A DNA stretch of 64,000 nucleotides from contig CAVUWV010000031.1 in assembly GCA_963745075.1 (NCBI GenBank), positions 128,001 to 192,000 of the forward strand. The letters run 5' to 3'. A program made the translations under genes and the position numbers. The notes under the pieces are model-generated. The model did no database searches and had not been told where the DNA came from. It saw only the letters and a list, made by a program, of their open reading frames with translations. This stretch comes from Candidatus Hydrogenedentota bacterium. Lineage in GTDB: Bacteria > Hydrogenedentota > Hydrogenedentia > Hydrogenedentales > SLHB01. Shown here in pieces: positions 1 through 64,000 of the stretch (within the stretch, counting starts at the first letter, position 1; every line of letters begins with the position of its first letter).

Positions 1-1005
1 GGCACTGATCTGCGATACGCCCAAGGCGAAGGTTTCGCGGCGAATGTTCGGAGTTTCGCGGGTCGACATAATGATACCCGTGTAGGGAACGGCCAGCCGG
101 AGTATGGCGACGATCTTCCGGAAATCGATGTCGGAAACCGGGAACGGGGGCTGGCTGGCAATATCCGAGCCGTAGGCCGGTTCGAGGCGGGGTACGCTGA
201 TCGTATGGGGTCCCACGCCGAACGCCTTTTCCAGGTGCTCGATGTGTTGCATCAACGCGAGGATTTCGAAGCGCCAGTCAAACAACCCGAAGAGAATCCC
301 AACGCCGATATCGTCGATTCCGGCTTCCATGGCACGGTCGGGGGCCGTAATTCGCCAGTCGAAATCCGTCTTTTTCCCTTCCAGGTGCACCTTCGAGTAG
401 GTTCCGCGGTGGTACGTTTCCTGGAAGAGCTGATACGTACCGATATGGGCCGCCTTCAACTCGTGGAACTCCTCGACGGTAAGGGGTGCGATGTTGACGT
501 TTACCCGCCGGATTTCGCCGCGCCCGCTCTTGATGGCGTAGATGGTTTCCAGGCATTTCAAGACGTAGGAAAACCCCTCGACCGGATACGATTCGCCGGC
601 GACCAGGAGGATACGCTTGTGTCCTTGTTCGATGATGACTTTCGTCTCACGGGCAACTTCGTCTTGCGTAAGTGCGCGGCGTTTCACCCCCTTGTTAGTC
701 TTGCGAAAGGCGCAGTAGAGGCATTCGTTAGAGCAGAGGTTAGACACGTAGAGCGGGGCAAAGAGCACGAGGCGCCGCCCGTAAATCTCCTCTTTTGCAT
801 GGCGGGCCGTATCGAAGACTTCGCCGAGCAGTTCGGGGTCGCTGACCGCCATGAGCACGGCGACTTCCCGGGCATCGAGGCCTTTGAGTTCGAGGGCTTT
901 CGCGAGCACCTCGCGTACGCGGGACGCGTCTTTGTCCGCACCGTAAGCAAGCGTGGCTTCAATACGCTCTTCGTCGATGGGGACTGAGTTTCGTAGGCTT
1001 AACAT
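1..1005 (-). CDS. hydG: [FeFe]-hydrogenase H-cluster radical SAM maturase HydG (3' end outside the window)
   Basis: Not in the ORF track because it runs off the edge. Manual translation from ATG 1005 (GGAG RBS, overlaps the kinase stop): MLSLRNSVPIDEERIEATL...IYGRRLVLFAPLYVSNLCSNECLYCAFRK (CxxxCxxC) ... LRLAVPYTGIIMSTRE...GVSQISA. HydG/ThiH family; hydrogenase operon context favours HydG. Confidence 0.9.
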   Translation of the reverse strand, partial: MLSLRNSVPIDEERIEATLAYGADKDASRVREVLAKALELKGLDAREVAVLMAVSDPELLGEVFDTARHAKEEIYGRRLVLFAPLYVSNLCSNECLYCAFRKTNKGVKRRALTQDEVARETKVIIEQGHKRILLVAGESYPVEGFSYVLKCLETIYAIKSGRGEIRRVNVNIAPLTVEEFHELKAAHIGTYQLFQETYHRGTYSKVHLEGKKTDFDWRITAPDRAMEAGIDDIGVGILFGLFDWRFEILALMQHIEHLEKAFGVGPHTISVPRLEPAYGSDIASQPPFPVSDIDFRKIVAILRLAVPYTGIIMSTRETPNIRRETFALGVSQISA

Positions 1006-2360
1006 GATAAAAGTTTCTCCATAGTCTGTTGGTCCAGGTCGGCCGGCGGCTGGGGGATATTCAGAACGAATTCCGCCCAGTGCCCAGCCTCGGACTCCGC
1101 ACGGACATCGCCGCCGTGCAGTTTGGCGATGCGCCACACCGAATACAGTCCGATACCGGTGCCGGGTATACGCTTTTTTTGGGCCGTCTGCAGCCGCGAG
1201 TACGGTCGAAACAATAAAGGCCGCTCCTCCGGCGCGAATCCAATGCCTTCGTTCCAGACAAGGATACGAATACCTGCGACAGACGGCTCCACGGTGAGGC
1301 GAACTTCGCCGCCTTTCTTTCCATACTTGACCGCGTTGGACATCAGATTGCCAACGGCGATCCGCAAGAGTTCCGGCTCGCAAATCGCATGGATTGGGGA
1401 CGACGGCACGGTCCGGGTCAACCACATATTCTTGTTTTCCAACTGGGCGCTACCGATGTCGACCGCTGGATCGAGGACGTCGACGACCAGATCCTCCACG
1501 TCGTGGAATTGTGGTTCCGCGCTCAACGTCTCAACCCGGGTCAGGTCGAGGTAGTCGCGCGCGAGCAGCAGCACGTGCTCCGATTTCGCGATAATACGCT
1601 GGACTTTTCGGCGCTGGCGCGGGGTCAAGTCGCCGAGATACCCTTCGGCAAGCACGCGCGCGTCCATGACAATCGAGGCTACGGGACTTTTGACTTCGTG
1701 GCTGACAAAGGCCAGGAGTTCACGGTATGCGTGGTTGGCGGCCTCGAGTCGTTCAATGTGATAGGCCTTTTCGACCGCCTGCCCCAATCGTTCAACCATT
1801 GCCATTTGGAGGCCCGCCTGGTGGCGGTCGTAGGTACGGGTGCGGCGAGAACTCCGAAACAGGAATCCCACGCGCCTGCCCGAAACGGTAAGGGGACAGG
1901 TCATGCTGGACCGCACGCCCTCGCGCACCAGAAGCGCCGTGGACCGGCTGGCGGGTTTTCGCTCCAAATACGTTTCGAGATCGTTGATAATCCGAATACG
2001 GCCGCGTTGAAGGATCGCCTCGAGCGAACTGCCTTTGAGGTCTTCGCCGTAGCCGCGCTCGAGGAGTAGCGGATCGTAATCCGCACGCGACCAATAGGCG
2101 GCCACGCGGGCGCCGTCTTCTTCGAGAAACGCCAACCCCATGCGGTCGCAGGGAAACAATTCGCGCGTGCTCTCGAACACGAAGTTCATGATGACGTCCA
2201 GGGATTCCCCGGCCGCGACGCGTTGGTTGACGGTATCCAAGACCGCGCGCTCCCGCTCGGAAAACGCATCGGGACTCGCCTCTTCCGCGTTCACGTCGAC
2301 GAATTGAAGGACGTCGTTACGTTCTCGTTGGCTGGAGCGCGCTGTCGTCATAGCGGTCAC
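999..2360 (-). CDS. GAF-domain sensor histidine kinase (cytoplasmic)
   Basis: N-terminal GAF-like region, H-box VSHEVKSP, N-box NLMSNAVKY, G boxes (EGIG, GTGIGL); no obvious transmembrane segment. Confidence 0.9.
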   Translation of the reverse strand: MTAMTTARSSQRERNDVLQFVDVNAEEASPDAFSERERAVLDTVNQRVAAGESLDVIMNFVFESTRELFPCDRMGLAFLEEDGARVAAYWSRADYDPLLLERGYGEDLKGSSLEAILQRGRIRIINDLETYLERKPASRSTALLVREGVRSSMTCPLTVSGRRVGFLFRSSRRTRTYDRHQAGLQMAMVERLGQAVEKAYHIERLEAANHAYRELLAFVSHEVKSPVASIVMDARVLAEGYLGDLTPRQRRKVQRIIAKSEHVLLLARDYLDLTRVETLSAEPQFHDVEDLVVDVLDPAVDIGSAQLENKNMWLTRTVPSSPIHAICEPELLRIAVGNLMSNAVKYGKKGGEVRLTVEPSVAGIRILVWNEGIGFAPEERPLLFRPYSRLQTAQKKRIPGTGIGLYSVWRIAKLHGGDVRAESEAGHWAEFVLNIPQPPADLDQQTMEKLLSC

Positions 2361-4289
2361 CTATTCAATGAATTTCCCCCGTGGCGTGTATTGCGTATGC
2401 AACAGCTTATGGCTGAGATGGCCACAGGGCCCGTCGGTTAGAAAATCGTTGTAGACCCGGACAATTGCCGGGTTTTCATGGGACTTGCGCACGCTGTATG
2501 CGCGATCTTCCGAGTAGATTGCCTGCGCGCGCGCCGCGCGAATCGCGGGGCTGGTCGGTATCGGCTGGCCGCCGCCACCGAGGCATCCGCCGGGGCAGGC
2601 CATGAATTCGATGAAGTGGCACTCGCTGAACTTTCCGCCGGCTTTGATGTCTTCCATGACTTTCTTGGCATAGGCCGTGCCGTGCGCCACGGCCACCTTG
2701 AGCGTAGCGCCCTTCAACCACTCCCAATCGTCGATCAGCCCTTTCAACAGTTCCGGTACCGGCCCCACCTCGGTGACGGGGACTTCGGCGTACCGGATTC
2801 CTTCGAAACCACGCACCGGAATGATTTCAGCGTGGTCGAAGAAGCTTTCGACTTTCTTGCCCGTCACGAGTTCGATGACGGTACGCAACGCAGCTTCCAT
2901 GACGCCGCCGGAGGCGCCGAAAATGACGCCGGAACCGGTGGCGGTACCGAACGGATCGTCGAAATCCGATTTCGGTAAATCCGGAAGGTAGATGCCGGCT
3001 TCGCTGATCATCTTGCCCAGTTCGCGGGTCGTGAGACCGTAGTCGATGTCCTTGTACCCGCTATCGCACATTTCGGGGCGGTTGCACTCGAACTTTTTCG
3101 CCGAACACGGCATCAACGCGACAGCGACGATGTCCTTGGGGTCGATCTTGTTGAGATGGGCGTAATACGTCTTGATGAGCGCGCCAAACATCTGCTGCGG
3201 ACTCTTCGCGCTGGAGAGGTGCGTGAGGTACTCGGGGTAGAAGTGTTCGATGTACTTCACCCACCCCGGCGAACAGCTCGTAAACTGCGGGATGGCAACC
3301 GGTTCCTTGTCGACCAGCGCTTTTTTCAGGCGCAGCAGCAGTTCCGTGCCTTCCTCGATGATGGTGAGGTCCGCCGTGAAGTTGGTATCGAAGACCTTGT
3401 CAAATCCGCACAACCGAAGCGCCGTGTTCATCTCGAAGGTCAACGCCCGGCCTGGCGGGAGTCCGAAACACTCGCCAATACCGGCTCGTGGGCTCGGCGC
3501 CGTCTGCATGATGACGTGTTTCGTTGGGTCGTCGATGGCCGCCCAAACCTCGTCGGTCGGGTCGTTGGCGCGGAGCGCACCCGTGGGACAGCGATTGATG
3601 CACTGGCCGCAGTTGATGCAGATGACTTCCGCGAGCGGTTTGTCCATGAAGGTGGTAACCTTGGACTCGGCGCCGCGGCCTTCGACTTCGAGCACGCCGA
3701 CTTCCTGGAAGTCGATACAGGTGCGAATGCAGCGCCGGCACAACACGCATTTGTTCATGTCGCGCACGACCGAGTGGCTCGACGTGTCGATCTCGAACAG
3801 GGGCTTGTCGGGATGGCCGAACCGGAAGAAATCGACGCCGTATTCCTTGGCGAGGCTCTGCAGTTCGCAATTGTTGTTGCGGTTGCAGGCATAACACTCG
3901 CCGTAGTGATTTGCGAGGAGCAGGTCGAGTATGTGACGGCGCGCCAGGCGCACCTTGCGCGAATGGGTTTTTACCTTGATGGGTTGCGTGATGGGAAACG
4001 CGCATGACGCTTGCAGCGTGCGCTGGCCCTCCACCTCGACAACACACATGCGACACACGCCGGCCACGCACAGATCCTCGTGGTGGCAAAGCGTCGGAAT
4101 GCGCACGCCAAGTTCTTTGGCCGCATCAAGAATCGTGGTGCCGATAGGCACCTTGAGCTTCTTCCCGTCAATTTCTAATGAGACTTGTCCGCCGATGGCG
4201 GTCGTGTCTTTCGTCGGTTCGATCTGTTGACCTCGCTGGCTGACTGGCGCCCGCGATACATCCTTTCCAAAAGTGCTGGTCTCCGACAT
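2361..4289 (-). CDS. hydA: Group A [FeFe]-hydrogenase catalytic subunit (HydA/HndD-like)
   Basis: H-cluster motifs FTSCSPGW, MPCSAKKFE and EFMACPGGCLGGGGQP; N-terminal [2Fe-2S], His-ligated [4Fe-4S] (HYGECYACNRNNNC) and two [4Fe-4S] motifs (CVLCRRC, CINCGQC). Confidence 0.96.
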   Translation of the reverse strand: MSETSTFGKDVSRAPVSQRGQQIEPTKDTTAIGGQVSLEIDGKKLKVPIGTTILDAAKELGVRIPTLCHHEDLCVAGVCRMCVVEVEGQRTLQASCAFPITQPIKVKTHSRKVRLARRHILDLLLANHYGECYACNRNNNCELQSLAKEYGVDFFRFGHPDKPLFEIDTSSHSVVRDMNKCVLCRRCIRTCIDFQEVGVLEVEGRGAESKVTTFMDKPLAEVICINCGQCINRCPTGALRANDPTDEVWAAIDDPTKHVIMQTAPSPRAGIGECFGLPPGRALTFEMNTALRLCGFDKVFDTNFTADLTIIEEGTELLLRLKKALVDKEPVAIPQFTSCSPGWVKYIEHFYPEYLTHLSSAKSPQQMFGALIKTYYAHLNKIDPKDIVAVALMPCSAKKFECNRPEMCDSGYKDIDYGLTTRELGKMISEAGIYLPDLPKSDFDDPFGTATGSGVIFGASGGVMEAALRTVIELVTGKKVESFFDHAEIIPVRGFEGIRYAEVPVTEVGPVPELLKGLIDDWEWLKGATLKVAVAHGTAYAKKVMEDIKAGGKFSECHFIEFMACPGGCLGGGGQPIPTSPAIRAARAQAIYSEDRAYSVRKSHENPAIVRVYNDFLTDGPCGHLSHKLLHTQYTPRGKFIE

Positions 4290-4292
4290 GCT

Positions 4293-5525
4293 CTACTCCT
4301 TACCCGCCGCGGCGAGATCCGTGCGTCCCATGATTTCGTCCGGGAAGTGCTTCACGATGGACAGGAAGGCGTTGGGGCTCGACTGGCCCAACCCGCACTT
4401 CGAGGCCAACTGCATCGTTTCCCCGAGCGAACAGAGTTCGCGCAGGTATTTCATCGAGCAGTTACCGCTCCAAAGCAGTTCCACGCCTTCCAAGAGTTTC
4501 TGGGTGCCGGCGCGGCACGGTGTGCACTGTCCGCAGGACTCATCGACGAAGAATTCGAGGAAATTGTGGGCGACGGACAACATGTCCCGTTGGGGTCCGA
4601 ACACGATGATGGACCCGCCCGTCGGGATATCTTCAAAGGCGAGTGTTCGCGCAAATTCGCCGGCCGGAACGCAATGGCCGGATGCGCCGCCCACCTGGAC
4701 CGCTTTGGCGTCTTCTCCGCCGACTTCCTGGAGCAGTTCGGCAATGGAAATTCCCATGGGAAACTCGTAGACGCCGGGACGTTCGCAGTCGCCGGATACG
4801 CTGAACAGTTTCAGGCCGGAGGATTTGTCGGTCCCGATCCCTTTGAACCAACTCGCGCCCTTGGCGAGAATGCAGGCGGCCCAGGCCAGGGTTTCGACGT
4901 TGTTGACGATGGTGGGATGGCCCATGTAGCCGGTGTCCACCGGGAAGGGGGGACGGTTACGCGGTTCACCGCGATTGCCTTCCAAGGACTCGATCAGCGC
5001 GGTCTCTTCACCACATACATAGGCCCCGGAACCCATCCGGATCGTAATGTCGAAGGCGAACCCTTCGCGGCCGAGGATGTTTTCGCCCAGCAGGTTCTCA
5101 CTGCGCCGCCGTTCCAGCACGGCTTCCAGCAAGGGGCGCAAGTAAGTGTATTCGCCGCGGAGGTACACGATGCCGTTCTTTGCGCCGATAGCAATTGCGG
5201 CAATCGTCATCCCCTCGAATACGAGATCCGCGTATTCGGTCAGAATGACGCGATCCTTGAACGTACCGGGTTCCCCTTCGTCCGCGTTGCACACGACGTA
5301 TTTCGTGTCGTCGCGCGCGGCAGCGGCAAGATTCCACTTGACGCCGGTGGGAAACCCCGCGCCGCCGCGGCCGCGTATACCGGATGCACTAATCTCTCCG
5401 ATGGTATAGGCCCGGCTCATCTTGACAGCGTACCGGAGGCCGGCATTGGGTTTGACCGTACCAAAGGTTAACGTGCCGGTCCGGGTTGGTTGAATACTTT
5501 CTGCGTGGCTCATGGTCGCACTCAT
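4293..5525 (-). CDS. hydB: NuoF-like FMN/NAD(H)-binding hydrogenase beta subunit (short form, ~410 aa)
   Basis: GIRGRGGAGFPTG, CNADEGEPGTFKDR, GAYVCGEET and ESCGQCTPCR...CGLG; start at ATG 5525 (ATGA overlap with the hydC stop). Confidence 0.92.
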   Translation of the reverse strand: MSATMSHAESIQPTRTGTLTFGTVKPNAGLRYAVKMSRAYTIGEISASGIRGRGGAGFPTGVKWNLAAAARDDTKYVVCNADEGEPGTFKDRVILTEYADLVFEGMTIAAIAIGAKNGIVYLRGEYTYLRPLLEAVLERRRSENLLGENILGREGFAFDITIRMGSGAYVCGEETALIESLEGNRGEPRNRPPFPVDTGYMGHPTIVNNVETLAWAACILAKGASWFKGIGTDKSSGLKLFSVSGDCERPGVYEFPMGISIAELLQEVGGEDAKAVQVGGASGHCVPAGEFARTLAFEDIPTGGSIIVFGPQRDMLSVAHNFLEFFVDESCGQCTPCRAGTQKLLEGVELLWSGNCSMKYLRELCSLGETMQLASKCGLGQSSPNAFLSIVKHFPDEIMGRTDLAAAGKE

Positions 5526-6043
5526 ACCAACTGCTCCTGCGTGGTTTGGGCCGCGTGCACACCGAATACCTTCCGGCATCCTTCGACGATGTCGTGCACC
5601 TTATCGGATGTGACCCGGGTAAAGACGTGGTCGTTTACCAGCAATGCCGGTCCCTGGTCGCACATGCCGATACAATTGGCCCATTCCAGGGTAAAATGGC
5701 CATCGGGCGTGGTTTCACCGAAAAAGATGCCGAGTTCGCTTTCCAGTTGCCGCGCGAGCCGGCTCTTGCCATGGATGTCGCACGAGATGGTCCGGCACAA
5801 CCGAATGACGAAGCGCCCCTTGGGGCGCCAGTCGAGGAAGCTGTAGAACGACACAACGCCGTAGACTTCGACGGGATGAATGTCAAGCACGTCGGCGACG
5901 ATCTGCATGGCAAAATCGGAAACCCGGGCGTGTTTGCGCTGGATCTCTTGGAGGATGGGGATGAGGGCGCCGCGGTCGCGACCATAGGTTTCGGCCCACG
6001 ACTGGATTTCCTTCCGGAATTGATCCTGTTCGGTCGTCAGCAT
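5522..6043 (-). CDS. hydC: NuoE-like [2Fe-2S] hydrogenase gamma subunit
   Basis: LIPILQEIQ, EVYGVVSFYS and CRTISC...CIGMC thioredoxin-like [2Fe-2S] motif. Confidence 0.92.
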   Translation of the reverse strand: MLTTEQDQFRKEIQSWAETYGRDRGALIPILQEIQRKHARVSDFAMQIVADVLDIHPVEVYGVVSFYSFLDWRPKGRFVIRLCRTISCDIHGKSRLARQLESELGIFFGETTPDGHFTLEWANCIGMCDQGPALLVNDHVFTRVTSDKVHDIVEGCRKVFGVHAAQTTQEQLV

Positions 6044-6046
6044 CGG

Positions 6047-6427
6047 TCAACCCTCCTTCGCGGCAAGCAGGCGCTTGACCTTGCCGACGAGCGTCGCCGG
6101 GTCTACCGGTTTTTCCTGGAATTCATCGACCGGCACCACATCACTGTCGCGGTCGTACGCGAGGCCACTCACCTTGCTGATGCTCGTCAGCATGAGAATG
6201 GGTTTGTCGAACCCTTCGCGGCGGAGATCCTGCGCCATTGCCATGCCGTCGTCCGGCTGCTCCATCATGACGTCCAGAATGACGAGATCGGGCAACGAAG
6301 CCTCGATGGCTGCCATACCGGTGGCCCGGCTATTGGCACTGGTCACCTCGAACCCTTCGCGCTCGAGGAAGAGCGCACAGGCCTCGGTGATGTCCGGGTC
6401 GTCGTCGACTACGAGAATCTTGGCCAT
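6047..6427 (-). CDS. Stand-alone response regulator receiver (CheY-like)
   Basis: KILVVDDD, DLVILDVMM, MLTS and KP motifs; first gene of the hydrogenase operon. Confidence 0.92.
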   Translation of the reverse strand: MAKILVVDDDPDITEACALFLEREGFEVTSANSRATGMAAIEASLPDLVILDVMMEQPDDGMAMAQDLRREGFDKPILMLTSISKVSGLAYDRDSDVVPVDEFQEKPVDPATLVGKVKRLLAAKEG

Positions 6428-6514
6428 ACTTCTACCTCTTGTCGGTTATCGGCGCTGCCGCCGCTGATCCGGTCTCCGGAAGGCCATTCCGGAGAAGCCA
6501 CAGTTGGAACCGGG

Positions 6515-6542
6515 ATTAATCGTGATTTATTTCACGATTAAT
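6515..6542. promoter_or_regulatory. Perfect palindromic operator, Rex/CRP-like
   Basis: ATTAATCGTGA-TTTATT-TCACGATTAAT (11-bp arms), directly downstream of the predicted hydrogenase promoter. Confidence 0.7.
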
Positions 6543-6551
6543 GTCGACACT

Positions 6552-6580
6552 CTTATACCGTGTTCTAAAAGGAAATGCAA
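6552..6580 (-). promoter_or_regulatory. sigma70-type promoter of the hydrogenase operon
   Basis: Minus strand TTGCAT-N17-TATAAG. Confidence 0.55.
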
Positions 6581-6982
6581 ATTTTCCGTAAGACAACCAC
6601 TAAAGGGAGTGCATATTCGATGCCAACATATTCAAACTAAAGGGTTTATACATAAAACGGGCATAAGATCCTGCGGCCATGCCTGTTATGCACGAACGAG
6701 CAGGTGTGGCGATGCTATGCGGCTTATCGAAAGCCGAGAGTGTGCACACATCCGTCAAGGACATATCTGTTCAAATCGATGATTTTCGGACTCTCCCCCC
6801 GTGGATCCGGGCGGCGGACCGACACGCCACGTCCGGCTTGCGTTGGGAATCGCGAGTTGGGGCGAGTTTGCGTTGGGCAAAGACGGATGGTAGCTTGTTG
6901 CGTCGACGTGCAGGACCGCGCCGTGCACCGGGCGTGGAATCGGCTGGGACGTCGGGGACCGCACGATGGGAGGACACGACGA

Positions 6983-8074
6983 ATGGCACAGCTTGACAAG
7001 TATCTGAAGGCGATGGTCGAACATGGGGCCTCCGACCTGCATTACTGCACGGGGTGCAAACCCATATTTCGCAAAGACGGCTCGATTGCGGCGTTACGCA
7101 CCGAGGAGAATCTGGAAGCGCAGACGGTTAAGAGCGTGCTGTACGAGATCATGCCGGAGGAGAACGAGAAGCAGTTCAACGAGGTACACGACACGGACTT
7201 TGCGTACGAACTCGAAGGGTACGGCCGGTTTCGGTGCAATGTCTTTATGGACCACAAGGGAATGGGGGGGGTGTTTCGTCTGATTCCCACGGAAATCCTG
7301 ACCTGCGAACAATTGGGATTGCCCGATGCGGTGAAGAAGTTCTGCACGATGAGCAAGGGCCTGGTCCTGGTGACGGGCCCCACGGGAAGCGGGAAGTCTA
7401 CGACGCTGGCAGCCCTGATCGATCTCATTAACGCGACGCGGAGCGATCACATAATCACCATTGAAGATCCGATCGAGTTCGTGCACAAGAATAAGCGGTG
7501 TCTGATCAATCAGCGGGAGGTCCACACCCACACCAAGGGCTTCAAGGCGGCCCTGCGCGCGGCCTTACGTGAGGACCCGGACATCGTGCTGGTTGGTGAA
7601 ATGCGCGACCTGGAGACCACCCATATCGCGATCGAAACCGCGGAAACGGGGCATTTGGTGTTCGGCACGCTGCATACGACAACGGCGATTTCGACCGTCG
7701 ACCGGCTGATCGATCAATTCCCTTCCGAGCAGCAACAGCAGATCCGGACCATGCTGGCCGGTACGTTGAAGGGGGTGGTTGCCCAGAACCTGCTCAAGAA
7801 GAAGGGCGGCGGCCGGGTAGCGGCACTGGAGGTTCTCGTTGTGAACGCGGCAGTTTCGTCGCTAATCCGGGAAGCCAAGAACAATCAGATCATGAGTATT
7901 ATGCAGACCGCCAAGAAGGAGGGCATGACGCTCCTGAACGACGAATTGGCCAGATTCGTGAAGCAGGACATCGTGGAAGCCGAGGAGGCGTGGAAGAAAG
8001 CGGTCGACAAAGACGGGTTCATGAAAGCCCTCGAATCGGCCGGCGTCACGTCATTCAAACCACCGGCGGAGTAG
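6983..8074 (+). CDS. pilT: Type IV pilus retraction ATPase PilT
   Basis: MAQLDKYL...GASDLH, Walker A GPTGSGKST, TIEDPIE, LREDPD..LVGEMRD and AETGHLVFGTLHT. Confidence 0.93.
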   Translation: MAQLDKYLKAMVEHGASDLHYCTGCKPIFRKDGSIAALRTEENLEAQTVKSVLYEIMPEENEKQFNEVHDTDFAYELEGYGRFRCNVFMDHKGMGGVFRLIPTEILTCEQLGLPDAVKKFCTMSKGLVLVTGPTGSGKSTTLAALIDLINATRSDHIITIEDPIEFVHKNKRCLINQREVHTHTKGFKAALRAALREDPDIVLVGEMRDLETTHIAIETAETGHLVFGTLHTTTAISTVDRLIDQFPSEQQQQIRTMLAGTLKGVVAQNLLKKKGGGRVAALEVLVVNAAVSSLIREAKNNQIMSIMQTAKKEGMTLLNDELARFVKQDIVEAEEAWKKAVDKDGFMKALESAGVTSFKPPAE

Positions 8075-8246
8075 GATACTCGCATGGCGTTTCATGCGCC
8101 GGCAGGGTTTGTTTTGGTGTGCGCTATGGTAAATGGTGGTCCGAACGCGTTAGGCTAGGACTACTTGTGACGAACATATCGCGGAACGGCAATAATGGTT
8201 CCCGGCGACGTGTAACAGCGAATTGGGCTTGCGAGGAGAATTCACC

Positions 8247-9170
8247 ATGGATCGTAGAGATTTCTTGACTTCCGGTATCGCCGCAGCAGGCGCGACCGCC
8301 CTGGCCGCCGCCGGTCAGCAGACGGCTTCGGCCGGCGCGAATGAATCGAAAGGGTTCACGCTGAAGTACGCTCCGCACTTTGGCATGTTCAAGAACAGTG
8401 CGGGCGACGACCCGATCGATCAACTCAAGTTCATGGCGGACCAGGGGTTTACGGCCATGGAAGACAACGGTATGAAGGGTAAGCCGGTCGAGTTGCAGGA
8501 GAAGATCGCCCAGGAAATGACACGGCTTGGCATGACGATGGGGGTATTCGTTGCAACGGCGGACTTCGGCGAAGTGACTTTTGCGTCGAACGACCCAGAA
8601 ATCCGCAAGAAGCTGGTGCAAGATATGAAGGATTCCGTTGAAGTGGCCAAGCGGGTCAACGCGAAATGGTGCACGGTGGTTTGCGGACGCTACGACGTGG
8701 GCCGGGAGTGGGATTATCAGACAGCCTATGCCATCGACAATCTGAAGGCCTGCGCGGAGGTCTGCGAGCCGCACGGTCTGGTCATGGTTCTCGAAGCGCT
8801 CAACCCGTGGAAGGACCATCCGGGAATGTTTTTGTCGAAGATCCCGCAGAACTACATGATCTGTCAGTCGGTGGGGAGTCCGTCATGCAAGATTTTATTC
8901 GACATGTACCACCAGCAGATTACCGAGGGGAACATCATTCCGAATATCGACCGGGCATGGGACGAGATCGCGTACTTCCAGATCGGTGACAACCCCGGCC
9001 GGAAAGAGCCTACGACCGGCGAAGTCAACTACCGGAACATATTCAAGCACCTTCATACCAAAGGGTACGAGGGTGTCCTTGGGATGGAGCATGGCAACTC
9101 GAAGCCGGGCAAGGAAGGCGAGCAGGCCGTAATCGACGCATACCGGTATTCCGACAGCTACGACGTGTAA
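8247..9170 (+). CDS. Tat-exported hydroxypyruvate isomerase-family TIM-barrel protein
   Basis: MDRRDFL twin-arginine signal; LEALN, FDMYHQQITEGN, GDNPGRKEPTTGEVNY and GMEH. Confidence 0.85.
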   Translation: MDRRDFLTSGIAAAGATALAAAGQQTASAGANESKGFTLKYAPHFGMFKNSAGDDPIDQLKFMADQGFTAMEDNGMKGKPVELQEKIAQEMTRLGMTMGVFVATADFGEVTFASNDPEIRKKLVQDMKDSVEVAKRVNAKWCTVVCGRYDVGREWDYQTAYAIDNLKACAEVCEPHGLVMVLEALNPWKDHPGMFLSKIPQNYMICQSVGSPSCKILFDMYHQQITEGNIIPNIDRAWDEIAYFQIGDNPGRKEPTTGEVNYRNIFKHLHTKGYEGVLGMEHGNSKPGKEGEQAVIDAYRYSDSYDV

Positions 9171-9190
9171 CCCCGATTTACGTCGCTCAT

Positions 9191-9224
9191 GGCCCGAACC
9201 GTTCCAGATGCGGTTCGGGCCTTT
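9191..9224. terminator. Hairpin terminator between convergent genes
   Basis: GGCCCGAACCG-N9-CGGTTCGGGCC followed by TTT. Confidence 0.6.
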
Positions 9225-9251
9225 ACCGTGCCGGGTCGGACTGGGGAAGTC

Positions 9252-12050
9252 TCAAACTCGTTCACGGCGCACGGCATCTTTCCAGGCCGTCTGCTGCGCC
9301 AAGAGGGCCGTCGCCTTTTCCACATCCAAGGGCTTTGCGAAGTAGTACCCCTGACCGTAGTCACAGCCGCTCTCGCAAAGGGTGGCGAGATGCTCGGGGA
9401 GTTCGATCCCTTCTGCGATGACTTTCATGCGCAGGTTCTGCGCGAGCATGAGAATCGTTCGTACGATGAGGTGATCGTCGGCCGACTTGTGCATGTCTTT
9501 AACGAAAACCTGATCGATCTTGAGGTTATTGAGGGGAAACCGGTGCAAGTAGCTCAAGGAGGAATAGCCGGTCCCGAAGTCGTCGATGGAGAGTTGGATG
9601 TGCTGCGCCCGGAGTTTCATTAAGGTGGAGGACACCAGTTCCACGTTTTCCATGACGGCGCTTTCGGTGATCTCCAACTTCAGATGATTCGGATCGAGGC
9701 CGGTATCTTGCAGGATGGACTCCACCGAATCGAGGAGGTCCGGGCGCGCGAGTTCCTTGACCGACAGATTGACGCTTACGTTCAGTTCGGCCATATGCGG
9801 GAACTCCGTTTGCCATTGGCGCGTTTGCGCACATGCGGATCGGAAGATCATCTCCCCAATCTGGACGATCATCCCGGTTTCCTCGGCGATGGGAATGAAC
9901 TTCACGGGTGGCACAATCCCCCGTTCGGGATGTTGCCAGCGGGCCAGGGCTTCGAAGGAGTCGATCTTCCCGGTTTCCAGTGAAACGATGGGTTGGTAGA
10001 AGACGCAGAACTCGTTCCGGTCAATGGCCCGGCGCAGATCGTTCTCCAGTTCCAGGCGCTCGATGGCAAGGGAATGCATGTCGAGGTCGAAGATCTCGTA
10101 GCAGGCTTTTCCCCGGCCTTTCGCTCGATACATGGCGGTATCTGCGTTGCGGAGAAACTCTTCGGGCGACTCGTAGTCGACGCCACTCAACGCGATGCCG
10201 ATGGACACCGACGTAAACACTTCGTGGTCTTCGATCTGAAACGGTTTCTTGAGGAGGTGGAGGATTCGGTCCGCGACGCGAGACGCGTCTGCGATGTCCC
10301 GGATTCCATCGAGGAGAACGACGAACTCGTCCCCCCCGAATCGGGCGATGGTGCTTTCATAGCGGGCTACCGTATCGTTGGCGCGGAGGGCGCCGGCAAG
10401 GGCGTCGGAGAAGGCCTTCAGGAGCTTGTCGCCTACGACGTGTCCGAGTCCGTCGTTCACGACTTTGAACCGATCCAGGTCGAGGAATAGCACGGCGAAC
10501 ATGTAGCCGCGCGTACGGCGGGCATGCCGCATAGCCTGACCCAGGCGGTCCAGAAAGAGTGCGCGGTTCGGGAGGCCGGTTAACGCGTCGTGGAACGCCT
10601 GGTGGGCGAGTTGTTCTTCGACTCGTTTGCGGGGCGTGATATCGGATTGCGAACCGGCCATGCGGACCAGCGCGTCATTGGAATCGCGCACGGCCAATCC
10701 GCGGCACAACACCCACAGGTAGGTACCGTCCGCATGCCGAATGCGATATTCCGATTCGACGTGTTCGGTTTCGCCTTTGAGGTGTGCGTCGAACGTTGCC
10801 CGCACGTACGATTGGTCCTCGGTGTGGATCAGCGCGAACCAGTCGTTGGGGCTCGTCCCGATTTCGGTCTCCGCGTATCCCAACATGGATTTCCAACGCG
10901 GGGAAAAATAGACCGTGTCGTTCTTCAGATCCCAATCCCACAAACCGTCGTTGGCGCCGTTCACCGCCGCGGCGAATCGCTCTTCACTGCGCTGCAACGC
11001 ATCCTGGGACTCCCGCTGAAGTTTGCGGTCGATTTCCAGTTGGGCAACCATCTCATCAAACGAACCCGCCAGCGAACCGATCTCATCCCTCCGGGATAGA
11101 TTCAACCGTTCCGAGAGATCGTTCGTCGCGGCGATCGCGGCGGTATGACGCGTCATGCGGGTGAGTGGATTTGTGATCTCGCGGCGAAAGAACAGGACCA
11201 AGGCCACCAGCCCCAGCGCGGCCAAGGCCGCTTGGACAAGTAGGCCCGTTTGCATGATGTTGCGCGCCTGACTGAAGAACCCCCGTTCGAGATCGGCGTG
11301 CAGGAGCAACCCGGCATTTCCAGTGATATCTGGATAGACGGCATAGGCGCGGAAAAGTCCATCATTCAACGGATACGCTTTTACCGATTGGCCGTTCTTT
11401 CGGTAGTCTGCAATAAGGGTCTGCGCCTCTAAAGGCGCTGCGGCATCTCCGGCGACCCAAACCTGAAACGCCAATCCGGTCTGCCGGAACAAGTTCATCA
11501 TCAAACCACGGTTCAAACGTCTCCCGACCACCAGCACGGAATCACTTTCCGCGCCCCTGGCAACGAACTTGGCTGCCACGAGGAGCGGACCGTCGCTGGA
11601 GAGCACGACCCCCTTTTTCGGCGTATTCTGAGCAACGGTGGAAAGCACGCCCTCGACCCAACCCGTATCCGGCGGAGTCGGTCCCGTCGCGGCTTCCGTG
11701 CGCACGACCGACCAGAGCGGGGCTCCGTGAGAATCGCCCAAGAGCGCAAAATCCAGCGCGTCTCCCCCGGGAAGCGCGTCCAGCAAGCGGTTGGGATTCT
11801 CGGAAGTCGCTCCGTTGGCAAGCCTTTGGAGGAAACCGATCTGGTTGGCCCAGTCCGACGCCAACGTGTCTAACCCGGATGTCGTGCGGTTGAGGGCCTC
11901 GATGCACCGCATCATGTCTTTGACGGCGGCGTCTTTTTCAGCGAGATTGAGACGGCTGCCGAGGAGAGATTGCTGAAGAAAGTAACTGAATCCGACGACG
12001 AGGGAGATGGTAACGATTAAGATTGCTTCGACCTTGAGTCGCAGCGACAC
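9252..12050 (-). CDS. Membrane-bound CHASE4-like/HAMP/PAS/GGDEF/EAL c-di-GMP enzyme
   Basis: Two hydrophobic segments, HAMP (DEIGSLA), PAS (DGLWDWD), RFGGDEF, FEALARW and DDFGTGYSSL; start set at GTG 12050 with a GGAGG RBS. Confidence 0.9.
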   Translation of the reverse strand: MSLRLKVEAILIVTISLVVGFSYFLQQSLLGSRLNLAEKDAAVKDMMRCIEALNRTTSGLDTLASDWANQIGFLQRLANGATSENPNRLLDALPGGDALDFALLGDSHGAPLWSVVRTEAATGPTPPDTGWVEGVLSTVAQNTPKKGVVLSSDGPLLVAAKFVARGAESDSVLVVGRRLNRGLMMNLFRQTGLAFQVWVAGDAAAPLEAQTLIADYRKNGQSVKAYPLNDGLFRAYAVYPDITGNAGLLLHADLERGFFSQARNIMQTGLLVQAALAALGLVALVLFFRREITNPLTRMTRHTAAIAATNDLSERLNLSRRDEIGSLAGSFDEMVAQLEIDRKLQRESQDALQRSEERFAAAVNGANDGLWDWDLKNDTVYFSPRWKSMLGYAETEIGTSPNDWFALIHTEDQSYVRATFDAHLKGETEHVESEYRIRHADGTYLWVLCRGLAVRDSNDALVRMAGSQSDITPRKRVEEQLAHQAFHDALTGLPNRALFLDRLGQAMRHARRTRGYMFAVLFLDLDRFKVVNDGLGHVVGDKLLKAFSDALAGALRANDTVARYESTIARFGGDEFVVLLDGIRDIADASRVADRILHLLKKPFQIEDHEVFTSVSIGIALSGVDYESPEEFLRNADTAMYRAKGRGKACYEIFDLDMHSLAIERLELENDLRRAIDRNEFCVFYQPIVSLETGKIDSFEALARWQHPERGIVPPVKFIPIAEETGMIVQIGEMIFRSACAQTRQWQTEFPHMAELNVSVNLSVKELARPDLLDSVESILQDTGLDPNHLKLEITESAVMENVELVSSTLMKLRAQHIQLSIDDFGTGYSSLSYLHRFPLNNLKIDQVFVKDMHKSADDHLIVRTILMLAQNLRMKVIAEGIELPEHLATLCESGCDYGQGYYFAKPLDVEKATALLAQQTAWKDAVRRERV

Positions 12051-12289
12051 AGGTGCCTCCCGAATTCCCGCGCACCACTCAACGGCGACCGTCACAACGA
12101 ATCTGAATTCATTGCGGCTTTGGCGACCCCTGCCGGGATTCAGGATGGCATTTTTATGTTAGATTGTCAATAGTTTAGCTACTAGTATTAGCGTATCAAT
12201 GACCGGAGCTACCGAGATACCGATGCAGGGCGGGACGTGATTTGCGTTTTGCGCCGAACGCGTTTCTATGGTAGCATTCCGGCCTTGCC

Positions 12290-13972
12290 ATGATTCACGT
12301 TACGTGTACCCAATGCGGATTGACGATAGCAGTGCCTCCCACGGTTCAAGGACGTTGGGGGGTGTGTTTCGCATGCGGTGCGCGACTTCTGGTTCCCCAT
12401 ACGTCGGACGGCGAGCGGGAACTCGACCTGCAGTTTGAACCCGGACACCGAATCTCCGATCGGTATGTGATCGAAGCGCCCGTCGGAAAAGGCGGGATGG
12501 GGGTGGTGTACCGGGCCCACGATAGCCTCATGAACGAGCGGGTGGCGCTCAAATTCCTGGATCCACGTATCGTACACACGCAAAAGGGCGTCCGCTTGTT
12601 CATACAGGAGGCGCAGGTCGCCCGCCGGCTTCGACACGAAAACATCGTTGCGGTTCATGATGTGAGCGCAACGCCCGATGGCATCCTGTACATCTCGATG
12701 GAGTTCCTCCAGGGACAGTCGTTGCGGGCCTATCTCCGGGGTCATCGGAATCAACGCAAGCTGGTCAACGTACGACTCGCGGTAACCTTGACCGCCCAGG
12801 TTCTGGCGGCGCTCGATTACGCCCATCGGATTGTCATTCACCGGGACATGAAACCCGAGAACGTCATGCTACTGGCCGGCGAGCGCGTCAAGGTCCTCGA
12901 CTTCGGGCTGGCCAAGGTGGTCGATGAGGAATGCCTCTTCTCGGACAAAGGTCCGGACGGGAAGTCCACGCGGGTGGTGGGGACGGAAGCGTACGCGTCG
13001 CCCGAGCAACTCCGGCACAGCGAGGTGGATTCTCGCGCGGACCTTTACACGGTGGGTTTGCTGCTCCGGGAACTGTTGACACTTCGCACGCCGCTGGACG
13101 AGTTTGTGGAGGTGACCGCAGTCCGGGACGACGTTTCCCCGTCGTTGCTTGCGGTCTTGCAGAAAGCGGTTCAACTTCCGCGCGAAGACCGCTGGCAAAC
13201 GGCCGGAGAGTTCCGAACGCAACTGCTGAAATCATTCGAAGAGTCGTATCGATCCGTCTTGGAGCCCAACATCGAGGTCGAGCCCGGCCGCGAGGTGTCT
13301 ACCGAAGGGATGGTCTTTCTGGAGGGCGGCAGTTTCCTCATGGGGAACAAGAGCGTGCCGGACGAAGCGCCGGAGTTTGAGGCCACGGTCGAACCGTTCT
13401 TCATCGATGCGTATCCCGTGACGAACGCGCAGTATGAAGAGTTTCTGCGCGCGACCGGCCGGCCGTCACCCAAGCTTTGGGGCATTCCCGATTACCGCGG
13501 CGCCGATCAGCCAGTGATCGGGGTTACGTGGGAAGAAGCGGCGGCTTTTGCGATGTGGTCCGGGAAACAATTACCCACGGAAGCGCAGTGGGAATATGCG
13601 GCGCGGGGCAAGGAAAACCGGAAGTATCCGTGGGGCAACTATGAACCGGACGCGCACAAGGCCAATTACGGGGACTTCCTGAATATGCCGTCCATCGTTT
13701 CGATGCACGAAGAAGGGAAGACTCCGGATAACGTCTACGATTTAGCAGGGAACGTACACGAATGGACTGCGGACCTGTATCTTCCTTACGATGCAGTGCG
13801 CCGCGAGGCTGCGGCCCGTACGGGACCGCCCAAACGTGTCGTGCGGGGCGGCTCGTGGCACTCTCCGGCGTCGGAACTCCGATGCACCGCGCGCAAGGGA
13901 TTGTTTCCGGAAAGCGCGCAACCCACCGTGGGGTTTCGCTGCGTCGTACCGTTTCAAAGACCCGGGGGCTAA
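12290..13972 (+). CDS. Ser/Thr protein kinase with N-terminal Zn ribbon and C-terminal FGE-sulfatase (SUMF1-like) domain
   Basis: CTQC...CFAC, GKGGMG, HRDMKPEN, DFG; LPTEAQWEYAARG, DLAGNVHEW, RGGSW and GFRC. Confidence 0.9.
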   Translation: MIHVTCTQCGLTIAVPPTVQGRWGVCFACGARLLVPHTSDGERELDLQFEPGHRISDRYVIEAPVGKGGMGVVYRAHDSLMNERVALKFLDPRIVHTQKGVRLFIQEAQVARRLRHENIVAVHDVSATPDGILYISMEFLQGQSLRAYLRGHRNQRKLVNVRLAVTLTAQVLAALDYAHRIVIHRDMKPENVMLLAGERVKVLDFGLAKVVDEECLFSDKGPDGKSTRVVGTEAYASPEQLRHSEVDSRADLYTVGLLLRELLTLRTPLDEFVEVTAVRDDVSPSLLAVLQKAVQLPREDRWQTAGEFRTQLLKSFEESYRSVLEPNIEVEPGREVSTEGMVFLEGGSFLMGNKSVPDEAPEFEATVEPFFIDAYPVTNAQYEEFLRATGRPSPKLWGIPDYRGADQPVIGVTWEEAAAFAMWSGKQLPTEAQWEYAARGKENRKYPWGNYEPDAHKANYGDFLNMPSIVSMHEEGKTPDNVYDLAGNVHEWTADLYLPYDAVRREAAARTGPPKRVVRGGSWHSPASELRCTARKGLFPESAQPTVGFRCVVPFQRPGG

Positions 13973-14060
13973 TGGACCGAGGCGTCCGCACGGGCAATTG
14001 ACACGATGGGTGGTCGTGTGCTCGAATTTCACGGGCTGGAAGGAACACAGGAATTACCGT

Positions 14061-14714
14061 ATGAACAAACATGAGGCCATACGCTACTTGCTCGACAAAT
14101 GTATCGTGGCCGTCGTTCGCGCGGATTCGGGGGGAGACGATCTGGTCCGTGTAGTGGAGGCGGTGGCGGAGGGAGGCGTCCACTGTATCGAAGTCACGAT
14201 GACGACGCCGGGGGCCTTGCAGTGCATCGAGACGGCTTCCGCGACACTTGCCGGCGCGGATGTTCTGCTGGGTGTGGGCACCGTGCTCGATGCAGAAACG
14301 TGTCGAATGGCGATACTGGCCGGGGCCCAATATGTGGTCACGCCGACGCTTTCGGCGCCGGTCATTCAGATGGCCCGGCGCTACGGGAAACCGGTGGCGG
14401 CAGGCGCCTATACGCCCACGGAGATCCTGACCGCCTGGGAGCAGGGCTCGGATTTTGTGAAGGTTTTTCCGGCAAGTATCGGGGGTCCCGACTATATTAA
14501 AGCGATCAAAGGGCCGCTCCCCCAGATTCCATTGATCCCGACGGGTGGCGTAGAGGTAGATAACGTGGGTGCTTTTCTTAAGGCTGGGGCGTCCGCATTG
14601 GGGGTCGGCGGTAATCTGGTCGGCAAGAAACTGGTAGCCGCGCGGGATTTCGACGGCATTACGAAAAACGCGCGGGCGTTCGCGGAAGCGGTACACGCGG
14701 CACGGTCCGGCTAG
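14061..14714 (+). CDS. eda: KDPG/KHG aldolase
   Basis: IEVTMTTPGA, GVGTVLD, TPTEI, VKVFPA and PTGGV. Confidence 0.88.
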   Translation: MNKHEAIRYLLDKCIVAVVRADSGGDDLVRVVEAVAEGGVHCIEVTMTTPGALQCIETASATLAGADVLLGVGTVLDAETCRMAILAGAQYVVTPTLSAPVIQMARRYGKPVAAGAYTPTEILTAWEQGSDFVKVFPASIGGPDYIKAIKGPLPQIPLIPTGGVEVDNVGAFLKAGASALGVGGNLVGKKLVAARDFDGITKNARAFAEAVHAARSG

Positions 14715-14725
14715 CTGTCGGGTTC

Positions 14726-15670
14726 ATGAAACGACTATTGCAGGCGATCGGCCTTCGAAAACGAGACAAGGTCGCGCCGAATGCGTCGCAGCACGCCATC
14801 CAAGTCACGAGTACGGTCGACCGGCACAAACAGCCCTGCCTGTTTATCCCCTCCGATCGCGAAGGGGATCAAGCGCTCCTCGTCTACTTGCACCCGTGGC
14901 GCCACGGATACGATTTCGACTCGACCCCATGGCAACGCGAGGCAAAGGAACGGGGATGGCACTTTCTCGCACCCCATTTTCGCGGCCCGAACCGGCGGCC
15001 CCAGGCCTGCGCATCGCGGTTCGCCCGGCAGGATGTGCTGGACGCGGTTGATAGCATCTGTGCCGCGCATGCCGTGGATCGCGACCGCGTCTATGTGGGA
15101 GGGGTGTCCGGGGGCGGCCACATGGCGTTGGTGATGGCAGCGGAAGCGCCGGACCGATGGGCGGCCGTGTCGGCGTGGTGCCCGATCACTGACCTCGCCG
15201 CGTTCCACGCCGAATGTGTGGCGATGGAAGCGAAAGCGTACCGGCATGTGGAGAAGGTTGCCGGGGGCGCGCCGGGATCTTCTCCCAAGGTCGACCGTGA
15301 ACTTCAGTACCGTTCGCCGGTTTTTCACATGGCAAAGGCGGCGCGTGTCCCCGTGGAGATTGCGCACGGCATTCACGACGGCCAACCTCGCGGCATTGGG
15401 ATTCAGCACAGCGTATGGGCTTACAACGCCCTGGCTGAGTCATTGGGTGGACAGAAGGTAACGGACGGGGAACTCGAGGCCCTTCGGGGAAAGCGAATTC
15501 CGGAGACATCCGATCGGACAGATCCGACGGATGGGTCCGATCCGTCGTTTGGGCGCGGGATCTATTTCCGGAGAACGGTAGGTCAATCGCGCCTGACCAT
15601 CTTTGATGGCGGCCACGAGGACCTGCCCGCTGCGGCGTGCGCGTGGCTGGAGAATCACCGGCGCAGTTAA
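14726..15670 (+). CDS. Alpha/beta hydrolase (prolyl oligopeptidase-like)
   Basis: Nucleophile elbow GVSGG, HGIHD and C-terminal GGHE. Confidence 0.75.
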   Translation: MKRLLQAIGLRKRDKVAPNASQHAIQVTSTVDRHKQPCLFIPSDREGDQALLVYLHPWRHGYDFDSTPWQREAKERGWHFLAPHFRGPNRRPQACASRFARQDVLDAVDSICAAHAVDRDRVYVGGVSGGGHMALVMAAEAPDRWAAVSAWCPITDLAAFHAECVAMEAKAYRHVEKVAGGAPGSSPKVDRELQYRSPVFHMAKAARVPVEIAHGIHDGQPRGIGIQHSVWAYNALAESLGGQKVTDGELEALRGKRIPETSDRTDPTDGSDPSFGRGIYFRRTVGQSRLTIFDGGHEDLPAAACAWLENHRRS

Positions 15671-15683
15671 GCTTCTCATAATG

Positions 15684-15713
15684 AAAACGCCGGACGGTTT
15701 CCCGCCCGGCGTT
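15684..15713. terminator. Hairpin terminator between the hydrolase gene and rho
   Basis: AACGCCGG...CCGGCGTT stem with an A-run giving a U-tail on the minus strand. Confidence 0.55.
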
Positions 15714-15744
15714 CGTGACAGGGTCGCTCGATGTCCCGCCGAAA

Positions 15745-17196
15745 CTACATTTTCTGCATCATTGACAGGAAATCGGCGTTGGTCTTAGTCTTTCTCAACT
15801 TGTCGATGAGGAGTTCGGTGGCTTCCGTTACGCTGAGGGGACTGAGGACCTTGAGCAGCAGCCAGATGCGCTGCAGCTCGTCTTCGCCCACGAGCAATTC
15901 CTCTTTGCGGGTGCGGGATTTTTGCACGTCGAGCGCCGGGAACACGCGCTTCTCCATGAGGCGGCGATCCAGGTGAATCTCCATGTTGCCGGTGCCCTTG
16001 AATTCTTCGAAGATAACGTCGTCCATGCGGCTGCCGGTTTCAACCAGCGCCGTCGCGAGAATAGTCAGACTGCCGCCTTCTTCGATGTTGCGGGCGGCGC
16101 CGAAGAATCGCTTCGGACGTTGTAGCGCGTTGGCATCCACACCGCCGGAAAGGACCTTGCCGCTGGCGGGGACGATGACGTTGTACGCGCGCGCCAGGCG
16201 GGTAATGGAGTCCAGCAGAATGATCACGTCGCGCTTGTGTTCGACGAGACGCTTGGCTTTCTCGAGGACCATCTCGGCGACCTGTACGTGGCGCTCCGGC
16301 GGTTCATCGAAGGTTGATGCAATCACCTCGCCTTTGACGGAGCGCGACATGTCGGTGACTTCTTCGGGCCGTTCATCGATGAGCAACACGATGACGTGCG
16401 CTTCCGGATGGTTGATCCCGACGCTGTTGGCGATCTTCTGCAATAGCACCGTCTTACCCGTAAACGGCGCCGCCACGATGAGGCCACGCTGTCCCTTACC
16501 GATGGGAGAGATGAGGTCCATGATGCGCATGGCCACTTCTTTCTGTTCGGTTTCGAGGTTGAGGCGTTCGTTCGGGTGGAGGGGGGTCAGGTTGTCGAAG
16601 AGGATTCGTTCGCGGGCAACCTCGGGGCTTTCGTAATTGACGGCCTCGACCTTGAGCAGGGCGAAGTACCGCTCGCCTTCTTTGGGCGGCCGCACATGCC
16701 CTTGAATCGTGTCACCCGTGCGCAGGGCGAACTTGCGGATCTGGGACGGCGACACGTAGATGTCGTCGGGGCCCGGCAGGTACGAGTAGTCTCCCGAGCG
16801 CAGGAATCCGAACCCATCGGGCAGGATTTCGAGCGTGCCTTCACCGTAGAGCGATCCGGTCGCCTCGATACTCTGTTGCAGGATGCGGAAGATGAGGTCC
16901 TGCTTCTTGAGTCCGCTGTATCCGTCGACGTTGAGGTTGCGGGCCGTATCGGCCAGCTCGGTCATCGTCATGCGTTTGAGATCACCAATGGCGATTTCCG
17001 GTCCGTTGGCGTTGGCAATAGCGTTCTCGCTCTCCGGGTCGTTCGCCACGTCCACTACGGGATGAGATGGACGACGGTCGCGGCCATGGTCGCGGCCGCC
17101 TCGCGAGGGCCCTCGTCCGGGACCACCCGAGTTGGACCGTTTTGGTTTGCCGCGCGGCCTGGAGTGGGACTTGTCGTTTGCGGTTCTCTCTGCCAT
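15745..17196 (-). CDS. rho: Transcription termination factor Rho
   Basis: [40 protein letters not shown] and [11 protein letters not shown]. Confidence 0.98.
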
Positions 17197-17315
17197 TCAT
17201 CTTCCTTTCGTATCCCTGAGTTCGGGGGAGGCGCGGATGCGCCGGGCACTCGTGGCATACCTGTGTTGTATCGATTGCCATAAATTCGCCACCGCTTACG
17301 GTGCTGCGTGACGTT

Positions 17316-20012
17316 CTAGTGTATTTCCGCCCAGTTGTCTCCGATTCCAACGTCCACCTTCAGCGCGACGTCCAGTTCGACCGCTTCTTCCATGATGCGT
17401 TTCATTGTGGCGGCGGTTTCCTCGGCATTCGGCGCCGGCACTTCGACGACCAACTCGTCGTGAACCTGCAGGATCAACTGCGCATCCGTCCCCTTCAGCG
17501 CCGCATCCAGGCGAATCATGGCGAGCTTGATGATGTCCGCCGCGCTTCCCTGTACGGGGGTATTCGTGGCAATCCGCTCGGCGGCCTTTCGCATGCTGGC
17601 GTTGCGGGACGTCAATTCCGGGACGTACCGCCGCCGCTTCAGCAGCGTAGAAACGTAGCCGTCGTTCGCCGCCTGTTTCAACGTCGTATCAATCCAGGTA
17701 CGCACGCCCGGGTACTTCTGGAAATACTGATCGATAAACCGGGCGGCTTCAGCGTTCGAAATGCCCAGATTCCGGGACAGGCCGAAGGCGCTGATCCCGT
17801 AGATGACGCCGAAATTGACCGCTTTGGCCTGGCGGCGCATTTCGGAGGTGACCAACTCGGGCATGACACCGAACACCCGGGCCGCCGTTTCCTGATGGAT
17901 GTCGGCATCGTGTTCGAACGCTTCCTTGAGATGCGTGTCCCCCGAAAGATGGGCCAGAATACGCAATTCAATTTGAGAGTAATCAGCCGAAATCAGCTTC
18001 CGGTCCCGATTCCGCGGAACGAATCCTTGGCGGATGCGTTTCCCGATCTCGGTCCGTACCGGGATATTCTGCAGGTTGGGGTCGCTGCTGGATAAGCGCC
18101 CGGTTGCTGCGACGGCCTGATTGAACGATGTATGTATTCGCCCGGTACTGGGGTTCACCAGTTTGGGCAATGCTTCGATGTAGGTTCCTCGAAGTTTTTC
18201 GAGTACTCGATATTCCAACACCTTTTCCGGCAAGGGGTGCTCGTGGGCGAGCACCTCGAGCACTTCCATATCGGTGGAGTAGCCCGTTTTCGTTTTCCGG
18301 ATAGGCTTCAGCCCGAGCTTTCCGAACAGGATTTCCTGCAATTGCTTGGGCGAGTTTATTTGAAACGGCTCCCCTGCCGTTTCGTGAATATCGGCTTCCA
18401 GTGTTTTCAGACGCCCTTCGACTTCCTTCTGAAGGTCATCGAAGATGCGCAGGTTCACCCCGACGCCGGCCTGTTCCATACGGGCCAGCACTTGTATCAA
18501 AGGCCCTTCGACCTTGTCGAAGAGATCCGTCAAGCCTCGTTCGCGCAATAGCGGTTGAAACACCTCGGATAGGCGCCACGTGATATCCGCATCCTCGCAG
18601 GCATATTCACTCGCGCTCTCAACGGGAACGGTATCGAAGGTAACCGCTTTCGATCCCTTGCCGATCAGGTCGGATATGGGGATCATTTTGCGCTTGAGGT
18701 AGTGGAGACTGACTTCCTCCAGATTATGCCTCATCCGCCCGGCATCTGTCAAATACGAGGCTACCATCGTATCCAGCCCGATTCCGGTCAATGAAAGCCC
18801 CGCACGCCCCAGGACGATAAGGTCGTATTTGATATTGTGGCCGACCTTCGTGATTTCGGGGTCTTCGACCAGGGGCCGCAGGAGATCGAGGGCGGTCGAG
18901 CGGTCCAGCGGGGCGCCTTTTTGGGGCTTCGTGACGGACGCCATCGCCTCGTCCGTATGGCCGACGGGGATATAGTAGCCCTTACCCGCCGCACAACTCA
19001 GGGAGACGCCTACCAGTTCGGCGCGCATCGGGTCGGTCGAGGTGGTCTCGGTGTCGATGGCGAACGTTCCGGATTGGCGCATTTCCGCGATGGCCTTTTC
19101 GAGCGCTTCCCGTGTGAGTATGAGTTGATAGTCGGTGGTTTCGGTTTCCGCTGCGTCGGGCAGGTACTCTTCGAGCAGTGACTGGAATTCCAGGGCGTGA
19201 AATGCTTCGGCCAACTTTGACCGGTCTTCTTCGCCGCGGTGGCAATCCGCGATTGTCAGCGCCAAGTCCACGTCGGTTTTGATGGTGACCAGTTCGCGGC
19301 TCAGCATCGCGATAGCGCGGTCTTCTTCGAGTTTCTCGCGCTGTTTGCCCTTGAGTTCGTCGATGTGTTCGTAGATCCCTTCGAGGGAACCGTATTTTTC
19401 CAGAAGCGTTTTGGCGGTTTTCGGTCCGATGCCGCGCACGCCGGGGACGTTGTCGGCGGTGTCTCCCATCAGACCGAGCGCGTCGATGACGTGGGCCGGG
19501 TCGCAACCGAACCGTTCGCGAACTTCTTCGACGCCGTACCAAGCGCCACTCTCGCCCTTGCCAGGGTCATAAACCTTCACAGTGTCGTTGATGAGCTGGA
19601 GCATGTCCTTGTCGCCGGTGACCAATATGGTTTCGATGTTCTCCGATTCGGCGCGACGGGCCAAAGTCCCCATGATATCGTCCGCTTCGACCCCTGGTTG
19701 CGAGAAGATGGGGATGTTGAACGCTTTGACCAGTTCGTGGATGAGCGGGAATTGGGACGAGAGTTCTTCGGGCATGGCTTCGCGATTGGCCTTGTACTCG
19801 GGATACATGTCGTCGCGAAAGGTCTTCCCGGGGGCATCGAACACCACGGCAATATGACTGGGTTCGTGTTCGCGCAGGAGTTTGAGCAGGATTCGCGCGA
19901 AGCCGTAGACGGCGTTGGTCGGCTGGCCTTTGGAATTGGTCAGGTTGCGGATGGCGAAGAACGCGCGATACGCAAATGCGCTGGCGTCGATAAGAAACAA
20001 CCGGTCAGCCAT
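17316..20012 (-). CDS. polA: DNA polymerase I
   Basis: 5'-3' exonuclease (AYRAFFA, EADD), 3'-5' exonuclease (DTET) and polymerase motifs (TGRLSS, DYSQIELR, KAVNFG, QVHDEL). Confidence 0.98.
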   Translation of the reverse strand: MADRLFLIDASAFAYRAFFAIRNLTNSKGQPTNAVYGFARILLKLLREHEPSHIAVVFDAPGKTFRDDMYPEYKANREAMPEELSSQFPLIHELVKAFNIPIFSQPGVEADDIMGTLARRAESENIETILVTGDKDMLQLINDTVKVYDPGKGESGAWYGVEEVRERFGCDPAHVIDALGLMGDTADNVPGVRGIGPKTAKTLLEKYGSLEGIYEHIDELKGKQREKLEEDRAIAMLSRELVTIKTDVDLALTIADCHRGEEDRSKLAEAFHALEFQSLLEEYLPDAAETETTDYQLILTREALEKAIAEMRQSGTFAIDTETTSTDPMRAELVGVSLSCAAGKGYYIPVGHTDEAMASVTKPQKGAPLDRSTALDLLRPLVEDPEITKVGHNIKYDLIVLGRAGLSLTGIGLDTMVASYLTDAGRMRHNLEEVSLHYLKRKMIPISDLIGKGSKAVTFDTVPVESASEYACEDADITWRLSEVFQPLLRERGLTDLFDKVEGPLIQVLARMEQAGVGVNLRIFDDLQKEVEGRLKTLEADIHETAGEPFQINSPKQLQEILFGKLGLKPIRKTKTGYSTDMEVLEVLAHEHPLPEKVLEYRVLEKLRGTYIEALPKLVNPSTGRIHTSFNQAVAATGRLSSSDPNLQNIPVRTEIGKRIRQGFVPRNRDRKLISADYSQIELRILAHLSGDTHLKEAFEHDADIHQETAARVFGVMPELVTSEMRRQAKAVNFGVIYGISAFGLSRNLGISNAEAARFIDQYFQKYPGVRTWIDTTLKQAANDGYVSTLLKRRRYVPELTSRNASMRKAAERIATNTPVQGSAADIIKLAMIRLDAALKGTDAQLILQVHDELVVEVPAPNAEETAATMKRIMEEAVELDVALKVDVGIGDNWAEIH

Positions 20013-21123
20013 GGCTCCCCTTTCCGACCGCGGCCAGCACCTCCTCCGCGGCGCGTCGGCTGGCGCCGGGATCGCCGAGACGATCCCGGACAGTTTGCAG
20101 TTCGTTCACCATCTCCGTACGGGCCGGGCCGTCGTCGAGGAGTTCGAGCGCGACGGGCAAGATATTGCGGACTGTGGCCTCGTGCTGCACGAATTCCGGC
20201 ACGATGCGTTTCCCAGCAAGGATGTTCACCATTCCGATGTGATCCACCCGAACCAGCAGACGCGCCAACCAGTAGGTAATCGGCGCCACGCGATAGAGAA
20301 TCACCATGGGAACGCCAAAGAGCGTCGTTTCGACTGTGGCAGTGCCGGAGGCTACGAGACAGAACCGGGCACCATCCAGCACTTCGTAGGTCTTGCCAAT
20401 GACAGTCTCCACAGGGAAGTCACCGGCGATGCCGCGAATTTGCGCTTCACGGGCCTCGTCCACGCAGGGAACGACAAAATGCGCGTCGGGATGTTTCTCC
20501 TTAATGCCGCGCGCCACATCAATCATCGTGCCGAGCAACCGGCCAATCTCCTGTTCGCGGCTGCCGGGCAGGAGGCCGATGACCAGCCCCTCTCGGTAGA
20601 GTCCTTCGATGGGTGTCGCGGCGATATGGTCCAACAAAGGATGGCCCACAAACGTGCAATCGACGCCGACCGCTTCGTACAGCCGCTTTTCAAAGGGCAG
20701 GATTACGAGCACTTTGCGGACGATCCGGGCGATGGTGAACACCCGGCCCCGTTTCCAGGCCCAGACCTGGGGGCTGATATACCAGACCACGGGGATATCG
20801 AGCATCGCGGCCCGCTTGGCGATCTGAATGTTGAACCCGGGATAGTCGATGACCACCAGGCCGTCGGGCGCCTCGTATTCGAAGCCGCGCACGGTTTCGA
20901 CGTAGAGGCGTTTGAAGAAGGCGAAGTGTTTCACCACTTCGATGAACCCCATGATGGCGTTGCTGGCGAGGTCATGCCGCAGTTCCATGCCGGCGGCTTT
21001 CATCCGTTTCCCGCCCAGCCCGACACATTGGACCTCCGGGTCCAGTTCGCGAAGGGCGTGAATGAGGTTGGCGCCGTGAAGGTCGCCCGACGATTCGCCG
21101 GCTGAAAAGAAGATACGCGTCAC
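20005..21123 (-). CDS. lpxB: Lipid-A-disaccharide synthase
   Basis: FSAGESSGDLHG, IDYPGFN, SPQVWAW, ILPFE, LLPGSR and ASGTAT; GTG start overlaps the upstream stop. Confidence 0.95.
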   Translation of the reverse strand: MTRIFFSAGESSGDLHGANLIHALRELDPEVQCVGLGGKRMKAAGMELRHDLASNAIMGFIEVVKHFAFFKRLYVETVRGFEYEAPDGLVVIDYPGFNIQIAKRAAMLDIPVVWYISPQVWAWKRGRVFTIARIVRKVLVILPFEKRLYEAVGVDCTFVGHPLLDHIAATPIEGLYREGLVIGLLPGSREQEIGRLLGTMIDVARGIKEKHPDAHFVVPCVDEAREAQIRGIAGDFPVETVIGKTYEVLDGARFCLVASGTATVETTLFGVPMVILYRVAPITYWLARLLVRVDHIGMVNILAGKRIVPEFVQHEATVRNILPVALELLDDGPARTEMVNELQTVRDRLGDPGASRRAAEEVLAAVGKGSHG

Positions 21124-22073
21124 GGGTGCTCCCGGATCGAATCGACCACTTGCTGCGCGATCGTCAGTGCCTCGAGTGCGTCCTCGCCGGATACGACCGG
21201 GCGTCGCCGCTCCCGGACGCATTGAACGAACGACGCGAGTTCGAGTTTGAGCGGCTCGTCTTTATGCACGTCAAGGGGTTCGACCGTGATGAGGTCCATG
21301 GGCGTCATATCCTCTTCCAGTGGACCGGGTTTCTTGCGGTACACCAGCACTTCCTGCGCGCTGTAATCGGTGGAAACATAGCTGTCCCGCGCGAAAATCC
21401 GGATCTTTCGCATCCGCTCGACGGAGACTCGGCTGCAGGTGATGTTTGCCACGCAGCCCGAGGCGAAGCGGATCCGGGCGTTGGCGATGTCTTCGAATTT
21501 GGAAAAGACGGGCACGCCGACGGCATCTACGGCGGTTACGGGTTCTCCGACGAGGGACCGGACAATTTCGAGGTCGTGAATCATCAGGTCCAGTACGACG
21601 CTCACGTCATCACCCCGGTTCGGATAGGGGCTCAGCCGGTGACATTCGATAAACTTGGGTTCGCGTACGGAATTGAACAGGGCCACGACCGCGCCGTTAA
21701 ACCGCTCGATATGCCCCACCTGGAGGAGCCGGCCGTGCGACTCGGCGGAGGCCACCATGCGCTGGGCCTCGTCGATCGTCGTTGCGATCGGTTTCTCGAC
21801 CAAAACGTCCACGCCGGACTCGAGGAATTGGACGGTCACATCATGGTGCGCGACGGTCGGCACGACCACCGACACGGCATCGACGCCGGCGCGGATCAAT
21901 TCATTGACGGCGCCGAACGCGGGCGTGTCAAAATCCTTCGCGGCCTTTCCGCGGCGGTCCGAATCCGTATCCACAACGCCGGCGAGCGCCACATCTTCCA
22001 GTGCCGCATAGTTGCGTGCGTGATGGTAACCAAGGTGTCCAACGCCGACGACACCGACGCGTAGGGGAGTCAT
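21120..22073 (-). CDS. Gfo/Idh/MocA oxidoreductase, probable UDP-GlcNAc 3-dehydrogenase (GnnA-like)
   Basis: GVGHLG, EKP, GHIERFN and DLMIHD; lies between lpxA and lpxB. Confidence 0.8.
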   Translation of the reverse strand: MTPLRVGVVGVGHLGYHHARNYAALEDVALAGVVDTDSDRRGKAAKDFDTPAFGAVNELIRAGVDAVSVVVPTVAHHDVTVQFLESGVDVLVEKPIATTIDEAQRMVASAESHGRLLQVGHIERFNGAVVALFNSVREPKFIECHRLSPYPNRGDDVSVVLDLMIHDLEIVRSLVGEPVTAVDAVGVPVFSKFEDIANARIRFASGCVANITCSRVSVERMRKIRIFARDSYVSTDYSAQEVLVYRKKPGPLEEDMTPMDLITVEPLDVHKDEPLKLELASFVQCVRERRRPVVSGEDALEALTIAQQVVDSIREHP

Positions 22074-22151
22074 GCAAGAAACCCTTCGGGATGAATGCCG
22101 GGCCATACGCCCAGGGCAATTGACGCTGCCGTATTGCTTCGTATTTGCGAA

Positions 22152-22941
22152 CTACTTCGTAATGCCACGAATGGAATTCTGAACAAAATCAATGAAGTGG
22201 GTCCGTTCCGGGCACTCGTCGACGGACGCTTCGATTTCATAGATCGCCTGCGTCGTATTCAGGGTTGACCGGAACATGATTTTGTATATGGTCTTGATAC
22301 TGGATCGCGCTTCGTCGGACACTCCGTTTCGCTGGAGCCCACGGGTGTTGGGCCCGCAACACCGGGCCGGGTTTCCATCCACGATCATGAAGGGTGCAAC
22401 GTCATGCCACACGCGACTCAGCCCGCCAATCATCGCCATCTTGCCGACGGCACAGAACTGATGGATGGCGCTGAGCCCGCCGATGATGGCGCAGTCTTCG
22501 ACCTTCACATGTCCGGCCAAGGCGACGCAGTTCGCAAGGATGACGTTGCTGCCAACGTCGCAATCATGTCCGACGTGCGCGCAGGTCATGATGAGGCAAT
22601 CGTCGCCGATGCTGGTGATACGGTGCTCGTCTTCATAGCTGCTCATCGTGCTCGCGCTGATGGTGGCGTGTTCGCGAATCACGTTGCGGTCTCCGATCTC
22701 CAGGCGCCCGACAAATTCGCTTTTCTGCTTGAGATCCTGCGAGACGACGCCGACCTGAGCGCCGGAGTAGAGGCGATTGCCCTGGCCCAAAACGGTACGG
22801 CCATCGATGACACAATGGGGACCCACCGACGGTCCCGGATCCGATACGTACCTGCGCTCCGATGATGCTGTACGCCTGAATCTCGACATCGTCGGCCAAC
22901 TCGGCGTTGCCATCGACGATCGCTGTCGGATGAATGCTCAT
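22152..22941 (-). CDS. lpxA: UDP-GlcNAc acyltransferase LpxA (one extra G near 22826 splits the frame)
   Basis: MSIHPTAIV...IGSGTV in one frame continues as VGPHCVIDG...QDLK...HVGHDC...LAGHV...HQFC in the next; removing one G restores a full-length gene. Confidence 0.9.
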
Positions 22942-23366
22942 GCGATGTGTCACTTCCGCCCTCGCTCCCGAGGCTTTTGGACGCACGTCACGATCCGTCG
23001 TTCACTGGATTGCCCGCAACACTGGACCCTGGCCGAGGTCGATGAACCGTGGCGAATATCGTGCGCACTTACCACCCGCCCCGTGGTACCGCGTGCGGGT
23101 TCATGGGGTTTGGTCCTCGCCGTCACTTTGTCCCGAACTCGGCATATCGTCGCTGCACCAGAAGACGATGTTCAGGATGGATGGTACCCCAGAGGTGTTA
23201 GGGATAGCACAATCGGGGTTGGAAATCAAGCGAGCCGCGCGATTTACGGGCTACGCGTCCCGGGGTGAGAGGGCGACCTCGCCCTTCAAAGCAGCGTTGG
23301 TTCGGGCATCGTGTCGAACCGACCGTGGGCCCGGGCGCCTCCATGCTTCCGGGCCCGCGGCGGTGG

Positions 23367-24518
23367 CTATTTGATGATGGGGAATTTCAGGACGAACTCG
23401 GCGCCTTCGTACTCGTTCTCACTGAGTACGACTTCGCCATTATGACGCCGCATAATGTTCTTTACCGCGGCCAACCCAAGGCCCGTACCGCCCTTGCCCT
23501 TGGTGGAGTAGAACGTATCGAAGATCTTGGTGCGGTTTTCCTCGGGAATACCCGGGCCCGTGTCTCCGACGGCGACACAAATATAGTCCGGGTCGCGCCA
23601 GGTCCGGATGAGGATCTCCCGGGGCGGGGCCTGGCCATCCATCGCCTGGCAGGCGTTGGTAATCAGATTCAATACGGCTTGCCGCATCAGTACGAAATCC
23701 CCTTCACACAGGGGGATATGCTGTTCGAGTTCGCGATTCACTTTGACCGCCATCTTTTGCATGAGCGGCATACTTACCGTGAGGCACGTTTCCACCACAT
23801 CGTTGATGTTCAGAATGGAGAACCGTTGGGTTTCGTGGCGCAGAAAGTTCATGGCGGACCGAACGATATCCGTGCAGAGACCGATTTGGCCGTGCATCAT
23901 CTGCAAACGGTCGGGAGTCGGCACGACTTCCGGGCGGTTGAGAATCATCTCGAGTTGACCGGTAATCACGGCCAACGGCGTACCCAAATCGTGAAGCATG
24001 CCGGATACAAACCTGCCCAGCGTCTCGAACCGGTTGGCTTCCATGGCCAGTTCTTCCATGCGCCGCCGTTCCAATTCCTTCTCGCGTTTGTCCAGCCCTT
24101 CTTCGACGTGCCGGAGCATGACCTTCGCGTCGAATGGTTTTACGATGTAGGCCAGCGCGCCGTACTCGACGGCGTTCATGGCCGAATCCAGTTCGCCGAA
24201 CCCGGTCAGGATAATTACTTCGGTTTCGGGGAACTTGGTCTTGGTCCAGCGCAATAATTCGACACCGGATTGTTTGGGCATGCGGAGGTCGGTGATTACG
24301 AGATCGACCGGTTCGGATCGCAGCACTTGTTGCGCTTTCGATACATCCTCCGCGATGAGAACTTCATGGTCTGCTTTCAGGAGCATTCGGAGGGCCTGCC
24401 GCGGCCCGTTTTCGTCGTCGACGATCAGAATTCTCCCGCGAATAGCCTGCTTTGAAATCGGTCCCATTTCTCTACCCATCCCCAGCGTTTCCGGAGCCGC
24501 AACCGTTAGGATACCCAT
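23367..24518 (-). CDS. Hybrid receiver-histidine kinase
   Basis: ILIVDDE, DLRMP, KP, then MLHDLGTPL, NLITNA, DTGPG and GTGLGL. Confidence 0.9.
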   Translation of the reverse strand: MGILTVAAPETLGMGREMGPISKQAIRGRILIVDDENGPRQALRMLLKADHEVLIAEDVSKAQQVLRSEPVDLVITDLRMPKQSGVELLRWTKTKFPETEVIILTGFGELDSAMNAVEYGALAYIVKPFDAKVMLRHVEEGLDKREKELERRRMEELAMEANRFETLGRFVSGMLHDLGTPLAVITGQLEMILNRPEVVPTPDRLQMMHGQIGLCTDIVRSAMNFLRHETQRFSILNINDVVETCLTVSMPLMQKMAVKVNRELEQHIPLCEGDFVLMRQAVLNLITNACQAMDGQAPPREILIRTWRDPDYICVAVGDTGPGIPEENRTKIFDTFYSTKGKGGTGLGLAAVKNIMRRHNGEVVLSENEYEGAEFVLKFPIIK

Positions 24519-24558
24519 GGTTTTTCAACCCCCTGCGTTACAAGTCGGGCTAGTTAGG

Positions 24559-24575
24559 AGCAAGATAGGTGCCAA
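24559..24575 (-). promoter_or_regulatory. sigma54 (-24/-12) promoter of the hybrid kinase gene
   Basis: Minus strand TTGGCACCTATCTTGCT, a full match to TGGCAC-N5-TTGC. Confidence 0.8.
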
Positions 24576-24640
24576 TGTGTCAACAATTTGTCAAGTCGGT
24601 TTATGTTAACTCTTTACAACTGTCAATTTGACGAAGAATC

Positions 24641-24696
24641 TGTACATTTTTGTACAGCAATCACCAAAACACGGATTCCCTGTACATTTTTGTACA
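24641..24696. promoter_or_regulatory. Two identical TGT-N10-ACA palindromic sites (putative enhancer-binding protein UAS)
   Basis: TGTACATTTTTGTACA at 24641-24656 and 24681-24696, upstream of the sigma54 promoter. Confidence 0.7.
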
Positions 24697-24802
24697 AACG
24701 AAATCGCCCGGAAGAAGTATGCATATCGGTGTAAGGGACAGGGAGCTATTACTTTTTGGGGACCACCGGTTTCCGGTTCGGGACCGGCTGCCAAAAAGAG
24801 GC

Positions 24803-24831
24803 TTGCAGTTTACGAAGCGCTGTGGTTAAAT
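24803..24831 (+). promoter_or_regulatory. Putative sigma70 promoter of the structured leader
   Basis: TTGCAG-N17-TTAAAT; shares TGTGGTTAAAT with the ompA-proximal promoter. Confidence 0.45.
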
Positions 24832-24837
24832 AGCGTC

Positions 24838-25126
24838 TTCGCCGTTCCAATGGAGCGGACGAGAAAATGCAAACAAGAGTGTTAGAACGAGAACCGACGG
24901 GAAAACGTGATATGGGCAGCATATTCAAACATGCCGACGCGCAACACGCCGTGAAGCACGGGGTAGCGTGGTGCACCATGTCCACGTTTATTCGTGGCGT
25001 GGCCCGAGTACCCGCCTGCGGTTCTCGTCTCGAGGTGCAGCTATTGACGTAGCGACTTAGAGAAAAAAGCTCAAACAAACCGAGCGCCGCAGGCGAGAAT
25101 CCACCGCCTGCGGCGCTTTTACTTTT
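24838..25126 (+). ncRNA. Candidate structured cis-regulatory leader RNA (attenuator/riboswitch-like)
   Basis: Nested stems 24887-24896/25019-25028 and 24897-24915/24976-24995; alternative pairing 25013-25027/25081-25095; terminator 25083-25120. Confidence 0.5.
25083..25126 (+). terminator. Intrinsic terminator
   Basis: AGCGCCGCAGGCG-N9-CGCCTGCGGCGCT followed by TTTACTTTT. Confidence 0.8.
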
Positions 25127-25328
25127 CGAGTATGCAATCTTTTTTTGGGCGGTTCCGGGTGGTCCGGGGCCGAGTCAATAACCACAAGGAGACGCAGCAT
25201 GAAATTCCGACATCACGACGCCGTGCTCATTACGGTGCCCCGCTGGGGCAAGCGAATGTGCACGAACCGATCCCAATTATCCGGTGATAACGAAAACTCA
25301 AGACGATGTAGAAAAGGAGAGTCCAGTC

Positions 25329-25760
25329 ATGGCACGGTTCAATGCGGAGTTCTGGGAGATTCCAACTCAGTCCGCCTATCTCGATAATATTCCGTCCGAG
25401 CGGGCCTTGTGGTTTGAGACAGATGAAGACCGCGAGCGGCGGTACGCACTGCACGATTTCTTCCGCAGCGTGTTGCCGTTCGTGAAAGACATCATCGATG
25501 CAAAATTGACGGCGCGACAGCGCGAGGTTTTGCGTCTGTATTACTTCTGCAACAAAACGCAGGAGGACATCGCCGCGATGCTGAACTTGTCGCAGTCGAC
25601 GGTCAGCCGGCACCTGTTCGGAACCGTCCGCAATGGGAAGAAGGTCGGCGGGGCACTTCCCAAGCTCCGGCGTGCCATTGAGGAACGGGATCATGTGCCG
25701 ATCCATTCGGCACTGGCCCAGTTGCGGACGCGCTTCGACGAAGCGACGGTCGCTGCATGA
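25329..25760 (+). CDS. Small sigma-70 region 4-like HTH protein
   Basis: AAGGAG RBS; LTARQREVLRLYY...TQEDIAAMLNLSQSTVSRHL; no recognisable sigma region 2. Confidence 0.75.
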   Translation: MARFNAEFWEIPTQSAYLDNIPSERALWFETDEDRERRYALHDFFRSVLPFVKDIIDAKLTARQREVLRLYYFCNKTQEDIAAMLNLSQSTVSRHLFGTVRNGKKVGGALPKLRRAIEERDHVPIHSALAQLRTRFDEATVAA

Positions 25761-25870
25761 AGCGGCTGACGGCACGCAATACGTGCGTAATGCGGATAGT
25801 GGCAGCCGGAGAAGGCGCCCGGACGTGCAGGTAACACGATACGGGACCCGCGGTACCGTAAAGTGAATGC

Positions 25871-26029
25871 TTGTAAGCGCCGGGCGCCTTTGATACACTG
25901 GAGTCCGGACACAAAACCGTGTACGGGTGGGGTACCGGGTGCGAGACCCCGGCGCAGGAGCCTTACACGTACAACTGTCAGTGGGTTATCGCTGCCCAAC
26001 TTGACAGCGTGGGGTCTTTGTGGTTAAAT
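25871..26029 (+). promoter_or_regulatory. Tandem sigma70-type promoters upstream of the OmpA-family gene
   Basis: TTGTAA-N17-TACACT (25871-25899) and TTGACA-N17-TTAAAT (26001-26029). Confidence 0.5.
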
Positions 26030-26076
26030 GTAGACTACCATGGATTTTAGTAAGCGGAACTAAGGAGACGACCACA

Positions 26077-26754
26077 ATGAAAAAACTACTGATTGGGGTA
26101 GTGGCGGTCATGCTGGTTGCCGGAAGCGCAACCGCTGCTACCTGCGGACCCAAGACCTGGGACGACATGTCCTGGTGGGGCAACACGGGCGCGACGCCCG
26201 AGCCGTATCCGGATCAAGGCGCGGCTGGATGCCCCGACTCGACCGCCCGGTCCTGCTATTGGTGGTGGCCGCAAGAGCCCGACACCAACAGCGGCGACAC
26301 GGAACTGTGGGGTAACCGAGGCGTTATTTATCACTGCTGGGAAAAACCCCCGATGCCGCCTCCGCCGCCACCCCCGCCGCCTCCGCCGCCTCCCGTGGTA
26401 CAGCGTACGGCGATCGTGCTCAACAACGTCTTGTTTGATTTCGACAAGGCCGTGTTGAAGCCGGAAGGCAAAGCGGAAGTGGACAAGCTGATCAATGAAA
26501 TGAAAGCCCATCCTGGCGACACGGTCGAGATCGAAGGGCATACGTGCGACCTCGGCAGTGAAGAGTACAACATGGGTCTTGGTCAGCGCCGTGCGGATGC
26601 TGTGAAGAGCTACATGGTTGAGAGCGGCATTGCCGCCGACCGCATCACGACGAAGAGCTACGGTGAAACCCAGCCGGCCGTGCCGAATGACGGGCCGGCG
26701 AACCGGAAGCTGAACCGGCGTGCGGTGTTCAACATCACGCTCGGCAGTGAATAA
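26077..26754 (+). CDS. OmpA-family peptidoglycan-binding protein with Trp/Cys-rich N-domain and polyproline linker
   Basis: Signal peptide; VLFDFDKA, IEGHTC, YNMGLGQRRA and NRR; AAGGAG RBS. Confidence 0.9.
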   Translation: MKKLLIGVVAVMLVAGSATAATCGPKTWDDMSWWGNTGATPEPYPDQGAAGCPDSTARSCYWWWPQEPDTNSGDTELWGNRGVIYHCWEKPPMPPPPPPPPPPPPPVVQRTAIVLNNVLFDFDKAVLKPEGKAEVDKLINEMKAHPGDTVEIEGHTCDLGSEEYNMGLGQRRADAVKSYMVESGIAADRITTKSYGETQPAVPNDGPANRKLNRRAVFNITLGSE

Positions 26755-26777
26755 CCCTTAGCGAACTGAAATCCTGC

Positions 26778-26817
26778 AAACCGCCCCGGTGTGCAACCCA
26801 CCGGGGCGGTTTTTTTG
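26778..26817 (+). terminator. Intrinsic terminator
   Basis: AAACCGCCCCGGTG...CACCGGGGCGGTTTTTTT. Confidence 0.85.
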
Positions 26818-27164
26818 TTCGGTCGAAGGCTGGAGGTGGCTGGTTTTCTGCCTGCTGACGCAGCGACTGCAACATGAATCGAGGTTTTCGGCCGTCATTC
26901 ACACAGCCGGGGGCGGCTGTGCCACACAACTCACTCCAAAGATTTGGTTTCGGCCCGCACTGATCAGTTCTTCCAAGACCTGGAACGAGAAGCCTGCGGA
27001 CTGATACTAGACAAGCGAGTGTGGGATAGCCGCCCCCGTCTTCTTGGGTGCCATCGCACGCGACCCTTCTATGCGTCGATCGGGACAGTCCGTTGATCCA
27101 TCGTGTCGTGAAATCGGTTACACTCGGGATCTGTGACCCGGCTTCGGACTGAAAGGAGTCCTCC

Positions 27165-28806
27165 ATGTCCCGAAGACTCATCGCAACCACCACATTGGCT
27201 ATCACTGTTGTTCTGCTTCCGGCCTACGCCGACCCCCTCGACGACGCAGCCCGAAATGGCGCGCAAGCTCAGGAAGCGTTGCAACGCAGCAAGCGCGTCA
27301 TGGACGCGTGGCTGGCCCGGGCGGACCCGATCACCGGTCTGCTTCAACGCCGGGGCACGCAGGACGTGTGGTACGTGCGGGATTCGGCAGCGGACCTGTA
27401 CCCCTTTCTCGTCATGGCGGCGTACTACACGGATCGCCCCACCTACGACACAACGATGAGCGCCATCCTGCGGAACGAATTGCGCTATTCGCGGCGCGTC
27501 GGCCAGTTGCCGGATAACGTCCCATTCGGTGGGCAAGGCTTCGAAGAATCCCGAAATCGACATGGACGAAATCCTCTTCGGCAATTGCGAGTACGTAAAG
27601 GATGGGCTGCTGCCGTTGTCGGAACTGCTCGGACATGGCCAATGGTACATTCGAATGCGAGGGATCACGGATGACATCATCGCGTACGCGCCGTACGACA
27701 CACCTTTCGGGAAGATGCCGTCGGTAAGCGCCGAAGTGAACGGAGAGCTGTTGCAGGCGTTGGTCCGTCTCGCGTACGCCACGAACGACCCTTCGTACAT
27801 CGATCAGGCCATCCGCATCGGCGATTTCTACTTCCAGGAAGTGATTCCACGGTCGAACGGTCTCCCCCATCTGTGGGACCTCGACGCGAGAAGACCCGCG
27901 TCAGACAAGTTCGTCCTCGCCGATCATGGCAATGAGATTCTCGGGGGCCTCTCCGAACTCGTCATGTATACCAAAGAGACCAAGAACCCGGCCTACGAAC
28001 GGTTCCGGGAACCCTTCACACGACTGGTCCACCAACTGCTCGATGTGGGTCTGAACGCGGACGGGCTGTTTTACACGTCCATCGCATTGGATACGTACGA
28101 ACCGGTCGATGCGCGTCACGCCCACTGCTGGGGCTACCTCTTCAATGGCGTGTATACCGCCTACCTCATCACGGGGGAGGCGCGGTTTCGCGACGCCACG
28201 CTCCACGCGCTCACGAAGGTTGTCGAGAAACCGACGACCTACCTGGACGACCCGGAGGGCAGCGGGCGCAACTATGGTTCCGATGCCTACTCGGACGCCC
28301 TGGAAAGCGCTATCGTGTTTCGCAACCGCTTCCCGGAGATCGTGGACGAGGGAGTGCTCGACACCTGCGTGAAGCGCTTCCTTGCGCGGCAGCGGGAAGA
28401 CGGCATCATCGAGGACTGGTATGGCGACGGCAACTACGTTCGCACAGCGCTGATGTACGCCCTGATGAAGTCGCAGGGCACGTGGGCGGAACCATGGCGG
28501 GACGATCTCAGATTGGGTGCGGTACCGGACGGAGACGGCGTGCTGATCGCGGTTGGCGCCGATCGGCCCTGGGAAGGCCGGATTCGCTTCGACGTGCCGC
28601 GGCACCGCTACGTCTTCAACATGCCGGTGAACTATCCGCGTCTGAACGAATGGCCGGAATGGTTCACGGTGGAGTTGGATCAACTTTATGCCGTCACCAT
28701 GGATGGCAACGAGTTCATTCGAAGCGGCGGCGAGTTGGCTCAGGGATTGCCGGTGACGATGGCCGGGCGGGCGGTCATTGCGGTACATAACGCAAAGACG
28801 CAATGA
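27165..28806 (+). CDS. Secreted hypothetical protein, possibly an (alpha/alpha)-barrel glycoside hydrolase-like protein; split by one extra base near 27546
   Basis: RBS and signal peptide at 27165; ORFs 27165-27674 and 27529-28806 join as ...GGQGF(E)NPEIDMDE... Confidence 0.6.
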
Positions 28807-28890
28807 CGCCAAGCCGCAAGGAGTCCACGCCATGGTGTTTTTTTGTTAAATAGCATTGTAATTTCTTGACGTTTTGAATAGAATGTCTGC

Positions 28891-29799
28891 ATGGACGATG
28901 GAGCCCCAAAAAGTGCATTAAGCCCGCTGCTGGACCGGTTTATGGAGTCGGCGGTGTTTGAGTCGGGTCTTGCCGAGGCGACACTGGCGGCGTACTCGGC
29001 GGATATTGCCACGTATCTTCAGTACCTGGAGTCGGTGGGGATTTCCGATTTGGACGCGGTAACGCGGGAACACGTGCTGGACCATCTGATCGCGCTGCGC
29101 AAAGAGGCGAAGTTGTCCGCGCGATCGGCGGCACGGCATCTCAGTGCCATTCGCGGGTTCCATGCCTTTCTACGCGGCGAACGGCTTACCAACTCGGACC
29201 CGGCCGAGGGCTTCGACGCGCCCCGCCTGACGCGGGCCCTCCCCCACGTGCTGTCGTCGACCGATATCGAACGAATGCTGGAGATGCCGGACTGCTCGAA
29301 GCCCGAGGGCGTTCGCGATGCGGCCATCCTGGAATTGTTCTACTCGTGCGGCTTGCGCATCTCCGAACTGGCAAAGCTTCCGTTGCGGGACATGTCGCTG
29401 GAGGAAGGCGCGGTGCGCGTGCACGGCAAAGGGTCGAAGGTTCGCTTGGTCCCGCTGGGCCAGCGCGCCATGGAACGCATCCGTGCCTGGATTGGCGTAC
29501 GGGGCTCCGGGAAGGTGCTGGACGATACGCTATTCCTCGGTTCCCGCGGGAAGCGGATGAGCCGAACGGGCGTCTGGCAGATCGTAAAGCGTTACGCGAG
29601 GTCTGCCAACATCCGGCAAAACGTGACGCCGCATATGTTACGGCATTCCTTCGCCACCCACTTGCTCGATAACGGCGCCGATCTCCGCGCCGTGCAGGAG
29701 ATGCTCGGGCACTCCGATATTGCCACGACCCAGATATACACGCACGTCAGCGCGGATCGATTGAGCAGGGCGCACCGCGCATTTCATCCGCGCGCGTGA
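28891..29799 (+). CDS. xerD: Tyrosine recombinase XerD
   Basis: YSCGLRISEL, GKGSK.R.VP, TPHMLRHSFATHLL and LGHSDIATTQIYTHV. Confidence 0.9.
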   Translation: MDDGAPKSALSPLLDRFMESAVFESGLAEATLAAYSADIATYLQYLESVGISDLDAVTREHVLDHLIALRKEAKLSARSAARHLSAIRGFHAFLRGERLTNSDPAEGFDAPRLTRALPHVLSSTDIERMLEMPDCSKPEGVRDAAILELFYSCGLRISELAKLPLRDMSLEEGAVRVHGKGSKVRLVPLGQRAMERIRAWIGVRGSGKVLDDTLFLGSRGKRMSRTGVWQIVKRYARSANIRQNVTPHMLRHSFATHLLDNGADLRAVQEMLGHSDIATTQIYTHVSADRLSRAHRAFHPRA

Positions 29800-29872
29800 A
29801 TTGATGGGAATCGGTTCCGGACGGGTGTTGGGGGAAACACCGATCGAACGACAAGCCCGGAGACCTTTACGA

Positions 29873-31078
29873 TTAACCGAGGAGGCTCGCCACGCGGTCG
29901 ATCAGTTTTTCCGCCAACTCGTCTTTGGTCATGGTGGGAAGTTCGTCTACGTTACCTTCGCGATCGACAAAGGCTGCGCTCGTGGTGTCCGTGCCGAAGC
30001 CCGAATCGGGGGTGTTCACTTGGTTCGCGACGATGAGGTCAAGGTTTTTCTTCTTCAGCTTCGCTTTGGCATTCTTGACGAGATCCTCGGTCTCGGCGGC
30101 AAATCCCACCACAATCTGTCGCGCCGTTCGCGCGGACCCCACCGCGCTCAGCACGTCGGGATTCTCCACCAAATCAAGTTGAAGTTTCTTACCGGTCTTC
30201 TTGCGTTTGCTTTCGGTCGGTGATTCGACCCGGTAGTCGCCCACCGCCGCGGCGGCGATAAACACGTCGCATTCGGGCGCGAGTTTCGCGACGGCTTGCG
30301 CCATTTCGGTGGCGGTTTCCACTGAAATAAGCCGGGCGTTGTGGGGCGCGGCGACTTCTGACGGTCCGCTGACAACGGTCACTTCCGCGCCCCGGGCGAG
30401 GGCCTCGATGGCGACGGCGCGGCCCATCTTGCCGGAGGAGCGGTTGCCAATGAAGCGAACGGGATCGATGGATTCGTGGGTGGCGCCGCTGGTGATCAGG
30501 ACGCGTTTCCCGGCGAGGTCCTTCTGTTCCCTCAGCAACGGGACACAGGCCTCGAGGATCGTCATGGGATCGATCAAGCGGCCGGGACCGACCGTACGGC
30601 ACGCGAGGCGTCCGGAATCGGGACCAACAAAATGCGCGCCGCGCACGCGAAGCGTCGCGATGTTCTGCTGGGTTGCGGGGTGCAGATACATGTTGGTATT
30701 CATCGCCGGCGCAAAAAGGAGCGGCGCCCGGGTCGCCAGCAGCGTGGTGGTCAGCCAGTCGTCGGCGATTCCGTGGGCGGCTTTCGCGATGATGTTGGCC
30801 GTGGCGGGGGCGATGAGGTAGAGATCGGCACGCTGGGCGACGGCGATGTGTTCGACTTCCGGATTCTGCATCGGTTCGAACATCGCGGTAATCGCCCGGC
30901 GCCCGGCGATCGCCTCGAACGTCGCAGGGCCCACCAGTTCGGTTGCCGACTTGGTGAGCACGGGGGTGACGCGGGCGCCCAGTTCCACCAAACGCGACGC
31001 CAGTTCGCAGGCTTTATAGGCCGCGATGGATCCGGTGACGCCGAGGACGATTTCCTTATTCGAGAAATTCCTCTTCAT
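29873..31078 (-). CDS. coaBC: Phosphopantothenoylcysteine decarboxylase/ligase
   Basis: GVTGSIAAYKA, APATAN, PAMN, DPVRFIGNRSSGKMG and GFAAET. Confidence 0.96.
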   Translation of the reverse strand: MKRNFSNKEIVLGVTGSIAAYKACELASRLVELGARVTPVLTKSATELVGPATFEAIAGRRAITAMFEPMQNPEVEHIAVAQRADLYLIAPATANIIAKAAHGIADDWLTTTLLATRAPLLFAPAMNTNMYLHPATQQNIATLRVRGAHFVGPDSGRLACRTVGPGRLIDPMTILEACVPLLREQKDLAGKRVLITSGATHESIDPVRFIGNRSSGKMGRAVAIEALARGAEVTVVSGPSEVAAPHNARLISVETATEMAQAVAKLAPECDVFIAAAAVGDYRVESPTESKRKKTGKKLQLDLVENPDVLSAVGSARTARQIVVGFAAETEDLVKNAKAKLKKKNLDLIVANQVNTPDSGFGTDTTSAAFVDREGNVDELPTMTKDELAEKLIDRVASLLG

Positions 31079-31277
31079 CCGTTCCGCCGATCCGGGCTTT
31101 GACCTTGCCCTGCAACACTTCTTCGAGGGCCACGATCGTCGGCTTCTTGGACCGCACGGGGACGAGCGGCCGCGAATCCGGCTTGGAGATCTGAGACGCA
31201 CGGCGCGCCGCCAGAATCACCAGCCGGTAGAGGCTGTCGATCTTGTCATCAAACTGTTCTACGGATATCTTGCTCAT
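31056..31277 (-). CDS. rpoZ: RNA polymerase omega subunit
   Basis: SLYRLVILAARRA...KPTIVALEE; gmk-rpoZ-coaBC synteny. Confidence 0.92.
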   Translation of the reverse strand: MSKISVEQFDDKIDSLYRLVILAARRASQISKPDSRPLVPVRSKKPTIVALEEVLQGKVKARIGGTDEEEFLE

Positions 31278-31335
31278 GGTTCCTCCAACTCAGGGTCTAT
31301 TGTCGTTCAATTGCGCCGGCCCACGCTTGGAGCGC

Positions 31336-31947
31336 TCAGGGCTGGCGATGGGCCCGGCATCGCTCCGCGCGAACGATTGCGGCTAAGTCCTGAACGGCTT
31401 CGTCCAGGTGCTCGTTCACGATGACGTAGTCGTATTCGCGCCGGGCGGCGATCTCCGCGTTTGCGTTGGCCAGACGCAATTCGATCACGTCCGGTTTATC
31501 CGTTCCGCGTTTCGTCAGGCGCCTTTCAAGTTCTTCCGGGGACGGCGCCATGACGAATACGCTGACCATATCCAGTCCGCGGGCTTTCAAGTTGCGCATG
31601 CCCTGCACGTCCAACTCGAGCACCGTGTCTTCTCCGGAGGCAGTGAGGCGCTCCAGCTCATCTTGCAGCGTGCCGTACAGGTTCCCGTGAACTTCGGCCC
31701 ACTCGACAAAGTCGCCCGTCGCGACCCGGCGCTCGAAGGCCTCCCGGTCCAGGAAGTAATAATCCACGCCTTCCACTTCACCGCTGCGTGGCGGCCGCGT
31801 CGTCGCAGAAACTGAATAGCCCAACCGGAGGTCCTTGTCGAAGACCCCTTTCAGGACGGTTCGTTTCCCGGCTCCCGAAGGGGCGGACAGCACGAAGACA
31901 ATGCCACGCCGCGCGGGCCCGGCGGTATTTTCTTGCGAGGGACTCAC
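31336..31947 (-). CDS. gmk: Guanylate kinase
   Basis: SAPSGAGK, SATTRPPR.GE..GVDYYF and YGT. Confidence 0.96.
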   Translation of the reverse strand: MSPSQENTAGPARRGIVFVLSAPSGAGKRTVLKGVFDKDLRLGYSVSATTRPPRSGEVEGVDYYFLDREAFERRVATGDFVEWAEVHGNLYGTLQDELERLTASGEDTVLELDVQGMRNLKARGLDMVSVFVMAPSPEELERRLTKRGTDKPDVIELRLANANAEIAARREYDYVIVNEHLDEAVQDLAAIVRAERCRAHRQP

Positions 31948-31956
31948 CGCTGCCGC

Positions 31957-32835
31957 TCACTCGATGTTTTGAATCTGCTCGCGGATCTTCTCCAACTCGG
32001 CTTTCAGATCCAGCACTTCTTTGGCAACGTTAGCGTCGCGCGTCTTGACGCCCAAGGTATTCACCTCGCGCTGAATCTCCTGGCTGAGAAAATCCAGGCG
32101 CCGGCCGATGGAGTCCTTCGACGAAAGGATTTCCTCCATGTGCTCGAGGTGGGTTTTGAAGCGCACCACTTCTTCGGTCACGTCACTCTTCTCGGCCATG
32201 AGCGCCACTTCGATGGCGATCCGTTCCTCGGTCAACCCGGCTTCCACGTTCAATTCATGGATGCGCGTGCGCAGACGGGTTTCGTAGGCCTCGTTCAATT
32301 CCGGCAGTCGCTCCTCGATAGAGGAAAGCGTCCCGCGCATGGACGCCAGCCGGCCTCGGATATCGTCTTCGAGGGCTTTCCCTTCGGTGCTGCGCATGGC
32401 GTCGAGCTTTTCCAGCGCGGCTTCGAGCACACCGACAAGCGTCGACTCGACGGCGTCGAGATCCTCTTCCGAGTCTTCCTGAAAGATTACGCCTTCCATC
32501 TGGACCAGCACATTGAGCGAAAGCGTTTCAAACGTGCCCAGTATGGCACTAAGTTGTTTTGCTGCTTCCAGATACTGGTTCGCCAACGCCTGGTCGAAAC
32601 GGATGGCCCGATTGGATGACTCTCCCCGGCGCCGGTTTACGGTAACGTTGATCTTTCCCCGCGCGATGTGTTTTCGAATGGTCTGTTTTATAACCGGGTC
32701 CAGCGCCGACCATGCGGGGGGCATCCGCAGGTTACAGTCCAGGTACCGGCCATTTACGGAACTTAACTCGACGGTAAGCATCTGTCCGTCGAATTCTCCC
32801 GTGGCCTTGCCGAAGCCGGTCATACTTCGTGACAT
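31957..32835 (-). CDS. yicC: YicC/YloC family endoribonuclease
   Basis: SMTGFG, SVNGRYLD, GRRLDFL.QE..RE.NT and IREQIQNIE. Confidence 0.93.
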   Translation of the reverse strand: MSRSMTGFGKATGEFDGQMLTVELSSVNGRYLDCNLRMPPAWSALDPVIKQTIRKHIARGKINVTVNRRRGESSNRAIRFDQALANQYLEAAKQLSAILGTFETLSLNVLVQMEGVIFQEDSEEDLDAVESTLVGVLEAALEKLDAMRSTEGKALEDDIRGRLASMRGTLSSIEERLPELNEAYETRLRTRIHELNVEAGLTEERIAIEVALMAEKSDVTEEVVRFKTHLEHMEEILSSKDSIGRRLDFLSQEIQREVNTLGVKTRDANVAKEVLDLKAELEKIREQIQNIE

Positions 32836-33004
32836 GAATTATCCCACTGTGATTTGGAAACTTAGAGAAAAAGCATCGAACCGGGAGTATAGCGTATTTT
32901 TGCCGGTTGCCGCAACTGGCGGTAACTGACGGCATGTAATTGCGCGGGCCCGAATCGATGTGCTATTCAATGACATCGGCCCATTTCCAAGGAGTAAAGT
33001 CCCA

Positions 33005-33769
33005 ATGACGTGCAAAACCGCCTATACCGGACGATCTGGAATCGTGCGGGAATCCCGCGTCCCTCGGCAGCGAAGACTTTTCAGTAGCCGTATCGCATTG
33101 GCTTCACTGGCCTTGTGCAGTGTTCTCAGGTGCGGCGGCGATTCGGGGGTGCAACTTGCAGGGTCAATGCCGGTGGAGCCTGGGACGGTTGAAACCGTCT
33201 CTATCACTCCGATCGAGCCGCCCGAGCCGGGCAACCTCATCCGAAACGGGGATTTCAAGGAATGGCAAGCGGGAACCTCGGCCCCCGACTATTTCATGGC
33301 GCCAGACGCCGGCCATGCGTACTCAACGCTGGAGCGTGCAACTGGACCGGACGGCGAGGAGACGGCCGTTAAGCAGACTTGGCAGACGAGCGACGCGTTG
33401 GACTCGTACACGAACGTGTTTCGCACCTGGGTGACAGGCCTGCGCCCAAACACGCGGTACGAGATGACGATTCGGGCGAACAACCCATCGCGAAACGATC
33501 TGCTCCTACGGGCGTTCCAATACAATGCGCGAAGCCCGGCCGAGGCGGAATTGATGACGGAGAAGCCGGAGGTACTGGGTGGGATTCCAATCGGCCACAC
33601 GGAAGGATTTACGGAGTCCAAATTTGCGTTCACCACAAACGACACGCGGGAGTTTTGCCTGCTGATCGCGGTGAAAAACAATGCACCTGAAGGGACGTTC
33701 CCGGCTTCGTGTGTCTGGGACGCGTGGCGCCTGGTAGAAGCGCCTGCCGTGGGACCGGACTCGCCATGA
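33005..33769 (+). CDS. Exported hypothetical protein with a possible carbohydrate-binding-like domain
   Basis: AAGGAG RBS, hydrophobic segment followed by Cys, NLIRNGDF motif. Confidence 0.55.
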   Translation: MTCKTAYTGRSGIVRESRVPRQRRLFSSRIALASLALCSVLRCGGDSGVQLAGSMPVEPGTVETVSITPIEPPEPGNLIRNGDFKEWQAGTSAPDYFMAPDAGHAYSTLERATGPDGEETAVKQTWQTSDALDSYTNVFRTWVTGLRPNTRYEMTIRANNPSRNDLLLRAFQYNARSPAEAELMTEKPEVLGGIPIGHTEGFTESKFAFTTNDTREFCLLIAVKNNAPEGTFPASCVWDAWRLVEAPAVGPDSP

Positions 33770-33794
33770 TGACGGCTGTGCCCGCTCGCGCGTC

Positions 33795-34889
33795 ATGAAA
33801 GTCGTTCTATTCAGCGATCGGCCTGAAAACTTCGCCGGAACCCGCAGCCGGGTATTGAAATTCGCGGAGATGCTCCGCGCGGAAGGACACCGGTGCACGG
33901 TATGCCTTCCCTTCGGCCACGCGCTACGTGCGCAACTGTACGACGGCCGTTCCAAGGTCTCCAAATTGCTCTATCTCGCCCTTGTTTTTCTGCTTCGCAT
34001 CGGGCAGTTGCGACACGTCCCGGGCGCCGATGTGGTGTTCTTCCGCGGGTTGGCATTTCCGTACGGGCCACCGGTTTTGGAGCGATGCGCCCGGCTGATG
34101 AACCGGCGAATCGTAGTGGATCTGGATGATGCCATATGGGAGCCCGCGGCGTATGTGGATAGTCCCTTCGCGCGCCTGGTCGACGCAGGCTGGACGCGCA
34201 AGATGTGCCGCATCTCCGCACACGTCATCGCAGGAAACGCCTATATTGCCACGTATACACGGCAATTCAACTCGAACGTGACCATTATCCCGACGTGCGT
34301 GGACATGGATACGCATAGGGCAAAACGGCTGAAGACGAACGATGCCGATCAGCCCGTCGTGCTGGGGTGGACCGGCCTGTATTCCAACCTCGGCTACCTG
34401 AACGCGATCGAGGAGCCGCTGCGCGCGTTGGCGAAGCGCCAGTCCATCACGCTGATGATTGCTTCCAACCGCGATTACACACTGGAAGGAGTGGACGTGG
34501 TCAATCACCGTTGGGTGCTGGAGAAGGAGATTGATTATCTCCAGGAACCGGATATCGGGCTTATGCCGCTGATCGATTCGGAGCGCGCGAAAGGCAAATG
34601 CGCGTACAAGGCGCTGGAGTTCATGTCGGTGGGGACCCCCTGCGTGATATCGCCGGTGGGTATGAACGCGGAAGTCATCGAAGACGGGGTCAACGGGTTC
34701 CTTGCATCGACACCGGCGGATTGGACGGAACGGCTGGAGCGCCTGATCGTCGATACGGATCTCCGCCACCGGATGGGCGAAGCGGCCCGAACCACGGTGC
34801 GGGAGCGCTATTCCCACGCGGTTCATTACCCCACGTTCAAGCGGGTCATGGAGACCGTCGCGGTCGGGCCGGGAGCCGGTCGATCGTGA
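33795..34889 (+). CDS. Glycosyltransferase family 4
   Basis: DLDDA, LGWTG, DIGLMPL...KCAYKALEFM and SPVGMN. Confidence 0.88.
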   Translation: MKVVLFSDRPENFAGTRSRVLKFAEMLRAEGHRCTVCLPFGHALRAQLYDGRSKVSKLLYLALVFLLRIGQLRHVPGADVVFFRGLAFPYGPPVLERCARLMNRRIVVDLDDAIWEPAAYVDSPFARLVDAGWTRKMCRISAHVIAGNAYIATYTRQFNSNVTIIPTCVDMDTHRAKRLKTNDADQPVVLGWTGLYSNLGYLNAIEEPLRALAKRQSITLMIASNRDYTLEGVDVVNHRWVLEKEIDYLQEPDIGLMPLIDSERAKGKCAYKALEFMSVGTPCVISPVGMNAEVIEDGVNGFLASTPADWTERLERLIVDTDLRHRMGEAARTTVRERYSHAVHYPTFKRVMETVAVGPGAGRS

Positions 34890-36115
34890 GCGGCGCGGAC
34901 TTCGCAGAGAACTGGGTCCAACTTCTGGAAGACTGGATCCGCAACCGCGGACTGGGAGGGTACGACCGCTTCGACGTGCGGGCTCATCCGCTCATTCGCG
35001 CGGCGCAACCGCGTCCCCTGGCGCGCAAGATCACCACCGGGCTGACGGACCTCTTCCCCACGCTTTCACGGCGCACGCTTGGGATTGCGCCGCAGCACAA
35101 CGCGAAGGCCTACGCGCTGGTCGCGCTGGGAAACCTGCGGCGGTATCAAACCACGGGCGAACAAGCGCACTTGGACACGGCGCGGAAGCATCTGCAATGG
35201 CTGCTGGACCATCCGAGTGAGGGCTACGCGGGAATCTGCTGGGGGTACCCTTTCGACGTGTTTGCGAAGGGGTTGGATACGCCCCGGCACACGCCGGTTG
35301 TGGTGGTGAGCGCCATCGCCGGCGAGGCGTTCACGCTGGCGTGGCAAATCACGCGGGACGAGACGTATCGCACGACGACGCGGTCGATCGCGCGTTTCAT
35401 GGAAGTCGATATCCCTCACCTGGACTGGACAGACGGCACGTACTGTTTTGCGTATACGCCCGGCGATCGGCGGCGCGTGCACAACGCCAGCCTTCACGCG
35501 GCCGGGCACCTCGTGCGGACCAGCGCCATCACGGGTGAAGCGGGCCTGCTGGAACTGGCACGGCCGGCCATCGAGTTTACCTTGAACGGCCAGCGGGACG
35601 ACGGTGCGTGGCCGTATGGGGTCCACGCGCCGGAGGACCCGTATGAGGCGAAACTGTTGTCGCTCGTGGATCATCACCATACAGGATTTGTGCTGCGTTC
35701 TCTTTTTGAGATCGATTCAATCCTCCATGATGCCCGAATTCGAGAAAGTGTTATTAAGGGATTTCAATTCTATCGCGAGCGGCTTTTCGACCGGGATGGG
35801 GCGCCCATCACCACCTATGGCCGATACCCTATCGACATCCATGCCTGTGCGGAGGGAATCCTGTGCCCGACTGTCCTGTCGGCGCGGGATGCTGAAGCGC
35901 TATCGATTGCAGAACGGACCATGCGTTGGACTCGGGCCAATCTGAGTCGACCCGATACGGGCGTTCCCTACTACCGGAAATACCCCCTGTTCACGTCGCG
36001 CCTGTATTGTCCGCGCTGGGGCCTGGCTTGGATCTACTACGCCCTCTGCGAGTATCTGTTTGTCGCGGACGCGCGACGAGCGTTGGATTCGTTCCCGAAG
36101 GTTTCACTACACTGA
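34886..36115 (+). CDS. Polysaccharide-cluster hypothetical protein (probable alpha/alpha-barrel)
   Basis: GTGA overlap with the GT4 stop; GYD.FD, CWGYPF, VHNA, DG.WPY and DHHHTG. Confidence 0.65.
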   Translation: MSGADFAENWVQLLEDWIRNRGLGGYDRFDVRAHPLIRAAQPRPLARKITTGLTDLFPTLSRRTLGIAPQHNAKAYALVALGNLRRYQTTGEQAHLDTARKHLQWLLDHPSEGYAGICWGYPFDVFAKGLDTPRHTPVVVVSAIAGEAFTLAWQITRDETYRTTTRSIARFMEVDIPHLDWTDGTYCFAYTPGDRRRVHNASLHAAGHLVRTSAITGEAGLLELARPAIEFTLNGQRDDGAWPYGVHAPEDPYEAKLLSLVDHHHTGFVLRSLFEIDSILHDARIRESVIKGFQFYRERLFDRDGAPITTYGRYPIDIHACAEGILCPTVLSARDAEALSIAERTMRWTRANLSRPDTGVPYYRKYPLFTSRLYCPRWGLAWIYYALCEYLFVADARRALDSFPKVSLH

Positions 36116-36134
36116 CCGCTCACGCGGGGGTTGA

Positions 36135-37001
36135 ATGGAATACGGCAGCAAACAATGGTTCGAGTATATGTTTTCGCGGGCGGCGCAGGGCGAGGACTTG
36201 TGGGGTCATCAGTGGCGCGCGATTCAGAAGTACCGCTACCTGCTCACGCTGTCGCTGGTGCGGGACCGGCTCGCCGAACGGGGCGGCCAGCGTATTCTCG
36301 ACGTGGGTTGCGGTCTGGGCGACTTTACCGCGTTGATGCATGGGCAGAATCCCGGGAACAACGTCTTCGGCACGGATATTGTGGAAACCGCGGTGGAGTC
36401 CGCGTCGCGGGCCCATCCCGAGATCCGGTTCTCTGTGGGTGTGTTGCCGGACATTCCGGTAGAGGGCCCGTTCGACGGAATCGCGGCGCTGGAGTGCATC
36501 AACTACCTGGACCCCGACGCACGTCAACAGACGATGCACAACGTTGCTGCGAAACTGACGGATGGCGGCTGGTTCCTGTTTTCCGGGCACTTAGGGCAAG
36601 ACTCGGGCGACCGGCGCTATTTCTCGGAAGCGGACGTGATCGCGTACCTCGAGGCTGCGGGTTTTCGCATCGAACAGAAGACGCACAACTACGCGGTGCT
36701 GTACAACAAGTTGGAATCCCCCTTTCTGCGCGTCATCAACCTTTCCGCTAAGCTCGATGCTGCGAAGAGAGGAACACCGCCCGATTCGCCCAGGATCGCG
36801 CGTATTGTGAAAGCGCTCTCCACGCCGGTAGCAGGCCCCGTGCTGCATGTTGCCGCACGGACTTCAGCCGCGCTATGCCGCGTATTCTTGAAAATTCTTC
36901 AACCTGTAGCGTTCATTCGACTCACTCAGAGAATCAGCCGCGGTTTGCTCGGGGACCGGGGTAAGTCACATGTCATCGTGCTTGGGGTCAAACGGTCATG
37001 A
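36135..37001 (+). CDS. Class I SAM-dependent methyltransferase
   Basis: ILDVGCGLG motif I. Confidence 0.85.
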   Translation: MEYGSKQWFEYMFSRAAQGEDLWGHQWRAIQKYRYLLTLSLVRDRLAERGGQRILDVGCGLGDFTALMHGQNPGNNVFGTDIVETAVESASRAHPEIRFSVGVLPDIPVEGPFDGIAALECINYLDPDARQQTMHNVAAKLTDGGWFLFSGHLGQDSGDRRYFSEADVIAYLEAAGFRIEQKTHNYAVLYNKLESPFLRVINLSAKLDAAKRGTPPDSPRIARIVKALSTPVAGPVLHVAARTSAALCRVFLKILQPVAFIRLTQRISRGLLGDRGKSHVIVLGVKRS

Positions 37002-37050
37002 CAATGCGCGAATGTCAAAGTCGCAAGGCGATCCATGAAGGATTGAAATC

Positions 37051-38202
37051 ATGGCGGCCAAGATAATCACGCTCCTCCACGATGACTGGGAGATCCGCGG
37101 GAACGGCCTGGGTAATGTGGCGCACCTGCAGTATGTCCCGGCCCTGGCGTTGATGCGGCTCGCGAAGGACACGGGCATTACGCTCACGTTCATGGCGGAG
37201 CTGGGGCAACAATTGGCGTTTCGCCGCTTCGCCGACCGGGACCGCAATCTGGGAATCCAGGCAACCTTATGGGAAGAATGTGTCGGCCTGATTGCGGCCG
37301 AAGGGTTTGATATCCAACCGCACATTCATCCCCATTGGTTCCGAAGCCGGTACGAAGCCGGGTTCATTCATGTTGACCGCAATTGGAACTTGGCGACGTA
37401 TGAAGACGACGAGCGGCGGACGATCCTCCACGAATCCTTTGCGTACCTGACTGAAACCGTGCAACGAGCGAATCCGGCCTATGAAATCAACACGTTCAAG
37501 GCGGGATCTCACGCACTGCAACCATCCCTGAATTTCCTCTCGGACTTGAAAGATGAGGGCATCCACGTCGTCATGGGTCCCCGGAAAGGGATGAAGACGT
37601 TAAACGCCGAGTTCGCGATCGATTATCGCACACTCGAGGAGGGCACGCTCCCCTACCACCCCGATTTCGAGGATGTCACCAAGGTTGGAGAGGATCGGGG
37701 CCTGATTGTCCTGCCGATGACATATTGGGATATGGATCTCGCGGGCAAGATGCACTTAATCATGCGCAGACTTTCGCCCCGTCTCCTTATGGCGGGAAGG
37801 CGGAACCGGTATCCCTACCACGGAGACGTACCGGATACCATTCGACGGTTGAATCCTCGCGTCGATCAAAGCGAATCGGCATTCGTGCGTAAACTTCTTA
37901 AACCGTATCGAACGGGGTTGAATCTGGCCGGACCGCAGACCTTCGGGGAGTTGAAGCACACGCTCGACGCAATGGTGGATCGCCTCCGGCGCACCGAGAC
38001 CGAATCGGCGCCGCTGGTTATCGAAAGTCACAGCAAGGATCATGAGGGCAACTGGGAAACGTTGAGGCGATTTTTTGCTTATATGGTGGAACGGTACAGT
38101 TCGATCATGGAATTCATGACGCTCACGCAGTTCAGCGCGCTCCTCGCCGCGCACCCGACGATGGCGCGTAGTGCGCCCGATTGGGGGCCTGGCCGTGATT
38201 AA
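37051..38202 (+). CDS. Polysaccharide deacetylase-like protein
   Basis: HDDWE, DIQPHIHPHW and FKAG motifs. Confidence 0.65.
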   Translation: MAAKIITLLHDDWEIRGNGLGNVAHLQYVPALALMRLAKDTGITLTFMAELGQQLAFRRFADRDRNLGIQATLWEECVGLIAAEGFDIQPHIHPHWFRSRYEAGFIHVDRNWNLATYEDDERRTILHESFAYLTETVQRANPAYEINTFKAGSHALQPSLNFLSDLKDEGIHVVMGPRKGMKTLNAEFAIDYRTLEEGTLPYHPDFEDVTKVGEDRGLIVLPMTYWDMDLAGKMHLIMRRLSPRLLMAGRRNRYPYHGDVPDTIRRLNPRVDQSESAFVRKLLKPYRTGLNLAGPQTFGELKHTLDAMVDRLRRTETESAPLVIESHSKDHEGNWETLRRFFAYMVERYSSIMEFMTLTQFSALLAAHPTMARSAPDWGPGRD

Positions 38203-38299
38203 AACGAGCGGCTGCGTTCTGCAAGCGAGTCCGTGGTGTATGCCATGATTCGGTTTTGCATGGGCTGTCGTGCGATAGTGGTGAGATTGGATTCTGAAC

Positions 38300-41185
38300 G
38301 TGTTCTGTAGTCACGGGAAGTATTCCGCCCCGGCGGCGATCGTCTGCCTTCACCTATGCTGTCTATCGGGCATGGGACAGCAGCCCGCGGCCCTGCCCGA
38401 TCGCATCCCCGATTCCATCAAGGTTTTTGTGCGTGACGGCCGCATGGTCCAGGTTACCGGCAGCGAGATTGCGGAATGTATCGCCAATGCGAACGTCACG
38501 GAGGAACCCGAGGAGGTCGAAGGCGCGGAAGTATTCACGCTTGGGGGTGCCGCAGACGGACGGGGCCGGGAAACGCCGGATACCGGCGCAATCGTCGGCA
38601 CGTGGGACACAACGGTTACGGCGGTCCCGTCCAAGGCCGAAACAGGATTCGAGGCCGCCGGAAGTTACTGCCTGAAAATCGCCACTCCGCAGACGGACCG
38701 GTCGAACGATTCCGGATTCTTCCATCCCTCGGCGCGGTTTGTGCTTCGGGCCAACACGCGGTACCGGATTTCGTGCCGCGTGTTTTGCAGGGAACAGCGA
38801 AACCAGTTCGTATTGGCCGTTGTCGGCGAAGATCGATTTCTCAGTTCGCCCCACAGCGGGCAGCTCTGGGCGCTCGATGTGGACAATTCCGGCGAGTATT
38901 TTCGCAACACCCCGGGCGAATGGACGCAATTCACCGGCATCATCACGACGCCGGACGAGGGCGACCGCGAGTGCCAGTTGTACATACACCACGATGGCGT
39001 CGTCCCGTTGACGTGGTACCTGGACGACATTTCCCTCGTGCCGTTGCAAGAGACGACGCAGCAAGTCGAGTACCGGGCCAAGACTCCGGAGGAAGCCGCT
39101 TTGTCGTTGGCGACACTCAACGCAAACCGGGTGAATCTATACAACGGCGGGTCAACGGTACCCATCCAAATTGACAACGTCGCGGCGGATGGGAGCTTTC
39201 TGCCCGAGTCGATCATCACATTTTGGGGCGATCCCCCGTCGTCGCGAGACGGTGGAAAGAATCTGTTTACACGCGAGAATACGTATGTTCTCCATTTCGG
39301 GTCCTCCGACCCGTTGCGGCGGTATCATTTGCAAGGTGATACGCCACCGCAGGAGCGTACCGCGGAGGTGCGGAGTTACAAACGGACGTTGCGCCTGGAA
39401 GAGGACAACCATCTTCAGTACTACCAGCAATACAAGGGCATGCCGACCGACCGTGTGATGTGGGCAACGTTCAAGGCGCCGCCGCGGAATTCTAAAACCG
39501 TCACCCTGCCCGCGATTGCAGACCTCTCGAAAGACACCCCCCACGTCGAGGCGCGTGTGTACCTGTGGGGTGGGAGCGATCTCCCCCAAGACCCGGATCA
39601 CCGTTGGGATCTTTCGCTCAACAAAGCGGAGTTGGGAACCGCGACGTGGGACGGCTACCATCACCAAATTGTAACGGGAGAGATCGCCCCGGCCTACGTC
39701 AAGTCCAACCAGCCCAACACCTTGACGTTTATCGAGTCGAATTCGGACTCGCGCGTCGACGTAATCTCTCTGGATTATGTAGAATTTGCCTATCGAGCCC
39801 GGTTGCTGCCACAAGAGGACTTTCTCGAGTTTTCGTTGGACGCGTCCGATACGGCGCGAATCGTTCGAACCGAACCGGGGTTCAGCGGTCCGGATCTTCG
39901 CGTATTCTTCCACGGCCAGAACGAGGAAGTTCGTCCCGAAACGAAGGCCGAAGGGCGCGGATACGCAACGGCATTTACGCTGCCGCCAGATGCCGACCGC
40001 TGCCGCGTCGTCGGAGCCAAGGGTTTCACTCATGCGGCCCGGCTTTCGGTCGGCTACCGGAGTCATTTGCGCAATTGGGACCGGTCACCGCAGTACCTGA
40101 TCATCGCGGATGCCACGTTCCTCGAGGCCTTACGCCCGCTGATCGCTCATCGTGTTGAGCAGGGTTTGGATACGCGCGTTGTCGATGTCGATGAAATCTA
40201 TGACGAATACAGCGACGGCGTGTTCGATCCGGTCGCGGTTCGGCTGTTCCTCGATGATCTGCTGGGCGACCGGGAGGGGGACCGGCCGCGGTTGCAGTAC
40301 GTGTGGCTGGTCGGCGACGCAACGTATGACTACATGGGAATCCGTCCGGGATCGCGGAATTACGTGCCGACCCATCACAGCACCGAGGCGACCATACTTC
40401 CAAACTACGCGCCGACGTTCGCTCAAGATGACTATTTTGCATTTGGGACGGAGGGGGGCGCGGTGCCGCTCGCTGCCATTGGACGCCTGCCGGCGAACCG
40501 GATCGAAACCGTCACGGCTTACGTCGAGAAGGTACTCGAATACGAGCGCCATGCTGCGCCCCCGGAACCGTGGCGGAAACGGGCGGTGCTTATCAGTTCG
40601 AAGGATTTCAATTGGTTCTCCCACGACACTGCGGAGAACATTCTGAAGGGGTGGTCGACGGTCGAACTCACGGGCACGGGCGACGCCGGGGGCGATATTC
40701 AGTTGCGGCATACGATTGTCGACACCATCGACGCCGGTTGCGGCGTCGTGACGTTTACGGGGCACGGCGCGTATTACGTTTGGCGAACCGGAGAAAACAT
40801 GAACGACCAGCGCACGGACATGATGACCGACCGGGACATCGCCCGCCTGACGAATCGCGGCAAATATCCTATCGTATTCACGGCCACGTGCTTCTCGGCC
40901 CTGTACGATGCGCCGATCCACGGGATGTCGCGCGTGGACTCGGGCGTAGGTATTTACTTTGTGCAAGCGCCGGGGAAAGGGGCCATTGCGCTCATTGGCC
41001 ATGTCGGGAAGGTCGACGTGGCCGACGCCCACCGGTTTAATCGTTTCATACTCAACGAGTTAGCAAATGGATCGGGGCCGAGACTCGGCGACCTCTTTCT
41101 CGCCGCTAAAGCCGCCTTTCCTCAAGATCGCTACAGCGGCATTGCTCTGATCGGAGATCCGGCGCTGGTCGTAACGGCGAGATAA
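38300..41185 (+). CDS. C25 family (gingipain-like) cysteine peptidase
   Basis: YLII...IYDEYS.G, LVGDA.YD, IGRLPA, catalytic FTGHG and TATCFS, C-terminal LIGDPAL; start uncertain. Confidence 0.82.
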   Translation: MFCSHGKYSAPAAIVCLHLCCLSGMGQQPAALPDRIPDSIKVFVRDGRMVQVTGSEIAECIANANVTEEPEEVEGAEVFTLGGAADGRGRETPDTGAIVGTWDTTVTAVPSKAETGFEAAGSYCLKIATPQTDRSNDSGFFHPSARFVLRANTRYRISCRVFCREQRNQFVLAVVGEDRFLSSPHSGQLWALDVDNSGEYFRNTPGEWTQFTGIITTPDEGDRECQLYIHHDGVVPLTWYLDDISLVPLQETTQQVEYRAKTPEEAALSLATLNANRVNLYNGGSTVPIQIDNVAADGSFLPESIITFWGDPPSSRDGGKNLFTRENTYVLHFGSSDPLRRYHLQGDTPPQERTAEVRSYKRTLRLEEDNHLQYYQQYKGMPTDRVMWATFKAPPRNSKTVTLPAIADLSKDTPHVEARVYLWGGSDLPQDPDHRWDLSLNKAELGTATWDGYHHQIVTGEIAPAYVKSNQPNTLTFIESNSDSRVDVISLDYVEFAYRARLLPQEDFLEFSLDASDTARIVRTEPGFSGPDLRVFFHGQNEEVRPETKAEGRGYATAFTLPPDADRCRVVGAKGFTHAARLSVGYRSHLRNWDRSPQYLIIADATFLEALRPLIAHRVEQGLDTRVVDVDEIYDEYSDGVFDPVAVRLFLDDLLGDREGDRPRLQYVWLVGDATYDYMGIRPGSRNYVPTHHSTEATILPNYAPTFAQDDYFAFGTEGGAVPLAAIGRLPANRIETVTAYVEKVLEYERHAAPPEPWRKRAVLISSKDFNWFSHDTAENILKGWSTVELTGTGDAGGDIQLRHTIVDTIDAGCGVVTFTGHGAYYVWRTGENMNDQRTDMMTDRDIARLTNRGKYPIVFTATCFSALYDAPIHGMSRVDSGVGIYFVQAPGKGAIALIGHVGKVDVADAHRFNRFILNELANGSGPRLGDLFLAAKAAFPQDRYSGIALIGDPALVVTAR

Positions 41186-41253
41186 TGCGTGATTTAGTGT
41201 GAAAACTATGATATAAACAGAAAAGGTGTCGCTACCCGGTCGAAGCGAATAAG

Positions 41254-43542
41254 ATGCATTTTTTCTGTTCGTTTCGGGCGGGCGAATTTTGGGAGTGTTT
41301 TAAGGGGTCAGTGGTGAACCAGTTTAGCGGGTTAGAACGGGGCGCACATTTCGGGAAGTACACAATCCTCGGGGAATTGGGCCGGGGCAGCATGGGAATC
41401 GTGTACCTCGTGGAAGATTCCGGATTGCATCGCGAGGTGGCCCTGAAAGTCTTGAGCGATTCCCTCAGTCGCGATTTCGGATTTCGCCAACGATTCCAAC
41501 TGGAAGCGCGCTCCGTAGCGGGCCTCGCTCACCCCAATATCGTCCGCGTTCATGCATTTGAGTCGCTTAACGGATTGCTGGCGATCGAGATGGAATTGGT
41601 CGATGGCGGGAGCATGGCCGACATCATGGTGTCCAAGGGGCTCACTGTCGGTGAAGTCGCCCGGTTGTCGCACCAAATCCTGGACGCGCTGGATTGCTGT
41701 CACCAGGAGGGCTTGGTCCACCGGGACATCAAACCGACGAATATCCTAATCGACCGGTACGGTAACGCAAAGCTGACGGATTTTGGACTGGCGAAGATTC
41801 TCGAAGGGCATCTCGAGATGTCCATGCGCGGCACCGGCTCGTCGGTGTTCTTTATGGGAACCCCCCGGTACGCACCCCCCGAAGCATGGGATTCCGCGGA
41901 GGCAACGGCTTCTTGGGACCTCTATTCGTTGGGGATGGTCATGTATCAAGCGGTCGCGGGTCATACCCCGTATGAAGCGGCAACCCCGATGGCGCTTGTC
42001 AAAGAAATGGCGACCCGACGCGTGGTTCCGCTGCAAGAAATCGCGCCACAAGTCTCGCCGGAATTCGCTCAACTCGTTGGCAGCATGACCGCGCACGAGC
42101 CGGGACAACGGCCCGAGTCGGCCCGCGCGGCCCTGGAGATGCTTCGCAAAGCACCGGAAATGAGCCACCCCCTGGACACGCGTGCGCCAACCATCGTCGC
42201 GCGGCGGGAGCGACCGAATTCGTATATCGGAACGTTTGTCAAACGGGCGCGCAAGCTGCGGTTGCGGTCGTACCATGGATTCCTTGCGGGAATCCTGATT
42301 ACGCTGTTCCTCGTGGCCTGGCTGGTCCCCCACGTCGAACGCGCCAGCACGAAGGGCGCCACGCCCGGTGTCCTCTCGACCCCTTCGGCGAAACCGGTCG
42401 CGGGGGAAACTCAGATGGGCAGATTCTGGAAGACGATGCCCGATGCGGATACGCTGCCGACCTTGGCAAAGTTTGACAAGGAGTCGGCACGGATCTACGA
42501 CGTGTGGCGCCAAGATGCCGATAAAACCTATCCAGGCGCCCTTCTGACGTTGCCCGATTCGGCCGACGAGAATGTCCTGCAAGGATATGCCGCCTTCGAG
42601 GGAACGATTTGGGGGCTGCGTCTTTCGCCGCACGAGGATTCACTGAGCGTCGAAGGGGGTTGGGCGTCGTATGAGGGTCCGACCGGAAGTGCGCTCCGCA
42701 TCGGTGGGATTCACGGAAGCGCTCGATGGTTGGTGCCGCGCAGGTCACTCTTGCTGGCGCTGGAGTTCGCGGATGAGCAGACGAACGCGACGTGGAGGGA
42801 ATCCGTCTCCGCCACCGAAACCGCCCCGCCGTGTACGGATACGCGGTTTCTGCTGGATTTCGAAGCAATGCCGATGCAGCAGCCGCTGCTGTACAACGAA
42901 CTTTTACCGCGACGTTTGGACTGGGCATTGGCTCTGGAGTCGCTGTTTCCCGCGATTGAAGGGGCCCGCACGAGAGTTCCGCGCGTCGCGGCGTCGGACG
43001 CAGCGGTCACCATCGACGGTGTGCCGGACGAACCGGTATGGGATCGCAGATTTTCGGACCAACAAGGCACGATCGGCGTTTTGCGCGGCTTGCCCGGGGT
43101 TAGCAGGGCACGCATGATCCTGCGCGCCACGGAAACCGCTCTCGTAATCTGTATTCTTGTACCCCACGATGCAACCCCCAGCGACCAAGTCTCGTTGGCG
43201 TTATGCAAGGGATTCGCCATGCCCAAATCGGAAACGAGGTGGTGGCGCGCCACGTACGACCAGAACAGCGGGGTGGTGGCCGATTGTCTGGTCGCAGGAC
43301 GCGTGCAACCTTGGTCGTGCACGTGGGAACTGGCATCCGGCGCAAACGCGGGAATGTGGTGCGTCGAGATGAAGATCCCGTTTGCCAGCCTGGGAGACGG
43401 ACACCCGCCCGATGGGGGCGACGATTGGCACTTGAATTGTGTGGCGCGGCACATTGAGAATCCAGCCCACCCAGTACCGGTGGCCGTCTGGGGATATCCC
43501 GTGTTGGAACAGCTCGAGCACGGAGTCATCCTGGAATTCTGA
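41254..43542 (+). CDS. Transmembrane Ser/Thr kinase with a C-terminal CBM9-like domain
   Basis: GRGSMG, HRDIKPTN, DFG, GTPRY; TM FLAGILITLFLVAWLV; TIDG..DEPVW...EMKIPFASLG. The start may be ~41313. Confidence 0.85.
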   Translation: MHFFCSFRAGEFWECFKGSVVNQFSGLERGAHFGKYTILGELGRGSMGIVYLVEDSGLHREVALKVLSDSLSRDFGFRQRFQLEARSVAGLAHPNIVRVHAFESLNGLLAIEMELVDGGSMADIMVSKGLTVGEVARLSHQILDALDCCHQEGLVHRDIKPTNILIDRYGNAKLTDFGLAKILEGHLEMSMRGTGSSVFFMGTPRYAPPEAWDSAEATASWDLYSLGMVMYQAVAGHTPYEAATPMALVKEMATRRVVPLQEIAPQVSPEFAQLVGSMTAHEPGQRPESARAALEMLRKAPEMSHPLDTRAPTIVARRERPNSYIGTFVKRARKLRLRSYHGFLAGILITLFLVAWLVPHVERASTKGATPGVLSTPSAKPVAGETQMGRFWKTMPDADTLPTLAKFDKESARIYDVWRQDADKTYPGALLTLPDSADENVLQGYAAFEGTIWGLRLSPHEDSLSVEGGWASYEGPTGSALRIGGIHGSARWLVPRRSLLLALEFADEQTNATWRESVSATETAPPCTDTRFLLDFEAMPMQQPLLYNELLPRRLDWALALESLFPAIEGARTRVPRVAASDAAVTIDGVPDEPVWDRRFSDQQGTIGVLRGLPGVSRARMILRATETALVICILVPHDATPSDQVSLALCKGFAMPKSETRWWRATYDQNSGVVADCLVAGRVQPWSCTWELASGANAGMWCVEMKIPFASLGDGHPPDGGDDWHLNCVARHIENPAHPVPVAVWGYPVLEQLEHGVILEF

Positions 43543-43581
43543 ACCGCGACCTACGGGAGGCAATGAGTTCTGTACCAGCTA

Positions 43582-45393
43582 GTGGCAAAATCCGGTATCA
43601 CGAAGGGCGTATCGTGGCCCCTTGCCGACAAACCGATCAGCATCGGGCGAGACCCCGGTTGCGACATCAGCATTCTGGACGGCCACGTATCGCGGCATCA
43701 CTGTCAAATCGAAGCCGTAGGGGATGGGATCTTCCTGACCGATTTGGGAAGCCGCAACACCACGATCGTCAATGGGAAGCCCGTGACACGCTGCGACCTT
43801 CGGCCGGGCGATGAAATCGCGGTCGGCAACGTGCGATTGCTGGTGGCGGAGGTTGGAACGCCCGAAGCCGACAAACTCGAGGGAAGCCAACCTGGCTCCA
43901 CCGTGTCGATTCGGCAATCCTCGGGGTTCTACGTCCGTGGCAAGCGAGCGGACTTTCTGGCGTCGGGCAGAACGCATACGATTTACGATCTTGCCGACCT
44001 CTATTCCATTTCCCGCACGATGTGGACGGCCGCGAGCCGCGAGGAATTAATTGAACGAGCGGGCGAATGGCTGGTGGATCGGTTTTCCCCCAGCATCATC
44101 TGGTTGGTCACAGGAGCGGGCGGTGCGCTCGATATCCAAGAAACGTATTGCGTGCCGAACCGGAAGAAACAGCAACCGCCTCGGGAGCATTGCGAACGTG
44201 CGATCCAGACCGGCGACGGGTTGTTGGTTCCGTTGGGAAAGATTACGTCGCACGCCGAGCCGCCGGAGACGCTTTTGGTGGTGCCGTTGGTCGTCGGTCC
44301 GGAGACGGTCGGCGCAGTCGCGATTCAGTCCGATCGGGGCCGAAGCGCGTATGATGAGGCCGATCTGGAACTGCTTTTGGCGGTAGGGTGTGTAGCCGCG
44401 CCGTGGGTTCACGCGATGGCGACCATTGAATCGCTAAAAGAGGAGACGAGCCGCTTGCGCCGGGTTCGGCCGGAATCCCCGGTGCTCATCGGGTCGGGCC
44501 GTGTCATGGAGGATGTCCGGGGCGCCATTCATAATGCGGCACAATGCGACCTGAACGTTCTGATCCTGGGGGAAACGGGTTCGGGCAAAGATATTGCCGC
44601 ACGGTTGGTTCACGACCTGGGCGCCCGTCGAAAAGCTCCATTTGTTGCAGTGAATTGTGCCGCCATTCCCAGAGAACTTTTCGAAAGCGAACTCTTCGGG
44701 TACGAGCGAGGCGCGTTTACCGGGGCGGTCCGGAGCAAGAAGGGTCTCTTGGACGAGTGCAGTGGCGGGACGCTGTTTCTGGACGAGATCGGAGATTTGA
44801 GTTCGGAGAACCAGGCCCGGTTGCTTCGCGCGATCGAAACGCACGCGTTCCGGAGATTGGGAGGGTCGGAGGAGCATCATGTCGACTTCAGGGTCGTCTC
44901 CGCGACCAATCGTTCGCTCACCCGATCCATCGCGGAGAATTCATTTCGATCGGATCTGTACTATCGGTTAAATGCTATCGAAATTGCGATGCCGCCGCTT
45001 CGCGAGCATCTCTCGGACATACCGGAACTGGTCGACCATTTTCTGCATCTGGCGCGGTTGCGTGTCAAACGTCCGCTGAAAGGCATCACGCCCGAGGCGC
45101 TTGAGGTTCTGCAGAAACGGGGCTGGCCGGGCAATATTCGCGAGTTACGGACTGCCGTCGAACGCGCGGCTGCAATCGCACAAGATGATATGGTGCGTCC
45201 GGAGGACTTTGCGGAGTCGCCCCGATTCTATGACCAGCGGTCATTCCCTACATTGAGTGAATTGGAACGGAGCCACATTCTCGAAGCAATTGACAAGGCG
45301 CAGGGAAACATGACGGAGGCTGCGCGCCTTCTTGGAATCGGACGCACGACATTGTATGACAAGCTTTCCCGCTACAACCTGCGAACGCCTTAG
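43582..45393 (+). CDS. FHA-GAF-sigma54 enhancer-binding protein (Fis-type HTH)
   Basis: FHA (IGR...VSRHH...DLGSRN), GETGSGKD, ESELFG..RGAFTGA, LFLDEIG, WPGNIREL and AARLLGIGRTTLY. Confidence 0.93.
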   Translation: MAKSGITKGVSWPLADKPISIGRDPGCDISILDGHVSRHHCQIEAVGDGIFLTDLGSRNTTIVNGKPVTRCDLRPGDEIAVGNVRLLVAEVGTPEADKLEGSQPGSTVSIRQSSGFYVRGKRADFLASGRTHTIYDLADLYSISRTMWTAASREELIERAGEWLVDRFSPSIIWLVTGAGGALDIQETYCVPNRKKQQPPREHCERAIQTGDGLLVPLGKITSHAEPPETLLVVPLVVGPETVGAVAIQSDRGRSAYDEADLELLLAVGCVAAPWVHAMATIESLKEETSRLRRVRPESPVLIGSGRVMEDVRGAIHNAAQCDLNVLILGETGSGKDIAARLVHDLGARRKAPFVAVNCAAIPRELFESELFGYERGAFTGAVRSKKGLLDECSGGTLFLDEIGDLSSENQARLLRAIETHAFRRLGGSEEHHVDFRVVSATNRSLTRSIAENSFRSDLYYRLNAIEIAMPPLREHLSDIPELVDHFLHLARLRVKRPLKGITPEALEVLQKRGWPGNIRELRTAVERAAAIAQDDMVRPEDFAESPRFYDQRSFPTLSELERSHILEAIDKAQGNMTEAARLLGIGRTTLYDKLSRYNLRTP

Positions 45394-47611
45394 CTCGGGC
45401 GCAAGCCTGCGGACTCGGATCGCATACGCGATATTCGTTGCGGCCTGGTTCCCGGGATCCGCCGTTGCGCAGGCGCCCCCATCCGCCACGTCGATGGGAG
45501 TCCCCCAGGTGTCCGTCAATGCAGGATCGGACCCCGACGGACTGGTGCAAGCGGGCCGCTATGTCTATTTTACGGCCGACGATGGCATCCACGGCCGTGA
45601 ATTGTGGCGAACCGACGCGACGCCCGAGGGAACGGTGCTTGTCTGCGATATCTGGGAAGGACCTAACGGCTCGGATCCGGTGAACCTGAGGGCGGTGGGC
45701 GATTCTGTATTCTTTTGTGCGAATAGCCAAAACCGTGTAAAGCCGACAACATTCTGGGTTTCGCAGGGTACGGCAGAGACCACACATTCGGTCGTGGCCG
45801 CCAACGGCCGTATCGAGATCGACCGACGGTTTTCCCATCGCGGGCTAGGATTTGCCAATTCGACCTTTTATTTCGCGGGTCCGGCACCGGCGCCGCACAA
45901 CTCCTGGCTGTGGTCGTGTGACGCGATGGGAGACGATGCGATCATGTTTCCCTTGCCAACGGAAAGCGAGGGTCCCGTGCGCATCGGCCAATTGCTGGCC
46001 AGCGAACACCGTGTTTACGTATGGGGTTCGTACAACGCCTGGCTTGAACGGGTCCGGCCCGTGGAAATGCTCTGGGCGTGGAATACATCGACGTCGAAAA
46101 TGACGGCAGCTAATCTGGGGTTCAACTTCATGAGTGAAATCATGGGCGCGGTGGGCGACAACGTCCTCATGCGGGTCCGAGATGCGAAGTCCGAATACGG
46201 GTACGAGCTTTGGATATCCGATGGCACGCAGGATGGCACCCATTTGCTTGTCGATATCGATCCCGGTCCAGAGGACGGAATAGCGGTTCCCTTCGACCGG
46301 GTTTCTACCGGGGATCGCCTCTATTTTCGTGCCGACGACGGCAAGACGGGGTCGGAACTTTGGATTTCGGATGGGACGGTGGAAGGAACCCATTTGGTCA
46401 AAGACATCAATCCCGGAACGGAGAACTCCAATCCGGGCATCTTCGCAGTCGCGAACGGGCACGTGTTCTTTCAGAGTGATGACGGGAGGTCCGGCGAGGA
46501 ACTCTGGGTAACTGACGGTACATCGGAAGGTACTCAGCTCGTGCGGGATATCGACCCGGGACTCCCCGGATCAAAACCATTTGCGCTTCAGGGAGCGGGC
46601 GGCCGAATGTATTTCACCGGTGAGGACTCTCTCCATGGAGGCGAGCTGTGGGTGAGCGACGGCACCCAGCAAGGAACCCAACTGGTGAAGGATATTGTGC
46701 CGGGACGAGACGGCTCGTGGCCCCGATATAAAGCGCCACTCGGGGATAAACTAGTCTTCACCGCCAACGATGGCATTCACGGAACAGAGATTTGGGTCAC
46801 CGACGGCACCGAGGACGGGACTTTTCAGTTGAAAGACATCAACAAGCCCCGGGGCCCGAACCCCTCTTCCGATCCGCAATTCTTGACTGCGGTGGGCGAT
46901 CGGGTGTTTTTCGTTGTCAGCGACGCCACCCATGGCGCCGAACTGTGGCGGAGCGACGGATCTCCTCAGGGAACATTCCTGGTGAAAGATATCTTTCCCG
47001 GTCCGCCGAGTTCGCGGCCGTCGGAACTAACGGCATTTGCGGGGCGTTTGTTTTTCCAGGCAGAAGACGGAACCCACGGACTGGAGTTATGGGTAAGCGA
47101 CGGAACGGCTGACGGCACGTATATGTTGGCGGATATCGACCAAGGCGCTCCATCGTCCAGCCCCCACGACTTCGTATTAGGCACCGCGGACGTGCTCGTA
47201 TTTGCCGCGAAACGGCGCGATATCGGGACCTCCCTGTTTACGCTGTCGCGCGATAACACGACGCCGGTACCGATCGGAGAAATCACAGACGATCCGCGTG
47301 GTTACGACCCAAGCAATCTGACGCCCGGTTTCATCGAAGGGGTCGGACCCTGCGTGTACTTCGTGGCAAACGATCGGATTCGTGGCAGAGAGCTTTGGTT
47401 CACCGACCTGACGAATTCCCCCGTCCTGGTTCGTGACATCCTGTCGAATCGAGAGGCTGGGTCGGATCCCGATCAGTTGACCGCCAGCGGCCATTCCTTG
47501 TTCTTCAGTGCCGAGGACGGTCTTCACGGTCGCGAACTCTTCAAGACGGACGGAAACGCCGAGTCCACGGACATGGTTCAGGATTTGCGGCCACCGCCTG
47601 GCGGGGAGTAG
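45332..47611 (+). CDS. Secreted ELWxxDGT-repeat protein
   Basis: About ten G.ELW.(S/T)DGT..GT.LV.DI.PG repeats; signal-like segment after 45400; start uncertain. Confidence 0.88.
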   Translation: MESDARHCMTSFPATTCERLSSGASLRTRIAYAIFVAAWFPGSAVAQAPPSATSMGVPQVSVNAGSDPDGLVQAGRYVYFTADDGIHGRELWRTDATPEGTVLVCDIWEGPNGSDPVNLRAVGDSVFFCANSQNRVKPTTFWVSQGTAETTHSVVAANGRIEIDRRFSHRGLGFANSTFYFAGPAPAPHNSWLWSCDAMGDDAIMFPLPTESEGPVRIGQLLASEHRVYVWGSYNAWLERVRPVEMLWAWNTSTSKMTAANLGFNFMSEIMGAVGDNVLMRVRDAKSEYGYELWISDGTQDGTHLLVDIDPGPEDGIAVPFDRVSTGDRLYFRADDGKTGSELWISDGTVEGTHLVKDINPGTENSNPGIFAVANGHVFFQSDDGRSGEELWVTDGTSEGTQLVRDIDPGLPGSKPFALQGAGGRMYFTGEDSLHGGELWVSDGTQQGTQLVKDIVPGRDGSWPRYKAPLGDKLVFTANDGIHGTEIWVTDGTEDGTFQLKDINKPRGPNPSSDPQFLTAVGDRVFFVVSDATHGAELWRSDGSPQGTFLVKDIFPGPPSSRPSELTAFAGRLFFQAEDGTHGLELWVSDGTADGTYMLADIDQGAPSSSPHDFVLGTADVLVFAAKRRDIGTSLFTLSRDNTTPVPIGEITDDPRGYDPSNLTPGFIEGVGPCVYFVANDRIRGRELWFTDLTNSPVLVRDILSNREAGSDPDQLTASGHSLFFSAEDGLHGRELFKTDGNAESTDMVQDLRPPPGGE

Positions 47612-47665
47612 GCTCGAGATTCCCCGGCTCACGCCGGTTGGCTGGGGGGCGGATACTGTAACGCA

Positions 47666-47825
47666 TGTTCGGAATCCGTACAACACTATTCCGCACTTGA
47701 ACAGAAATCCCAGCAGGACGAGGCTTCCTCCCCTCTCGGAGATACGAAAGTCCATCAAAAGCCAGTATCTTTTACCAGATACCTTCGCTTCGCAGTTTCA
47801 ACGCATAGTTGGCATGCAACCTGCT
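47666..47825 (+). promoter_or_regulatory. sigma54 promoter with upstream activator-like sites
   Basis: TTGGCATGCAACCTGCT at 47809-47825; near-palindrome TGTTCGGAATCCGTACA at 47666-47682 and a weaker copy at 47687-47703. Confidence 0.55.
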
Positions 47826-47835
47826 TTATTAGAGG

Positions 47836-47970
47836 GCAGGTGACGCAGGGTTAACCGACACCCAAGAACGCGCATCGTACAACGGCATCAACAGCCGACC
47901 AGCCTTGCGTCATTGATTGCCTGGAGGGCAGGGCGAGAGTGACCCCCTCTCGTCCTGCCCACTCAGGCGC
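47836..47970 (+). ncRNA. Candidate sigma54-dependent structured RNA
   Basis: Stems 47841-47852/47901-47912 and 47926-47939/47947-47960 immediately after the predicted TSS. Confidence 0.4.
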
Positions 47971-48025
47971 CTCGATAGCGACCCGGACCAGGCTGGGCCG
48001 CGAACCAGCAGGGAGCAAGCGAACG

Positions 48026-48211
48026 ATGTTCGTGATCGTTCAGGTCGATATCCAACGTGACCAGCCGGTTCGTGTGATTCCTGTCAAGTACTCCGTTGAA
48101 TCCGAGGCGCAAGCCCACGCGGAGGTGCTTACCTCTCGTGCTGGACGGCATCGGTACGTTGTACGCACATTTTCCGAACCGTCGCCGGTTGCCGCCTCCC
48201 CTGCCCGCTGA
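48026..48211 (+). CDS. Small hypothetical protein (61 aa)
   Basis: GGGAG RBS, then MFVIVQVDIQRDQPVRVIPVKYS... Confidence 0.45.
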   Translation: MFVIVQVDIQRDQPVRVIPVKYSVESEAQAHAEVLTSRAGRHRYVVRTFSEPSPVAASPAR

Positions 48212-48264
48212 TACGTTTCGCGCCCCCCCAATAGCGAAGCACACGGGCGATTAATAGCAAGCGC

Positions 48265-48296
48265 AAGTCATCCATCGCAAAAGTCATCCATCGCAA
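48265..48296. repeat. Perfect 16-bp tandem repeat
   Basis: AAGTCATCCATCGCAA twice. Confidence 0.85.
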
Positions 48297-48424
48297 GTTG
48301 TGCATTCCGTTTTCGTTGGTTATGATTGGACCTTCCGTCGCCGCCGAGGTCTATTGGGGTCACTTCCACGGCCGGCGGTGCGTACCCAGGCTTCGAGCCA
48401 TTACACGTAGACGAGGGGGTCGAA

Positions 48425-50791
48425 ATGAATCCAGTACTTTATACCGGTTATCGGGGCGTGACTATGACTGCAATGGTTGCACTCTTGCTGTTGGTCAACG
48501 TCACATGGGCGGAACCTATTGCGCTGACCAATGCGACCATTGTCGTGGGAAAGGCAAAGAACTCGACTTCGCTCGCGGCAACCGTGCTCTCCGAAGAAAT
48601 CGAGAAACGCACCGGCGTTCACTGGAATGTCGCTACCGAATGGCCCGATGATGGCGCAGCCATTGCCATGACCGCGGGTGGCGCGCGCAGTCTTTACGGT
48701 CGCGCGGTTCCCGAGAACTGCCATGTGACGGCGGCTGAAGCGTTTGCCGTTCATACGGAAACCACCACACAACCGATCGTTTGGATCGCGAGTGCAGACG
48801 CACGAGGCGCGCTGTTCGGCGTGGGGTATCTGCTGCGCAAGCTGGACTGGCGTGACGGTTCGGTGGCGTTAGCCGCGCCCATTCACGTGGTGACAGCCCC
48901 CGAGTATCCTCTTCGCGGTCATCAACTCGGGTATCGCGCCACCGCGAACTCGTACGACGCCTGGAGCAAGGAACAATACGAGCAGTACATCCGCGAACTC
49001 GCCTTCTTCGGGACCAATGCCATCGAAATGATCCCGTTGCAGGACGGACGCCCCGTGGTCGGCGACGTGCCGCGGGAAGAAATGGACCGCACGGTCAGCG
49101 CGATCTGCGACAAGTACGACCTCGATTTCTGGATCTGGACCCCGGCCACGATCGACCTTTCCGACGCGAAACTCCGCGCCGAATTGCTTGCGGATCATGA
49201 CAAGCTGTTTGCAGGGTTTCCCCGCCTCGACGCGGTGTTCTTCCCCGGCGGCGACCCCGGCGACAATCCGCCGGAGTTGGTGATGCCGTTCCTGGAAGAC
49301 CTGTCCAAAGTCCTGGCCAAACATCACCCCAAGGCCAAGATTTGGATTTCGCTCCAGGGTTTCGACCCCTGGCAGGTGGACGTGTTTTATGCGTGGGTAA
49401 ACGAGCATCAGCCGGACTGGATGGGCGGCGTCGTCGCGGGCCCCTCGAGCCCGGCCATCTATGAAACCCGGCTCCGCCTCGACAAGCGATACGGGCTGCG
49501 TCATTATCCGGACATCACGCACGTCGTGCGCGCGCAGTATCCGGTATCGTGGATCGATCCGGCTTTTGCGTTCACGCTGGGACGGGAGCCGGTGAACCCG
49601 CGGCCGGTTTACTACCGTGTGATCCACAACAATCTTGCGCCGTACACGAACGGATTTCTTACCTACTCGGACGGTATCCATGACGACCTGAACAAGGTGG
49701 TGTGGAGTTCGCTCGGCTGGGACACGACCGAGGACTTGCGCGAGATCCTTATCGACTATTGTCGTGTCTTCTTCGGACCGGACGTGGCGGATACGGCGGC
49801 CGACGGCATCTTCGCGTTGGAAAAGAACTGGGACGGCGCGCTGGCCCGGAACGGCAGCGTAGACGGGACCTTGCGCCTCTGGCAGGGGTTGGAATCCAAG
49901 TCGCCGCAATTGAAGGACAACTGGCGCTGGAATCTGTATTTGCTTCGCGCCTATTACGATGACTATATCCGGCACCGGCTGATTCACGAATCGGGACTCG
50001 AAGACGCGGCGAATGCCAAGATGCTGGAGGCGCCGAAGGTCGGCGCGGATAAGGCCATGGATGCGGCGCTCGCGGAGTTGGCGCGGGTCGACACCGAGAA
50101 GGTCCATCCGGAGTGGCGGGATCGCATCTATGCGCTGTGCGAGAGTCTCTGGAACCAGATCGGCTACCAGACCAGCGTCGAGAAATACGGGGCCGCGGGC
50201 GCCGAGCGCGGGGCCGTGCTGGACTTCGTGGACTACCCGTTGAACAACCGCTGGTGGTTGGAAGACGAAATCGCCAAGGCGCGGAAAATGCCGAGCGAAG
50301 CGGACAAGGTCGCACACTTGCATATGCTGGCCACGTGGGCGCACCCGGGACCGGGCAGTTTCTACGACGACATCGGCAACGTCGCGAAGTGCGATCACGT
50401 AATTCGCAGCGAACGCTACAACACGCTGCTGGAACCGGACCGACCGACCGTCCCGGATTTCATGTTCTGGGACAACGGGAAGCGGCGCGTGCGCCAGTCC
50501 TGGATGAGCAAGATGGATTGGCCGGAAGGGCTGCGCTATATCGGGCTCGATCCGGACGCGGACTATGTGTTCAAGACGACGGGCATCAGTTCCTGCCTGC
50601 CCCGGGCCAACGGACTTCGGCTGGTACCTACCGAGGACGGCCGCGAAGTGGGCGATGTAAAGGTGTTCCCCGTACCGCGCCAGGCGTATCGGGAAGGATA
50701 CTTGACGATAACGTTCGACGTGCCGTTCGAGCCCGGCATCAATTGGCGTCAGATGTCACGCTTGTCGGAAGCGTGGTTGATCAAGAAGTAG
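48425..50791 (+). CDS. Secreted glycoside hydrolase-like protein (GH20/GH67-type N-domain)
   Basis: Signal peptide; LSEEIEKRTG, DARGALFGVGYLLR, P.YPLRGHQLGYR and FFPGGDPG. Confidence 0.65.
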   Translation: MNPVLYTGYRGVTMTAMVALLLLVNVTWAEPIALTNATIVVGKAKNSTSLAATVLSEEIEKRTGVHWNVATEWPDDGAAIAMTAGGARSLYGRAVPENCHVTAAEAFAVHTETTTQPIVWIASADARGALFGVGYLLRKLDWRDGSVALAAPIHVVTAPEYPLRGHQLGYRATANSYDAWSKEQYEQYIRELAFFGTNAIEMIPLQDGRPVVGDVPREEMDRTVSAICDKYDLDFWIWTPATIDLSDAKLRAELLADHDKLFAGFPRLDAVFFPGGDPGDNPPELVMPFLEDLSKVLAKHHPKAKIWISLQGFDPWQVDVFYAWVNEHQPDWMGGVVAGPSSPAIYETRLRLDKRYGLRHYPDITHVVRAQYPVSWIDPAFAFTLGREPVNPRPVYYRVIHNNLAPYTNGFLTYSDGIHDDLNKVVWSSLGWDTTEDLREILIDYCRVFFGPDVADTAADGIFALEKNWDGALARNGSVDGTLRLWQGLESKSPQLKDNWRWNLYLLRAYYDDYIRHRLIHESGLEDAANAKMLEAPKVGADKAMDAALAELARVDTEKVHPEWRDRIYALCESLWNQIGYQTSVEKYGAAGAERGAVLDFVDYPLNNRWWLEDEIAKARKMPSEADKVAHLHMLATWAHPGPGSFYDDIGNVAKCDHVIRSERYNTLLEPDRPTVPDFMFWDNGKRRVRQSWMSKMDWPEGLRYIGLDPDADYVFKTTGISSCLPRANGLRLVPTEDGREVGDVKVFPVPRQAYREGYLTITFDVPFEPGINWRQMSRLSEAWLIKK

Positions 50792-52976
50792 ACTTCGCAA
50801 CCTCGGTTTCGGCGCGGTTCACCAGCGCTTTGAATTCGGTCCGATCGCGCAACGATGCGAAATCGGGGTCGCTCTGCAATGCCTGCACGAGGGTCTTGTC
50901 AACGGATTCCATGGTGAGGGCGGATTCGAGCAGGCATAGTGCCGCGTCCGCATCGCCCGCGACGGCTTTCAGACAGGCCAGATCGTATGGCGGTTTCCAC
51001 GAATCGGGGCGCAGGCGTTGCGCTTCCTCGAAGTATTTTGCGGCCGTTTCAGGGTCGCCGGTGCGTTGGGCGCACAGTCCCGACTGCAACAGCGCGGCGA
51101 AATGGTTGGGGGTGGTCTTCAGAACGCGCTGGTAATAGATCAGGGCTTGGGCATAATCCCCTTCGATGAAGTAGAGATCAGCGTAGGCGAGGTGGGCGCG
51201 CGGGAAGCTTGGATCAACAGCCAAGGCCTGGTCGTACCACTGTTTCGCCTCGTCCTCGCGGTGGCGCTGCACGGCGATGAACCCGAGGTGGACCATGGCC
51301 TCGGCGAATTTTGGGGTAATGGCAAGCGCTCGGTGGTAGTACGTCTCCGCTTCGTCGTAATTGCCTTCACGCAGCTTGATATAGCCGAGCATGTAGAGCA
51401 CCCGGCTTTGGTTCGGATCGATCCGCAGCGACGCGCGGTATTCCTTTTCGGCGCCTTCCAGACTCCCCTCCCGGAGCACGGCGAGGGCGAGTACGTTTCG
51501 CGCGGAGACATGGCGCGGCGCGATGTTCAACAGTTCGCGGAGTACCCGCTCGCACTCCGCGTAGTTGCCGCGCTGGGCTTCGTTACGGGCTTCTTCCAGT
51601 TTGGTGTAGAGCCCGATGCCGTCTTTTGGATCCATGCCCTGTACGGCACTGCGGTCGTCCGGGTCGGCGAGATAGCCCAATGCCTGGAGCATTTCCAGGG
51701 TCTCGTGGTCCATGGGATTTCGCTCGGTTTCCAGGGCGACCTGCTTTGATTCGTCCAGTAATGCCGAAAGTTTCGCGTCCAATTGGGCGGCGAGTTCCGG
51801 CTTCTCGTTGTATAGGTTGTTCAATTCTTGAGGGTCGGTGCGGAGGTTGTAGAGCTCCGGCTTGGGCGCGCGTATCCACTTGTACCCGTCGAACCGCAGA
51901 CCGTAGAGCGGGGCCATGCCGAAGCCCAATTCCGACAACAATGACTCGGAATACTGCGGCAAGTCGGGCGGCGGCACATCGCCGCGAAGGGCGGACAGCA
52001 GGTCGGCTCCCTGGGTTTTGTCCGCTCCGGGAACGTCGAGTGCCCCGAGTATGGTGGGCATGAGGTCGATGCAACGGACCGGACCCCAGTAGACCGTGTC
52101 GGACGGCAGGTGACCGGGCCAGTGAAAGATAAGCGGCACGTGCACGGTGGCGTCATAGATAAAGATGGCGTGTGTCTTCTCGCCGTGTTCGCCGAGGCTC
52201 TCGCCGTGGTCTGCCGTGAGTACGGTAAACGTGTTCTGGTCGACGCCCAAGGTCTTGAACGCGTCCATGATTCGCGCCAGACCCTCATCGGCCTGTGCGA
52301 TCTCCGCGTCGTAGGCGGTCGGGATGAGGTGGCGGTTCTTGGCGTGGGACTCGTAGGGCTGATGGGGGTCGAAGAAATGAACCCACAGGAAGAAGGGCTT
52401 GCCGTCGGCCTTCTCGTGCCAGCTTTCCAACCACTGTACGGCGCGCTCGGCCGTTTTCGGTGCGGGCCGGTCGCGGATCATGAACAGCTTGGGGTCGTCT
52501 TCGGCCCAGAGATCGTCGTCGTACACGTCGAAGCCCTGATTCAGGTTGTAGCGACGGTTCAGCACCAGCGCAGACACGAAGGCCGCCGTGTCGTATCCCG
52601 CGTCGTGGAGGCGCTCCGCGAGGGTTACGGCCTTGTCGTTCAAGGCGTAGGCGCCGTTGTCGCGCACGCCGTGGGCCGGTGGCAACAGGCCGGTCATGAT
52701 GGAAGTATGGGCCGGCATGGTGATCGGTGCAGTGGTCACCGCGTCGGCGCAACGCACCCCTTCCGCCGCGACGGCGTCAATGGTGGGCGTACGCGCAATG
52801 CCGTACCCGTAACACCCGATCCGGTCGGCGCGGCAGGTGTCGATGGTGACGAGAAGGACGTTGGGGCGGGGGGAATCGGCGAGTGCGGCGGCGGTCAGTA
52901 GCATTACGGACACGGCCACAACCGTCGCCCGCAGTGCCGCGGCAAGCGTACCCTTTTGTTGCGCATCAAAACTCAT
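50781..52976 (-). CDS. Sulfatase-like hydrolase/transferase with C-terminal TPR repeats
   Basis: PNVLLVTIDTCRAD, TMPAHTSIMTG, HFFDPH, ADHGE and ELYNL..DP.E, then TPRs; start ATG 52976. Confidence 0.88.
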   Translation of the reverse strand: MSFDAQQKGTLAAALRATVVAVSVMLLTAAALADSPRPNVLLVTIDTCRADRIGCYGYGIARTPTIDAVAAEGVRCADAVTTAPITMPAHTSIMTGLLPPAHGVRDNGAYALNDKAVTLAERLHDAGYDTAAFVSALVLNRRYNLNQGFDVYDDDLWAEDDPKLFMIRDRPAPKTAERAVQWLESWHEKADGKPFFLWVHFFDPHQPYESHAKNRHLIPTAYDAEIAQADEGLARIMDAFKTLGVDQNTFTVLTADHGESLGEHGEKTHAIFIYDATVHVPLIFHWPGHLPSDTVYWGPVRCIDLMPTILGALDVPGADKTQGADLLSALRGDVPPPDLPQYSESLLSELGFGMAPLYGLRFDGYKWIRAPKPELYNLRTDPQELNNLYNEKPELAAQLDAKLSALLDESKQVALETERNPMDHETLEMLQALGYLADPDDRSAVQGMDPKDGIGLYTKLEEARNEAQRGNYAECERVLRELLNIAPRHVSARNVLALAVLREGSLEGAEKEYRASLRIDPNQSRVLYMLGYIKLREGNYDEAETYYHRALAITPKFAEAMVHLGFIAVQRHREDEAKQWYDQALAVDPSFPRAHLAYADLYFIEGDYAQALIYYQRVLKTTPNHFAALLQSGLCAQRTGDPETAAKYFEEAQRLRPDSWKPPYDLACLKAVAGDADAALCLLESALTMESVDKTLVQALQSDPDFASLRDRTEFKALVNRAETEVAKSTS

Positions 52977-53072
52977 CCCAATACAATGACGCCTTGCGCT
53001 GCGGAATCCAAGGTGAATTTTTGCGAAAAAGGCGAATCTCGCTTTGCAGATCGGCAACAAAGGAAATCCATC

Positions 53073-54712
53073 ATGTCTCACGGCGGTAAACTCGTTGCGC
53101 GTGCGCTGAAGAATGCGGGCGTGGAGTGCATTTTCACGCTGAGCGGCGGGCACGTCATGCCCATCTACGACGGCTGCCTGGACGAGGGCATCCGCATCAT
53201 CGACGTGCGCCACGAGCAGGCGACGACCCACGCGGCGGACGCGTGGTCGCGGTTGAATCCCGGCAAGATCGGCGTGGCGGTGGTGACGGCGGGGCCCGGG
53301 GTGACGGATTCCGTAACGGGTGTGGCAAACGCGTGGCGCGCGAACTCCCCCATTCTCTGCATCGGCGGGCAGGGTCCCTTCGTCAATCTTGGACGCGGCT
53401 CGCTCCAGGAGATGGACCACGTCAGCCTCATGAAGCCCATTACCAAGTATTCGGCGGCGTGCTACGACACCGAACGCATTCCGGAATACATCGAGCAAGC
53501 CATTCGTCACGCAGTTTCCGGGAATCCCGGGCCCGGCGTTTCTGGAACTGCCCATGGACGTGCTGATGAACTCAGCCGATGTGGACAAGGCGGTGTATCC
53601 GCCGATCAGCACAACGCCGCCGCTGCTATCGCCGCACCGGGACGATGTGCTGGCGGCGTTGCGCATCATCGAGAAAGCGGAACGCCCACTCCTTATGAGC
53701 GGCACGAGCGTGAAGTGGTCGAACGCGCAACCGCAGCTCAACGCGTTTCTGGAAAAGACGAACATTCCCGCGTACGCCAACGGCATGGGACGCGGCACGA
53801 TCCCGCGCGGATCGAGACACCTGTTCAATCGCACGCGGCGGGACGCGCTGGAACAGTGCGACGTGGTGGTTCTTGCGGGCGTCGTCCTCGATTTTCGCAT
53901 GAAATTCGGACAAACCATTCCGAAGGACGCGAAAGATCATCCAGCTCGAAATGGACAATCTGCTCATCGGCCACAACCGCGCGTCGGACGTGGCGCTGGT
54001 CGGAAACCTCGCGTGCAGTTTCGACGCGCTGATGCAGGCGATGGACGGCGAAGGTATTTCGCTGGACTTCAGCGCCCACGCGGCCGCGCTGCGCGAAAAG
54101 GAAGACGCCATCGCCAAGGCCGACGCCGAGAAACAAGCCTCGGACGCGGTGCCCATCGAATCCAGCCGGTTGTGCAAGGAGATTGCGTCGTTCGTCGAAC
54201 AGTTCGATGACCTGATTGTCATCGGCGACGGCGGCGACATCGTGGCTTCCGCGGCGAAGGTGGTGCCCATTCCCAAGAACGGGGCGTGGATGGACCCGGG
54301 TCCGTTGGGAACGCTGGGCGTCGGCATGCCGTTCGCCATCGCGGCGCAGATCGCCCATCCGAACAAGCGCGTGCTTATCATTTACGGCGACGGCAGTTTC
54401 GGCCTGAACGGCTTCGAGTACGACACGGCCGTGCGGTTCAACCTGCCCATCGTGGGCATCGTCGGCAACGACGCGGCCTGGGGACAGATGATGCGCCCCC
54501 AGAAAGCCTTCTACGAGCGGCTCGCCGCGACGCAACTGGCGTACACGCGCTACGACAAAGTCGTCGAAGCCCTCGGCGGTCACGGCGAACACGTCGAGCA
54601 GCCGGCGGACATCCGTCCCGCCATCGAACGCGCTTTCGCCTCGGGCAAGCCTGCGTGCGTGAACGTCGTGCTGAAGCAGGACCAGTCGTACAAGGGCGGC
54701 GCGTATATCTGA
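53073..54712 (+). CDS. ThDP-dependent enzyme (acetolactate synthase/2-hydroxyacyl-CoA lyase-like); two extra bases near 53533 and 53932
   Basis: DVRHEQ, VTAGPG, GTLGVG and GDGSFG...GND; three ORF pieces join when one C and one A are removed. Confidence 0.85.
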
Positions 54713-54864
54713 TTGCAGCGCATGGGTTCACCAAGTGGCAAGTCGCCGCTTGTGCTCAATGCCAGATCGGACGGATCCGGAACGGACCAGGATTTCCCCG
54801 CTGGCGTCTCGCCTCGATGCGCGCTATGATAGTGAGGCCTTCCGTCAACTTGGTAAAACGGCCC

Positions 54865-55726
54865 ATGGATGCACGCGACCGCAATCAGCTAAAAACCGAA
54901 GCCGCGAAGCTGCGGAAGGACTACCACTACATCCGCAAGGCGCTGAAACAGCGGCCGAACGATCGCGACCTGCGCAAGCGCGCGGAGAAACTCCAGGCCC
55001 GCTACACGGAACTACAAGAGGAGCTGAAACACCATCCGAAGGGGGAGGCCGTCGAAGTGCAGCCCCTATCCGCTCCGCCGCCTCCCGTCGATATGTCGGC
55101 ATTTGAGCCGAAGGTGTACAGCCCGCCTCCGCCGGTGTCGGTGCCGCAAGACCGCGGCTGGGGCAACCCGTTCGGCAGTGTCAACATTTCCGGACGCACG
55201 ATCTGGACGAGTTTCCTCGTGGCCATCCTGGTGATAACCTCGCCGTTCTACTATCTCCTGTTCTTCAAGGGCATGGCCTTTTACCGGGTGCCGACCAATT
55301 CGATGATTCCCACGCTGGAACCGGGCGACCGGTTTGCCGCGATCGTGCCGAAGGAATACCGGCGCGGCGACGTGGTCGTTGTCGAAGACCCGGCGGACCC
55401 GGCGGCGTTCCTGGTGAAGCGGCTCGTCGCCTTACCGGGAGACGAGGTGGCGGTTCACAACCATAAGCTGTGGGTCAATGATGAACCGATCGATGAACGT
55501 TACATCCGCGAGCCGAATCGACTATGCCATGGATCCGATCGCGATGGGCAAAGGCGAAGTGTTTCTCCTGGGCGACAACCGCAATGAAAGTGAGGACGGC
55601 CACATCTGGCGCCGGGGATTTCCCATGGACAAAATCGTCGGCCGCGTCTTCTACATCTACTACCCCAGTGAACGGCGGGGCCATTTCAAGTCGCAGGAAC
55701 AGGCGTTTGCGTTGGTGCGGGACTAA
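54865..55726 (+). CDS. lepB: Signal peptidase I with N-terminal extension; one extra A near 55517
   Basis: TM segment, then VPTNSMIPTL, RGDVVV, LVKRLVALPGD; the next frame supplies FLLGDNR..SED. Confidence 0.85.
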
Positions 55727-55874
55727 GAGGACTTCCCTGGACCCTGCACGCATCGCCATTCTGAGTGACACGAAGGACCTCGTTTGGATAGATGTCTTGA
55801 TCGTTCAAGATTCTTCGCTTTGCTGCTAAGCAACATCGGTTGTAAGTCGCTTTGTGTCAATAGCGACGGTTTGT

Positions 55875-55955
55875 CGCTATCGGGATCGAAATCGGGATCG
55901 GGATCGAAATGCGAAGTGCTTCCGATCCCGATAGCGGTCCCGATCCCGATTTCGA
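55875..55955. repeat. Hexamer-based (ATCGGG/ATCGAA) palindromic repeat element
   Basis: Perfect 18-bp IR 55886-55903/55938-55955 and 14-bp IR 55875-55888/55923-55936. Confidence 0.8.
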
Positions 55956-56095
55956 GAATAGCTTGCGTTTCAGCCGCACGTAAATGTTCTTCCGCGATTC
56001 GCCGTTCTTAACGGTCGGATGCTCAGAATGACGGTAATTCTTTTTCATCTAATCTCGGAGCAGGTTTCGATCCCAGGATATATCGAGTTGATTAA

Positions 56096-56398
56096 TCAGA
56101 TGAATCGTGGCCGAGAGAGCAAGTACATACCAAAGCCAACAGCGCAGACAGCGCCAAGCGTAATTGCGCCCAATCTTCGTCCCGTCCCCGTTTCCATTCT
56201 GGCGGCGGACAGTGCAAATCCGAAGGCCAATGCGTATGTGACCACCAGGATTGCGAAGAAGCGAGCCGCACCAAGGGCTTGTACAATTCGCGGCAGCAGC
56301 GGGTGGTGCTCCTGCAGCACTACGAGAGACCACGTCGGCATCAAGAAGATTATGGAGACCGCGACGTCTCGCCGGCCCCTGCGTTCCTTGTCGGTCAT
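56096..56398 (-). CDS. Small membrane protein
   Basis: About 100 aa with three hydrophobic segments; co-oriented with its neighbours. Confidence 0.5.
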   Translation of the reverse strand: MTDKERRGRRDVAVSIIFLMPTWSLVVLQEHHPLLPRIVQALGAARFFAILVVTYALAFGFALSAARMETGTGRRLGAITLGAVCAVGFGMYLLSRPRFI

Positions 56399-56491
56399 GG
56401 CTGGATCTCGTGTCTCCTCTCGACACAAGGAAAACGACCGGGCGGTGGAGACGGTTGACGGGGGCTCGGCGGAACGATTCCGCCCGAAGCG

Positions 56492-56716
56492 TCAATAGCC
56501 CAGGCGGTTGCGCTCGGGCCGGAAGATGACCCAAAGTAGCAGCCCGATCGGCCAACTGAAGAATGCGACCAGGATGGCGACCAGACATCCCGGCTTTCCC
56601 CGCGCGTTCGCGTCGCCGTAACACCAGACGACGCTCCAGATGTATAGCACGAAGATCCCCAGGTACAGGATAATGAACGGCACGGCGAGAAAAGGTGCAA
56701 GGCTGTGAGAATCCAT
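56492..56716 (-). CDS. Small membrane protein (PLDc_N-like), paralog 1
   Basis: WSV.W..GDA..RGKPGCLV...SWP..LL.W..FRPER; RBS present. Confidence 0.75.
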   Translation of the reverse strand: MDSHSLAPFLAVPFIILYLGIFVLYIWSVVWCYGDANARGKPGCLVAILVAFFSWPIGLLLWVIFRPERNRLGY

Positions 56717-56788
56717 TCGTATCCCCTTAGTGATTCGTGGGCTGAATGATAGCAAGACCGGCGCGCAATTGCCCGATTCCGGATTCCG

Positions 56789-56998
56789 CTAGCGCCATTG
56801 CCTGCGTTCCGGCCGAAAGACGATCCACATCAAGAGGCTCACCGGCCAACTGATCAAGCCGACAAACGCGCCCACAAGACACCCCGGTTTGCCCCGGCGC
56901 TCGGCATCCCCCATCGCCCACGTCACGCTCCATGCCCAAAGGCCGAATCCGATCAGAATGATGATGCACTGCAGCATGATGGGCAGTTCATTCTTCAC
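56789..56998 (-). CDS. Small membrane protein (PLDc_N-like), paralog 2
   Basis: Same motif as its neighbour; AAGGAG RBS before GTG. Confidence 0.75.
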   Translation of the reverse strand: MKNELPIMLQCIIILIGFGLWAWSVTWAMGDAERRGKPGCLVGAFVGLISWPVSLLMWIVFRPERRQWR

Positions 56999-57289
56999 GG
57001 GAAATCTCCTTCACAAAGAATCAGCCCCTCTCTAAGCATTGTGCCTCTGCCGGATTTGTTCACTCAAGGCATTTGTCTATCTAAGCTCGAGTACTGAATC
57101 GCTTCACTTACGAGGTTGTCGACGATGAATTCGACGCCGTCGATGTTGCGAGGTTTGCACGACAAAGAAAGTCTTGTCACAAAACGAAATGTGCGTTAAT
57201 ATCGAAAACTAAACCTGATTTGTTTTCGGCACGGGGGTGTGGGCCGGCTACGGATTAAGGATGGCGGGGCAATCATTGGGGGAATCATC

Positions 57290-58309
57290 ATGTCTAAACT
57301 GTCTTGCGGGTTGTTATGTAACATCACGTTTTACGGCATGGCTTGTCTTGCTGGGGGCAAAGCCCTGGCCCAGCAGGTGTTCTGGACTGACTGGGGCACC
57401 ACCAAGGTTCAGGCGGGCAACGTTGATGGCTCCGGTTCCCCAACCGACCTCTTCGATAGCTCCGATGGGCTGAACGTCCCCGACGGCATTGCCGTCGACG
57501 TGGCGGGCGGTAAGGTGTACTGGACCGACATGAGCGCGAGCAAGGTTCAAGTGGGAAACCTGGACGGCTCCGGTTCCCCAACCGACCTCTTCAATTCCTC
57601 CGATGGGCTCAGCGCCCCCAACGACATTGCCCTGGACATTGAGGGGAACAAGGTCTACTGGACTGATTTGAGCATCAACACAGTTCAGGTGGGCAACCTG
57701 GACGGCTCCGGTTCCCCTGCAGTTCTCTTCGATAGCTCCGATGGGCTTGCCAATCCCATGGGTATCGCCTTGGACGTCGCGGGCGGCAAGGTCTACTGGA
57801 CCGATTCTTACGCCAGCAAGGTTCAGGTGGGCAACCTGGATGGATCAGGTTCTCCAACGGACCTCTTCGATAGCTCTGATGGGCTTAGCGGCCCATGCTT
57901 TATCGCCTTGGACGTCGCTGGAGGCAAGGTCTACTGGACGGACGCCATCACCCGCAAAGTTCAGGCGGGAAACCTGGACGGGTCCGGTTCTCCAACGGAC
58001 CTTTACGATATCACCGATCTGCTTGACTTTCCCTGCGGCATCGCGGTGGACGTGGCGGGCGGCAAGGTGTACTGGACCGACTCCGACACCCGCATGATTC
58101 AGGTGGGTAACCTCGATGGGTCCGGTTTCCCAACCGCGCTCTTCGACATTTCCGATGGCCTTAGCGACCCCATCGGCATCGCCTTGGGTTCGGGCGCGGC
58201 CCCACCGTCCGTCCCCGCGTCAAGCCGGGGAATGCTCTCGTTGACGGTTCTGGTCTTGGCGCTCTGCGCCGTGATCGCGGTATATCGTCTACGCGCGCGC
58301 CGGGTTTAG
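57290..58309 (+). CDS. Exported six-bladed YWTD beta-propeller with IPTL-CTERM-like membrane anchor
   Basis: Six 46-aa (138-bp) repeats KVYWTDxxxxKVQVGNLDGSGSPTDLFDSSDGLxxPxxIALD; C-terminus VPASS, hydrophobic helix, RLRARRV. Confidence 0.85.
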   Translation: MSKLSCGLLCNITFYGMACLAGGKALAQQVFWTDWGTTKVQAGNVDGSGSPTDLFDSSDGLNVPDGIAVDVAGGKVYWTDMSASKVQVGNLDGSGSPTDLFNSSDGLSAPNDIALDIEGNKVYWTDLSINTVQVGNLDGSGSPAVLFDSSDGLANPMGIALDVAGGKVYWTDSYASKVQVGNLDGSGSPTDLFDSSDGLSGPCFIALDVAGGKVYWTDAITRKVQAGNLDGSGSPTDLYDITDLLDFPCGIAVDVAGGKVYWTDSDTRMIQVGNLDGSGFPTALFDISDGLSDPIGIALGSGAAPPSVPASSRGMLSLTVLVLALCAVIAVYRLRARRV

Positions 58310-58459
58310 CGTAGGGAGCGGCTCGTCCCCTAAGCCGCCGGGGGTCCAGCCTGGAATCAAACGAGGCGCAGTACTTTGAGTACCTTGAATTCCCTGGGGA
58401 GCCCACGACAAGACGGGGGTCGCGGTGGGAATTGAGTATTGTGTCCCCTTAATTCCACA

Positions 58460-58849
58460 CTACCACGTTTCGAGCGACAGGCCTTCCACTTCCGTGAAAT
58501 GCGCATCGCGGGCCACGAGCGTCAGGTCGTTCTGAAATGCCTGGGCCGCAATCCAAATGTCGTTCTCGGGGATCGGTCGGCCCTTTTGTCGCAGTCGCTC
58601 TTTCACTTCACCATAGCGCCGGGCAGTCTCTGTGTCGCATCCCAAGACGACGTTACGCGCCGCGAAATCATCTATGCGTTCCGTGTTGTCTGCCACTCTC
58701 GTCGACTTTTTTGCTCCGTAATACAGTTCGCCAAGGACCACGCTGGAGACAAACAACTCCCCCGCTCCCCGAACTCGGTCTTTCACCGCCCCTTCGCCGG
58801 CAAACAGTGCAATAACAATGTTGGTATCCAACAGGTATCTACCATTCAT
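58460..58849 (-). CDS. vapC: VapC PIN-domain toxin
   Basis: YLLDTN, VLGELYYG, ENDIWIAA and RDAHF. Confidence 0.92.
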   Translation of the reverse strand: MNGRYLLDTNIVIALFAGEGAVKDRVRGAGELFVSSVVLGELYYGAKKSTRVADNTERIDDFAARNVVLGCDTETARRYGEVKERLRQKGRPIPENDIWIAAQAFQNDLTLVARDAHFTEVEGLSLETW

Positions 58850-59066
58850 TCACGTCGACCTGTTCGCAGCCTTCCTCAATTGCCTGTTGCATCAAGTGTA
58901 GGTCCTGTCGTGAAATCGTACCGGCAAACTCTACTAACTGCTGTCCGGGTACCCCCCGGCGCTGTTCGGACCGCAGCGTCTCCACATACGCCAAGACTTG
59001 CCGTTGCAGGTCTTCCGGAAGAGCGTCGAGTTGCTCAATCACTTTACTCCGAATTGCACTGTTCAT
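58839..59066 (-). CDS. Antitoxin (DUF2281-like) upstream of vapC
   Basis: LPEDLQRQVLAYVETL...AGTIS..D...M..AIEEGCEQVD.NEW; overlaps the vapC start. Confidence 0.75.
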   Translation of the reverse strand: MNSAIRSKVIEQLDALPEDLQRQVLAYVETLRSEQRRGVPGQQLVEFAGTISRQDLHLMQQAIEEGCEQVDVNEW

Positions 59067-59159
59067 TTTGCTGTTCCTGTTTCCCAATATCGCGCGTGCC
59101 CGGTCGATGAAATGCGCTCAAACCATCACTCGTAGTATATCATCGAATCCCGAAATCAG

Positions 59160-59366
59160 GGGCACAATACTCTATTATTCGGTCAAAACATCCGCCTATC
59201 CAAACTCCTATCTTGGATCGCTTCGCTGACGTGGTTGTCGGCGATGGATTCGGCGCCGTCGAGATCGGCGAGGGTGCGGGCGACGCGGAGGACTTTATCG
59301 TAGGCGCGGGCGCTGAAACCGAGCTGGTTGATGGCTTGTTCGAGGAGGGCGTTGGCGCTGTCGGCG
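59160..59366 (-). repeat. Diverged duplicate of the comM 3' end (direct repeat of 63437-63643)
   Basis: 59183-59366 versus 63460-63643: 12 mismatches in 184 bp by manual count; similarity extends ~23 bp past the stop codon. Confidence 0.93.
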
Positions 59367-59449
59367 GGGGACACAGCCCGGTGCCGGACTGCCCGTGTAT
59401 CAATCGGCCACATGCACTCCACCCCCATTCTTCCCTCGTCCTGATGCGA

Positions 59450-59854
59450 TTAGGCGTTTGCTTTCTTTCTGCGAGCGGCCGTGCTTCGCTTCTTCATTGG
59501 CGAATTGCCGGCAACCTTTCCGTGGACGGTTTTCAAGACGATCTGTGGTTCTTCGCGCGCTATCTGGAGCAGGCGGAGACTTGCGTTGCTGGGTTCGCGT
59601 CGTCCCTGTTCTCAACCCTGCACGGTTTTCGGAGAAACATTGAGTGCGGCCGCAAATACTCCTTGCGACATTCTCAATTTGGCCCGGATTTCCGTCACCT
59701 CTTTGGCGCCCATTGGGGGAGGCGGCGCGGGAACCTGCACAGTTACCAGGGACATCTTCTCGCCCCTGGAAAAGGCAATACTGTCTTCCAAACCCGCCAT
59801 GATCATTTCAAAAACACTCATCTCGGATGGTTTCGGTATGCTCAATGTTACCAT
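59450..59854 (-). pseudogene. XRE/HigA-like HTH antitoxin with an internal stop
   Basis: IRAKLRMSQGVFAAALNVSPKTVQG*EQGRREPSNASLRLLQI; TGA at 59612-59614 replaces the conserved Trp codon. Confidence 0.8.
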
Positions 59855-59893
59855 GCACTCCCCTCGTTGCCAGCGCGTTCAATCGTGTACGCA

Positions 59894-60087
59894 TCACTCC
59901 CCTGTCGGTCTATCTTCCTGTCCGACATTGTCTCGGATCTTCTTCCGAAGCGCCGCTTGTTCTTGTAGTAGCTCTTCCGTTCCGCGTTGCCAGTAGGCCA
60001 GCACTTCTTCCCTGGACATTCCGGCGGTCTCGCGCCGCACGCGCTCCGCGCCTTCGTGCATCATTCCACGCAATCAAACGTTTTCAC
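59894..60087 (-). pseudogene. Small hypothetical (antitoxin-like) gene with a one-base deletion
   Basis: GTG overlaps the upstream stop; KTFDCVE / MHEGAERVRRETAGMSREEVLAYWQRGTEEL join when one A is added near 60063. Confidence 0.5.
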
Positions 60088-60293
60088 CGCGCGTGATGCC
60101 TCCGGAACGCCGGAGACTTCGCCTGGATCTTGCGCACCGCCTCGGGCCCGTATATCCGCTCGCCGCAGTCAGGGCATTCGTAGTACTCCACGTTCGACAC
60201 CGAGTATTTCTGGCCGTCGAATTCGCGCGTGAGATTTCCGCGAATCTTCTTTAACCTCTTGCTGTCACAGTTTGGGCACGCTCGAAGTTTCAC
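60084..60293 (-). CDS. YgiT/MqsA-type zinc-finger protein
   Basis: CPNC...VSNVEYYECPDCGERIY; GTG start at 60293. Confidence 0.82.
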   Translation of the reverse strand: MKLRACPNCDSKRLKKIRGNLTREFDGQKYSVSNVEYYECPDCGERIYGPEAVRKIQAKSPAFRRHHAR

Positions 60294-60340
60294 TTGGCTA
60301 GGTCCCTTCTTAGGGTGATAACATACTTGACGACTCAAGG

Positions 60341-60490
60341 CTATTTCTTTGGGGTGGGTTGAGACTTGGGCTGGCTCTTAGCGTCCGGCAAGCTGTCTTT
60401 CGGTGTATTCAAGATTTTGCGCAATGCATCGGAGAACACTGATTGGCCTGATGATGCGTCACTCTTCTTTGTCTTTCTCGGCTTCGTCAT
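60341..60490 (-). CDS. 49-aa basic peptide next to the IS end
   Basis: MTKPRKTKKSDASSGQSVFSDALRKILNTPKDSLPDAKSQPKSQPTPKK; fills the gap between the PIN gene and the IR. Confidence 0.45.
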   Translation of the reverse strand: MTKPRKTKKSDASSGQSVFSDALRKILNTPKDSLPDAKSQPKSQPTPKK

Positions 60491-61016
60491 GGGGTGGTAA
60501 TTCCGTTTGTTTGATTTCGCTGGATAGGCTATCGAAGAATTCTTTTGGGGTCAGAATGACAATCTGATTCGCAAGCTGTTTCTTACAAGACAGTATCTTC
60601 GTCTTTTTCCGCTTGCCTTTATTGTCACCGTCTCTAGTGATGAAAGCCTGAGCTTTCGCCTCTATTGCTGTGGCTAAATGAATAGCATCTGGAGTGTCGA
60701 GTGGAAATCGCTTGCGAAGTTTACCGGCTTCCGTAGCGGTGCGAGCATTTACCGCGTGAACCGTAACAAATTCCTGCCTAAAGAATGATTCGATTAACGC
60801 CGTGGCATCTTCGTCGCTTAATGTCGTCTTTTCTTTTTCGGACGTTTTTACCTTGATAATCTCGGCTCGTGCCAAAACCGAAAGCACTATTTTTAAATTA
60901 CCAGCCTCTGCGTCCTTAATAATAGGCTCGACGTGATTGTAGAAATCCGGATCTTTTATAAGCGAGTCCAGAACCACGCACGAATCTAGGTAGATGAGCT
61001 TAGAATCTTTCGCCAT
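60459..61016 (-). CDS. PIN-domain protein (IS passenger)
   Basis: IYLDSCV, ARAE, PDAIHLATA and FITRD. Confidence 0.85.
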   Translation of the reverse strand: MAKDSKLIYLDSCVVLDSLIKDPDFYNHVEPIIKDAEAGNLKIVLSVLARAEIIKVKTSEKEKTTLSDEDATALIESFFRQEFVTVHAVNARTATEAGKLRKRFPLDTPDAIHLATAIEAKAQAFITRDGDNKGKRKKTKILSCKKQLANQIVILTPKEFFDSLSSEIKQTELPPHDEAEKDKEE

Positions 61017-61791
61017 TACGAATCTTTCTTACATAATCCACCGGGTCTATACCTCCCGTAATATCCATAGGCGGGGCTTCCGAAATCTTGAGGTACTTGG
61101 GATCTGGAATCTTGTCGAAATCGTGAATTTCGATTGCAACCGGTACGCCTTTGTCCGTAAATCGGGCTTTCCCGTAGACTTCAATTTGTTTATGTAAGAA
61201 ACCTTCGCTAAGACGGTCGATTTCAGTTTCAGGAAAGATACATTTGATCTTTTGGCCCGTTGCTTCTTCTTGGATGACAAACTCGTGATGATCATCGGAA
61301 GTTCTTATATCATATAGCTTACCATTAAAGGTCGTTATCTCGCTATGATAGGCTTGGACTCTTAACTGCTGGATGTTCGCGTTCGCGTGCATGGTAGGTG
61401 TAACTTGCCCATATTCCGATGACTTAAATGCGACCGTATTTACGTCTTTGAGAACGCCTACAATCTTTTGAACCGAATCCAGATCGGTGTCACTGAAATT
61501 TTTCGGCAACTTCTTCTTTTGCTCGATAGATCTCAGTCCGCCCATATATTCGCCAATAACCTTCCTTGGGAACGCGGGTTTGCGTTTATTTTGTCCGGTA
61601 ATCGTTAGCATAAGTGGGCTTTTCATGCTTATCTTAGTTATTGCCCATTCTACTTCTATGTCTTTGTCTATTGCCTCTGCGAGGCCACGAAGAACGCCGA
61701 TAGTGTTATTCAACACTGTGACAAAGGAATTGATCGGAACGATACCGCGCTCCGCATCAATCACGATTGTCAACTCCGCTTTCTTTCGCAT
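61000..61791 (-). CDS. Hypothetical protein (IS passenger, overlaps the PIN gene start)
   Basis: 263-aa AT-rich ORF with GAGG RBS; ends DITGGIDPVDYVRKIR. Confidence 0.8.
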   Translation of the reverse strand: MRKKAELTIVIDAERGIVPINSFVTVLNNTIGVLRGLAEAIDKDIEVEWAITKISMKSPLMLTITGQNKRKPAFPRKVIGEYMGGLRSIEQKKKLPKNFSDTDLDSVQKIVGVLKDVNTVAFKSSEYGQVTPTMHANANIQQLRVQAYHSEITTFNGKLYDIRTSDDHHEFVIQEEATGQKIKCIFPETEIDRLSEGFLHKQIEVYGKARFTDKGVPVAIEIHDFDKIPDPKYLKISEAPPMDITGGIDPVDYVRKIRNGERF

Positions 61792-61821
61792 CTTCTACCT
61801 CTTTGAGGTTTAGGTAAAAAG

Positions 61822-62754
61822 TTATGAAACGCATTCTCCGATGAGACGATCATACGTCAACCGCTTACCAGCGATGGACTTCATTGCCGCATCGAATCGT
61901 TCCCGATCTGTCGCTCTACGGTTATTATACCGGAAAGCCTGCTCATCAAGGTATCGAAAAAGATGGAACGGTTCGACAGAAACATAGGTGCCTTTGAGTC
62001 CACGCTTTAGCAAGCTCCAGAAATTCTCCAGGCCGTTCGTGTGGACATTGCCTTTAGCATACGCCTCTGCATGGTCAATCACATGATGGACGAAATCCCG
62101 GGACAATCCATTGTAGCTTGCCAGTGCATCCGTGTGGACTTTCGATCCCTTTTTCACATGCCTGTGCACAATCGGTTGCACCGTCTTTCTGCGCGGATTC
62201 GGGATTAGTTCGGTGCGTACTTCGCCGTGACGTTCCAGAATACCCATAACGATGGTTTTACCAACCATACCAGTGCCTTTAGCCTTGCGTTTCCCCTTGT
62301 GCATATTGCGGGCTTTGCCGCCGATGTAGCTTTCATCTACCTCGACTTCGCCCGAGAGCTTCCCGCCATCGTATTCATCCTGTAAAACAAGGCGCAGACG
62401 ATGCATCATAAACCACGCGGACTTCTGCGTAATTCCAAGGGCGCGGCTAATTTCGTAAGAGGAAACGCCATTCTTAGCGCTCACGATAACCCATAACGCT
62501 ACAAGCCACTTATCTAATCCAAGTGGACTATCCTCAAATACGGTATTATAACGGACGCTGAAGGACTTCCTACAATCACGGCACTGGAACTTACGGCGTG
62601 TGGGAAGATAGGTCACTTTCCCTGAATCGCAATGGACGCAATGAACACCATCAGGCCAGCGGTGCGCTATGAGTGTGTCATGACAGGTGTCGAAGTCGGA
62701 AAAGTACTTGACCGCTTCGATAAGAGTTTCTGGATACTTGACTTGGGAATTCAT
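61822..62754 (-). CDS. IS1595-family DDE transposase
   Basis: Zn ribbon CVHC...CRDC, HTH, EVEVDESYIGG, VHTD, HTNGLENFWSLLKR and YLDEQAFRYN. Confidence 0.96.
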   Translation of the reverse strand: MNSQVKYPETLIEAVKYFSDFDTCHDTLIAHRWPDGVHCVHCDSGKVTYLPTRRKFQCRDCRKSFSVRYNTVFEDSPLGLDKWLVALWVIVSAKNGVSSYEISRALGITQKSAWFMMHRLRLVLQDEYDGGKLSGEVEVDESYIGGKARNMHKGKRKAKGTGMVGKTIVMGILERHGEVRTELIPNPRRKTVQPIVHRHVKKGSKVHTDALASYNGLSRDFVHHVIDHAEAYAKGNVHTNGLENFWSLLKRGLKGTYVSVEPFHLFRYLDEQAFRYNNRRATDRERFDAAMKSIAGKRLTYDRLIGECVS

Positions 62755-62825
62755 TGGGTTTAATCTCCCTCTAATCTAAACCCATTATATCATGAAAAGT
62801 ATGAGTCGTCAAGTATGTTATTGCC

Positions 62826-63115
62826 CTTCTTAGGCAGTATCGCCATCTCGTCTTGCCGTCCGCGCATTTGACGATGTCTTTTGCAACGTCTTGCGAATCA
62901 AGACTTGAAATATCCAATTCAAGGTCATCACAGACGGCGCGGAAGGCCTTGTCCGCCTCTTGCGGTAGCAAAACGGCGGTTACCGGGACATATTCTCCGC
63001 CACGGGTCGTTATCTCAAGGCACCCGCCGGTTTTCCCTGGCGATTGTAATCTTCCCGTCAATTGCCGAAACCTGCAAAGTCTGGATACACATTCACGCCA
63101 TGACCTCTCGTCCAT
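62826..63115 (-). pseudogene. Hypothetical gene interrupted near its 3' end by the IS
   Basis: Removing the IS and one TSD restores ...RWRYCLRRDLAK* with a GTGA overlap into the zinc-finger gene; start uncertain. Confidence 0.5.
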
Positions 63116-63398
63116 ATTGTTCAATTCTATCAAGAATCGTCTGGAGTGCAGCCTTGACACAATCGTCGTCGAGTCGGTTCACGATCAGGACAGATGAAGC
63201 AACGACGAACTCTTGTTCTTTGAGTATATCGGCAAGATATGCCTTCGTATAAACGGAGAACGCGTAGGTATTCAGGAAATTGTCCTGAGACGAGTTCTCA
63301 TCACCAACCTCGACGTACATTTCCGTTGTCGCGTATAGAGGATTGCATGGTGAATCATTCGGGTATTGTAGATAATAGAACGCCGTTATCTTACGCAC
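63093..63398 (-). CDS. Hypothetical protein resembling orphan immunity proteins (Imm8-like)
   Basis: GTG with AAGGGG RBS; YVEVGDE...TYAFSVYT..YL...LIVNRLD...AL..I. Family assignment is by eye. Confidence 0.55.
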   Translation of the reverse strand: MRKITAFYYLQYPNDSPCNPLYATTEMYVEVGDENSSQDNFLNTYAFSVYTKAYLADILKEQEFVVASSVLIVNRLDDDCVKAALQTILDRIEQYGREVMA

Positions 63399-63459
63399 TT
63401 CAATCCCCTTTCCGAGGTGGGCATACAGAAAATAGTGGACACAATACTCAATCGTTCCG

Positions 63460-64000
63460 TCAAAACATCTGCCTGTCCAGACTCCGGTACTGGATCGCTT
63501 CGCTGACGTGGTTGTCGGCAATGGATTCGGCGCCGTCGAGGTCGGCGAGGGTTCGGGCGACGCGGAGGACTTTGTCGTAGGCGCGGGCGCTGAAGCCGAG
63601 CTGGTTGATGGCTTGTTCGAGGAGGGCGTTGGCGCTGTCGGCGATGACGCAGTGGTCGCGGATAGCTTTCGAGTCGAGGTGGGCGTTGCAGGTGTACGCG
63701 CCGTCGTAGCGGGCCCGCTGCCGGTCGCGGGCGGCTTGCACCTCGGCGCGGACTTCCGCGCTGGTGGGTCCGCTGGGCCGCCGGTCAATCAATTCCTCGA
63801 AACTCAGCGGGGGCACGTCGATGTGGATGTCGATGCGGTCGAGCAAGGGCCCGGAGAGACGCGCCATGTAGCGTTGCACCTCGCCGACGCTGCACCGGCA
63901 TTGGCGTTTTGGATCGGTGCGGCAGCCGCAGGGGCAGGGGTTCATCGCGACGACGAGCATGAACCGGCTCGGGAAGGTGACGGAATACATGGCCCGGCGA
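63460..64000 (-). CDS. comM: YifB/ComM family Mg-chelatase-like AAA+ ATPase (3' part)
   Basis: AMNPCPCG, RLSGPLLDRID, SARAYDKVLRVARTLADL and EAIQYR. Confidence 0.95.
   Translation of the reverse strand, partial: RRAMYSVTFPSRFMLVVAMNPCPCGCRTDPKRQCRCSVGEVQRYMARLSGPLLDRIDIHIDVPPLSFEELIDRRPSGPTSAEVRAEVQAARDRQRARYDGAYTCNAHLDSKAIRDHCVIADSANALLEQAINQLGFSARAYDKVLRVARTLADLDGAESIADNHVSEAIQYRSLDRQMF

Follow-up and report, generated by a model that had tools for sequence, protein, structure and literature searches.

A predicted two-uORF transcription attenuator upstream of a sigma-region-4-only HTH gene, and its candidate regulon, in Candidatus Hydrogenedentota

Introduction

In classical attenuators (trp, leu, his), four leader segments form the alternative 1:2, 2:3, and 3:4 pairings, and stalling of the ribosome results in read-through. 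In eukaryotes, a second overlapping uORF gates the general amino-acid regulator ATF4. WhiB-family proteins are characterized by Fe-S cysteines and an AT-hook. The existence of a global translation-stress regulator gated by a uORF is established for the actinobacterial WhiB7/WblC, as far as the available text of the sources goes (PMC7157823; 10.1101/2023.06.02.543512). According to that text, the whiB7 leader follows a ribosome-stalling attenuation logic (10.1101/2023.06.02.543512), and WblC, itself under uORF attenuation and autoregulation, switches on genes for aminoacyl-tRNA synthetases, tRNA-processing and amino-acid enzymes, GTPases, and transporters (PMC7157823). The accessible part of another report treats the actinobacterial ilvB and leuS leaders as classical amino-acid operon attenuators (PMC1262725), and for overlapping bacterial uORFs both occlusion and coupling are mentioned in the accessible part of a further one (PMC13285730).

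The leader analyzed here, from an uncultured bacterium of the Candidatus Hydrogenedentota, resembles whiB7/wblC, to the extent that the available texts detail the latter, in that a mixed and poorly conserved uORF, a Rho-independent terminator, and an antiterminator precede a small transcription factor. The resemblance extends to a putative positive-feedback site and to the target classes, which here are assigned by motif, i.e., aminoacyl-tRNA synthetases, tRNA-processing and amino-acid enzymes (asd, aminotransferase), GTPases, and efflux. However, the regulator is an HTH protein made of sigma-70 region 4 only and not a WhiB protein, and its box (TRYGCATR) lies at a variable distance, whereas the WhiB7 site is given in the available text as GAAAWY, AT-rich and 3 bp 5' of the -35 element. 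In addition, unlike whiB7, a second uORF overlaps the regulator start out of frame, the phylum is another one, and the system is known from sequence alone.

Like the classical attenuators, the predicted Hydrogenedentota leader would have a leader peptide, alternative pairings, and read-through upon stalling, but it lacks a single-codon run, its ORF spans 30-60 codons, and it gates a regulator instead of a biosynthetic operon. The out-of-frame uORF crossing the main RBS and start has its parallel in the overlapping bacterial uORFs, as the accessible text describes them (PMC13285730), but here the -1 overlap is fixed across the phylum and follows a transcription attenuator; unlike GCN4/ATF4, it would depend on bacterial SD initiation and not on scanning and reinitiation. 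The system thus appears to work like whiB7/wblC without being a member of it, likely by convergence. The RNA-level mechanism is familiar, and what is likely new is the circuit, that is, a translation-stress regulator with a predicted regulon.

Searches of the open literature returned no paper on such a system in Hydrogenedentes or Poribacteria and none on non-actinobacterial analogues of WhiB7. If the proposal is true, the same logic and overlapping target classes have been joined to an unrelated protein, which would represent a convergent design. It would also provide a function, a site, and a regulon for an unnamed sigma-4-only family of an uncultured phylum, and the frame-locked uORF2 would add a translational layer.

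Materials and Methods

The DNA belongs to a Candidatus Hydrogenedentota bacterium (GCA_963745075.1, contig CAVUWV010000031.1, positions 128,001-192,000 of the forward strand; GTDB lineage Bacteria; Hydrogenedentota; Hydrogenedentia; Hydrogenedentales; SLHB01). This whole 64,000-nt stretch is called the window, and coordinates refer to it unless a contig or leader is named. The leader set was built from 108 loci that yielded 83 unique leaders, then 77 after the removal of four distant non-Hydrogenedentota loci without terminator, one that was too short, and L025, and finally 58 non-redundant leaders (<80% identity). The L025 leader is a variant that keeps the box and the terminator and has no uORF1. 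The box was defined from the HTH leaders alone as AAAAGT[AG][TC]GCATA, with the core T[AG][TC]GCAT[AG] (TRYGCATR).

Results

Anatomy of the leader

An initial annotation had placed here a promoter, three pairing segments, a terminator, a 61-codon ORF, and an HTH gene, and reading the sequence confirmed the position of each of them. The frame-locked uORF2, the upstream box, and the candidate regulon are absent from that annotation. The features are the following:

24712-24725, + strand: conserved box AAGAAGTATGCATA, with its core TATGCATA at 24718-24725; the HTH protein is predicted to bind here
24803-24831, + strand: predicted sigma-70-type promoter TTGCAG-N17-TTAAAT, read from sequence (-35 at 24803-24808, extended TG at 24823-24824, -10 at 24826-24831)
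24887-24896, + strand: segment 1, protector strand just 5' of the uORF1 start, pairing with 25019-25028
24912-25052, + strand: uORF1, 46 codons (61 codons from an in-frame ATG at 24867)
25013-25037, + strand: segment 2, antiterminator strand within the 3' end of uORF1 (25013-25027 in the register of the initial annotation, 25020-25037 in the family register)
25081-25127, + strand: intrinsic terminator, i.e., 5' arm (segment 3), loop, 3' arm, and U tract, with covariation across leaders
25186-25387, + strand: uORF2, 62 codons in the -1 frame, crossing the HTH RBS and start (SD 25186-25191, ATG 25199)
25314-25760, + strand: HTH gene (25329-25760, 143 aa, Pfam Sigma70_r4) with its SD (25314-25319)

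A promoter of the TTG-N16..18-(TG)-TAnnnT type was called by script in 58/58 leaders, each being the best-scoring call and without a null. In the window, a simple scanner did not find a sigma-70 promoter at the leader and placed the terminator hairpin on the minus strand only. No tRNA or tmRNA was detected in the window. The source genome contains no other copy of the terminator core and, thus, this is not a repeated leader class there.

Terminator and competing helices

The terminator is real and strongly covarying. Its core was found by script in 72 of the 83 unique leaders, with six further variants recognized by eye; in the alignment, 91% of the cells are paired and two-sided changes occur at 8 of 12 pairs, a result matched by none of 500 shuffles. 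The 5' arm hardly varies, since a strand located about 50 nt upstream pairs with it as well. In the source genome, segment 3 lies at 25081-25095 and the terminator stem at 25083-25117, followed by a U-rich tail. The leader fold there has a z of -5.55 that 0/200 shuffles reach, and the best duplex between segment 3 and the upstream leader (-27.4 kcal/mol) was reached by 0/1000 shuffles. The perfect 10-bp 1:2 helix was matched by 17/1000.

The calculated duplex energies for the window leader are -32.5 kcal/mol for the terminator, -29.0 for the 2:3 pairing in the register first annotated, -26.8 for the 2:3 pairing in the family register, and -17.7 for 1:2. The 2:3 helix originally drawn is thus possible, but it is one of two registers available in the source genome, and the family-wide one joins 25020-25037 to the arm plus the loop.

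The antiterminator, which extends over the 3' portion of uORF1, is mutually exclusive with the terminator, with a signal that is modest on a plain alignment. Across the 58 leaders, the mean energy of the antiterminator duplex is -24.6 kcal/mol with the cognate partner, compared with -19.8 with non-cognate ones (0/10,000 permutations), and the same arm pairs more weakly with other leader windows (-13.5 to -18.2 kcal/mol). When the variable parts are taken alone, they give -10.4 against -8.0 kcal/mol for shuffles of their own composition, 17/58 loci being individually supported, and the cognate pair beats GC-matched non-cognate ones in 37/57. On a plain MAFFT alignment, 60% is paired, against 39-47% when slid, and 306/500 shuffles equal its count of pairs with two-sided change; this signal is modest because the registers slip by one base. 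Antiterminator covariation is accordingly moderate, and the homologue comparison proposed in the initial annotation gave a strong answer for the terminator and a modest one, on the plain alignment, for the antiterminator.

The 1:2 helix, i.e., the RBS region paired with segment 2, has an energy of -15.6 kcal/mol against -12.5 for shuffles (p<=0.05 individually at 19/58 loci); it beats shuffles and non-cognate pairs, but not windows inside uORF1. In the constrained folding of the partial transcript of the window, the antiterminator reached 0.65-0.90 with a ribosome anywhere from the start to codon 30, 0.51 without ribosome, and 0.0 with the ribosome at codon 36 or at the stop. At equilibrium, the full-length leader RNA always forms the terminator (0.99) and, therefore, the switch must be kinetic. 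These results support the three-way logic of 1:2, 2:3, and terminator, the 1:2 protector being supported in part. By contrast, the nested domain annotated inside the 1:2 helix did not hold up, since the fold of the uORF1 body is not conserved across the order (mean z -1.05; 10/57 below -2).

A translatable leader frame with an unconserved peptide

The leader contains a translatable ORF that ends just before the intrinsic terminator. An SD-led ORF of 30-60 codons with its stop 20-45 nt before the terminator arm is present in 54/58 leaders, compared with 2.7 +/- 1.4 in shuffles, and the uORF1 stops concentrate 21-40 nt 5' of the arm in all 58. The 61-codon frame originally annotated (24867-25052) exists, and its ATG has the better SD score in the source genome, but the start common to congeners is ATG 24912, which gives 46 codons.

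The composition of uORF1 is mixed, with a mean of 16.7 distinct amino acids per 41.6 codons (Ala 12.5%, Arg 11%, Val 8.6%), and no run of regulatory codons for one amino acid was found in the 58 leaders. Trp is present in 49/58 uORF1s, and acidic residues are depleted. The codon CGA makes up 29% of Arg codons, against 4% in the HTH genes and 12% in the genome, and GTA 33% of Val codons (7% and 11.5%, respectively). GTA occurs 59 times in frame versus 18 and 7 off frame, and CGA 69 times versus 58 and 18, the latter being only a slight excess over one off-frame count. Internal indels are not multiples of three in 36/51 cases, and close pairs show no third-position bias (0.146/0.161/0.173). The uORF1 region has no conserved sequence core, and its substitutions are evenly spread over positions. 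Neither uORF1 nor uORF2 matched Pfam as a conserved small protein, codon-position bias being null in the former and weak in the latter. Judging from these comparisons, the peptide sequence of uORF1 is not conserved, and what is kept is translation itself and the codon bias.

A second uORF locked in the -1 frame

Beyond the terminator, the best start preceded by an SD belongs, in 51/58 leaders, to a uORF in the -1 frame that covers the RBS and ATG of the regulator. Across the final 99 nt, this frame is free of stops in 54/56 leaders, versus 20/56 and 18/56 for the other frames, and its CGA/GTA bias resembles that of uORF1. The initial annotation had mentioned a gated small ORF, which does exist, but its start is at 25199 and it runs out of frame across the start of the HTH gene. 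Within this gene, the position of the uORF2 stop varies between leaders, and thus there is no fixed stop-start coupling. We found no structure hiding the HTH RBS, the SD and the sequence around it being unpaired to the same degree (0.46 vs. 0.46). Ribosome traffic on uORF2 may, from this arrangement, damp initiation of the HTH gene. Two variants were observed: L010 has no uORF2, and the uORF2 of L014 is very short.

The HTH protein

The 143-aa HTH protein matches Pfam Sigma70_r4 (E 1e-13) and has no region 2. It resembles region 4 of group-3 sigmas (SigF, WhiG, FliA) and YlxM/UPF0122-like proteins. The candidate role of a stand-alone sigma-70-family factor was ruled out, because, in contrast to group-3 sigmas, region 2 is missing. 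Its best solved sequence relatives are SigF, WhiG-type, and FliA chains (E 4e-5 to 3e-3). Most fold matches of its model belong to sigma region 4, with Z up to 9.6, and the model has an extra beta-hairpin and a C-terminal helix beyond this region; a Foldseek search of the model against PDB gave nothing at E<=0.001. Among 117 sequences of the family there is no invariant cysteine, and Pfam lists Sigma70_r4 and HTH families and no WhiB.

Orthologues (E<=1e-20) are encoded in 33 of the 41 genomes searched, and the sigma-4-only family comprises 587 relatives at E<=1e-15 (in a search covering 76-254 aa). Named records of close relatives are mostly Ca. Hydrogenedentota MAGs, and the distant ones include Poribacteria. 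The viral contigs searched gave one weak 40% partial match only.

A conserved box and its candidate regulon

The box precedes the promoter of the HTH gene in 50/58 leaders (1 and 2 in the controls), mostly 22-107 nt 5' of the -35 element (one call at 9). A phasing close to 10 bp is visible in these distances (p 0.0006 for 10.0 and 0.013 for 10.5), the period having been chosen from ten tried and related leaders not being independent. The strongest and most extended box is the one at the HTH gene itself.

In genomes carrying the HTH gene, the core box was found before asd (21/31), ilvB (14/30), MATE (18/29), rsgA-like (7/12), bacterial-type rtcB (9/17), and gltB (8/31) genes, giving 77/150 leaders for the six families, against 0-4 in reversed and complement controls and a background of 3.4%; six loci were skipped due to short flanks or missing N-termini, four genomes (G001, G004, G038, and G017) were tallied apart, and family counts include discovery sites and congeners. 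The core also precedes aminotransferase (6/10), hisS (4/10), and purA (6/27) genes. There was no signal for ABC-F (3/30), little for proS (3/23), and none before archaeal-type rtcB (0/15), where gene starts are poorly placed. Three genomes with the HTH gene (G019, G024, and G030) have no box in the families tested. Genome-wide over-representation of the box is also absent, with 33 sense matches versus 38 reversed and 41 antisense, and 47 versus 43 and 43.

The core lies 25-130 nt upstream of 47 genes of the source genome. Amino-acid and tRNA genes account for 12 of these 47 versus 5 of 86 control hits (p = 0.002), 20 by-eye picks (sense and control) having been checked against NCBIfam and the rest judged by eye from N-termini. 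The 12 genes are thrS, metG, serS, dusB, ilvB, ilvE, cimA, asd, dapL, argD, argC, and hisG, the hisG call resting on likeness to a Pfam-confirmed relative. By motif conservation, the predicted box regulon comprises genes for aminoacyl-tRNA synthetases, GTPases, and efflux as well as amino-acid and tRNA genes.

Target boxes are concentrated 53-72 nt 5' of start codons, and many have a G-rich element 14-18 nt downstream. In some cases, only 23-48 nt separate the box from the start codon, and the boxes hold no fixed position relative to sigma-70 promoters, which is a poor fit to an activator. The possibility that the box is a sigma-54 -12 element was rejected, since there is no conserved GG at the -24 position.

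Several single observations were made around the boxes. One box precedes a tRNA-Ser GCT (ARAGORN) followed by an HflK/band-7-like gene (L394:250-445; G000 C8:123750-123945). In the rsgA-like leaders L305, L306, and L307, as judged by eye, the box is followed by hairpins and by short uORFs with an SD. Two conserved hypothetical genes without Pfam or NCBIfam match (G000 C10:239723-240688 and C24:347063-347900; L157 and L190) have the box upstream in more than one genome and are candidates for new translation-stress factors. Single matches precede a Csm1/Cas10 gene (L173, G030) and, by eye, an rpoN-like gene (L186, G017). In the assembly of the source genome, the coding sequences of rtcB and of a primary-sigma-like gene are each broken up over different frames (G000 C36:174100-175155 and C15:228909-229587), likely by indel errors.

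Co-occurrence of box and gene

Four genomes that are 97-98% complete, from four families, do not have the HTH gene, and in them the box was found in 1 of 18 target leaders, that one at -378. Counted per genome, a box is present in 1/4 of the gene-less genomes versus 30/33 of those with the gene (p 0.01), and the four occupy at least two places on the MATE tree. In G017, the HTH gene is diverged (L456), the box and the attenuator or terminator are not visible upstream by eye, and target boxes are 0/4. In G010, the gene seemed to be missing only because its leader lies at the end of a contig. Three incomplete genomes, G001 (81% complete), G004 (72%), and G038 (63%), have 10/12 boxes and no HTH gene was found in them, while congeners of each have it; they were set aside as assembly gaps, and if they are counted as gene-less the contrast becomes 77/150 vs. 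11/30.

Among the Poribacteria homologues, a similar AAAAGTGCATCC box is present in 3/4 and a leader uORF in 4/4. In L135, L137, L138, and L139 (Poribacteria plus another bacterium), a 26-33-codon uORF with a strong SD is accompanied by hairpins towards the gene RBS, without the terminator core, and three carry AAAAGTGCATCC. From their layout, leaders of this type are possibly a translational version of the switch.

Discussion

Ribosome-controlled attenuation, the alternative named by the initial annotation, is favoured by the evidence, and we regard it as very probable for this leader. With the ribosome at the end of uORF1, segment 2 would be covered and the terminator would thus form, whereas a ribosome halted anywhere from the start to about codon 30 would block segment 1 but not segment 2, which could then pair with the arm and loop of the terminator, leading to read-through. 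Without a ribosome, the 1:2 helix would compete for segment 2. Translation of uORF2 across the RBS and start of the regulator would damp initiation as long as elongation is fast. The signal read through the mixed uORFs rich in CGA and GTA is most likely a slowdown of translation in general, caused by uncharged tRNA and possibly by antibiotics. The protein would then bind the box both 5' of its own promoter, which would create positive feedback, and close to the promoters of its targets, activating its own gene and those for amino-acid biosynthesis, aminoacyl-tRNA synthetases, efflux, ribosome maturation, and RNA repair. As a whole, this reading, i.e., a two-uORF attenuator that turns ribosome stalling into a sigma-region-4-only protein that activates the box genes, seems to us, on balance, the plausible one.

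Two other explanations concern the leader. The initial annotation preferred a new riboswitch-like RNA class, in which the domain closed by 1:2 would be an aptamer for a metabolite or a protein and the ORF would be incidental. The stable fold in the source genome fits this idea, as do the 1:2 and start-sequestering helices that recur, by eye, in congeners, but the ORF, its RBS, and its fixed stop position in 54/58 leaders do not, and neither fold nor core is conserved across the order. The Rfam 15 search (gathering and E-value thresholds), a check that the annotation had suggested, found no family in either the window or 16 loci related to it, the best sub-threshold match being the terminator hairpin only (24 vs. 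45 bits). We thus consider a riboswitch highly improbable and abandon the ligand domain. Slightly less remote, yet very unlikely, is a sequence-specific arrest peptide that senses one ligand or antibiotic class by means of its C-terminal S-R-P-E/G motif. This motif has a common frame in 37/58 leaders, and the Trp content and scarcity of acidic residues would suit such a peptide; however, the antiterminator nucleotides that encode it are read in three frames (37/13/8 by automatic placement, that is, other frames in 21/58), and neither the indels nor the third positions show constraint on the peptide. The motif arises because its nucleotides pair with the terminator arm.

The remaining explanations accept the attenuator and concern the reader of the box. 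On motif distribution and co-occurrence, the HTH protein is probably the box-binding regulator. Alternatively, another factor could read the box, e.g., as the -35 element of an alternative sigma, the HTH gene being merely a regulon member. The G-rich element and the clustering of boxes 53-72 nt before starts recall sigma-F/B promoters, whose consensus we take as the basis for this likeness, and the boxes in the three incomplete genomes as well as the 53 sigma-region-2 matches of the source genome also point in this direction. Against it, the four near-complete gene-less genomes are devoid of boxes except for one distant site, G017 behaves likewise, no SigB/F/G member passed the cut-off in the source genome, and the strongest box stands at the HTH gene, with a similar one accompanying the Poribacteria homologues; we judge this explanation unlikely. 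Granted binding by the HTH protein, we would expect with good confidence an activator and not a repressor. In the repressor version, which appears to us quite unlikely, uORF2 or another input would invert the logic and the protein would be made when translation is healthy. The near-palindromic core and the boxes down to 23-48 nt from starts would suit an operator over a promoter or start site, and several sigma-70-like promoters were called 5' of boxes. However, uORF1 stalling would favour read-through, repressing amino-acid and tRNA-charging genes upon stalling would be maladaptive, and the own-gene box lies mostly 22-107 nt 5' of the -35 element with its phasing near 10 bp. Since target boxes vary in position and some are very near the start codon, activation rests on the switch logic and the geometry of the own promoter.

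A bolder extension of the activator reading, doubtful at present, is that the free-standing sigma-4 module takes over -35 recognition on RNA polymerase and redirects it to GCATA promoters under the control of the two-uORF sensor. It would then be a bacterial counterpart of GCN4/ATF4 control, independent of WhiB7 and with a variant in Poribacteria.

Neighbouring sequence

The divergent response-regulator/histidine-kinase gene (23367-24518) is preceded by a sigma-54-like -24/-12 element (24560-24575, minus strand) and two TGT-N10-ACA enhancer-like sites (24641-24656 and 24681-24696), assignments for which we assume the sigma-54 consensus. Similar TGTACA repeats occur in several related loci. Downstream, the promoter of an OmpA-family gene (26002-26029) has an extended -10 element, TGGTTAAAT, identical to that of the leader, with a non-canonical second position that is also found in congeners.
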